From Candidatus Nanohaloarchaea archaeon (GTDB lineage: Archaea > Nanohalarchaeota > Nanosalinia > Nanosalinales > Nanosalinaceae), in the NCBI GenBank assembly GCA_042217585.1, contig JBDGSJ010000026.1:5428-46755 (forward strand): a stretch of 41,328 nucleotides of DNA, given 5' to 3'. Shown here one piece after another: positions 1 to 41,328 of the stretch. The notes under the pieces were generated by a model that did no database searches, was not told the origin of the DNA, and saw only the letters and a program-made list of their open reading frames with translations. The position numbers and the translations under genes are program-made. How positions within the stretch are numbered: the first letter of the stretch is position 1; each line of letters opens with the position of its first letter.

Positions 1-2
1 TG

Positions 3-284
3 ATGATAATGGCTTCCCTCGTCGCCGGCGCCTTCATCTACCTTTCTTCTCGGAAGATAGGCGGGGAGATGGGAAAGAGGTTCAGGATACTGGCGGTGGG
101 GACCCTTTTCCTGGCGGCCTACGGGATACTGGTCGGGCTCCAGGACGCCGGAGTGATGCTTTTCAGCTACCGGGACGGCGCCTTCGGAGTGGTCCACCTG
201 CTCCTGCATCTCGGGTTCTCGATAACGACCTTCATAGGGTTCATGAGCATACTGAAGTACGCGAGAGGTGGTGAACTTTGGTAG
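3..284 (+). CDS. Small multi-pass membrane protein (possibly 5'-truncated by the window edge)
   Basis: Three hydrophobic segments; its 3' end overlaps the next ORF. Confidence 0.65.
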   Translation: MIMASLVAGAFIYLSSRKIGGEMGKRFRILAVGTLFLAAYGILVGLQDAGVMLFSYRDGAFGVVHLLLHLGFSITTFIGFMSILKYARGGELW

Positions 285-574
285 GACTGGAGGGTGTGAC
301 GGCAGGCCTGATGATACTGGCTTTGACGTTCGGCCTGGGGACAGTGGTGATGGCGTACATGAGCGCCAGAGAGTTCGGTGAGTCAGTCTTCGGGCGATCG
401 TTCAAGGTCTTCGCGCTGGGCTGGGCGATAGTGGAGCTCCACACCGCCCGAGAGATCATGTACTACCTGTCGTCCTCGCAGAGCTTCCCCTCCTTCACAG
501 CCGCGGCGCTCGCCAGCACTGGCGTCTCAGTGGTCGCAGCATCCTATTACCTGGTCTACAGGGAGTACAGCTGA
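278..574 (+). CDS. Small 3-TM membrane protein
   Basis: TTG start after GAGGTGGTGA SD; hydrophobic; loop SAREFGESVFGRSF resembles SSRKIGGEMGKRF of the previous ORF. Confidence 0.7.
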   Translation: MVGLEGVTAGLMILALTFGLGTVVMAYMSAREFGESVFGRSFKVFALGWAIVELHTAREIMYYLSSSQSFPSFTAAALASTGVSVVAASYYLVYREYS

Positions 575-601
575 GAGGAAGCGGCGAGAACCTTTCCCGA
601 T

Positions 602-621
602 GGGAGAAAAAGTTTTCTCCC
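602..621. promoter_or_regulatory. Perfect inverted repeat upstream of the amylase promoter (candidate operator)
   Basis: GGGAGAAAA-AG-TTTTCTCCC, 21 nt upstream of TTATAAAT (643-650). Confidence 0.4.
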
Positions 622-642
622 GCGGTGTAGCAACATCGCTTG

Positions 643-650
643 TTATAAAT
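643..650 (+). promoter_or_regulatory. TATA box, leaderless transcript of the GH57 gene
   Basis: TTATAAAT ending 21 nt before ATG 672; similar 20-23 nt spacing recurs before 7393, 32053 and 32453. Confidence 0.6.
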
Positions 651-671
651 CCCCGACCGGAATGAAGTATT

Positions 672-1889
672 ATGTTGCCGATCACCCTCTCGTTCGAGGT
701 CCACCAGCCGCACAGGCTGAGGATCGACGGAGTGAACGAGGACGCGGACAACCTGTACGACAGGTACTTCGACGACGAGATGAACGAGCACTTCTTCAGG
801 GACGTGGCGGAGAACTGCTACTTCCCCGCGACGGAGAGGCTTCTCAGGCAGGCGAAGAAACGTGAGGGTGACGACCGACCGCTCAAGGTCAATTTCTCGG
901 TCTCAAGCTCATGGATAGAGCAGGCGAAGGAGTATCACCCTGAACTTATCGACATGCTGAACCGGTTCCCCGACAACAGCATAGACTTCATAAACCAGGC
1001 GCACTACCACTCACTGGCCGGCCTCTTCTACAACAAGGGAGAGTTCAGGCAGCAGATACGGAAGCACCGGAGCATAATCGAGGACAGTTTCGGCGTGACC
1101 CCCGAGGTCATGACCAACACCGAACTTATATACCACAACGAGATAGGCAAGGTCACCGCCGAGGAGGGTATGGAGGGCATATTCACCGAGGGAGTGCCCC
1201 GGATACTGGGATGGAGGTCCCCGAACTACGCCTACACCCAGCCGGACCCGGTGAAGGAGGACGGCAACAAGATAATGCTGAGGAACAGGAAACTGACGGA
1301 CGACATCGGATACAGGTTCTCCGCGGAGTGGTGGGACGAGTACCCGCTGACAGCCGAGAAGTACGCCTCATGGCTGGCTGCCAGCGAGGGAGACATGATA
1401 AACCTGTTCATGGACTACGAGACCTTCGGGGAACATCACTGGGAAGGCACCGGGATCCTGTGGTTCCTCGAGGACCTGCCCGAGCAGATACTGAAGCACG
1501 ACCACCTCGAGTTCGCGAAGGTCCGGGAGGCCGCGAGGATGAACGACCCGGTCGGCGAGTTCGACGTCTACGAGTACAACACGGTTTCGTGGGCGGACCA
1601 GGAGATGGACGCGTCCGCCTGGCTCGGCAACCCGGTCCAGAAGAAGATATTCGAGAAGATGCAGAAGATGGAGGAGAAGGTGAAAGAGCTTGACGACCCC
1701 GAGGTCCTCGAGGTCTGGAGGAAGTTCCTGACCTCGGACCACCTCCACCACATCGCCACGAAGACCTACGACGACGGCTCGGTCCACAACTACTTCTCCT
1801 ACTTCGACCACCCGCACGACGGGTTCGCCGTCATCATGGACCACCTGATGGATTTCCAGCAGCAGGTGGAGAAGAGGCACCGGAAGTGA
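672..1889 (+). CDS. GH57 family alpha-amylase
   Basis: FEVHQP, HYHSLA, NTELIY (nucleophile Glu), FMDYETFGEH (acid/base), TSDH motifs. Confidence 0.92.
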   Translation: MLPITLSFEVHQPHRLRIDGVNEDADNLYDRYFDDEMNEHFFRDVAENCYFPATERLLRQAKKREGDDRPLKVNFSVSSSWIEQAKEYHPELIDMLNRFPDNSIDFINQAHYHSLAGLFYNKGEFRQQIRKHRSIIEDSFGVTPEVMTNTELIYHNEIGKVTAEEGMEGIFTEGVPRILGWRSPNYAYTQPDPVKEDGNKIMLRNRKLTDDIGYRFSAEWWDEYPLTAEKYASWLAASEGDMINLFMDYETFGEHHWEGTGILWFLEDLPEQILKHDHLEFAKVREAARMNDPVGEFDVYEYNTVSWADQEMDASAWLGNPVQKKIFEKMQKMEEKVKELDDPEVLEVWRKFLTSDHLHHIATKTYDDGSVHNYFSYFDHPHDGFAVIMDHLMDFQQQVEKRHRK

Positions 1890-1918
1890 ACCCGGGACCT
1901 GAACAGGTGTGAAGGATC

Positions 1919-2620
1919 ATGACTGAGGAAAAGAGGATAGAGGTCGAGGACGGCGAGAAGGTATCGCTGGTCCATCACTCCGCGGATGCGGACCGCTGGA
2001 TCTTCTTCTGCCACGGCTTCGGAGCAAACAGGGATTTCCAGCAGGAGAGATCTGAGAAGGCGGCGGAGAACGGTTTCAACGCGGTCAGATTCGACTTCAG
2101 GGGGAACGGGGACTCGGACGGAGATTTCATAGAGCAGGACCTTAGCTCCCGTATAGAGGACCTGAAATCCGTGGTGAGGTATTTCGAGCCGGAGAGAGCG
2201 GCTCTTTTCGGCTCAAGTTTCGGCGGAAAGGTGGCTTTCCACGCCGCGCTGGACCTCGAGGTGGACGCGGTGATCGGGAAAGCCCCCGCGACGTACTCGG
2301 AGGTCATGGATAAATTCAGGTCCGTGCTGGAGAAGAAGGAGACTTTCTCGTACATCGACGGGAAGCCGATAGACGACCGTTTCTTCGACGACTTCGACTC
2401 CTACAGCTTCGACGACGTGACCTCTGGTCTCGAGGCACCGGTCCTGATATTCCACGGTTCGGAGGACACCACGGTCCACCCCGAGCACAGTTTCAGGGCG
2501 GTGAAGGAGTTCAGGACCGACGTCACCTTGAGAAAGCTTCCAGGCGAGGAACACAGGTACTCGGATCGGGCGGAGAGGAAGATGATGGAAACCATGTTCG
2601 ACTTTCTGGACCGTCTCTAG
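1919..2620 (+). CDS. Alpha/beta-fold hydrolase
   Basis: CHGF, RFDFRGNGDSDG, GSSFGG nucleophile elbow, HGSEDTTV, and C-terminal His (GEEH). Confidence 0.88.
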   Translation: MTEEKRIEVEDGEKVSLVHHSADADRWIFFCHGFGANRDFQQERSEKAAENGFNAVRFDFRGNGDSDGDFIEQDLSSRIEDLKSVVRYFEPERAALFGSSFGGKVAFHAALDLEVDAVIGKAPATYSEVMDKFRSVLEKKETFSYIDGKPIDDRFFDDFDSYSFDDVTSGLEAPVLIFHGSEDTTVHPEHSFRAVKEFRTDVTLRKLPGEEHRYSDRAERKMMETMFDFLDRL

Positions 2621-3771
2621 CCGTGCTCCCTGCTCATCGCCTGGTTGTAGATGCCGACCGTCCAGGCGGATATCTGCTCCCACCGGAAGTTGTCCTCCAC
2701 CCTTTCGCGGGCGTTGTCTCCCATCCAGTCCGCCCATCCCGGGTCGCTCAGGCCTCTCTCGACCTGGTCCGCGATGGAGTTCGCGTCCGCCGGGTAGGTG
2801 TGGAGGCCGGTGTACTCGTGGACGATGGTGTCCTTCATCCCGCCCACGTAGCTTCCCACGGTCATGGTCTCGCTTGCCGCGGATTCGAGCGGCACTATCC
2901 CGAACGGCTCGTAGACGGACGGCACTACCGTCATACGGGCGTTCTTCATCAGCGATATGAGTTCTGCGTCCGATACGTATCCGGGGAAGTGGACCTTGTC
3001 GCCGACCTTTGACTTCGCTATCTCCTTGTAGTGCTCGGTCGCCCCGCTGCCGCACATCACGAACTTGGCGTGGTCCATGTCGTCAAGTATCTGGGGCATC
3101 GCCTCTATCAGGTGGCCGGGACCTTTCTGCGGGTACATCCTGCCGACGAACAGCACTATCTCCTCCCAGTCCAGTGCGTAGTCGTCCTTCCTGAAGTCGT
3201 TGCTGTGGTTGTCGAACTTCTCGAGGTCCACGCCGTTCGGTATGTAGTTTATCTTCTCCTCCGGCACGTCGAAGGTGTGCTTGACCTCCTCGGAGAACTC
3301 CCTTCCGACCGTTATGACCTGGTCCGCCTGGTATGTTCCGTACCACTCCAGGTTGTGTATGGTCTGCTGGTACTCGGAGTCGATGCCGTCCCTGCCCTTC
3401 TGGGTGGAGTGGACGGTGAACACCATCGGGAGGTCCAGCGTGTTCTTGATACCGGTCGCGCCCGAGACCGCCATCCAGTCGTGGGCGTGAACGAGGTCGA
3501 ACTCGTTCTCCTTGTATATCTCTATCGCCTTCTTCTCCATCTCGTGTCCGAGGTGCATCGCCCATGAGAGCGTGTTCACCGCGGAGTCTGAGGACGGCAC
3601 CCTGTGAATCTCCACACCGTCGCGGTACTCCTTTGTCTCCTCCTCGCCGTACGTCAGGACGACTGGCTCGTGTCCCTGGTCGGCCATAGTGGTCGCCAGG
3701 TCCTCACAGTGCGCGGCTATTCCTCCCGCCTTGTAGGGCGGGTACTCCCATGTCACAAGTAGTGGACGGAT
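2617..3771 (-). CDS. GT4 glycosyltransferase (GT-B fold, glycogen-cluster type); probable ATC start at 3771 (ORF track gives GTG 3756)
   Basis: WEYPP-GG, HAHDW, FVGR, PSVYEPFGIVPLE motifs; the ATC start restores (M)RPLLVTWEYPP. Confidence 0.9.
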   Translation of the reverse strand: MRPLLVTWEYPPYKAGGIAAHCEDLATTMADQGHEPVVLTYGEEETKEYRDGVEIHRVPSSDSAVNTLSWAMHLGHEMEKKAIEIYKENEFDLVHAHDWMAVSGATGIKNTLDLPMVFTVHSTQKGRDGIDSEYQQTIHNLEWYGTYQADQVITVGREFSEEVKHTFDVPEEKINYIPNGVDLEKFDNHSNDFRKDDYALDWEEIVLFVGRMYPQKGPGHLIEAMPQILDDMDHAKFVMCGSGATEHYKEIAKSKVGDKVHFPGYVSDAELISLMKNARMTVVPSVYEPFGIVPLESAASETMTVGSYVGGMKDTIVHEYTGLHTYPADANSIADQVERGLSDPGWADWMGDNARERVEDNFRWEQISAWTVGIYNQAMSREHG

Positions 3772-3803
3772 TTTCGGACCCCCTCTGCTTAAGAATTTTT
3801 TGT

Positions 3804-4388
3804 CTATCTAACAAGTTCTCTGTAATTCTTTAAAACCTTGTCCTTCCAGCCGTGGGAGTACGGATCGATGACCCTGACCTTGTCCTCAGGTACGTCGAGA
3901 TCGAATATCACAGAATTTTTGGTGTCCTCGTTCGTCACGAAGACCATATCTGCCTCGAAAGTGCCTTCCCACTCGAGTTCAGAGATCATCGGAGCGTGCT
4001 CCCCCTCGAACCCTCTCTCGTTCTCAGTGGAGTGTATCGTGACGACGAAAGGCTTCTCCGAATGCTTCGCCAGCGCCACTGCTCCCGGGACCGTCGCCCA
4101 GTCGTTCGCGTGTATGAGATCGAACCCCTGGCTGTCCATTATCTCCGCGGCCTGATGCTTGAGCTCGTTGTTCAGCATCATCGCCCAGTTGTAGATGTTG
4201 TCGCCGTCGAAATGCAGTTCGACCCTGCGGACCTCCACCCTGTCGTCCACGTCGTAGTGGGTGTGGTCCTGGAACGACAGTATCGTCGCCTCGTGACCCT
4301 CCTCCACCATACGGTGCGCGATATCCTTGCAGTACTCGGACACGCCTTCACCGTCGCTGAAGTTCTTCGAGAGCAGCAGCACCTTCAT
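3804..4388 (-). CDS. Stand-alone GT4 N-terminal domain protein
   Basis: HANDW, TIHSTE, ELEWEGT match the neighbouring GT4 N-domain; no C-terminal donor-binding domain. Confidence 0.8.
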   Translation of the reverse strand: MKVLLLSKNFSDGEGVSEYCKDIAHRMVEEGHEATILSFQDHTHYDVDDRVEVRRVELHFDGDNIYNWAMMLNNELKHQAAEIMDSQGFDLIHANDWATVPGAVALAKHSEKPFVVTIHSTENERGFEGEHAPMISELEWEGTFEADMVFVTNEDTKNSVIFDLDVPEDKVRVIDPYSHGWKDKVLKNYRELVR

Positions 4389-5548
4389 CGGTCGAACCTC
4401 TGGCTGAAACCTTTCGCCTTACTTTTTTCTACATCCGGCTGTGTGTACGGATCCACGTCCCTGAGACGGGCTGAGTAGACCGCGAGATGCTGGAGGAAGA
4501 CGAGCAGTTCTCCCGCCGAGGCGTAGTCAAGGCTCTCCAGCGTCACGGTCACGTTAGGGACCGCTTCCTCGTCAAGCGCGGACTTCACGCCACGGTACTC
4601 GGAGTCCAGCGCGTGCTCCATGCTCATCCCGTCCATCTCACCGAGGGCCCTGTCCCTGAGCGAGACGTCGGACAGGTCCTCCGGGACCTGTATCTCCTCA
4701 TGCTCGTGTGACCTGGTCCTGAAGAAGAGCGGGACCACATCCTGCCTTCCTCCGAAAAGCCTCTGGTTGGTGTGGTGCTGGTACTCCGGTCCGAGGTCGC
4801 CGTAGACGGTCTGGCCCTCTCCCTGCTTGCAGACCGTCTCGTGCATCAGCTGGACCAGCAGCGGGTAGTATCCGAACATCCTGGTGGAGTAGAACGGTGC
4901 GAGGACCTCCCTGTAACCTTTCTCCTCCGCGTCCTTCAGCGCGTTCGCGACCTCCAGCGCCGGGTTTCCCCCCTCGCTGTACTCCCGGTAGGCGTTCTCC
5001 GCTCCTCTCCTTATCTCGCGGTGGTCCAGTCCGGCGAACGCGGCAGGGACGAGCGCGGTCTCTGTCGCGCCTGAGAACCTCCCTCCGACGTCCGGGTGCT
5101 CGATGAAGCCGTGTCCCCTCTTTTCAAGTATCTGGTTCAGCGCGCCGTCATTGTCCGATGTGACGGCCATCATCGGGTAGTCCCTCTCGATGAAGTACAG
5201 GACCGCGTCGATGACGCTCGAGGTCTCACCGGACTTGCTCACCGGCATCACGAGCGTGTCCTCCGGGTCGGTCTCCCTTTCCACCCTGTGAAGGTAATCC
5301 GGATCCTGGGTGTTGACGAGGTGGACCTCCACATCGGTCTGGTCGATGAACGCGTAGAGGTAGGCGCGGAAGGAGGTTATCGAGCCGCCGTTTCCGATCA
5401 CCACGAGGTCCTCGTAGCTGTGCTGCTCCATCCGTTCCTCTATCTCGTCCAGGTCGGGCTCGTGCCTCGAGAACGGTGTCTCCTCCACTTCATCCGGTCC
5501 AAGACCCTCTGTATTCAGGTCCTCCACGTTTATCTTCAGTTCCATCAT
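4385..5548 (-). CDS. pgi: Glucose-6-phosphate isomerase (SIS fold)
   Basis: IGNGGS, SKSGET, VGGRFS, QLMHE..KQG, DPYTQPDVE..K motifs. Confidence 0.85.
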   Translation of the reverse strand: MMELKINVEDLNTEGLGPDEVEETPFSRHEPDLDEIEERMEQHSYEDLVVIGNGGSITSFRAYLYAFIDQTDVEVHLVNTQDPDYLHRVERETDPEDTLVMPVSKSGETSSVIDAVLYFIERDYPMMAVTSDNDGALNQILEKRGHGFIEHPDVGGRFSGATETALVPAAFAGLDHREIRRGAENAYREYSEGGNPALEVANALKDAEEKGYREVLAPFYSTRMFGYYPLLVQLMHETVCKQGEGQTVYGDLGPEYQHHTNQRLFGGRQDVVPLFFRTRSHEHEEIQVPEDLSDVSLRDRALGEMDGMSMEHALDSEYRGVKSALDEEAVPNVTVTLESLDYASAGELLVFLQHLAVYSARLRDVDPYTQPDVEKSKAKGFSQRFDR

Positions 5549-7290
5549 TTCCTTTTCACCGCTCTTTCGTGCGCTTCCCTGTAGTTTTCACCGAGTTTCT
5601 CCCAAGAGGTGAGCTGTGCGAGCCTCCTGGCGTTATGCTTCCTCTCAGTTATCTCGGTCCTCGAGTAGTCCACTATGTCCTCTATCATCTCCGCGAGCTG
5701 GTACTTCGCCTCGTCATCGGGGACGCCCTCTCTCTCAAGGACCCTGATACCCTTGCGGTCCCCGCTCTCCGTGTTCTCCAGGAGGAACTGGCCGAAGCCG
5801 GCGAGGTCCGTGGTCACCGACAAGGCCCCGTTCGCCGCGGTCTCAACCGGGGTGTATCCCCACGGCTCGTAGTAGCTCGGGAATATGCCCGCGGAGCACG
5901 CCTTCATCGCGTCCTGATAGCTCATGTTCAGCATCCTGTCGCCCACGGAGAGATAGGTCGGATAGAATATTACCTTGACACGGTCCTCCTCCCTGTTCTT
6001 CAGACCGTTCTCGTGGAGCGCCTCCAGTATCTGGTCCTCGCCGTAGTTCAGGTCGAACGCCGACATCGGCGGTCTATCTCCCTTCGCGTGGAAGTTGGCC
6101 TGAAGGGATTCGAGGCCGTCCTCCTCGTCGAAGATGTTGAAGCACCGCTGGGCGGGATCGCTTCCCGACGTTATGGCGTTGAGTATCGCGGACCTGAGCT
6201 CCGGCATTTTTGACTCCACGAAATCCTCCAGTTCCTCGAAGAGGGAGACGTTCTCTATCACCTCCTTCTTACCTCCGGCAGTGTCAGCCGGTACGAAGAT
6301 GAAGACGTAGAATGTCTCCCCCTCCCTGCGGTTGAGCTCCCCGAGCGAATCTATCAGGAGGTCCAGCCCCTTGTTGTGGAACTCGTAACGCCCCGACGTG
6401 AACAGTATCCTCGGGTCGCTCTCCAGGTCCACGTCGTAGTACGGCTCGAAGTATGCCTGGAGGAAGTTCTTCATCTTCCGCTTCTTTTTCTTGTGAGTGT
6501 AGGAAAGTTCCTCGAGGCTGGGATATTCTTCCACGTTGAAACCGTTCGGCAGTATCTTGTCCGGCTTGACCCCCAGGACCGCGGAGGCCTCTCTCCCCGT
6601 GGTCTTGCTGACCGTCGTGAATATGTCCGATTCACGGGCGGAGATCTTCTCCATCTGATGCTTGGGGGCGACCCCGTACTCCTCCGCCTTCGAGTCATCG
6701 ACCTCGCCACTCATCACGGCGGAGCGCAGGTCGTAATCCGAGTTGGAGAGCGCCCTGCCGAGGACCGTGGCGTGTGTCGTGAAGACGGTCGGGAGGTCGA
6801 ACTGGAACATCGCGCCGCCTGAAAGCCATTCGTGGAGGTGGACCGCGGTCTGACCACTGAGCTCCTTTTCCAGCTCCGATACGAGTCTTCCGACCGCGTA
6901 GCTCCACTCCACAGGGTCATCGAAGTCCTGACCGGCCCCGAGAGAGTCGAGGCCGTATTCCTCCCAGAGGAACTCCTTTATCTCGTCCACGTCTTTCTCC
7001 AGGTCTGAGGCATCCACAAGTATACATCTAGGTGCGTCCTGGATGTTCCAGACGCCGTAGTGGCACTCTATACCTTCCTCACGTAGCTTCTCGAAGACCT
7101 CCTCGAACGGGTTCTCTTTTCTGGGCGCGAAATCTTCTCTGGCTCCTTCCTCATCGTAGTAACCGACAGTGATATAATTATCTCCGTAGTAATCCTTCAT
7201 CTTCCCCGCCTTGGACTTCAGGACCTGATATATACCGCCGACCTTGTTTGAGACTTCGAAGGAAACCTCGATAAGGTTGTCCGGAGCCAT
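5545..7290 (-). CDS. Glycogen synthase, GT3 (eukaryote/Bacteroidetes type)
   Basis: EVSNKVGGIYQVLKSKA, HEW, FTTHATVLGR, SGRYEFHNKG, FPSYYEPWGYTPVE. Confidence 0.92.
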   Translation of the reverse strand: MAPDNLIEVSFEVSNKVGGIYQVLKSKAGKMKDYYGDNYITVGYYDEEGAREDFAPRKENPFEEVFEKLREEGIECHYGVWNIQDAPRCILVDASDLEKDVDEIKEFLWEEYGLDSLGAGQDFDDPVEWSYAVGRLVSELEKELSGQTAVHLHEWLSGGAMFQFDLPTVFTTHATVLGRALSNSDYDLRSAVMSGEVDDSKAEEYGVAPKHQMEKISARESDIFTTVSKTTGREASAVLGVKPDKILPNGFNVEEYPSLEELSYTHKKKKRKMKNFLQAYFEPYYDVDLESDPRILFTSGRYEFHNKGLDLLIDSLGELNRREGETFYVFIFVPADTAGGKKEVIENVSLFEELEDFVESKMPELRSAILNAITSGSDPAQRCFNIFDEEDGLESLQANFHAKGDRPPMSAFDLNYGEDQILEALHENGLKNREEDRVKVIFYPTYLSVGDRMLNMSYQDAMKACSAGIFPSYYEPWGYTPVETAANGALSVTTDLAGFGQFLLENTESGDRKGIRVLEREGVPDDEAKYQLAEMIEDIVDYSRTEITERKHNARRLAQLTSWEKLGENYREAHERAVKRK

Positions 7291-7310
7291 GGTGAAGAAT
7301 ACTCTTAGCC

Positions 7311-7369
7311 GTATAAAAAAACAAAGAACGCGCTATTGCTACTTTTCAGTCAAAATAAAGGTTTTATAC
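7311..7369. promoter_or_regulatory. Divergent TATA boxes for the GT3 operon (-) and the debranching operon (+)
   Basis: TTTTTATAC on minus (7311-7319) about 20 nt before ATG 7290; TTTTATAC (7362-7369) 23 nt before ATG 7393. Confidence 0.6.
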
Positions 7370-7392
7370 CGCTCCGCCGGACTTTTCTACTC

Positions 7393-9174
7393 ATGAAGTA
7401 CAAACTGGAGGAAAATCAGGGGGAGAAATGGGGCGTGGTTTCAAACCTCCACTGCTTCCTCAACCGGCACCTGGACGGAGGTTTCAAGACGAAGTGGAGC
7501 GGTTTCTGGGTTCCACCGTACAAATTCCTGGATTACTACGCGGTCAGAGTCAACGGCTACTGGCTGAACAGCGAGACCCTGGAAAGCACCGAGTACGGGG
7601 ACGAGATGGTCTTCCACCACGACACGGGAAGCCTGGAGATCCACGAGAGGATATCAGCACCTGGCGGACTGCCCGGCCTGAGAATCGAACTCGAGATAGA
7701 CAACATGGAATCCGACAGGAAAGCGGTCCACGTCAACATCGAGCCCGCGGTCGACATCCGGAGAAAAGACATCGACGTGGACGGATCGGATTACAGGATC
7801 GAGAAGGATTCCGGCAGGATAATGGTGGAGAGGTCCGGTCGAAAACTCGTGATAGAGGGAGACCCGGATATGAAGGTCGAGGGCGAGAAACAGAAGAAGG
7901 AGCACTTCCCCTCAGGTGACAGGCAGGAAGCCCTGATACCTGGCGAACTCGGCTTCAGGGAGGAGATCGAACCGCAGGGTTCAGCGGAGATAGGCATCGA
8001 GATGAGGACCTCTGACGGCAACCTGGGAGAGATAGAGACCCTGGATCAGGGATTCGAGAACGAGGAACTCGGCCAGGCGTTCCGTGAGAGCATTGAAAGC
8101 ATGGAGAACCTGGTCTACGGACACAACGGCAAGGGTATCATCGCCGGCCATCCGTGGTTCCAGACCTACTGGGCCCGGGACAGTTTCTGGACCCTTCTCG
8201 GGATGATAGACGCAGGACACCTGGAGCTCTCCCATGAGATACTTGAGAACTTCGCGAGTCATGACGGCTTCCCCAACAGGATAAACCTCGACGGGGAACC
8301 GGACGCGAGCCCGAACGCGGATGCCGCACCGCTCTTCGTCATCGCCGCGGACAAGCTGGAGAGACACCACGAGACCAGCGACCTCATCAAGGAGAAACAG
8401 GAGGAGGCCTTCGAGCACCTCGAGCACGAGAACGGCGTGGTCCAGCACGACCCGGCAGGCACCTGGATGGACACGCAGGAGAGGGCTCCCGCTGTCGACA
8501 TACAGTCCCTCTGGCTCGAGGCCGCGAGGGTGATGGACCACGAACTGGAGGGCGAACTGGAATCAGGCCTGAGAGAGTTCGAGCAGGACGGCCACGTGAA
8601 GGATTACCTCGGGGATAACCCTCCGCTGACGGTGAACCCCGCGGTCCCGCTGATGTTCGGGCACTTCAAGGAGGAGCACGCCTACGACTACCTCGAGGAG
8701 ATAAATGGAGAGTACACGTCGAGATACGGTGCGAGGACCCGGTCCATGACCGACATGGGTTACGACTCCTCAGGGTACCACACCGGGAGTGTATGGGAAC
8801 TTACCTCGGGCTGGGTCGCGGCCGGGAACCTGAGGTACGGGAAGCACGGCCAGGGGATCAACATGCTCGAGAAGATGGCCGAGTTCCTCGGAAGGAACCA
8901 GCCCGGCGCCCTGCCCGAGGTCGTGGACGCCGAGGAAGGTACTCTGCTCGGATGCGGAGAGCAGGCCTGGAGCGCCGGGATGATGGTCCACGTCATCGAC
9001 TCCTACCTTCTCGGTATCCAGGCGAAGGAGTCACACGTCGAGATCGATCCCGTCCCCGGTATCAGCTGCAGGAGGACCGGCAAGAAGCTGAAGGGAGAGG
9101 AACTGGACCTCGAGATAGTGAACGGAGAGGTCGAAATATTAAACGATCCGGACCTAGAACTTATACTGTGGTGA
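7393..9174 (+). CDS. Amylo-alpha-1,6-glucosidase (glycogen debranching enzyme, GH133-like)
   Basis: IIAGHPWF..WARD, ADAAPLF, TWMD, YHTGSVW, LPE, QAWS motifs; start reassigned to ATG 7393. Confidence 0.88.
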   Translation: MKYKLEENQGEKWGVVSNLHCFLNRHLDGGFKTKWSGFWVPPYKFLDYYAVRVNGYWLNSETLESTEYGDEMVFHHDTGSLEIHERISAPGGLPGLRIELEIDNMESDRKAVHVNIEPAVDIRRKDIDVDGSDYRIEKDSGRIMVERSGRKLVIEGDPDMKVEGEKQKKEHFPSGDRQEALIPGELGFREEIEPQGSAEIGIEMRTSDGNLGEIETLDQGFENEELGQAFRESIESMENLVYGHNGKGIIAGHPWFQTYWARDSFWTLLGMIDAGHLELSHEILENFASHDGFPNRINLDGEPDASPNADAAPLFVIAADKLERHHETSDLIKEKQEEAFEHLEHENGVVQHDPAGTWMDTQERAPAVDIQSLWLEAARVMDHELEGELESGLREFEQDGHVKDYLGDNPPLTVNPAVPLMFGHFKEEHAYDYLEEINGEYTSRYGARTRSMTDMGYDSSGYHTGSVWELTSGWVAAGNLRYGKHGQGINMLEKMAEFLGRNQPGALPEVVDAEEGTLLGCGEQAWSAGMMVHVIDSYLLGIQAKESHVEIDPVPGISCRRTGKKLKGEELDLEIVNGEVEILNDPDLELILW

Positions 9175-9181
9175 GGACCGG

Positions 9182-9820
9182 ATGCTGATCGTCAACTTCA
9201 AGGCCTACAGCCAGGGGACGGGAAGAGATTCTGTCGAACTCGCGGAAAAATGCATCGCGGCTGCCAGGGATACAGGGGAGAAACTGATACTTTCGGTCCA
9301 GCCAGAGGACCTCCTGAGACTCGAGGAAAAGGATGTCGAGGTCTTCGCGCAGCACATCGATCCCGTCGAGCCGGGAAGCCACACCGGCCACGTCCTCGCG
9401 GAGGGTGTCAGGGATGCGGGAGCCTCGGGAACCCTGATAAACCACTCGGAGCGCAGACTGGAAAAGGAAGAGATAGAGCAGGCCGTTGAACGGGCCGAAG
9501 AGCTCGGACTGACGACAGTGGTATGCGCCCAGAGCCCGGAGGAATGTGAGGAACTCAGCGAACTGGAACCAGACTACATCGCCTTCGAACCTCCCGAACT
9601 CATAGGAGGAGACGTGGCGGTCTCGACGGCGAAGCCGGAACTGATCGACGAGGCCGTGGAGAGAAGCGAGGTCGAGGTCCTTGCCGGCGCAGGGATAAAG
9701 GACACTGAGGACGTGGAGAGAGCGATCGAGCAGGGATGCTCCGGCGTGCTGGTCGCATCAGGCGTCGTGAAGGCCGGGGACCCGGAGGAATCGGCGAGGA
9801 GGTTGATGGAGGGACTATGA
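9182..9820 (+). CDS. tpiA: Triosephosphate isomerase (archaeal type)
   Basis: VNFKAY, GSHTG, LINHSERR, AFEPPELIG, GVLVASGVVKA. Confidence 0.96.
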   Translation: MLIVNFKAYSQGTGRDSVELAEKCIAAARDTGEKLILSVQPEDLLRLEEKDVEVFAQHIDPVEPGSHTGHVLAEGVRDAGASGTLINHSERRLEKEEIEQAVERAEELGLTTVVCAQSPEECEELSELEPDYIAFEPPELIGGDVAVSTAKPELIDEAVERSEVEVLAGAGIKDTEDVERAIEQGCSGVLVASGVVKAGDPEESARRLMEGL

Positions 9821-11088
9821 AAGATATATGGGCCAACAGGTACGAAAAGATCGAGGAAAAGATCGGCAGGGACACGGTGGAGGTCCTCGTGGGCTTCAAC
9901 GCGAACATAGACGTGACTTACGCGGTCGAGGACCTTGAACTCGATTTCAGGTCTTCAGAGCCGGAGGACATGGACAGGGTCGACAGCATTGAGGACCTGA
10001 AGTCGGTGCTGCGGTACCACGTCGAGAAGGAGGAGAACGGCGAGGTGGACCTGGGCAGGCTGGACCTCGACCTCGATGGAGGAGATGAATCCGTCGGCGG
10101 ACAGGCTGGGATAATGGCCAACTTCCTCTCCGGGTTCCACAACTCGGTCACTTTCTACACGCCCCTGCTTTCACAGGAACTGGCCGACCTCATGAGAAAG
10201 GATATACTTTACCCGGTGTACGACGGTGGATTCGTGCTGAAGAACGTCCGTGACTCCGCGAACACCGACAGGACCAAGAAGAACAGGATATTCGAGTACA
10301 GCAACGACCGGGGAAGGATGATACTCTCCGACAAGATAAGGGGTTTCAACCCTTACTTCAGGGAGGGGGTGGCGGACCACCTGGAGGAGATGGACGAGCA
10401 CCTGGACCGCGTCCTGCTATCGGGCTTCCACGACGTGAAGCAGGACGTGGAGGGAAGCCTTTCGAACGCCGGCGATCAGATGTCACGGATCGAGACACCG
10501 ATACATTTCGAGTTCGTGGACACGGACAGCGAGAGGATAGAGGCGATCGCGGACCATGTCATCCCTGAGGCGGACAGCCTGGGGCTTGACGAGCACGAGA
10601 TGGATGAGCTGGAGGAGGTCCTGGATCTGGACATCACCGGGGAGGAGGACCGCGTCAGCCTGGGCGAGGCCTACCGTGCGGCGAAGAAGCTGATGGACCG
10701 TTACGGGCTTTCCAGGGTCCACCTCCACACCTACAGGTTCCACGTCGTGGTGACGGACCAGGACTACCCGGTAGGACCGGAGAAGATAAGGGACGCGATG
10801 ATGTGGGGTGAGGTCCAGGCCATAAGGATGGGAGACCTCGGACGGATCCCTGAACTGGAGGACACGCGGAAATCGCTGGACATGGACGACAAGCACCTGA
10901 AGAGGCTCGACGACCTGGAGGACTTCGGGAAGTTCTTCGGTCTGGAGAACTTCGCGGAGGAGGGATTCGCCGAGGTAGAGGACTACCAGGTGTCCGCGAT
11001 ACCCACCATTATACACGAGGACCCGGAGAGGGTCGTGGGGATGGGAGACGTCATCTCCTCCGGGACCTTCGTGGCAGAGCTGAAGTAG
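9817..11088 (+). CDS. ADP-dependent glucokinase/phosphofructokinase
   Basis: GFNANID, GGQAGIMAN, LSGFH, HFEF, VGMGDVISS; ATGA overlap with the tpiA stop. Confidence 0.9.
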   Translation: MKDIWANRYEKIEEKIGRDTVEVLVGFNANIDVTYAVEDLELDFRSSEPEDMDRVDSIEDLKSVLRYHVEKEENGEVDLGRLDLDLDGGDESVGGQAGIMANFLSGFHNSVTFYTPLLSQELADLMRKDILYPVYDGGFVLKNVRDSANTDRTKKNRIFEYSNDRGRMILSDKIRGFNPYFREGVADHLEEMDEHLDRVLLSGFHDVKQDVEGSLSNAGDQMSRIETPIHFEFVDTDSERIEAIADHVIPEADSLGLDEHEMDELEEVLDLDITGEEDRVSLGEAYRAAKKLMDRYGLSRVHLHTYRFHVVVTDQDYPVGPEKIRDAMMWGEVQAIRMGDLGRIPELEDTRKSLDMDDKHLKRLDDLEDFGKFFGLENFAEEGFAEVEDYQVSAIPTIIHEDPERVVGMGDVISSGTFVAELK

Positions 11089-11089
11089 C

Positions 11090-12424
11090 TCAGGAGTTCT
11101 CCTCTATCAGCTCCCGGACCGCTCCCTCGACTTCTTCGAGTATCCTGTCGAGGTCCTCTTCTGTGTCGGCCTCGCACCGGACGCTCATCTTCTCCTCCGT
11201 GTTGGACGGACGGACCAGGGCCCAGCCGTCCTGGAAGTAGATCTTCACACCGTCGACGGTCGAGGTCTCGTGGTCCGAGAAACGGTCCGCCACGTCCTCG
11301 ACCACCGGTTCCTTCGCCTCCTCCGGGCAGTCTATCCTTAGCTCGGGCGAGACAGGGTAATCCGGCATCTCATCGAGCTCCTTCTCGAGGTCCGTGGAGG
11401 ATGCTATCTCGCACATCAGGGCGGCTGAGAAAAGCCCGTCGTCCCATGGAACCTCGAAAACCGGGAAGTAGTAGTGGCCTGAGAGCTCCCCGGCGAAGAC
11501 TATGCCCGGGTCGGAATGTATCTCCTCCGAGATGAAGGTGTGGCCTACACGGGTCTCCATGGGCTCGCCGCCGAACTCTCTTATCTTCTCAGGCACCAGC
11601 TTCGACGCGCGGAGGTCGTGGAGGACCTTTCCTTTTTCCCTGCCGAGAGATTCCTCGGCGAAAAGCGCAAGGACCTCGTCCTCCGTGATGTAGCCCCTGC
11701 CGGGCAGCATGAAGCCGGCGCGGTCTCCGTCGCCGTCGAAGATTATCCCGAGGTCCTTTCCGTCGAGTATACTTTCGAGCTGGTCCTGTGCCTCTTCCTC
11801 TCCCGGCGCGGGCAGGTGGTTCGGGAATTCGCCGTCGACCTCGTCGTTCACCGCCTGGACCTCGCATCCGAGCTCCTCGAGCAGTTCCATTCCCGCCACG
11901 GCCGCGACCCCGTTTCCGAAGTTGACCGCGACCTCGACGCCGTCGGACACCTCCACCTTTTCGGAGACGAAATCTATGTAGTCCTGGACAAGTTCCACAG
12001 TCCTCCTGGAGCCATCGCCCTCACTGAACTCCTCTGACTTGTAGATCTCCTCTATACGGGCCATGCCTCCTTCGCGGGACATCGCGAGCCCGCCTTTCTT
12101 CGTGAACTTGAAGCCGGTGTACTCGGGAGGGTTGTGAGATGCCGTGACGACCGCGGAACCGTCTATACCGCGGTCCACCATCCCGAAGTAGACCACAGGT
12201 GTCGGGACCATCCCCGCGTCCACCACGTCGGTCCCGGTGGACCTTACACCCTTTATGAAGCGTTCAGTTATCTTTTCAGCGTGTTTCCTGCCGTCCCTAC
12301 CGACGAGGACCTCTCCGGCGTCGGTGTAGGTCCCGTAGGCCTTCCCTACCTTTTCTGCCTCTTCCTCGCCTATCTCCTCCGGGTGCTTGCCGCGGAGGTC
12401 GTACGCGTGGAAGAACGAGACCAT
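11090..12424 (-). CDS. Phosphoglucomutase/phosphomannomutase
   Basis: AYDLRG, TASHNP, FDGDGDR, GELSGH, VRPSNTE; ATG 12424 follows GGAGGTGA SD. Confidence 0.93.
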   Translation of the reverse strand: MVSFFHAYDLRGKHPEEIGEEEAEKVGKAYGTYTDAGEVLVGRDGRKHAEKITERFIKGVRSTGTDVVDAGMVPTPVVYFGMVDRGIDGSAVVTASHNPPEYTGFKFTKKGGLAMSREGGMARIEEIYKSEEFSEGDGSRRTVELVQDYIDFVSEKVEVSDGVEVAVNFGNGVAAVAGMELLEELGCEVQAVNDEVDGEFPNHLPAPGEEEAQDQLESILDGKDLGIIFDGDGDRAGFMLPGRGYITEDEVLALFAEESLGREKGKVLHDLRASKLVPEKIREFGGEPMETRVGHTFISEEIHSDPGIVFAGELSGHYYFPVFEVPWDDGLFSAALMCEIASSTDLEKELDEMPDYPVSPELRIDCPEEAKEPVVEDVADRFSDHETSTVDGVKIYFQDGWALVRPSNTEEKMSVRCEADTEEDLDRILEEVEGAVRELIEENS

Positions 12425-12429
12425 CGGAG

Positions 12430-12954
12430 TCACCTCCAGTATCCTTCAAGTATGTCTCTCCGGTTTTCATAGCCCTCCTTCACGTCCTCGAGGGACTCCT
12501 TCATCACCTTGGTGTCGAGAGAGGTCTCCATGAAGCCGCGGTCCTTCTCGTATATCGGAACGAGCTGGACGTGGAGGTGGGGTATGGATTCGCCGGCGGC
12601 CTCCCCTATGTTTATCCCGACATCGATCCCGGCCGGATCGCGGACCTCCCTCTGGAGCTCTTCCACCCTTGAGACCATCTTGAAAAGTCTGTTGCGCTCC
12701 TTTTCCTCAAGTTCTGTCATCGAGTTGACGTGTCTCTTCGGCACCACCATCAGGTGGCCCGTGTTGTACGGGAATATGTTGAGCTCCACCATCAGGAACT
12801 CGTCCTCGAAGACCGTGAGCTTGGTCACCCGTTCATCGTCTTCGGCCTGTGCACAGAACACGCAGTCGATGTCCTCCGGTATCGAGAACTCGTCCTCGTA
12901 CTCCTCGCGTTTGGGACTCCAGAGATACTGCTCATACGGCTTGAGGTCCGTCAT
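12430..12954 (-). CDS. HIT-superfamily nucleotide phosphorylase/transferase with HxHxQ motif
   Basis: CVFC, LNIFPYNTGHLMVVPKRH, GINIGEAAG, HLHVQLVP. Confidence 0.85.
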   Translation of the reverse strand: MTDLKPYEQYLWSPKREEYEDEFSIPEDIDCVFCAQAEDDERVTKLTVFEDEFLMVELNIFPYNTGHLMVVPKRHVNSMTELEEKERNRLFKMVSRVEELQREVRDPAGIDVGINIGEAAGESIPHLHVQLVPIYEKDRGFMETSLDTKVMKESLEDVKEGYENRRDILEGYWR

Positions 12955-12994
12955 AGAAAAAAAATGGAAAATGGAGGATTTAAGGTTACGGGGC

Positions 12995-13756
12995 TCAGAA
13001 CAGGCTGAATTCCTCCAGTGCCACTTTGACCTGATGCGAGAACCCTCTCTCAGGGGGCTCTTCTCCCTGTACCCTGTACGCCACGTCGCTTATGGCGTGT
13101 GAGGCCCTGCAGTTGGACCTGTAGGAGACCACAGGTTCCTTCATGGCGATGGCTTCCCTGACGTGGCCATCGTCCGGAACCTTCCCCACGACCTCTGTCT
13201 CTACCAGGTCCTCAGCGTCTTCAGCACTGACTTCCGAGGTCTCGCCCCTCACTCCGTTAAGGACGAGTCCGATCACTTCTTTGTCCATTTCGTCTGCGAG
13301 TTTTTTGGCTCCAAGGCAGTTCGTCAGAGCAGGCACCTCTGGCTCGGAGACCAGAAGCACCTCGTCTGCCGCTCCTATCGAGGCCTCTACCTCTTCTCCG
13401 ACTCCTGCCGCACAGTCGATGAACACGTAGTCTTTCTCCCCCAAGAAGTCCACGAGCGTGTGCTTCAGCTTCTCTGGATCCGAACTGAACTCAAGCACTG
13501 AGGCCGGGACCACTGAAACGCCCGCGTGGTGCTTCGAAACAGCTTCCGTTATGTAGGCGTCTCCGTCCAGCACATCGTTGAGAGTTACCTCCTGGAACTC
13601 TATTCCGAAGTGCTGGGAGACGTTGGCTCCGGAGAAGTTACCGTCTATTATCAGTACGTCCTCCCCCTGCTTCGAAAGCTCAACGCCCAGGTTGGCGGTC
13701 ATTGTCGTCTTGCCTACCCCGCCTTTTCCCGAGGCTACGGCGATAACCCTTGTCAT
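12995..13756 (-). CDS. minD: MinD-family ATPase
   Basis: ASGKGGVGKTT deviant Walker A; IDCAAG; VLNGV. Confidence 0.88.
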   Translation of the reverse strand: MTRVIAVASGKGGVGKTTMTANLGVELSKQGEDVLIIDGNFSGANVSQHFGIEFQEVTLNDVLDGDAYITEAVSKHHAGVSVVPASVLEFSSDPEKLKHTLVDFLGEKDYVFIDCAAGVGEEVEASIGAADEVLLVSEPEVPALTNCLGAKKLADEMDKEVIGLVLNGVRGETSEVSAEDAEDLVETEVVGKVPDDGHVREAIAMKEPVVSYRSNCRASHAISDVAYRVQGEEPPERGFSHQVKVALEEFSLF

Positions 13757-13803
13757 CGTATGTTATACTTTGTTGCTCGAGGGTTAAAAATGTACTTGAT
13801 TTT

Positions 13804-14571
13804 CTACCTGAAGCGGTCCAAAATCCTGGATATCAGGCCGTCTTCGGACAGATCTGCCTCGTACTCCACGTCGGCTAACTCCGCCGCCACGGCCTTGAAC
13901 CTCTCTGAAACGTGGTGATCTGGATCGTAATGGACCGCCGGCTTCTTGACCGACAGGGCCTTCTCCACTATATCGTGATCAGGGATCTCCATCATCACGT
14001 CGTAACCTATCATCGATTCGACCTCCTCTGGATCGAGCTGGGAGTCATGGTCCTTGACCTTGTTTAGCACGACGCCGAGGATGTCAGTGCCAGCGTCTTC
14101 CGCGACATTGACTGTCTTCAGGGCGTCAGTCACCGCGGGAAGGTTGGGATTGGTGACCACCAGAAGCTCATCCGCCGCCTCTATCGCATTGATCGATTCG
14201 TTTCCAAGCCCGGCCGCGGAATCGATGAGAACGAAATCAGGTTCTCCGACAGTGTCAAGGAGGACGTCTGAGAGGTTCTCCGGGTCAGTGTCCTCCAGAT
14301 CCTCCACCGAAAGCCCTGCCGGGACCACTCTGAGACCCGAATCATGTATGTAAGTGGCCTCGGTTATGTGGGCGTCGCCCTTCAGGACGTCGTGGAGCGT
14401 CTTCGGGTAAAGCGGTATCCCGATGTGGAAACCCAGGTTCGGGTTGGTAAGGTTTGCGTCAAGAACGACCGTGTCTGCGCCGAACTGGTTCAGCGCCGCG
14501 CCGATATTGGCGGACACGGTGGTCTTCCCTACTCCCCCCTTACCACTGCTCACGCAGATAAGCCTGGTCAT
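13804..14571 (-). CDS. minD: MinD-family ATPase with C-terminal amphipathic helix
   Basis: SSGKGGVGKTT, DANLTNPNL, IDSAAG, C-terminal GLISRILDRFR; true start ATG 14571. Confidence 0.9.
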   Translation of the reverse strand: MTRLICVSSGKGGVGKTTVSANIGAALNQFGADTVVLDANLTNPNLGFHIGIPLYPKTLHDVLKGDAHITEATYIHDSGLRVVPAGLSVEDLEDTDPENLSDVLLDTVGEPDFVLIDSAAGLGNESINAIEAADELLVVTNPNLPAVTDALKTVNVAEDAGTDILGVVLNKVKDHDSQLDPEEVESMIGYDVMMEIPDHDIVEKALSVKKPAVHYDPDHHVSERFKAVAAELADVEYEADLSEDGLISRILDRFR

Positions 14572-14694
14572 CGTAGGAAAGGGTTGATTGACAGAATTTA
14601 AAACAGTACGGAAGGAGGAAAAACATCCCGGATCATACCCGGAGGAGAACGGTCGCGGACCTAAATTGAAATAACTTGACGACAATTCATCGGT

Positions 14695-17541
14695 ATGGCC
14701 CAGGATTTTGCGGACAGACTGAACAGCTTCGAGAAAAAATGGCAGGAAAAATGGAGGTCCGAGGAGATATTCCAGCCGGACCCGAACGATGATGACAAGT
14801 TCTTTATCACGGTCGCCTACCCGTATCCGAGCGGCGCCATGCACCTGGGCCATGTCAGGACCTTCACGCTTCCCGACGTCTTCGCACGTTTCAAGAGGAT
14901 GCAGGGCTACAACGTCCTGTTTCCCATGGCGTGGCACGTCACCGGTACCCCGATAATCGGCGCGCTGGACCGGCTGAAGGAGGGAGAGGAGGAACAGATA
15001 GAGACCATCAGGGACACTTTCGGAGTGCCTGAAAATGAGTTCGAGTCCTGGGAGGAGCCGATGGACTTCGCGAACTACTTCATCGAGAACTCGTACAAGA
15101 AGAACATGAAGCGGCTCGGTTTCTCCGTCGACTGGAGGAGAGAGTTCAACACCAACCAGGACCAGTACAACCGGTTCATCGAGTGGCAGTACAGGAGCCT
15201 GAAGGACCAGGGACTTGTCAATCAGGACACGCACCCCACGAAGTACTGCCTGAACGACCAGAACCCTGTCACCGACCACGACCTTCTCGAGGGAGAGACC
15301 GCGGAGAAACAGGAGTACTCCCTCGTGAAGTTCAGGTCCGGCGGAAGAGTGTTCCCGATGGCGACGCTCAGGCCGGAGACGGTCTACGGGGTCACCCACA
15401 CACTGATCAACCCGGAAGAGGATTATGTCGTCGCGGAGGTCGACGACGAGGAATGGGTTATCAGCAGGGAGGCCGCGGAGAAACTCCGCCACCAGGAACG
15501 CGATGTAGAAGTCCAGGAGGAAAAGAGGGGAGAGGAGTTCATCGGCGAGAAAGTCCAGAACCCGGTCACGGGGGAAGAGGTCCTGATCGTCCCCGCGACC
15601 TTCGTGGAACCGGACTCGGGCTCCGGCATCGTGATGTCCGTACCGGCCCACGCACCTTACGACTGGATATCACTGAAGGACCTGAAAGAGGACACGGAGA
15701 TGCTGGAGAAGTACGGGCTGGACCCCGAAGAGGTCCAGTCGATAGAGCCCAAAACCATAATAGATGTCGAGGGATACGGGGACAATCCCGCGAAAGAGGC
15801 CTGCGAGGACCACGGAGTGGAGTCGCAGGACGATGAAGAGGCACTCGAGGAGGCCACTGACGAGGTATACGAGAAGGAGTTCCACACCGGAAGGCTTAAC
15901 GCGAACTGCCAGGACTTCGCCGGCGAGAAGGTATCAGCGGTGAAGGACCGCCTGACACAGCAGTTCGAGAACATGGGAAGGTTCTCATCGATGTACGACT
16001 TCTCGGAGGAGGTGGTCTGCCGGTGCGGCGGCAAGGTCATAGTATCGATGCAGGAGACCTGGTTCCTTGACTACGGGAACGTTGAATGGAAGGAGAAGGT
16101 CCGTGAAAACCTCTCGGATATGGACCTGATCCCCGAGAACATAAGGAACCAGTTCGACCACCAGATCGACTGGCTTGAGGAATGGCCTGCCATCAGGAAC
16201 TACGGTCTCGGGACGGACCTGCCGTTCGACGAGGAGTTCAAGATAGAACCTCTCTCCGACTCGACGATCTACATGTCGTTCTACACGATAAGACACATAA
16301 TCAGGGATATAGATGACGGGAAGCTGACGCAGGAGTTCTTCGACCACGTCTTCCAGGGAGAAGGAACAGCAGAGGAGGTCGCGAAGGAGACCGGAATCGA
16401 CGCGGAGAAGGTTGAAGAGGCGAGAGAATCCTTCGATTACTGGTACCCCCTTGACTGGAGGACCTCCGCGAACGAACTCATACAGAACCACCTCACCTTC
16501 TTCATGTTCCACCACACCGCCCTGTTCGACAGGGAGTACTGGCCCGAGGGCATCGCCACCTGGGGCATGGGACTGCTGGAGGGAGAGAAGATGAGCAGCT
16601 CGAAGGGTCACGTGGTCCTCGCAGAGGAGGCCATCGACAACTACGGAGCGGACACCACGAGGTTCTTCCTTTTCGCCTCCGTCGAGCCCTGGCAGGACTT
16701 CGACTGGAGGAGCGACGAGGTCGAGGAGTACAGGAAGAAACTGCGCAGGTTCTACAACAGGACCCTTGACATCCACGGCTCGGGCGAGGACAGGGAGATG
16801 AACGATCTCGACAGGTACGTGATGTCCCGGCTCCAGAAGATAGAGAGAAAGGCCACAGAGGGACTGGAAGAGTTCCAGACCCGGAAGGCCGGGATGAACG
16901 CCTTCTTCGAGATAAACTCCCTCGTCAACAAGTACCGGAACCGGGCGGACACCCTGAACTCCAGGGTCGTCAGCGAACTGGTGGAGGACCAGATAAAGCT
17001 TCTCGCCCCGTTCACGCCACACATCTGCGAGGAGCTCTGGACCGAGACCGGACACGAAGGACTCGTGGCGGAGGCCGAATGGCCCGAACCCGACGACGAC
17101 CTCATGGATCAGGAAGTCGAGGACGTACAGGGATTCCTCGAGACAACTGTAGAGGACATAAGAGAGCTGTCGGATATAGTCGGAGAGTTCGAGGAGATAA
17201 AGATCATCGCCGCTGGAGACTGGAAGAGAGACGTTTTCAGCGAGCTCCAGGACCTTGTGGAAGAGAGACCCGAGTTCGGAGAGGCCATGGGAAGGCTCGT
17301 GGACGGCAGGAAGGAACATGCCGACCAGATCAAGAGCTACCTGCAGGAATACCTCGAGGAGCCCGGAGACCTCCCTGAAAGAGTCTTCAGCGGGGAGAGA
17401 GAAGTGAAGATACTCGAGGAGAACACCGGTTTCCTCGAAGAAGAGTTCGATGCCGAGGTCCTCGTGGAGCTCGAGTCCGAGAGCAGCGAGGAAAAGGCAG
17501 GACGGGCTGAACCGGGCAAACCGGCGATAGTGCTTGAGTGA
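14695..17541 (+). CDS. leuS: Leucine-tRNA ligase (archaeal type)
   Basis: AYPYPSGAMHLGH, ATLRPET, MSVPAHAP editing domain, KMSSS. Confidence 0.97.
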   Translation: MAQDFADRLNSFEKKWQEKWRSEEIFQPDPNDDDKFFITVAYPYPSGAMHLGHVRTFTLPDVFARFKRMQGYNVLFPMAWHVTGTPIIGALDRLKEGEEEQIETIRDTFGVPENEFESWEEPMDFANYFIENSYKKNMKRLGFSVDWRREFNTNQDQYNRFIEWQYRSLKDQGLVNQDTHPTKYCLNDQNPVTDHDLLEGETAEKQEYSLVKFRSGGRVFPMATLRPETVYGVTHTLINPEEDYVVAEVDDEEWVISREAAEKLRHQERDVEVQEEKRGEEFIGEKVQNPVTGEEVLIVPATFVEPDSGSGIVMSVPAHAPYDWISLKDLKEDTEMLEKYGLDPEEVQSIEPKTIIDVEGYGDNPAKEACEDHGVESQDDEEALEEATDEVYEKEFHTGRLNANCQDFAGEKVSAVKDRLTQQFENMGRFSSMYDFSEEVVCRCGGKVIVSMQETWFLDYGNVEWKEKVRENLSDMDLIPENIRNQFDHQIDWLEEWPAIRNYGLGTDLPFDEEFKIEPLSDSTIYMSFYTIRHIIRDIDDGKLTQEFFDHVFQGEGTAEEVAKETGIDAEKVEEARESFDYWYPLDWRTSANELIQNHLTFFMFHHTALFDREYWPEGIATWGMGLLEGEKMSSSKGHVVLAEEAIDNYGADTTRFFLFASVEPWQDFDWRSDEVEEYRKKLRRFYNRTLDIHGSGEDREMNDLDRYVMSRLQKIERKATEGLEEFQTRKAGMNAFFEINSLVNKYRNRADTLNSRVVSELVEDQIKLLAPFTPHICEELWTETGHEGLVAEAEWPEPDDDLMDQEVEDVQGFLETTVEDIRELSDIVGEFEEIKIIAAGDWKRDVFSELQDLVEERPEFGEAMGRLVDGRKEHADQIKSYLQEYLEEPGDLPERVFSGEREVKILEENTGFLEEEFDAEVLVELESESSEEKAGRAEPGKPAIVLE

Positions 17542-17927
17542 TGAGGAAGAGGATAAACCAGGCAGCGGTCCTGACAACAGCGGGAGTCATAGCCGGATTG
17601 AGCCTGACGAGGGTGAGCGGGGCAGCCGGAAACAGCACGGGTCTTTTCCCGGTTCTGCACTTCCTGGCGTATTTCGGACTGGCAGCCTCTCTACTGGTTT
17701 ACTTCCACGACACTGAAAGAGGACACCTCGAGGCATTCCTGGCTGCCGCGGGCTTCGGACTTCTCCTCGAGCTCGTGCAGAGCTTCCTGCCGTACAGGAG
17801 CTTCTCCCTGCTGGATATAACCGCGAACCTCGCCGGGGCGGCGGTCGTGATGCTGGACCACAGGTCCCGGGCGGTGACAGCGGTGGTGAGATGCGAGGAC
17901 CGGCTGATCGAGAAGATAGTTCAGTAA
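17541..17927 (+). CDS. VanZ-family membrane protein
   Basis: LHFLAYFGL, ELVQSFLPYRSFSLLDITANLAG. Confidence 0.82.
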   Translation: MRKRINQAAVLTTAGVIAGLSLTRVSGAAGNSTGLFPVLHFLAYFGLAASLLVYFHDTERGHLEAFLAAAGFGLLLELVQSFLPYRSFSLLDITANLAGAAVVMLDHRSRAVTAVVRCEDRLIEKIVQ

Positions 17928-18190
17928 CGTTTCAGGCTTTCCTGGAGGTTCCGGTCCATCTCGCTGTCCAGATCCAGCTCCACGTCCATCTCGTTGAGTG
18001 CCTTCCTCTGCGCCCTTACAAGTTTCTCCAGCCGCTCGATCCTCTCGTTCATCCGGGCCATCGCGGTCCATATCTGGGCGACCGAGGGGTTCTCTGCTCC
18101 GTCGTAGACCTCCTCGTAGTTCTCCACGTCGCCGAGAATCTCTTCAAGTGACTGCTCTACTTTATCTGGTAGTTCCCCGGTCCAGGCCAT
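17921..18190 (-). CDS. Small acidic coiled-coil protein, unknown function
   Basis: ATG start, acidic composition, heptad pattern. Confidence 0.75.
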   Translation of the reverse strand: MAWTGELPDKVEQSLEEILGDVENYEEVYDGAENPSVAQIWTAMARMNERIERLEKLVRAQRKALNEMDVELDLDSEMDRNLQESLKRY

Positions 18191-18261
18191 GTTCTTCGAC
18201 TGGTGTCTGAAGCTTTTAACCCTTTTAATGGTTCGCGAGGAATACGGTCACGTGAACCACA

Positions 18262-18912
18262 ATGAAAGAAGGAGATATCGTTCTTGTAGACTATGTCGGG
18301 CGTGCTGACGGAGAGATATTCGACCTGACGATGGAGGACGTCGCTGAAGAGGAAAACTTCAACGCGGGAAGACAGAACTTCGAACCCATCCCGGTCCTGG
18401 TGGGCGAGGGATACGTCATCCCCGGCTTCGAGGAGAAAGTGAAGGAGATGGAGGTCGGCGACGAGGAAGAGTTCGATATACCTTCGGAGAAGGCTTACGG
18501 GAGCAGGGACTCTGATAACATCGAGACCTACCCAGAAAAGGAGTTCGACAGGCAGGACGTCAACGTGAACGTCGGCGACGAGCTAATGATCGGCAGGAGG
18601 AAAGGCCGGGTCATCTCCAAGGGATCAGGCAGGGTCAGGATAGACTTCAACCACCCACTCGCCGGCAAGGACCTCCACTACAGGGCAAAGATAAACGAGA
18701 AGGTCGAGGACGACGAGGAGAAGGCCCGCTACATCTTCAAGTACCGGCTCGGACACGGCGAGATCGAGTTCGAGGACGACACCGCAGTGATCGATCACCA
18801 CCACGAGGAAGAGGACCACCAGCACGAGATACCGGACGATGTGAGGGATGCGATCCGGGAGGAGATAAAGGAGTACACCTCGTTCAGCGAAGTCGAGTTC
18901 CGCGAGGAGTGA
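18262..18912 (+). CDS. slyD: FKBP-type peptidyl-prolyl isomerase (SlyD-like)
   Basis: VDYVGR..GEIFD, VIPGFE, IDFNHPLAGK, His-rich C-terminal patch. Confidence 0.9.
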   Translation: MKEGDIVLVDYVGRADGEIFDLTMEDVAEEENFNAGRQNFEPIPVLVGEGYVIPGFEEKVKEMEVGDEEEFDIPSEKAYGSRDSDNIETYPEKEFDRQDVNVNVGDELMIGRRKGRVISKGSGRVRIDFNHPLAGKDLHYRAKINEKVEDDEEKARYIFKYRLGHGEIEFEDDTAVIDHHHEEEDHQHEIPDDVRDAIREEIKEYTSFSEVEFREE

Positions 18913-19005
18913 AACCAGAGACCTCCTCTCCCCTCAAATCTTTCTTTTCGGCGGCCTGAGCCAATTTTATATACTTTGGTGATTACTTGTTTAACATAAC
19001 AGCGA

Positions 19006-20130
19006 GTGGTCCCGAAGATGGAAGATCAAATTCAAGAAGCGAAACGGTCAGATTCTGGCGGCGTACCTCAGTCAAACCAGAAAAACCACGAGATAGATGA
19101 AGAGCTTGAGAACCTTATAGAGGAACGGAAAGCCGATATAAAGGTCATAGGGACCGGAGGAGCAGGAAACAATACTATTTCTCGACTTGTTGACGTCGGG
19201 ATCGAGGGATGTGAAACCATCGCGATGAACACCGACGCGCAGGACCTCCTCTACGCCAACGCCGACAAGAAGGTCCTTATCGGCAAGGAACTCACCGGGG
19301 GACTCGGAGCGGGAGCCGACCCCGAGGTCGGCGAGGAATCCGCGAAGGAGTCCCAGCAGAAGATCAAGGAGTCCGTCAAGGGGTCCGACATGGTGTTCAT
19401 CACCTGCGGACTCGGGGGCGGGACCGGTACAGGGTCCGCACACGTCATCGCCCAGCAGGCGAAGAAGGAGGGCGCGCTGACGGTCGGGATCGTCACCCTT
19501 CCCTTCGAGATGGAAGGCGAAGCGAGACAGCAGAACGCGGAGTACGGACTTGAAAGACTTGAAGAGGTCGTCGACACCCTGATCGTGATACCGAACGACA
19601 AGCTTCTCGAGATCGTCCCCGACGTCTCACTCAACACCGCGTTCAAGATCGCGGACGAGATACTGGTCAACGCGGTCAAGGGAGTCACCGAACTCGTGAC
19701 AAAGCCGGGACTGGTCAACCTCGACTTCGCCGACATAAGAGCGGTGATGGGCGAGGGAGGAATCGCCATGATAGGCATGGGACAGAGCGACACGGACTCC
19801 CGTGCATCCGAGGCGGTCCAGAAAGCACTCTCCAACCCGCTGCTCGACGTTGACATCGCCGGCGGAGAGGGTGCACTGGTCAACGTCACAGGAGGGACCT
19901 CGCTCTCGCTTAACGAGGCACAGGAGGTAGTGAACACGGTATCGGACAAGCTCAGCAACGAGGCGAAGATCATCTGGGGTGCGCAGGTCCGCGAGGACAT
20001 GGACGACTCGCTCCAGTCCATGATAATCGTGACAGGAGTGGACTCCCCACAGATCTACGGACCCGAGAAGACGCACCAGGACGAGTACGAGGAAGAGATA
20101 GAGCAGGAACTCGGCGTCGAGTTCATCTAG
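19006..20130 (+). CDS. ftsZ: Cell division protein FtsZ (start may be ATG 19018)
   Basis: GGAGNN, GLGGGTGTG, NLDFAD; conserved position before secE. Confidence 0.97.
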   Translation: MVPKMEDQIQEAKRSDSGGVPQSNQKNHEIDEELENLIEERKADIKVIGTGGAGNNTISRLVDVGIEGCETIAMNTDAQDLLYANADKKVLIGKELTGGLGAGADPEVGEESAKESQQKIKESVKGSDMVFITCGLGGGTGTGSAHVIAQQAKKEGALTVGIVTLPFEMEGEARQQNAEYGLERLEEVVDTLIVIPNDKLLEIVPDVSLNTAFKIADEILVNAVKGVTELVTKPGLVNLDFADIRAVMGEGGIAMIGMGQSDTDSRASEAVQKALSNPLLDVDIAGGEGALVNVTGGTSLSLNEAQEVVNTVSDKLSNEAKIIWGAQVREDMDDSLQSMIIVTGVDSPQIYGPEKTHQDEYEEEIEQELGVEFI

Positions 20131-20146
20131 AGAGCGGTCCGTAAAC

Positions 20147-20172
20147 CTATCCCCCTTCTCTTTCCCCTTTCT
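20147..20172 (+). terminator. Pyrimidine-rich tract after ftsZ
   Basis: CCCCCTTCTCTTTCCCCTTTCT; similar tracts follow slyD, rpl12, hsp20 and serS. Confidence 0.4.
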
Positions 20173-20222
20173 GGCCCTGATCGACAGCGGACACCTTATA
20201 AAAATTGGTGGCGGTTTCTGTT

Positions 20223-20297
20223 TTAACCCGTCAGTACCACTACCGGTGGGAGGGCCTGCATCTGATGCTGGTTCTCTCCTACTGACAGCGGTGTTAA
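20223..20297 (+). promoter_or_regulatory. Structured 5' leader of the secE-spt5-rpl11-rpl1-rpl10 unit
   Basis: TATA CTTATAAA near 20195; nested complementarity TTAAC/GTTAA, GTCAGTA/TACTGAC, CCAC/GTGG, GGGCC/GGTTC, GCAT/ATGC. Confidence 0.55.
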
Positions 20298-20300
20298 CAG

Positions 20301-20519
20301 ATGGTTGAACTCGAGAACCTCGATGAGAAGGTTTACGGCCTGAAGAACGAAGTCCTGGACCGGCTGAGAGAGTACCGGAGAGTCCTCAAAATCTCTGAGA
20401 AGCCGGACCGGGAGGAGTTCGAGATGAGCGCCAAGATTACAGGAGTCGGTATCCTGCTGATAGGAGCGATAGGCTTCATCTTTTACCTGCTGGCAAACCT
20501 GCTACCACAGTACATGTGA
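20301..20519 (+). CDS. secE: Protein translocase subunit SecE/Sec61-gamma
   Basis: EYRRVLKISEKPDREEF followed by one TM helix. Confidence 0.94.
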   Translation: MVELENLDEKVYGLKNEVLDRLREYRRVLKISEKPDREEFEMSAKITGVGILLIGAIGFIFYLLANLLPQYM

Positions 20520-20525
20520 GAAACG

Positions 20526-20963
20526 ATGATACTGACACTCAGAACCACGCGCGGAAGGGAGAAGACGGCGATCAAGGCTATGAGGAGCAAAATCAAGAGC
20601 GAAAACCTTGACATCAACGCGGTCTTCCACCCTGAGGACCTCCGCGGCTACATATTCATCGAGGGCAACGAGGCAGACATCAGGGACCTCGCCAGCGACG
20701 TCAGGAACGCCAGGGGAGTCCTCGATGAGGAGGTCGAGATGGACGAGATAGAGAAATACCTCAGCGAGGAGCAGGAAGACATCAAGCTCGAGGTCGGCGA
20801 CGAGGTCGAGGTCATCGGCGGACCGTTCAAGGGCGAGGAAGCGAAAATCAACAGGGTCGACGACACGAACCGGGAGGTCACGATCGAACTGCTCGACGCC
20901 GCAGTCCCGATCCCGACCACGGTAGACGTCGACATGGTGAGGAAGAAGGCCTCACAGAGCTAA
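20526..20963 (+). CDS. spt5: Transcription elongation factor Spt5/NusG
   Basis: LRGYIFIE (NGN domain) and VEVIGGPFKGE (KOW). Confidence 0.95.
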   Translation: MILTLRTTRGREKTAIKAMRSKIKSENLDINAVFHPEDLRGYIFIEGNEADIRDLASDVRNARGVLDEEVEMDEIEKYLSEEQEDIKLEVGDEVEVIGGPFKGEEAKINRVDDTNREVTIELLDAAVPIPTTVDVDMVRKKASQS

Positions 20964-21004
20964 AAAACGTACTTCAACTCTAGATTACTTCACAGAGTGA
21001 TAAA

Positions 21005-21505
21005 ATGGGAGACAAAAAAACGATCTCAACACTAGTGGAGGGTGGATCAGCGTCTGCTGGCCCTCCGCTAGGACCGGAACTCGGGCCTCTACCCACGGAC
21101 GTGGGAGAGGTTGTAAACGCCATCAACGAAAAAACCAGTGACTTCAAGGGCATGGAGGTCCCCGTCGATGTGATAATCGACGAGGAGACCGGCGACTTCG
21201 AGATAGAGGTCGGAAAGCCGCCTACAGCCGTCCTTATAAAGGACGAGCTGGGTATAGAGAGCGGTTCAGGCGAACCGAACAAGAACAAGGTCGCCGACAT
21301 GTCGTTCGAGCAGGCATGCAAGGTCGCACGTATGAAGGACACCGATCTGCTCGGCATGGACCTCCGCGGCGCCGTCAAGGAGATCATAGGTACCGCCCAC
21401 TCCATGGGTGTGACGGTCGACGGCGAGGAAGCCACGGAGATACACGACAAAATCGATGCTGGCGAGTACGACGACCAGCTTGAACAGGAGGAAGGACTCC
21501 AGTAG
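21005..21505 (+). CDS. rpl11: 50S ribosomal protein uL11
   Basis: GGSASAGPPLGPELGP, IIGTAHSMGVTV. Confidence 0.96.
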   Translation: MGDKKTISTLVEGGSASAGPPLGPELGPLPTDVGEVVNAINEKTSDFKGMEVPVDVIIDEETGDFEIEVGKPPTAVLIKDELGIESGSGEPNKNKVADMSFEQACKVARMKDTDLLGMDLRGAVKEIIGTAHSMGVTVDGEEATEIHDKIDAGEYDDQLEQEEGLQ

Positions 21506-21515
21506 GTGATAAAGG

Positions 21516-22142
21516 ATGGATTTTGAAGAAGCAGTCGAGAAAGCGGTCGAGGAATCCGGCGAAAGGAACTTCAGCGAGAGCATCGACCTGATAATAAACG
21601 TCAGGGACCTCGATCTCTCCGACCCGAACAACCGTTTCAACGAGGACCTCAAGCTGCCGTACCAGGCGGACGAGGACGTCAAGATCGCGGTCATCGGAGA
21701 CACACTGGTGAAGAACGCCGACAACGCGGACAGGACGATCTCGCAGGACGAGCTCGAGGAAGAGTACTTCGAGAACCCGGACAACGCGAAGGACCTGGCA
21801 GAGGAGTTCTCGTTCCTCATCGCAGAGGCCCCGCTGATGCCAAAGATCGGTCAGCAGCTGGGACAGGTGCTCGGACCACGGGACATGATGCCCGATCCGA
21901 TGCCTCCGGGAAGTGATCCGACGGAGACGATCGAGGACCTGAGGAACACGGTAACCGTGAGGCTGAAAGAGCAGCCGCTGATGCAGCTCAAGGTCGGTAA
22001 CGAGGAACAGGACCTGGAGAACGTCGCGATGAACGCGGACTCGGTCTACCAGTTCGTCGTGGACAACCTTCCGAAGGGAAGGAACAACATCAAATCCGTA
22101 CTGATAAAGACCACCATGGGTCCGACAGCGGAGGTGGAGTAG
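21516..22142 (+). CDS. rpl1: 50S ribosomal protein uL1
   Basis: RNFSESIDL, LGQVLGPR, IKTTMGP. Confidence 0.96.
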   Translation: MDFEEAVEKAVEESGERNFSESIDLIINVRDLDLSDPNNRFNEDLKLPYQADEDVKIAVIGDTLVKNADNADRTISQDELEEEYFENPDNAKDLAEEFSFLIAEAPLMPKIGQQLGQVLGPRDMMPDPMPPGSDPTETIEDLRNTVTVRLKEQPLMQLKVGNEEQDLENVAMNADSVYQFVVDNLPKGRNNIKSVLIKTTMGPTAEVE

Positions 22143-23084
22143 ATGGTACAGCCAACCCCGAAGAAGATGACCCGGGAGCAGAAGGAGCAGAAAGTCGAGG
22201 AACTCAGGGAGAACATCGAGGACTATCCGGTCGTGGGAATCCTCGACATGCACAACCTGCCCTCCAGGCAGCTCCAGCAGCTGAAGAAGGAGATGAAGGA
22301 TTTCGCCTCCATCAGGATGTCAAGGAAGACCCTGATGAACCTTTCCATCGACGAGGCGGAAGAGGAGAACATCGAGATCCTGAAGGAGAACGAGGCGATC
22401 CAGCCGGCGTTCATCTTCTCCGAGAAGGATCCATTCCAGCTCTACTCTCTCATACAGGAGAACAAGACCTCGGCCGCGGCACAGGGAGGAGAAATCGCTC
22501 CCAGCGACATCGTGGTGTCGGAGGGCGACACCGGCATCGGACCGGGTCCTCTGCTCAAGAAGCTCGGTAACCGTGGCGTCCCCACAGACGTAGGGGATGA
22601 AGGGACCATCGAGGTCCAGGAGGATGCGGTCATGATCGAGAAGGGAGAGGAGATCTCCAACGAGGACGCCGACATCCTTAACCAGCTCGGGATCGAGCCG
22701 CTGGAGATAGGTCTGGACCTCACCGTGGCCTACAGCGACGGAGAACTGTTCCAGGCAGAGGAACTCGACATCGATCCGGAGGAGTACATGTCGGACCTCG
22801 AGTCCGCGGCAGCCGCCGGATTCAACCTGGCCGTCAACTCCGGGGTCGTCACGGACAGGACCGCTCCCTCGATCATCAGGGAGGCGGTCTCGAACGCGAG
22901 AAGCGTCTCGATCAGCGAGGGCATCCCGACCGAGGAAACCATCGAGGATATCCTCGCCCGTGCCTCCGGGAACGCGGAGTCACTGGACTCGGCGGTCGAC
23001 ACTGAAGATGTAGAGACAGGAGATGAGGAAGAGAACGAGGAAGACGGGGATTCCGGGGAAGAAACAGAAGAGGAAGAGGAGTAG
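22143..23084 (+). CDS. rpl10: 50S ribosomal protein uL10 (P0)
   Basis: GEIAPSDIVV..GDTGIGPGP, LGIEPLEIGL, acidic tail. Confidence 0.95.
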   Translation: MVQPTPKKMTREQKEQKVEELRENIEDYPVVGILDMHNLPSRQLQQLKKEMKDFASIRMSRKTLMNLSIDEAEEENIEILKENEAIQPAFIFSEKDPFQLYSLIQENKTSAAAQGGEIAPSDIVVSEGDTGIGPGPLLKKLGNRGVPTDVGDEGTIEVQEDAVMIEKGEEISNEDADILNQLGIEPLEIGLDLTVAYSDGELFQAEELDIDPEEYMSDLESAAAAGFNLAVNSGVVTDRTAPSIIREAVSNARSVSISEGIPTEETIEDILARASGNAESLDSAVDTEDVETGDEEENEEDGDSGEETEEEEE

Positions 23085-23090
23085 AACTCC

Positions 23091-23783
23091 TCATCCCTCC
23101 CCCGCGATCTTCTCCACTTTTCTCGCCTCTTCTCCCATCATCTCCAGCACCTTCTCCGAGTCCTCCGTGAGGACCGCGACCTCGATCTGCATGTCGCGTG
23201 AGTAGAGATCACCCTTCACCTCTCCGGGCGCTATCTCTTTTCCCCCGGCGACTATCTTCCCGTCCTCGATCCTCCCCTCCTCGTCCGCCAGCGCGGCGAG
23301 GTCCCCGCCTCCGCTCATCTCGGACAGTATCGAGTGGACGTACTTCGGGTACCTGAGCTCGTGGACCTCCCTGCTGTACACGGAGCAGGGGACGTCGCCC
23401 AGCTCCCGGAGGAGCTGCCTGAAACGCCTGATAAGAGATCTCTCACCCGTCTGGTAGACAGGAACTCCTTCACTGTTGACGTGGACCGAGCATCTCACCC
23501 TTGTCAGGAGTTCGTCGCTCTCGGGCATCGGGAATACCGGGTCCTCCATCGGCAGGGATCTTCCGCCTCCCTTCAGGGACCGGACCTCCGGCTCAAGTCC
23601 GACCGCCCTGACAAGCTCGACGGGGATGTGATCTGAGTGATTCTTCCAGTTGTACAGTTCTGAAGGGGTGAAAGCGGTATCGCTGCAGAAACTTCTGACA
23701 GTGCCGATCCGGTCCCAGAGCTCCCGCTCGGAGCGGTCCGACAGTTCCAGTCTTATCTCACCGGGGAGTTCCTCAAGCCTCAT
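23091..23783 (-). CDS. HTH plus degenerate LAGLIDADG-like protein (inferred)
   Basis: FTPSELYNWKN (HTH-like); P..SDELL...Y...E.SLIRRF.QLL.ELG pattern; LAALADEEG resembles a LAGLIDADG helix. Confidence 0.55.
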   Translation of the reverse strand: MRLEELPGEIRLELSDRSERELWDRIGTVRSFCSDTAFTPSELYNWKNHSDHIPVELVRAVGLEPEVRSLKGGGRSLPMEDPVFPMPESDELLTRVRCSVHVNSEGVPVYQTGERSLIRRFRQLLRELGDVPCSVYSREVHELRYPKYVHSILSEMSGGGDLAALADEEGRIEDGKIVAGGKEIAPGEVKGDLYSRDMQIEVAVLTEDSEKVLEMMGEEARKVEKIAGEG

Positions 23784-23854
23784 CTGTAATCAGCTATGTA
23801 ACGAGGCCTTTTAAGGGTTGGCCGCGAAGAAGTTCCTATCGAGGTGACAACATA

Positions 23855-24175
23855 ATGGAGCTTATCTACGCAGCACTGACACTCCACGAGGCCGGAAAGG
23901 ATATCAACGAGGACAATCTTGAGGCGATCGTTGACGCGGCCGACCTGGACGTCGATGACTCCGAGATCGCGGCGCTTGTCGCGGCACTGGAGGACGTCGA
24001 TGTCGAGGAAGCGATGGAGAGCGCAGTCGCAGCACCTGCAGCTTCTGCTCCTGCCGCAGAAGGCGGCGAGGACGCTTCCGAGGAAGAGGAAGAAGAGGAA
24101 GAAGAGGCCGAAGAAGAGGAAGAAGACGAGGCCGACGAGGAAGAAGCTGCAGAAGGGCTCGGAGAGCTGTTCTAA
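23855..24175 (+). CDS. rpl12: 50S ribosomal stalk protein P1/L12
   Basis: MELIYAALTLH, Ala-rich hinge, Glu-rich tail ending EGLGELF; GAGGTGA SD. Confidence 0.96.
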   Translation: MELIYAALTLHEAGKDINEDNLEAIVDAADLDVDDSEIAALVAALEDVDVEEAMESAVAAPAASAPAAEGGEDASEEEEEEEEEAEEEEEDEADEEEAAEGLGELF

Positions 24176-24268
24176 ACAGGTCTCCAGGCCTGAAACATTT
24201 TTTTCTTATCCTTCTGGACCTGAGGCAGCCCGAAGTTAATAAATCAGCCTCCACCAAAAATTATCCAG

Positions 24269-24943
24269 ATGGCTGTCCCGACGACCGCCTAGTCCACAGT
24301 ACTGATAGCGGGTATCGCGTCCCTGGTATCCTATGCCGTCCTGAGGTACAGGAACAGGGAGAACAGGGTCGAGTCGGTCAGCTACTTTACGCGTTTTTTC
24401 CTGTGGATGGGCGTCTACTTCCTGACCATCGGACTTCCCTTCCTGTCCCCGTACAGCTTCGGCGGTGAGGCCTCACTGCTCATCTACTACTACGGAGTGC
24501 TTTTCATGTTCGTGGCGGCAGCTCACTACATCCAGGTCCCGCTCCACATACTGAAACCAGGATGGAAGAAATACGGGTTCTACGGGACCGTTGGCGCCGG
24601 TGTGCTGGCGGTCGCCTGGAACATGGCGGCGTTCAGTCCTGTCGAGGGAACGGGCATAGAGGCGATCTCCACCGCAGGTCTTCCCTCGAGCCCCCTGATA
24701 ACACTCCTCACCCTGGGAGTTTTCGCACTTGGCGGAGGAGGGTTCTTCATCTACCTGTCGATGAAGAGGCATGGCGTGGAGAGAGGTCGTCTGCTTCTTG
24801 TCGCACTCGGCTTCATAGGCTTCACGGTATTCGGGGCGGTCCAGCAGGCTTATTCCCCCGAACTGTTCTCTGAGAGCGCCTGGGGAATCACGATTTCACT
24901 TATATCCATCTTCGCGGGCGTGATGCTAAAGTCAAGGACCTGA
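24269..24943 (+). pseudogene. ~7-TM membrane protein gene with an in-frame TAG at codon 8
   Basis: ATG 24269 is in frame with ORF 24407-24943; reads MAVPTTA*STVLIAGIASLVSYAVLRYR; TAG at 24290-24292 removes the first TM helix. Confidence 0.65.
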
Positions 24944-24982
24944 TGGCGTCAAATTATTAAGAGACCATGACATAACCCGGTT

Positions 24983-25702
24983 ATGTCGCTGGATATAGGC
25001 GAGGTTCTTCAGGAAGGATTTGACAGGACGCTGGAGAAGAACGGCCTGATGTTCGCAGGCCTCTTCTATGTTACAAGTCTTCTCTCGGCAGTCGCCTCCG
25101 ATACACTGATGAAGGGGATGGAGTTCAGTACCATGTACCAGGGTCAGATGCAGCAGGCGACCTATCCTCTGGCAGCAGGTTCGGCGGCGCTGGGAGGCGT
25201 CCTTGCGCTTGTAGGCTCGCTCGTGTCAGCGCTCATCGGGGTAGCAGCTCTCAGGACCTTTACAAGTTCCGAGACCGAGACCATACCTACGGAGTACTTC
25301 ACGGACAACATCCTTTTCGTGCTCGGCAACCTGATAGTAGGTGGAATAGCATTCGCAGTCATGGTAGGCTTCGGGTTCTTGCTGCTCGTGATACCAGGCC
25401 TCTTCCTGCTGGTAAGCCTCTACTTCTGGAACGTGATAGTGATCGTAGAGAGATCCAACTTCATAGACGCGATGCAGGAGAGCTGGAACATGACCAGCGG
25501 AAATCGGCTCAAGCTTTTCCTGCTGGGAGCAGTCGTGCTGATCGGTACAGGGATCTTCACCTCCATCCTCTCAATGCCGATCAACCTTGTCCTGGGACCC
25601 AGCCCCGTGGCATCGATACTGGCCCTTATACCGGGTGCACTGACAGCAGTCTTCAGCTCGGCGACCACGGCCAGCGCCTACAAGCAACTCAAGGAGGACT
25701 GA
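24983..25702 (+). CDS. Multi-pass membrane protein (LLVIPGL...AM.ESW type, common in haloarchaea)
   Basis: About six hydrophobic segments; GFLLLVIPGLFL, DAMQESWNMTSGN. Confidence 0.75.
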   Translation: MSLDIGEVLQEGFDRTLEKNGLMFAGLFYVTSLLSAVASDTLMKGMEFSTMYQGQMQQATYPLAAGSAALGGVLALVGSLVSALIGVAALRTFTSSETETIPTEYFTDNILFVLGNLIVGGIAFAVMVGFGFLLLVIPGLFLLVSLYFWNVIVIVERSNFIDAMQESWNMTSGNRLKLFLLGAVVLIGTGIFTSILSMPINLVLGPSPVASILALIPGALTAVFSSATTASAYKQLKED

Positions 25703-25768
25703 AACTCCTCCGTTAACCCCTCTCTTCTTTTTCATATGAGATAAAAAAATAGAGGTGAAATCGGACCC

Positions 25769-28528
25769 ATGACCAGTCTCGAGAAGCTCAAGGACCGGAT
25801 AAGGGACGAGGCATCCGACAACCCGGACAAGTTCTTCGCCACAGAGGTCCTGAGGGAGAAGGGCTTCTCGAGAGGCAGGTGCAGCAACTGCGGCATGCAT
25901 TTCTGGAGCGCAGACGGGGACCGCGAATTCTGCGGCGAACCGGAGTGCTCCGGTGGATACACGTTCATAAATGACTCGCCCACCGATGAGACCTTCTCCT
26001 ACGTGGAGGCGTGGGAGACCTACCGGGACTTCATGTCGGACCGCGGTTACGAGCCCATCGACAGGTATCCCGTGGTCGCCCGGTGGAGGGACGACGTCGA
26101 GTTCGTGGGCGGCAGCATATACAACTTCCAGCCCTACGTGGTCTCAGGAGAGGCAGAACCCCCCGCACCCGAACTGGTGGTCCCGCAGCCCTCCCTCAGG
26201 TTCAACGACATCGACAACGTCGGCATAACCGGAAGGCACTACGTGATGCACGACCACATAGGACAGACCTGCTTCAGACCCCCTGAAAAGTACGACCAGG
26301 ACCGGTACTTCAGGGACATGTTCGAGTTCGCGATACAGGCCCTCGGTATCCCCGAGGAAAAGCTCATCCTCCACGAGGACGCCTGGGGCGGCGGAGGAAA
26401 CCTGGGTGCGTGCATGGAGTTCTTCGTCGACGGCCTGGAGCTGTGGAACCAGGTCTACATGTTCTACGAGCAGACGCCTGAGGGCTACGAGGAGCTGGAC
26501 CTGAAGGTCCTGGACATGGGGATGGGACATGAAAGGATCACCTGGATCTCACACGGCACCGAGACCAGCTACGAGTGCGTGATGCCCGAGGTCCTCGAGG
26601 AGATGAAGGAGAGGACCGGGGTCGACGTGAACCAGGAGCTCTGGGAGGATTTCCTGCCGTACTCGTCCTACCTGAACGTGGATGAGGTCGAGGACATCGA
26701 CGAGAAATGGGAGGAGATAGCCGACGAACTCGGGGTCCACGTCGACGAGCTCAAGGACGAGATAAAGCCGGCCGCGGCGATGTACTCGGTGGCCGAACAC
26801 GTCAGGGCCCTTATGTTCGCGCTTGCCGACGGAAAGCTCCCGTCGAACACCGGCGAGGCCCACAACCTGAGGATAATCTACAGGCGGGCGATGGACTTCG
26901 TGGAGAAGTACGGATGGGACATCGACCTGGGCGAGGTCGCGGAGTGGCACGCCGAGGAGCTCGGCCCGATGTTCCCCGAACTGGAGGACAAGCTGGACGA
27001 GATAAAGAAGATAATGGAGGTCGAGAAGAGGAAATACGAGAAATCCCGGGAGGAGGCCCGGAAGAAGCTGGATAAGATGGACGGCGAACCGACCGTCGAG
27101 AGGATGATAGAGCTGTACGAGAGCCACGGTGTATCACCAGAGATGATGGAGGAGCGCGGCATCGAGGTCCCGGAGGACTTCTACACACGGGTCGCGGAGG
27201 AGGACGAATCCGTCCAGGAGGTCGAAGAGAAGTTCGACCTTGAAGACGTGCCGGAAACAGAGCTACTTTACTACGAGGACGAGACACAGAGGCAGTGCAG
27301 GGCGGAGGTCGTCGCTGTCAGGGAAGACTGGGTGGCGCTGGACCGGACCGTCTTCTACCCGGAGGGCGGAGGACAGGAGGAGGACCACGGACGGATCGAC
27401 GGAGAGAAAGTGGTCGACACGCAGAAACAGGACGGCGTCGTCCTCCACCACGTACCGGACCACGACCTTGAGAAGGGCGACCGCGTCGTCGGCAAGCTGG
27501 AATGGGAGAGGAGAAGACAGCTCATGAAGCACCACTCGACCACACACATGGTGAACGGCGCGACGAAGGACCTCCTGGGCGACCACATCTGGCAGGCGGG
27601 GTCCCACAAGTCCGTCGAAAAGGGAAGACTGGACGTCACACACTACGAGAAACCATCGAGAGAACAGCTTGACAGGATTGAGGACCGCGTGAAGCAGGTC
27701 ATAGAGGAGGACCTCGAGATAAATAAGGACAGGCTGAAGAGGAGCCGGGCCGAGCAGGAGTACGGCTTCCGGATCTACCAGGGAGGCGCGGTCCCCGGCG
27801 ACACCGTCAGGATAGTCACCATCGGCGAGGACTTCGACGTCGAGGCCTGCGGAGGCACCCACCTGTCCTCCACGGGAGAGGCAGGAGAGTTCGTGGTCAC
27901 AGGAAGCCGGAAGGTCCAGGACGGCGTCATAAGGCTGGAGTACCGGGCCGGAGAAGCCGCCGAGCAGTACCTGAACAGGATACAGAACCGCGTGGAAGAG
28001 GTCGAGGAGGTCCTCGGCACGGAGTCAACCAGAGAGCCGAGAGAGGTCCAGCGAGAGCTCGTGGACGTCTTCTCCGTAGAGCCGGACCAGCTCGAGGACA
28101 CGGTCCGCAGGTTCAAGCGGGAGGAAGAGGAGAGAAGAGAAACCATCAAGAGGCTCGCGGACTACACCGGCTCAGAGATCAGGATGGAAGAGGTCAGCGG
28201 TAAAGGGACGGTCGAGAGAGCGGAAAGCCTCTTCGAGACCTGGAAGGAGCACGAGAAGACGATCGAGGAGCTCGAGGACCGTATAGAGGAGGTGGTCGAG
28301 GACCGCATCGATGACGGGGTAGAGGAGGAGGTCCCGACCGACAACGTCGGACTACTCATACAGGTCGCGAAGAAGCTCTCGTCGAAACACGACACCGTCG
28401 TCACTCTCGTGGGAGAAAAGGGAGCCGTATCTGCCTCTGGAACGGACGTAAGCGCCCGGGAACAGCTCCAGAAGTACTCGGATGACGTCCAGGGCGATGA
28501 TAGCTTCGCGAAGGCGTTCGACCTCTAG
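25769..28528 (+). CDS. alaS: Alanine-tRNA ligase, full-length archaeal type
   Basis: RYPVVARWRDD, RFNDIDNVGITGRH, FYPEGGGQ, HxxxH and CGGTH editing motifs. Confidence 0.97.
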   Translation: MTSLEKLKDRIRDEASDNPDKFFATEVLREKGFSRGRCSNCGMHFWSADGDREFCGEPECSGGYTFINDSPTDETFSYVEAWETYRDFMSDRGYEPIDRYPVVARWRDDVEFVGGSIYNFQPYVVSGEAEPPAPELVVPQPSLRFNDIDNVGITGRHYVMHDHIGQTCFRPPEKYDQDRYFRDMFEFAIQALGIPEEKLILHEDAWGGGGNLGACMEFFVDGLELWNQVYMFYEQTPEGYEELDLKVLDMGMGHERITWISHGTETSYECVMPEVLEEMKERTGVDVNQELWEDFLPYSSYLNVDEVEDIDEKWEEIADELGVHVDELKDEIKPAAAMYSVAEHVRALMFALADGKLPSNTGEAHNLRIIYRRAMDFVEKYGWDIDLGEVAEWHAEELGPMFPELEDKLDEIKKIMEVEKRKYEKSREEARKKLDKMDGEPTVERMIELYESHGVSPEMMEERGIEVPEDFYTRVAEEDESVQEVEEKFDLEDVPETELLYYEDETQRQCRAEVVAVREDWVALDRTVFYPEGGGQEEDHGRIDGEKVVDTQKQDGVVLHHVPDHDLEKGDRVVGKLEWERRRQLMKHHSTTHMVNGATKDLLGDHIWQAGSHKSVEKGRLDVTHYEKPSREQLDRIEDRVKQVIEEDLEINKDRLKRSRAEQEYGFRIYQGGAVPGDTVRIVTIGEDFDVEACGGTHLSSTGEAGEFVVTGSRKVQDGVIRLEYRAGEAAEQYLNRIQNRVEEVEEVLGTESTREPREVQRELVDVFSVEPDQLEDTVRRFKREEEERRETIKRLADYTGSEIRMEEVSGKGTVERAESLFETWKEHEKTIEELEDRIEEVVEDRIDDGVEEEVPTDNVGLLIQVAKKLSSKHDTVVTLVGEKGAVSASGTDVSAREQLQKYSDDVQGDDSFAKAFDL

Positions 28529-29052
28529 TCCATGCAGTAGGAAAGCCCGTTCCTTACCGTCGCCAGCCCCTTACATACCGTGGAGTCCAGAGCCGTTTCC
28601 GTGAGGTTCTCGGTAGGCAGGACCTGCGTGGGTGCGGCCGAGTTCGAACCCACGACGACTATCGCGGGGTAGGCCGTCACGTTGGCCTCGGTCACCATAA
28701 CCGAGTACTCAGTGTAGTTCGCGAGGTTCATGTAGACCTGCGGGTCGAACCTGTCGGTCACCCCTTTCAGCTCCGCAAGACGGGATTTGCCTTCTTCGGT
28801 CGCGTAAAGGCCGTTCACGAACGCGACGTTGTTGACGACCGCCAGCTGGCTCTGGGCACTGTAGGTCAGGTTGTAGGGTTCGGTGCTGTATCTCTCGGAG
28901 GGCATCGTCACCTTCTTGCCCTGGCCTCCCGAGGGGCTCTGGGGGTTTCCCGTGTTCACAAGGCCTGAGAAAGATGCGATACCTCCGAAGGCGAATCCTC
29001 CTCCTATAAGAAGAGCGACGAAGACCGTCCCGTACTTTTCTATCAATCCCAT
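28525..29052 (-). CDS. Membrane-anchored exported protein, possible thioredoxin-like fold without CxxC
   Basis: N-terminal TM, Gly/Ser/Pro linker, NVTAYPAIVV motif, four N-x-T sequons, C-terminal Cys pair. Confidence 0.65.
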   Translation of the reverse strand: MGLIEKYGTVFVALLIGGGFAFGGIASFSGLVNTGNPQSPSGGQGKKVTMPSERYSTEPYNLTYSAQSQLAVVNNVAFVNGLYATEEGKSRLAELKGVTDRFDPQVYMNLANYTEYSVMVTEANVTAYPAIVVVGSNSAAPTQVLPTENLTETALDSTVCKGLATVRNGLSYCMD

Positions 29053-29105
29053 GGAACGGGTTTTGTCGGAAAGCGTTAAAGAGATTTGGTGGAAACTTGT
29101 TAATT

Positions 29106-29507
29106 ATGATAGTAGGATTCAACGTGGATTCGCTGGAGGCTTCCAAGGAAGGAAGCGCCCAGGGCAACGTTCAGATAAACTACAACCCGCAGATAGACAA
29201 TGTCGAGGCCACGGAGGTCAACGCCTTCGACGAGGAGGTCGCGAAGGTCGACTTCACCTTCATCGTCTCCTACGAGGCAGGAGGCACGGAGGGAGCACAG
29301 ATCAAGATGGCCGGAGACCTTCTCTGGAAGGGTAACCTCGAGGAGATGCTGGAAGCCTGGGAGGAGGAACAGGACCTGCCCGAGGAAGTAGCTCCCCCGC
29401 TGATGAACGAGCTCTACCGGAAGCTTATATCCGAGGCTGTAGGTGTCGCGGACACGCTCAACCTTCTTCCGCCGGTCCCTACGCCGCAGGTCGAGAGGCA
29501 GCAGTAG
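29106..29507 (+). CDS. Conserved archaeal protein, possible SecB-like fold
   Basis: MIVGFN start, alternating beta strands, then helix and NLLPPVPTP tail. Confidence 0.65.
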   Translation: MIVGFNVDSLEASKEGSAQGNVQINYNPQIDNVEATEVNAFDEEVAKVDFTFIVSYEAGGTEGAQIKMAGDLLWKGNLEEMLEAWEEEQDLPEEVAPPLMNELYRKLISEAVGVADTLNLLPPVPTPQVERQQ

Positions 29508-29508
29508 G

Positions 29509-29721
29509 TCACTGCCTCTTCAGACCCACCATCCTCTTCTTTTCATCAAGGAACTCCTCCGGATACGTGAACACTTCATCCTTCTTCTCCAGTATGTTGA
29601 GAACCCTGTGGACGTCCTGATCGGTCCAGGACATCCTTTCCGCCAGAAGCTCGACGTGAGGCCTGTCTCCCGACTCTATTATACTCGATACCTCGCGGAC
29701 CAGTTCCTCCTCTCGCTTCAC
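29509..29721 (-). CDS. Small winged-HTH-like protein
   Basis: HVELLAERMSWTDQDVHRVLNILEKKDEV pattern. Confidence 0.65.
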   Translation of the reverse strand: MKREEELVREVSSIIESGDRPHVELLAERMSWTDQDVHRVLNILEKKDEVFTYPEEFLDEKKRMVGLKRQ

Positions 29722-29759
29722 AGAATAACTTTAAACCCGTGAACGGGAAAAAACTTTGT

Positions 29760-29969
29760 ATGTCGGGACAGGGAGAGTACCAGGAACTGCTGGAGAAGCT
29801 TGAGGACCAGATCGAGGTCGCGGAGAAAGATTTCTCGAAGATAAAGGACGAGGACGCCGAGGGAAGCCTCAGGGAGAAACAGGAGAAGGCTGAGAAACTT
29901 ATCGGCGAGATCCACGACCAGATAGAGTTCCTCGAGGAACGGATGGAGGAGATCGAACAGAAAGATTAA
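29760..29969 (+). CDS. Small acidic helical/coiled-coil protein
   Basis: ATG 29760 downstream of TTTAAA; heptad-rich; directly precedes hsp20. Confidence 0.7.
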   Translation: MSGQGEYQELLEKLEDQIEVAEKDFSKIKDEDAEGSLREKQEKAEKLIGEIHDQIEFLEERMEEIEQKD

Positions 29970-30005
29970 AAATTTTTATCGACGTAATCAAAAACAGGTG
30001 ATAAG

Positions 30006-30428
30006 ATGAGAAGACTGCAGAGAAAGGATAGCTTCGAGGACCTGTTCGACCAGATGGAGGAGTTCTTCCAGCAGTTCCAGGAGATGGGAAGAGATATCAC
30101 GGGACTGGAGACCGGTCTGCCGGTCGACATCCAGGAAGAGGACGGCAAGTACATCCTCTCGGCGGACATGCCAGGAGTCAACAAGGAAGAGATAGATATC
30201 AAGGCAGACGAAGACTCCGTGGAGATAACCGCAGAAAGCGATGAAGAGATCAAGGAGGAGAACGAGAAGTACGTCCGCAGGGAAAGATCCTCCAGGACCT
30301 TCAGGAGAAAAGTGATGTGGCCGGGACCGGTCGAGACCGACTCGATAGAGGCTAACTACGACAACGGAGTCCTGAAGGTCTCCGCCGAGAAGCAGGAAGA
30401 CGCCGGCAGAGAGATCGAGGTAGAGTGA
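30006..30428 (+). CDS. hsp20: Small heat shock protein (Hsp20)
   Basis: PVDI.E, ADMPGV.KE.I, YVRRER, ANYDNGVLKV, C-terminal IEV. Confidence 0.95.
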   Translation: MRRLQRKDSFEDLFDQMEEFFQQFQEMGRDITGLETGLPVDIQEEDGKYILSADMPGVNKEEIDIKADEDSVEITAESDEEIKEENEKYVRRERSSRTFRRKVMWPGPVETDSIEANYDNGVLKVSAEKQEDAGREIEVE

Positions 30429-30446
30429 CCTCACCGCCGTTTTTTC

Positions 30447-31457
30447 TTAATTTCTGACGACAACACTGTCCTCCCTATGCTGGACATCCAGCTCGCGGTC
30501 GAAAACCCGTATGACCTCGAGGTTGGTCTGCATGTGCGGCGTCATCTCCGGGGCGGAGTACTCCCCTCCGACCACCGCAGCGAAGACCATCAGCTGGTCC
30601 GCAAGGAAGGGATCGACAGCAGCCCCTGAACCGTGGAAACTCCTGAAATCCTCGACGGCCTCTCGCGCCACCTCTTCGGACCTCTTCCCCTTCTCGCCCA
30701 GGGCGTCGAAGCCCGCGACAGAGTCCCGGTAAACCGCCCTGACCATCAGCGAGGACCCCGGCGAATCCGTCTCGACGTACTCGACCTCCTTATCCAGTTC
30801 TGTGGAGACGTGGTCGTTCTTCAGCATCCTCGCGGCCTCGTCAGCCTGCCGGTCCGCCACGTTTGAGTCCCTGAGGTCTGTTGACGCCTTCGAGTAGATC
30901 TCGAACCTCTCGAGCTGTCCCCTCTCCACGAGCTCTATCCTGTCCATCGAGAACTCCGACGTCTCGAGCGTGACCTCGCCTCCTCCAGCAGGGTAGAAGC
31001 CTGTTCTCTCCAGCTCCAGGGAACCGCTGAAGCCGTGCCTGCGCAGCACCCCCATCTTCACGCGTCGATGCCACTCCACGGTCGGGGACCACTTCACGTC
31101 GGTTCCTCCCTTCGCCGTGAGCCTGAAACCTCCGGAGAACTGGGTGGTGACGGGCAGGACCGTGTCCAGCAGAAGGGTGGTGCTCCCTGCCGTACCGATG
31201 TTCGCGGTGAAACCTGTGCTGTCGAGCCCGGAGGGCCGGAACTCGATCTCCCCGGAGCCTTTGCTGTCACCACGGACCTCCGCATCGGCTATCCTCGCCG
31301 CGGCCCTGACGCATTCGAGATGCTGCCTCTTCAGACCCGGTTCGGGGCGTGAACCCCTGATTTTCTCCATCCTGAAAGGTTGTCCGGTGACCGCAGAAAG
31401 GGAGAGCGCGGTCCTGAGCATCTGCCCGCCGCCGCTGGAGCCGTCGATCTCTATCAT
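30447..31457 (-). CDS. rtcA: RNA 3'-terminal phosphate cyclase
   Basis: IDGSSGGGQMLRTALSLS, PGLKRQH, GGTDV, GFYPAGGG, LADQL, HMQTN; ATG 31457 follows AGGAGG. Confidence 0.94.
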   Translation of the reverse strand: MIEIDGSSGGGQMLRTALSLSAVTGQPFRMEKIRGSRPEPGLKRQHLECVRAAARIADAEVRGDSKGSGEIEFRPSGLDSTGFTANIGTAGSTTLLLDTVLPVTTQFSGGFRLTAKGGTDVKWSPTVEWHRRVKMGVLRRHGFSGSLELERTGFYPAGGGEVTLETSEFSMDRIELVERGQLERFEIYSKASTDLRDSNVADRQADEAARMLKNDHVSTELDKEVEYVETDSPGSSLMVRAVYRDSVAGFDALGEKGKRSEEVAREAVEDFRSFHGSGAAVDPFLADQLMVFAAVVGGEYSAPEMTPHMQTNLEVIRVFDRELDVQHREDSVVVRN

Positions 31458-31509
31458 AACCTCCTGTTCACATGGAAAACTGATAACTCTTCCCTCCGGA
31501 TACAACCCC

Positions 31510-32019
31510 ATGAGATCATTCAGGCAGGACCCCGGCGAGATGGAGAAGCTACTCGAGTTCCTGGGAGAGGACCTTGAAAACGTGAGGCGTGTCGTCAGTC
31601 GCTGCGAGGAGGAGGGACTGGACGTCGAGTTCGAGGTCCATCCCGTCGCAGAGACGGCCCAGCAATCCGTCGAGTACTCGGACGTCGAGCTCTCCCAGAT
31701 CGTCAAGACCCTCGTCTTCATCGGGGAGGAACCGGTAGCGGTCCTCTGCCCCGGCGACAGGGAGGTCAGCGAGTCTCTCCTGGAGGAGGAGCTGGGGACC
31801 GGCGTCAGGCTGGCGAACCCGGACGAGGTCGAGGACGCCACAGGCTACGTGGTGGGAGGCGTCTCACCGTTCGACCTGGACATCCCGGTCCTGATTGAGG
31901 AATCGATCATGGAGCACGAAGAGGTCCGTCCCGCCGCGGGCTCCAGGGTGATAGGCGCGGCGATCTCGCCCGGAGAGCTGAAGGAGACCACGGGCGGGAA
32001 GACGATGGAACTCAGCTGA
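31510..32019 (+). CDS. YbaK/ProX-family aminoacyl-tRNA deacylase
   Basis: SQIVKTLVF, TGYVVGGVSPF; start either 31510 or 31540. Confidence 0.88.
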   Translation: MRSFRQDPGEMEKLLEFLGEDLENVRRVVSRCEEEGLDVEFEVHPVAETAQQSVEYSDVELSQIVKTLVFIGEEPVAVLCPGDREVSESLLEEELGTGVRLANPDEVEDATGYVVGGVSPFDLDIPVLIEESIMEHEEVRPAAGSRVIGAAISPGELKETTGGKTMELS

Positions 32020-32052
32020 CAGGTTTTAAGGTTCGGGTCGACGGTCCTCACC

Positions 32053-32412
32053 ATGGCGGCTGAATACGGCGATCCCGTGGAGAAGTTCGGTTCACTTGTC
32101 GCGCGTTACAGGACCGCGGTGGACGCGGACTTCCCCGAGGAGGACCTGAGAGAGGTGCGCAGAGAGGCGATGGCGTACGCCGATGCGCTCCGGGAGAACG
32201 AGGAGTTCTGGGGCGAAGACAGGCCGGCCTACGCGGAGTTCCACGACCGCGTCAGCGAACACTCGTTCGAAGAGGAGGCGCTGAAGGACCTGCTGGAGGA
32301 GGTCGAGGAGATCGACCGGAAGGCAAGAGACCACTACGATCTGGAAAACGAGCTGGAGATGGGAGGCCCTGACATGGATCCCGGCGGCGGAGGTCCTCGC
32401 CCGGCGCTGTGA
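32053..32412 (+). CDS. Hypothetical acidic protein
   Basis: TTTTAAG 22 nt before the ATG; host-like codon usage. Confidence 0.7.
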   Translation: MAAEYGDPVEKFGSLVARYRTAVDADFPEEDLREVRREAMAYADALRENEEFWGEDRPAYAEFHDRVSEHSFEEEALKDLLEEVEEIDRKARDHYDLENELEMGGPDMDPGGGGPRPAL

Positions 32413-32452
32413 GGCCTGAAACGTTTTAACTCTTCACCGGGAATTCTTCTGC

Positions 32453-33472
32453 ATGGAAAAGGAGAAGCGCAAAGAACTGGTCCTCCGTAACACCGAGGAG
32501 GTCGTCACCGAGGAAGAACTCGAAGAAGTACTTGAGAAAGACGAGCCGAGGTGCTACGTGGGCTATGAGACTTCAGGACCGGTTCACCTGGGACACTGGA
32601 TCTCCGTGCGGAAGATGCTGGACCTGCAGAAGGCCGGATTCCAGCCGGTAATCCTGTGGGCGGACCTCCACACCTACCTGAACAAGAAGGGAGAGGAGGA
32701 CTGGATACAGGACATGATGGACTACTGGCAGGCGACGTTCGACGCGCTGGGCCTTGACGCCGAGTACGTCCGCGGCCGGTCCTTCCAGGAGGACACCGAG
32801 TACTTCCACGACATACTTGAGATGTCCCAGGAGACTACCCTGAACAGGGGGAAGAGGGCGATGGCCGAGATCGCCTCCGGAGAGGACACCTACACCTCTC
32901 ACGTCATCTACCCGCTGATGCAGGCGCTCGACATAGTGCACCTGGACCTTGATCTCGCGGTCGCAGGGATCGACCAGCGAAAGGTCCACATGCTTGCCCG
33001 TGAAAAGCTGCCGAAGCTGGGATACGACAAGCCGACCTGCCTCCACTGGCCGATCCTCGAATCCCTGGCCGGAGAGGGCGACAAGATGAGCTCATCGAAG
33101 AAAGAGACGATGTTCCCTCTCCACGCCGACGAGGAAAGAATCCGGGAGACCATCGAGGACGGCTACTGCCCGCAGGGAGAGGTCGAGGGCAACCCTATAA
33201 TCCAGATCGCGGAGTTCTTCATCTTCGGCGCGGACCGGGAACTGGATATAGAGCGGCCGGAGAAGTACGGCGGCGACGTCCACTACTCGGAGATAGGACC
33301 GCTGAAGGAGGACTTCGAATCGGGAGACCTCCACCCGCAGGACCTGAAGGAAGCCGTGGCGGAAGAGGTCGTGGAACGGTTCGAGCCGGTCCGTGAGAAG
33401 TTCCGGGAGGAACCGGAGCTGCTGGACCCTCTCGAGGAGATCGGCCACGAGAAGCCTTCGTATATAGAATAG
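32453..33472 (+). CDS. tyrS: Tyrosine-tRNA ligase (archaeal type)
   Basis: YVGYETSGPVHLGH, YPLMQALD, GIDQRKVH, KMSSS, LHPQDLK. Confidence 0.97.
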   Translation: MEKEKRKELVLRNTEEVVTEEELEEVLEKDEPRCYVGYETSGPVHLGHWISVRKMLDLQKAGFQPVILWADLHTYLNKKGEEDWIQDMMDYWQATFDALGLDAEYVRGRSFQEDTEYFHDILEMSQETTLNRGKRAMAEIASGEDTYTSHVIYPLMQALDIVHLDLDLAVAGIDQRKVHMLAREKLPKLGYDKPTCLHWPILESLAGEGDKMSSSKKETMFPLHADEERIRETIEDGYCPQGEVEGNPIIQIAEFFIFGADRELDIERPEKYGGDVHYSEIGPLKEDFESGDLHPQDLKEAVAEEVVERFEPVREKFREEPELLDPLEEIGHEKPSYIE

Positions 33473-33486
33473 AAGTCTGAAGAGGG

Positions 33487-33690
33487 TCAGTCTTCCTCTT
33501 CAGGGTCGTCTTCCTCGACCCATATCCTTACCTTTCCGGGAGGGGCGTCGAACGGCCTCTTCCCGAACCTTATGTTCTCGGAGAGGTCCATCGCCTCCTC
33601 TATCTTTTCGAACTCTTTCTCCGTGACGACCTCTTCCTTGAGTTCCATAGGTTTCTTCTCGTCGAACTCGTAACCGGCAACTTCTTTCAT
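33487..33690 (-). CDS. Small acidic hypothetical protein
   Basis: ATG 33690 (MKEVAGYEF...), acidic composition. Confidence 0.6.
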   Translation of the reverse strand: MKEVAGYEFDEKKPMELKEEVVTEKEFEKIEEAMDLSENIRFGKRPFDAPPGKVRIWVEEDDPEEED

Positions 33691-33744
33691 ATCAAGGAAA
33701 TGGAAGCGGAGACTTATCACCGTGTTGTTCCTGAGGCTCAGGTC

Positions 33745-34395
33745 CTACCAGTTGACTCCCTTCACCTCTCCCCAGAACACGGAGAGAACGAACAGCAGTC
33801 CGAAGAGAAGGTTGTTCACGATGGCGGGGAGAGGTCCTATGGCTCCGGCCTGGTAGGCATTGTTGAGAATCGCCGAGATCAGCAGGGCGTCGAGGCCTGC
33901 GAGAGTGAATATCGCCATCTTCTGGCCGTCAGCACCTCCAAGCTCCCTCGCGGTCTTTAAACCTATCACCCCTATGGCGATTCCGGCCGGTACAAGCGTC
34001 AGAGGCCAGATCTTGCCGGCGAGAGGCGGCAAAAGCCGGGAGAATATACCTGCGCCGATCGCTATCGAGGCCGCTCCCATCCCCCAGAAAACCCGGTCAT
34101 ATCTCTCATAGGAGGAGTAGATGAAGGCCGTGACGAACTTCCACATCACGGCGGTGGCACCGAAGATGAAAACGTGTCCCATCATGATCACTGCGGGATT
34201 CGCAGGACCTGTGAAGTGGGCCATGCCGGAGTACACCAAGAGCATGAACAGTCCGAGAAGCCCCATGACGTAGGAGGTGAGCTTCGTTATCCTTCTGAGA
34301 CCTCTGCCCTGCCTGAAACGCCAGTAGAGGAACACCGAAGTGGCCAGGAACATCACACCCTCGAAGAGATTTGAGGTCGCGTACAGGTCCGCCAT
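33745..34395 (-). CDS. 7-TM membrane protein, paralog A
   Basis: 216 aa, seven hydrophobic segments, no soluble output domain. Confidence 0.8.
   Translation of the reverse strand: MADLYATSNLFEGVMFLATSVFLYWRFRQGRGLRRITKLTSYVMGLLGLFMLLVYSGMAHFTGPANPAVIMMGHVFIFGATAVMWKFVTAFIYSSYERYDRVFWGMGAASIAIGAGIFSRLLPPLAGKIWPLTLVPAGIAIGVIGLKTARELGGADGQKMAIFTLAGLDALLISAILNNAYQAGAIGPLPAIVNNLLFGLLFVLSVFWGEVKGVNW
33809..34047. repeat. 239-bp exact direct repeat, copy 1
   Basis: Identical by eye to 34516-34754 (offset 707). Confidence 0.92.
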
Positions 34396-34451
34396 ACATC
34401 AATTCTGGAGAACTCTGAATAAAAAAGGACAGGGTGGGTTCAGGGGAGCCT

Positions 34452-35102
34452 TCACCAGTTGACGTCTTTGATCTCTCCCCAATAGACGGCGAGGACGAAC
34501 AGACTGCCGAAGACCAGGTTGTTCACGATGGCGGGGAGAGGTCCTATGGCTCCGGCCTGGTAGGCATTGTTGAGAATCGCCGAGATCAGCAGGGCGTCGA
34601 GGCCTGCGAGAGTGAATATCGCCATCTTCTGGCCGTCAGCACCTCCAAGCTCCCTCGCGGTCTTTAAACCTATCACCCCTATGGCGATTCCGGCCGGTAC
34701 AAGCGTCAGAGGCCAGATCTTGCCGGCGAGAGGCGGCAAAAGCCGGGAGAATATCCCCACTCCTATCAGGATCGATACCCCGCCCAGGGCCCAGAACACC
34801 CTGTGATACTTCTCGTAGGAGGAGTAGAGGAACACGGTTATGAATTTCCACATGTAGGCGGTAGCCCCGAAGACGAAGATATGGATTACGGACACACCGC
34901 CAAGTATATCGGGAGGAGTGAAAAGCACGTACGAGGCGTAGATCCCTGACATGAACATCCCCAGGAGCGCCATCACGTAAGTCGTTAGTTTTGTAACTCT
35001 CTGAAGACCTGTACCGCTTCTCATCCTCCAGTAAAGAAAGACAGATGTAAGGAGGAAAGCCAGGCCCTCGATACCGTGCGAGGCAACGTATAGGCTTGTC
35101 AT
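34452..35102 (-). CDS. 7-TM membrane protein, paralog B
   Basis: 216 aa, colinear with paralog A. Confidence 0.8.
   Translation of the reverse strand: MTSLYVASHGIEGLAFLLTSVFLYWRMRSGTGLQRVTKLTTYVMALLGMFMSGIYASYVLFTPPDILGGVSVIHIFVFGATAYMWKFITVFLYSSYEKYHRVFWALGGVSILIGVGIFSRLLPPLAGKIWPLTLVPAGIAIGVIGLKTARELGGADGQKMAIFTLAGLDALLISAILNNAYQAGAIGPLPAIVNNLVFGSLFVLAVYWGEIKDVNW
34516..34754. repeat. 239-bp exact direct repeat, copy 2
   Basis: Identical by eye to 33809-34047. Confidence 0.92.
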
Positions 35103-35188
35103 GGGAAAGGTCTTGAGAAACTCGAATAAAAATAATACTGGTAGGATCTTCCAACAAACGTATTTAAGCCTCCGGATAGAAGTTTATT

Positions 35189-35256
35189 GTGTGGTCACCA
35201 ATGAAGGGTGGACGCTTTTCTCACGACCCCGCACCTGGCCTTTGACCTAGGTGCAA
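35189..35256 (+). ncRNA. Candidate small structured RNA upstream of serS
   Basis: Own TATA (TATTTAAG 35161-35168), hairpins GTCACC/GGTGGAC and GCACCTGG/CTAGGTGC; serS has a separate TATA at 35261-35268. Confidence 0.35.
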
Positions 35257-35298
35257 CGCTCTTTAAAACCCGTGATAAACTGTTTCTTGGTGAGCTGA

Positions 35299-36573
35299 AT
35301 GCTTGACATCGAACTTTTCAGGGAGGACCCGGAGACTATCAAACAGAGCGAGGAACGCCGCGAGAAGGACCCGGAACGCGTCGACGAAGTGGTCGAACTG
35401 GACCGTAAGTGGCGCGACACGCTCCAGGAACTCCAGGAACTCCGGCAGGAAAGGAACGAGGTAGGAGACGAGATAGCCGAGGCCAAGAAGAACGGCGAAG
35501 ACGCCGGAGAGAAGATAGAGAGGATGCAGGAGGTCAAGGAACGCATCGAAGAGCTAGAGGAAAGAGAGGAAGAGCTGAAAGAGGAGAGAGACGACCTCCG
35601 GTACCAGATCGGGAACATCCTCCACGAGACGGTCCCTCAGGGCGAAGACGAGGACGACAACGAGGAGATAAAGAACTGGGAGCCCGAAGAGGGACGTGAC
35701 GAGGACGCAGAGCTCGCGGCAGACGTGATCGAGAGGAACGACCTCGCCGACACGGAGAAAGCCGTTCAGCTCGCCGGCGAAAGGGCCTATTACCTGAAAG
35801 AGGACCTCTTCCGGCTGAACCAGGCGCTGATAAACTTCTCGATGGACCTCCTGAGGGAGAAGGGATTCACCCCGATGCAGACTCCCTACATGCTGAACAG
35901 GGAACCTATGGAGGCAGCCGCAGAACTGGAGGACTTCCACGAACAGCTCTACAAGATGGACCGGGAGGACAAGTACCTGATCGCGACCTCGGAGCAGACC
36001 CTGGCGACCTACCACTTCGACGAGATCCTCCAGCCGGATGAACTCCCGAAGAAGTACGCAGGTTTCTCGACCAACTTCCGGCGTGAGGCCGGGAAGCACG
36101 GCGAGGAGACCCGCGGGATCTGGAGGATCCACCAGTTCGAGAAGGTGGAGCAGTACATATTCTGCGAGCCGGACGAGTCGTGGGACCGGCACGAGGACCT
36201 TCTCCAGAACGCGGAGGAGGTCATGCAGGAGCTCGGCCTTCCCTACCGGGTCGTAAACGTCTGCACCGGGGACATGAACGATAACGCCGCCAAGAAGTAC
36301 GACATCGAGGTCTGGAGACCGCCGCTCGGAGAGTACGGAGAAGTTGTCTCGTGCTCGAACTGCACGGATTACCAGGCCCGGAAGGTCGGAGTCAGGATAA
36401 GGCGGCCGGAGGACAACGAGACCGCCCACACGCTGAACGCGACCGCCTGCGCCACCCAGAGGGTCATGACGGCGATCATAGAGAACAACCAGGCCGATCA
36501 GGGGATCAGGATACCGGAGCCTCTCCAGGACTACATGGGCGGACAGGAGTACATAGAGCTCCAGGAGGGATAG
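35299..36573 (+). CDS. serS: Serine-tRNA ligase (bacterial type)
   Basis: N-terminal coiled coil, LIATSEQ, FRREAG, HQFEKVEQ, VSCSNCTDYQAR, HTLNAT. Confidence 0.97.
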   Translation: MLDIELFREDPETIKQSEERREKDPERVDEVVELDRKWRDTLQELQELRQERNEVGDEIAEAKKNGEDAGEKIERMQEVKERIEELEEREEELKEERDDLRYQIGNILHETVPQGEDEDDNEEIKNWEPEEGRDEDAELAADVIERNDLADTEKAVQLAGERAYYLKEDLFRLNQALINFSMDLLREKGFTPMQTPYMLNREPMEAAAELEDFHEQLYKMDREDKYLIATSEQTLATYHFDEILQPDELPKKYAGFSTNFRREAGKHGEETRGIWRIHQFEKVEQYIFCEPDESWDRHEDLLQNAEEVMQELGLPYRVVNVCTGDMNDNAAKKYDIEVWRPPLGEYGEVVSCSNCTDYQARKVGVRIRRPEDNETAHTLNATACATQRVMTAIIENNQADQGIRIPEPLQDYMGGQEYIELQEG

Positions 36574-36654
36574 AGCCCCCTCCCTTTTTTCTCTTCGAGT
36601 GGTGTACCGGGTAGTACAGACCCGTCCATATACCTCGACCCACATTTCTTTACC

Positions 36655-37083
36655 ATGCGGGACCGCAGTTTCGACAGAAGCGGCAGTTACAGAGAGTTCA
36701 CGGAAAACCCGGAGAAAGGCAGCGAACTCGTGGACTCCGGATGGGGCTACGATGAGGTTAGAGCGGCCGAGGAAGAGATCGAGAGGTTCGGAGAGGTGAG
36801 GGAAGACGAGAGCCATTTCTTCCAGGACCTCGGGCAGGATGAACTCGCCTTTGTGATAGAGGAGCTGAGCTCGGGCCCCAAAACCGTTGGAGAGATAGCG
36901 GAGAGGCTTTACGACGACAGGTACGGGGACGAGGACCCTGGCTGGAAAGAGAGCCGCAGGAGGAAAAGAGAGCTGGAGGACAGAGTGGGACAGGCGTTCA
37001 GGTATCTACGGATGAGAGGTCTGAACTTCGATACCGACCTGACGGTGGACTGGGGCCTGAGGATCGAGCCGAGGACGGACTGA
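36655..37083 (+). CDS. Hypothetical protein, possible winged-HTH C-terminal domain
   Basis: LSSGPKTVGEIAERLY...VGQAFRYLRMRGL pattern. Confidence 0.6.
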   Translation: MRDRSFDRSGSYREFTENPEKGSELVDSGWGYDEVRAAEEEIERFGEVREDESHFFQDLGQDELAFVIEELSSGPKTVGEIAERLYDDRYGDEDPGWKESRRRKRELEDRVGQAFRYLRMRGLNFDTDLTVDWGLRIEPRTD

Positions 37084-37124
37084 AAACGGGAAAAAGGAAG
37101 AGGTAAAGAGAACTTTTGAGAGGA

Positions 37125-37325
37125 CTATAGCCGGTCCAGAGGATCTTCCTCGAGTAGGTCCTCGACACCGGTGGGCTCTTCGCCGTATGCCTCCTGGGTG
37201 TAGCCCGTAGTATCGTTCACCAGGTCCACGGCGTCGAGCTCTTCCGGCTCTTCTCCTCTCGCAAGGTACTCGTCCTCAAGCAGGTTGCCGTACTCCTCGT
37301 GTGCGGAGAGTTCGTCTTCAGCGAT
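37125..37325 (-). CDS. 66-aa acidic protein with ATC start (absent from the ORF track)
   Basis: GAGGTGA + 6 nt + ATC; (M)AEDELSAHEEYGNLLEDEYLARGEEPEELDAVDLVNDTTGYTQEAYGEEPTGVEDLLEEDPLDRL*; GAG/GAC-rich host-like codons. Confidence 0.72.
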   Translation of the reverse strand: MAEDELSAHEEYGNLLEDEYLARGEEPEELDAVDLVNDTTGYTQEAYGEEPTGVEDLLEEDPLDRL

Positions 37326-37361
37326 CCTGAATCACCTCGTGTTATATTTCGGGTTTTTGAA

Positions 37362-37398
37362 GGTTTTTCATCGGAACGGTATGGTATAGCGGTGTTGT
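37362..37398 (-). promoter_or_regulatory. Shared leader motif, copy 1
   Basis: Sense: ACAACAC-cgctat-ACCATACCG-tt-CCGATGAAAAACC. Confidence 0.6.
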
Positions 37399-37681
37399 GT
37401 GTTGTTTGACAGCAGTTCTGGAGTGGTTTTCTAGAAGCGCGGCATGAACGCCGCGATGAATACGTGCTTCTTCCAGAAGCCGGTGTTGATGGAGGTGTGG
37501 GATACTGCTGAACCTGTCCGGAGTCGTGAGAAATTTTCTCGGATAGCTTTCAGACCTTCAGCGTCCACTTTACCGGCCTCTACCTCTCTAAATTGTGCTG
37601 CGAGCTTTAAAACCGTTTGGTATTGTCGGAGGGGAGGTACACCTATTTTTTCAAGTTAACCGGCGCACCTGTTCTGTAGTC

Positions 37682-39721
37682 ATGGAGACCACGGTGATGA
37701 TAGGTGAGAAGCCGAAGGTGGCGAGCAGGCTGGCGAACGCCCTCGGCGATTACTCGATAAAGGAGAACAGGGGAGTCAAGAACTACGTGCTGGAGACCGG
37801 CGACAGGCGCGTGATAATCTCGCCGGCAGTAGGACACATCTTCAACCTGGAGGAGCAGGAGGACGGCTGGGACTATCCCGTGTTCGACGTGGAGTGGGAG
37901 CCGATATTCGAGAACGACGATGACGCGGGCTACGTGAAGAAATACTACAACAACCTCCGGGACCAGCTGGAGAAGGCAGATAACTATATTAACGCCTGCG
38001 ACTACGACGTGGAGGGGTCCACGATCGGCGGCGTCATACTGAAGGAGATGATCGACGCGCCGGACGAGCGGATACAGAGGATGAAGTTCTCCACCCTCAC
38101 CGCCTCGGACCTCAGGGACGCGTTCGACGACCTCGAGGGCTTCGACAGTGGGATGACCGAGGCAGGGATCACCCGGCACATACTGGATTTCTACTACGGT
38201 GTGAACGTCTCCCGGGCGCTGATGCAGGCGGTCCGGGAGAACGACCGGTACAAGACACTGAGCACGGGCCGGGTCCAGGGACCGGCGCTGAAGATACTGG
38301 CGGACCGGGAGCGTGAGCGCCGCGCCTTCGAGCCCGAGGACTACTGGGAGTTCTTCCTCCACAACCCCGAGTTCAGGGCGAAATGGCAGGGAGAGGACGA
38401 GGACCGGGTCTGGGACGAGGAGGTCGCCCGGCAAATGTTCGAGGACATGCAGACGGAGGACCAGGCGGTCGTGGACAACATCAAGGTCAACAACTACAAG
38501 CACAACCCTCCGACGCCCTTCAACCTGACGGACCTCCAGCAGTCCGCCTCCCGCCAGTTCAACATCAACCCGAAGAGGACCCAGTCCATCGCCCAGGACC
38601 TGTACGAGGACGGCCTGATCTCCTATCCCCGTACAGAGTCGCAGAAACTTCCCGCGAAGATAGGGTACAAGAACCTTCTCGGGAAGCTGAAGAAGAACGA
38701 CAAGTACGAGGACCTGGCCCAGAAGGTGCTGGACAAGGAAGAGATCTACCCGAGGCAGGGCAAGAAGACCGATGACGCACACCCGGCGATTTACCCGACG
38801 GGAGAGCATCCCTCCGGGCTTTCAAAACAGGAGAGACAGGTGTACGACCTGATAGTGAAGCGTTTCCTCGCGGTCTTCGGGGACGCCGCGAAGCGTCAGT
38901 CACTCACCATGACGCTGGAGGTGAAGGGCTACGAGTTCCAGGCCAAGTCCAAGGTCACCAAGGAGAGGAACTGGTTCAACCTGTACGACCCGTACGTGAA
39001 CGTGGAGGAGGCAGAACTTCCGGAACTGGAGGAGGGCGAGGTCCTCGACATCGAGGAGTTCGAGCTGGCGGAGAAGGAGACCAAGCCGCCCCGCCGCTAC
39101 TCCCAGTCAGGGATCGTCTCGGAGCTGGAAGACCGGGAACTGGGCACAAAGGCGACCAGAGCCGACATAATCGACAGGCTCTACTCCCGGAACTACATCG
39201 AGGGCGATCCCATCGAGGTCACGGACCTCGGGCTGGCGATCGTCTCCGCGCTTGAGGACCACTGCGAGGACGTCCTCAGCGAGAAACTGACCCGGGAGTT
39301 CGAGGAGAAGATGGAGGCGATCCGCGACGGCCAGGAGACCCGGCAGGAGGTCATCGACGAGGCCCGTGAAGAGCTTGAGGAGATACTTCAGAAGTTCAAA
39401 CAGGAGGAGAAGGAAATCGGCGCCGAACTCGTTGAGACCATCGACGCGGAGAGGGACCGCAGGCGCCAGCTCGGTCCCTGCGACCGCGAGGGATGTGACG
39501 GAACGCTGAGGATCGTGAAGACCGGCGGAAGCCGTTTCGTCGGCTGCTCCAACTATCCGGACTGCGAGAACACGTACCCGCTCCCGAACAACGGGGACAT
39601 CGAATCGATGGAGAAGGAGTGCGAGGAGTGCGGGAAGCCGATGATAAGCGTGACCCGGAAGAGCTCCAGCAACTACTCGATGTGCGTGGACCCAGACTGC
39701 CCGTCGAAGGACGACTGGTAG
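37682..39721 (+). CDS. topA: DNA topoisomerase IA with C-terminal zinc ribbons
   Basis: GEKPKVA, ACDYDVEG (TOPRIM), STGRVQGP, ISYPRT catalytic Tyr, LGTKATRA, Cys clusters; start ATG 37682. Confidence 0.96.
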   Translation: METTVMIGEKPKVASRLANALGDYSIKENRGVKNYVLETGDRRVIISPAVGHIFNLEEQEDGWDYPVFDVEWEPIFENDDDAGYVKKYYNNLRDQLEKADNYINACDYDVEGSTIGGVILKEMIDAPDERIQRMKFSTLTASDLRDAFDDLEGFDSGMTEAGITRHILDFYYGVNVSRALMQAVRENDRYKTLSTGRVQGPALKILADRERERRAFEPEDYWEFFLHNPEFRAKWQGEDEDRVWDEEVARQMFEDMQTEDQAVVDNIKVNNYKHNPPTPFNLTDLQQSASRQFNINPKRTQSIAQDLYEDGLISYPRTESQKLPAKIGYKNLLGKLKKNDKYEDLAQKVLDKEEIYPRQGKKTDDAHPAIYPTGEHPSGLSKQERQVYDLIVKRFLAVFGDAAKRQSLTMTLEVKGYEFQAKSKVTKERNWFNLYDPYVNVEEAELPELEEGEVLDIEEFELAEKETKPPRRYSQSGIVSELEDRELGTKATRADIIDRLYSRNYIEGDPIEVTDLGLAIVSALEDHCEDVLSEKLTREFEEKMEAIRDGQETRQEVIDEAREELEEILQKFKQEEKEIGAELVETIDAERDRRRQLGPCDREGCDGTLRIVKTGGSRFVGCSNYPDCENTYPLPNNGDIESMEKECEECGKPMISVTRKSSSNYSMCVDPDCPSKDDW

Positions 39722-39752
39722 ACATTTATTCGTTACCTTCTAATAACAATCC

Positions 39753-40496
39753 ATGAATGAGGAGTACTCCGGAGTCTCCACCAGGGATTTCCTGAAGCTC
39801 GTGGGCGGCTTCGGAGCCGGAACCATAGGCCTCAGAGACCTTGCGATACTCGGCGCGGACCTTTCAAGAGGGAAGTACCTTAACGGGAAGCCAAGCTCCG
39901 CGCAGGACCCGGAGGCGTTCGAGAACGCTGTCGAGGGGGAGCTACCGGTCCGTTACTTCCAGCTCTACCGCGGTGAGAAGGAGCACGAGTACGACGAGGA
40001 AGCGGTATTCGACGAGATGGACTCGGCGCTTGACGAACTGGAAGAGATCAGGACCGACCAGGAATGGTACGAGTTCGACCTGGACGAGTACAAGAACTTT
40101 GACGGCGTGGAGACGCCCGCCCTCTCGATGCACGACAGCGAGAACCTCCACGAGTTCATGGAGGAGTTCCACGAAGCTTTCAGCGAGGAACAGGCAGAGG
40201 AAGGAGTAAACCTTCTCATCTCAGACTACCCGACCGGGAACGCAGCCGGTCTGGCGCTTCCGGAGGACCGGGGTTTCGAGACAGGTTACGCCCTGCTGAA
40301 GAACCACGAGGAGATAGATTACGCGGCGGTCCACGAGACAGCACACGTCCTCGGACTCACCCACACCGCGATGGGAGGGATGACGAACACGTTCATCGGA
40401 AGGATCGCGGGCGCGCTCGAGCCAGGGTACTTCGGACCTGAAAGCAAAGAAAAATGGGAGAAGATGAAGGAAGAGAGGTTTCAGGAGGGTCCGTAG
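39753..40496 (+). CDS. Exported or membrane-anchored metzincin-type zinc metalloprotease
   Basis: HETAHVLGLTH (HExxHxxGxxH) followed by GGM Met-turn; N-terminal STRDFLK plus hydrophobic stretch. Confidence 0.78.
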   Translation: MNEEYSGVSTRDFLKLVGGFGAGTIGLRDLAILGADLSRGKYLNGKPSSAQDPEAFENAVEGELPVRYFQLYRGEKEHEYDEEAVFDEMDSALDELEEIRTDQEWYEFDLDEYKNFDGVETPALSMHDSENLHEFMEEFHEAFSEEQAEEGVNLLISDYPTGNAAGLALPEDRGFETGYALLKNHEEIDYAAVHETAHVLGLTHTAMGGMTNTFIGRIAGALEPGYFGPESKEKWEKMKEERFQEGP

Positions 40497-40930
40497 CCCG
40501 CCGGGTCCTCGCCGTCGAAGTGCTCGTTCCCGAGCTGGGCGTACTCCTCCTGGTCGTACTCCGGGATCCAGCCGCCGTCCGCGGCGATCCTCGGCTTCTC
40601 CGTCTGAGGGATCTCGACGCCGAACTCCTCGAGCGCCTCGATAGCGGCGTCGCTGGCGATCTCCCGGTCCGGCTCGTACGTCTCGCTGACCCCGTTGTTC
40701 GCGCCGATGTACTCGCCGAACTCCTGCCAGTGCTCGCCCCTGGCTCCTCTGACCGCGGCGTGGTCCCCGACGATGTCGATCGCCTCCTCGTCGGAGTCGT
40801 AGATGAAGAGCGCGGACCCGCCACGGATCTCCATCTCGTAGATCTCGTCTCCTATCTCCTCGGTCCGGTCGTCCTCTGCGATCGGCTCGGGGTCGTCCAT
40901 CGCCCAGGTCTGGGAGTAGCCGTCTCTAAT
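40481..40930 (-). CDS. Acidic hypothetical protein; start ATT 40930 (alternatives GTG 40939, ATG 40900)
   Basis: GGAGGTGA + 5 nt + ATT; host-like codons; IAADGG near the C-terminus. Confidence 0.72.
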   Translation of the reverse strand: MRDGYSQTWAMDDPEPIAEDDRTEEIGDEIYEMEIRGGSALFIYDSDEEAIDIVGDHAAVRGARGEHWQEFGEYIGANNGVSETYEPDREIASDAAIEALEEFGVEIPQTEKPRIAADGGWIPEYDQEEYAQLGNEHFDGEDPAGYGPS

Positions 40931-40958
40931 AGCTATCACCTCCTTCCATCGATACAGC

Positions 40959-41003
40959 GGTTTTGCATCGGTTTACAGGTCCGGTATGGTCGTGTAGTGT
41001 TGT
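40959..41003 (-). promoter_or_regulatory. Shared leader motif, copy 2
   Basis: Sense: ACAACAC-tacacg-ACCATACCG-N10-CCGATGCAAAACC. Confidence 0.6.
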
Positions 41004-41328
41004 CATGGGAAAAACACCTGTCGAAAAACAGAGAACTCACACCAGCACGGACACCGTCACAGCCACCAGCAGCAGTACAGGTACCAGGTCAGAAAGAACG
41101 GCTGTTAAAGCGTGGTCCGTGGAGAAACCGTCCGCCTTCCCGGCGGACCTCTCTGAAGTTCGTCTACGAGAACTGCAGAACGCGTCCACCCTCTGAAGAC
41201 CCTCCGTTTTCCCGGGGCTCCGGCAGAGCGAGAGCTCCCTGTACAAAACGTCCACCCTTCCGATGGGCCGGAGAGCCGTGAAGCAGACGCATTAGGGACC
41301 TATTCCCGGCCGAGAGTTAAAAACCTTT

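What the first reader, a model, noticed from the sequence alone, without database searches (positions are those of the whole stretch)
37323..41003. Candidate new regulatory system: conserved leader, mini-ORF, strong SD and non-AUG start shared by two genes
Seen on the minus strand at two loci 3.6 kb apart: (1) ACAACAC-N6-ACCATACCG at 37398-37377 and 41003-40982, 16/16 fixed positions with the same spacer length; (2) CCGATG(A/C)AAAACC at 37374-37362 and 40971-40959, opening mini-ORFs MKNLQKPEI* (37371-37342) and MQNRCIDGRR* (40968-40936) that stop just before or inside the SD; (3) (G)GAGGTGA; (4) near-cognate starts ATC 37325 and ATT 40930, each exactly 51 nt after the first motif. The rest of the two leaders is dissimilar, so this is not a recent duplication. 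Many other genes here appear leaderless with ATG. Inference: a regulon controlled at translation initiation (uORF re-initiation or an RNA-binding factor licensing AUC/AUU), or a non-TATA promoter/operator. Caveat: the second gene has a downstream ATG at 40900.
Basis: partly seen in the sequence, partly recalled or inferred. Interest (0 to 1): 0.82.

Follow-up and report, generated by a model that had tools for sequence, protein, structure and literature searches.

The report
Valine/leucine-sensing frameshift leader relay
The shared motif is the last link in a chain of mini-genes in front of two small unknown genes of a tiny salt-loving archaeon; the chain seems built to switch genes on when valine or leucine runs short, by making the ribosome slip one base, a kind of control I could not find described.

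Summary
The box occurs in 52 of 70 genomes of the phylum. X matches the downstream tRNA synthetase in 80 of 80 clustered sites. The +1-frame stop abuts a gene start at 104 of 179 leader-type sites (frame 0: 1; frame −1: 12). Best reading: a hungry-codon +1 frameshift sensor, here in a two-stage Val/Leu/Ile form. How the codon run opens the relay is unresolved. Gene 2's ATT start is well supported: orthologues have ATC, ATC, ATC, TTG or ATG in that column. Such starts also occur in housekeeping genes here, so the motif need not license them. This scan noted the box system earlier on another contig of this genome; I found no note on the relay class. All evidence is comparative; nothing is shown experimentally.

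The parts
41314..41323 (-). TATA-like box of the gene-2 leader
   Evidence: similar box 24-25 nt before the ATG in G006 and G022; promoter function inferred
41164..41292 (-). Leader ORF, frame 0 (42 codons, ATG at the inferred transcript 5' end)
   Evidence: matching leader ORFs in G006, G022, L216-L218
41242..41259 (-). Sensor box 1: AAG GGT GGA CGT TTT + Val codon GTA
   Evidence: Val codon here in 5 of 5 orthologues
41176..41193 (-). Sensor box 2: GAG GGT GGA CGC GTT + Leu codon CTG
   Evidence: Leu codon here in 5 of 5 orthologues
41122..41136 (-). Degenerate third box with a Leu codon, behind the frame-0 stop; probably inactive
   Evidence: lies in a stretch absent from G006/G022
41037..41243 (-). 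+1-frame ORF (68 codons from box 1) ending in a Val/Leu codon run (41037-41087)
41007..41036 (-). Pyrimidine tract with SD-like AGGTG before the relay ATG; candidate attenuation site
   Evidence: function inferred
40926..41006 (-). A/C-rich relay ORF, 26 codons; its stop overlaps the gene-2 start
   Evidence: open from ATG in 6 of 6 orthologous loci
40982..41003 (-).
40959..40971 (-).
40936..40943 (-). Shine-Dalgarno GGAGGTGA
   Evidence: complementary 16S 3' end found in 4 of 4 complete relatives, not assembled in G000
40481..40930 (-). Gene 2: acidic 149-aa protein of no known family; start ATT
37682..39721 (+). DNA topoisomerase I gene lying between the two leaders
   Evidence: Pfam PF01131; same arrangement in G006, G022, L216
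37605..37614 (-). TATA-like box of the gene-1 leader (no ATG follows at the usual distance)
37558..37572 (-). Decayed sensor box (stop codons before it and at the slip codon in frame 0)
   Evidence: intact Val box at this position in G006, G022, L216, L218
37431..37557 (-). Remnant +1-frame ORF, ends at TAG 37431-37433
37339..37410 (-).
   Evidence: 21 of 22 nt identical to the Val-class relay of L164
37332..37338 (-). Shine-Dalgarno GAGGTGA (TGA is in frame with gene 1)
37125..37325 (-). Gene 1: acidic 66-aa ORF from ATC; no homologue found
35201..35306 (+). One-stage member of the same system: ATG AAG box with Ser codon; +1 frame stops 5 nt into serS (ATG 35299)
   Evidence: serS named by Pfam

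Best explanation
The two leaders belong to a phylum-wide family of amino-acid-sensing translated leaders in nanohaloarchaea, in a two-stage Val/Leu/Ile form. Step 1 (architecture shown, event inferred): a ribosome starts at the 5' ATG and reaches the box, where GGGTGG can pair with 16S rRNA, TTT or GTT sits in the P site and the sensor codon X in the A site. With charged tRNA present it stays in frame and stops 6-30 codons later; when the tRNA is scarce it slips +1. Step 2 (shown): at tRNA-synthetase genes the +1 ORF ends on the gene's start. In the Val/Leu/Ile class it ends instead in a run of those codons, 11-67 nt before an SD-led, A/C-rich relay ORF of about 25 codons. Step 3 (inferred, weakest): a ribosome parked on the run keeps transcription going through the pyrimidine tract, most likely by shielding it from aCPSF1/FttA termination. 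In gene 2 that start is ATT, a near-cognate start of a kind this lineage uses generally. Gene 2's cassette is intact; gene 1's is decayed or rewired.
For: Box in 52 of 70 genomes, reversed-pattern control near zero. Of 205 distinct sites, 182 have an in-frame upstream ATG. Among 179 leader-type sites the +1 stop lies within -16..+12 nt of a >=70-aa ORF start at 104, frame 0 at 1, frame -1 at 12; the commonest offsets are -1 (38) and -5 (20). X is cognate in 80 of 80 sites of the synthetase clusters (Ser 20, Thr 16, Gly 15, Tyr 9 + Trp 2, Val 8, Cys 5, Pro 3, Phe 2; names); also Ile before ilvA (4), Leu before leuA (1), Trp before trpB/trpE. Conservation is in nucleotides: 61 of 65 hits of a fully degenerate codon pattern are GGT GRA CGY, and Arg is replaced by Cys/Tyr in three orthologues. 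The P codon follows the first base of X: GTT in 31 of 32 when X starts with C, TTT in 135 of 147 otherwise, as expected if +1 re-pairing is tuned. +1 tails hold 6.6 Val/Leu/Ile per last 10 codons in the two-stage class (n=37) against 2.0-2.3 in the others (n=115), and the commonest of the three matches X. Start column of gene 2: ATT, ATC, ATC, TTG, ATG, ATC; two more distant homologues begin with Met there. aCPSF1 is present.
Against: No expression, ribosome or protein data. The SD-like to P-codon spacer is 4 nt; RF2 uses 3. GTT to TTC and TTT to TTG/TTA re-pair at only two of three positions. The box always contains a GTG in the +1 frame, which could be a start. The 33-nt gap from +1 stop to relay ATG is too long for termination-reinitiation (about 20 nt nearly abolishes it), and my structure tests did not explain it. 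The pyrimidine tract resembles gene 3' ends (9.9 vs 9.4 of 12, p=0.21) but is only slightly richer than the sequence after frame-0 stops (9.3). Genomes are related, so the counts are not independent. An in-frame GTG inside the SD remains possible for gene 2. The target proteins have no known link to amino-acid supply.
Confidence: 0.62

Rival explanations
1. Same sensor, no frameshift: the +1 ORF starts at the GTG inside the box, and a ribosome stalled at X in frame 0 controls access to it or drops off and restarts there.
For: GTG is present in 63 of 65 degenerate-pattern hits; gene callers could start the long +1 ORFs there (26 of 179 are >=70 aa); GTG starts are common in this genome.
Against: A ribosome stalled at X would cover that GTG, giving repression under starvation, the wrong sign for synthetases and biosynthetic genes (inference). 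It does not explain why the P codon follows the first base of X.
Confidence: 0.13
2. Frameshift sensor as described, but step 3 is an RNA-structure switch: the ribosome on the codon run unmasks the relay's SD (ermC/cat-like translational attenuation).
For: The relay SD is mostly paired in free RNA (mean unpaired 0.20, rising to 0.33 with a ribosome at the stop; n=27). 7 of 26 loci have a strong hairpin across the +1 stop, against 7 of 89 controls.
Against: Accessibility of the whole start region did not change for any ribosome position (0.50 vs 0.48-0.51). The rise includes loci whose SD lies inside the blocked window. There is no hairpin at the window locus (z +0.5). Codon run and A/C arm do not pair specifically (permutation p 0.99).
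Confidence: 0.15
3. One reading: ACAACAC-N6-ACCATAC is a specific site (RNA-binding factor or operator) that licenses AUC/AUU starts 51 nt downstream.
For: Both strings and equal spacing are real. The family consensus beats composition (24% vs 2%) and has a CAAAA(C/T) at a nearly fixed distance, so a binding factor for the A/C-rich stretch is not excluded.
Against: Only two exact copies; 1-5 mismatches in the other relays, most of which lead to ATG; near-cognate starts occur in housekeeping genes found without using the motif; the motif sits in different relay frames at the two loci.
Confidence: 0.05
4. T-box-like riboswitch: AGGGUGG binds the CCA end of uncharged tRNA and X is the specifier codon.
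For: The box resembles the T-box sequence (recalled); it precedes synthetase genes and carries a cognate codon.
Against: No Rfam T-box hit in 36500-41328 even at E<=5. X lies 9 nt downstream of UGG, not in an upstream stem. Strict reading-frame relations to an upstream ATG and to downstream starts are not expected of a riboswitch.
Confidence: 0.03

Closest known systems
prfB (bacterial RF2) autoregulatory +1 frameshift
   Same: Short frame-0 ORF, internal SD-like sequence just before a U-rich P-site codon, slow A-site codon as sensor, +1 shift giving the product (PMC5009743, passages).
   Different: The A-site codon is a swappable sense codon sensing a charged tRNA; spacer 4 nt, not 3; used before many genes; output is mostly re-initiation on a separate gene; archaeal host.
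Leader-peptide attenuation of bacterial amino-acid operons (ilv, leu, thr; recalled)
   Same: Translated leader with a run of the regulating codons just before a U-rich tract; ilvA and leuA are among the targets.
   Different: The run is reached only after a frame change; no conserved terminator/antiterminator pair found; an extra relay ORF follows.
Hungry-codon frameshifting
   Same: Shift triggered by lack of aminoacyl-tRNA at the A site (PMC5009743, PMC8211752, passages).
   Different: The passages read treat it as a starvation side effect of unclear natural use; here it appears built in and gene-specific. The 2021 review lists one reported -1 case in archaea plus candidates.
Termination-reinitiation in Haloferax
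   Same: Stop and start overlapping or within a few nt, often with an SD (PMC6728339 passages; PMC10666635 abstract).
   Different: Here the upstream ORF is conditional; the 11-67 nt gap before the relay exceeds the reported range in most loci.
SD-led AUU/AUC/AUA starts (E. coli infC, recalled)
   Same: Near-cognate start at normal SD spacing, where orthologues have ATG.
   Different: Found in several genes of an archaeal lineage, not as a single autoregulatory case.

Membership tests
prfB-type +1 frameshift cassette | Internal SD-like sequence able to pair with the 16S 3' end | tested here: met
   GGGTGG/AGGTGG in the box; 16S end GATCACCTCC in 4 of 4 relatives; fixed nucleotides
prfB-type +1 frameshift cassette | 3-nt spacer from SD to shift codon | tested here: not met
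   4 nt here; 3 nt in PMC5009743
prfB-type +1 frameshift cassette | UGA stop in the A site, within the RF2 gene | tested here: not met
   Sense codons for 13 amino acids among 179 sites
prfB-type +1 frameshift cassette | Functional product in the +1 frame | tested here: met
   +1 stop coupled 104 of 179 vs 1 and 12; 26 long +1 ORFs
prfB-type +1 frameshift cassette | Frameshift shown at protein level | not testable with these tools
   No proteome or ribosome data
Leader-peptide transcription attenuator | Tandem regulatory codons in a translated leader | tested here: met
   6.6 vs 2.0-2.3 Val/Leu/Ile per last 10 codons
Leader-peptide transcription attenuator | Alternative terminator/antiterminator hairpins | tested here: not met
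   Hairpin in 7 of 26 only, none at the window locus; no switch
Leader-peptide transcription attenuator | Termination site after the leader | tested here: inconclusive
   Pyrimidine tract like gene 3' ends but little above other leader parts; no 3'-end data
T-box riboswitch | Match to the Rfam model; specifier loop upstream of the T-box | tested here: not met
   No hit; codon lies downstream of UGG
SD-led near-cognate start | Orthologues have ATG/TTG in the same column at the same SD spacing | tested here: met
   Gene 2: L217 ATG, L216 TTG; P0008 and P0010 begin there. Gene 1: no homologue, not testable
SD-led near-cognate start | No usable in-frame ATG/GTG/TTG nearby | tested here: inconclusive
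   Gene 2 has an in-frame GTG inside the SD in all six loci; gene 1 has none

The most novel reading that the evidence does not exclude
Nanohaloarchaea run their amino-acid regulon with a programmable +1 frameshift cassette, and the Val/Leu/Ile version is a double-check gate (slip, then stall on a codon run) that controls aCPSF1 termination, i.e. a native archaeal attenuator. It feeds a conserved A/C-rich relay ORF that switches on a diverse set of small orphan proteins, some with AUU/AUC starts, as a starvation programme of these host-dependent cells.
Probability: 0.4. Interest if true: 0.92.

Novelty: categorically new. Interest (0 to 1): 0.8.

Why it matters
How archaea, and reduced host-dependent archaea in particular, match tRNA-synthetase and biosynthetic genes to amino-acid supply is poorly known. 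A modular sense-codon frameshift sensor would show hungry-codon slippage used on purpose, a point the 2016 review passages leave open. It would give a short cassette testable in Haloferax and possibly a native case of translation-controlled termination in archaea. It also flags many small orphan genes as starvation-induced and shows that gene callers misplace starts in this lineage (ATC, ATA, CTG).

Tried and rejected
Long-range pairing of the GU-rich codon run with the A/C-rich motif: cognate -12.0 vs non-cognate -13.2 kcal/mol, permutation p 0.99, n=28. Ribosome-induced opening of the relay start: no mean change, n=26. Rfam: only one chance-level hit. Nascent-peptide (GGRF) sensor: no synonymous variation, and Arg is replaceable. 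Transcriptional slippage on the T run: GTT-C boxes have no run. Assembly error at locus 1: contigs of a second sample and of another study cover 37145-37446 with no gaps and 2-3 other letters, whose places were not listed. No RNA holder listed. Function of gene 2: no Pfam hit; 5 relatives among 1.84 billion representatives, one of them a repeat-type hit; model too poor to use (pLDDT 43), so no fold search; Atlas gave no usable hit for homologue P0003. Gene 1: no match in 40 relatives and no alignment with the 91-aa protein at the same position in G022. aIF1 is present and ordinary apart from its basic loop; no causal link tested. Dropped rows: 26 of 205 sites without leader features were left out of the 179; the 26-28 loci for folding were chosen by hand; L300 was not examined and L299 gave no hit.
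Full report
Observation. The core occurs twice in the window against 0.09 expected and exactly only twice in the whole 980-kb assembly. The two leaders flank a topoisomerase I gene. A close homologue of gene 2 carries the source label Ca. Nanohalobium sp., so I take the genome for a nanohaloarchaeon (inference).

Finding the real signal. Gene 2 has homologues in 2 of 40 relatives. The pattern RRGGTGRACGYKTT hits 52 of 70 genomes of the phylum, 208 matches, with very few hits for the reversed control. I fetched nearly all of them and analysed 205 distinct sites. 182 have an in-frame ATG upstream, usually about 25 nt after an A/T-rich box (149 of 179 by a loose, uncontrolled test). The frame reads GGT GRA CGY (TTT/GTT) X and stops soon after.

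What X is. Clustering the downstream proteins gave Ser before serS in 20 of 20 sites, Thr before thrS 16 of 16, Gly before glyS 15 of 15, Val before valS 8 of 8, Cys before cysS 5 of 5, Pro before proS 3 of 3, Phe before pheS 2 of 2, and 9 Tyr plus 2 Trp in the joint TyrRS/TrpRS cluster, which I split by their N-termini. One representative per cluster was named by Pfam and NCBIfam. Ile precedes ilvA (4), Leu leuA (1), His hisS (one locus), Trp trpB and trpE. One member lies in this window before serS (35201-35306). The genomes are kin, so these are not 80 independent events, but nine synthetase families each carry their own codon.

Why +1. Among 179 leader-type sites (26 sites without an ATG or with a long frame 0 left out), the +1-frame stop lies within -16..+12 nt of the start of a long ORF at 104, the frame-0 stop at 1 and the -1 stop at 12; 38 are the 4-nt overlap; at 26 the +1 frame is itself 70 codons or longer. 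A fully degenerate codon pattern returned GGT GRA CGY in 61 of 65 hits, and Arg is replaced in three orthologues, so the signal is RNA, not peptide. It can pair with the 16S end seen in four complete relatives. The P-site codon depends on the first base of X: GTT in 31 of 32 C-starting codons, TTT in 135 of 147 others, which avoids a perfect TTT-to-TTC slip. This is the layout of the RF2 frameshift (PMC5009743, passages) except for a 4-nt rather than 3-nt spacer and a sense codon as sensor. The shift itself is inferred.

The class this finding belongs to. Where X is Val, Leu or Ile and no gene follows directly (37 sites), the +1 ORF ends in a run of those codons: 6.6 per last 10 against 2.0-2.3 elsewhere, with the cognate residue commonest. 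The window's run is typical. After the stop come a pyrimidine tract, an SD-like GAGGT(G), and an ATG followed by a very A/C-rich stretch (mean 0.84, against 0.54 in directly coupled genes). In four loci this stretch is the N-terminus of ilvA itself; in most others it is an ORF of 23-29 codons whose stop lies next to the start of a small acidic gene without a Pfam family. The two window copies match at 17 of 22 nt, a level reached by 24% of family pairs and 2% of shuffled pairs.

The weak step. The relay ATG lies 33 nt after the +1 stop, too far for termination-reinitiation (PMC10666635, abstract). Pairing of run and A/C arm was rejected. A structural unmasking of the start was suggested by one calculation and not by a broader one. 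The tract is as pyrimidine-rich as convergent gene ends of this genome and much richer than operon-internal spacers (9.9, 9.4, 7.5 of 12), but only a little richer than the sequence after frame-0 stops (9.3). aCPSF1 is encoded, and a review speculates that coupled ribosomes block it (PMC8116511, passages). I therefore favour attenuation, with modest confidence.

Start codons. At GGTGA+5 gene 2 has ATT; its orthologues have ATC (G006, G022, L218), TTG (L216) and ATG (L217), and P0008 and P0010 begin with Met there. An in-frame GTG inside the SD cannot be excluded. Near-cognate starts are not special to this leader. A ThiS/SAMP gene has ATC in 7 of 12 loci examined, six with an in-frame stop two codons upstream, where three others have ATG in that column; a Roadblock paralogue has ATA in 2 of 12 loci (10 ATG); a dsDNA-binding gene has CTG in G000 and ATG at or within three codons of that column in 15 relatives. 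aIF1 is present; its loop reads RSYSK where two solved archaeal proteins have RRFGK and ARYGK, and most of the family lacks that second Arg. A link to start fidelity is only a recalled lead.

Locus 1. At the same position G006, G022, L216 and L218 have an intact Val box, run, relay and ATG gene. In the window the leader ATG is missing, the box frame has stops, the relay starts with GTC and has lost its stop, and the 66-aa ORF has no detectable homologue. Other contigs carry nearly the same sequence, so this is probably decay or rewiring, not misassembly. Its ATC start is plausible but untested.

Literature and earlier notes. Seven searches (listings and abstract starts) showed no description of this system. 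The library lacks most subscription papers, and I read no supplements. A 2021 review of archaeal recoding (PMC8211752, passages) reports one -1 case and a few candidates. I also read passages of PMC6728339 and PMC7531240. I had written down the frameshift reading before looking up the scan's notes; four notes on another contig of this genome describe the same box. They are not independent support. Two word look-ups returned no note on the two-stage Val/Leu/Ile relay, only neighbours in other archaea that I did not check.

Verdict. Observation confirmed, interpretation partly supported. The motif is the relay segment of a two-stage branched-chain amino-acid leader in an apparently undescribed frameshift-sensor system. 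It works like RF2 frameshifting joined to leader-peptide attenuation, but is a member of neither family.

Noticed in passing
G000:C32:1643-1852 (L254), C23:19559-19921 (L252), C1:6076-6405 (L253): SD-led ATC, ATA and CTG starts in ThiS/SAMP, Roadblock and dsDNA-binding genes, where orthologues have ATG; the ATC is shared by several genera.
   Followed up: yes
G000:C3:17094-17303 (L005); L224-L251: aIF1 basic loop lacks the Arg before the aromatic residue in most genomes of the family; G013 has two tandem aIF1 genes.
   Followed up: partly
G000:C38:3126, C8:5887, C8:2263: Boxes whose +1 frame runs straight into a protein with no start of its own: an AbrB/MazE-like protein (His codon), a glutamine amidotransferase-like protein (Leu), a 335-aa protein (Trp).
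   Followed up: partly
L022, L026, L028, L037, L062 and other Trp loci: Trp leaders are also two-stage: the first +1 ORF usually ends near a Trp codon and a T-rich tract, then a second box follows.
   Followed up: partly
G000:C37:18183-18320 (L255): A/C-rich SD-led short ORFs like the relay, behind a TATA-led leader, with no box of the strict pattern.
   Followed up: no
window 33748-35102 (-): Two tandem 216-aa membrane-protein genes with a long near-identical C-terminal part.
   Followed up: no
window 39753-40496 (+): 247-aa gene with a twin-arginine-like N-terminus and an HExxH motif, inserted between topA and gene 2; absent there in G006 and G022.
   Followed up: no
L007:5370-5440: The gene-1-position gene of G006 has a frame break at a G run; error or decay not tested.
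   Followed up: no
window 32390-32456 (+): tyrS is leaderless here, while relatives have a Tyr box before it.
   Followed up: partly
G000:C35:24950 region: A sequence resembling an origin-recognition box beside short repeats; resemblance recalled, not tested.
   Followed up: no
G000 Roadblock paralogues (C23, C22, C37): Three close Roadblock/LC7 paralogues in one small genome, two 98% identical.
   Followed up: no
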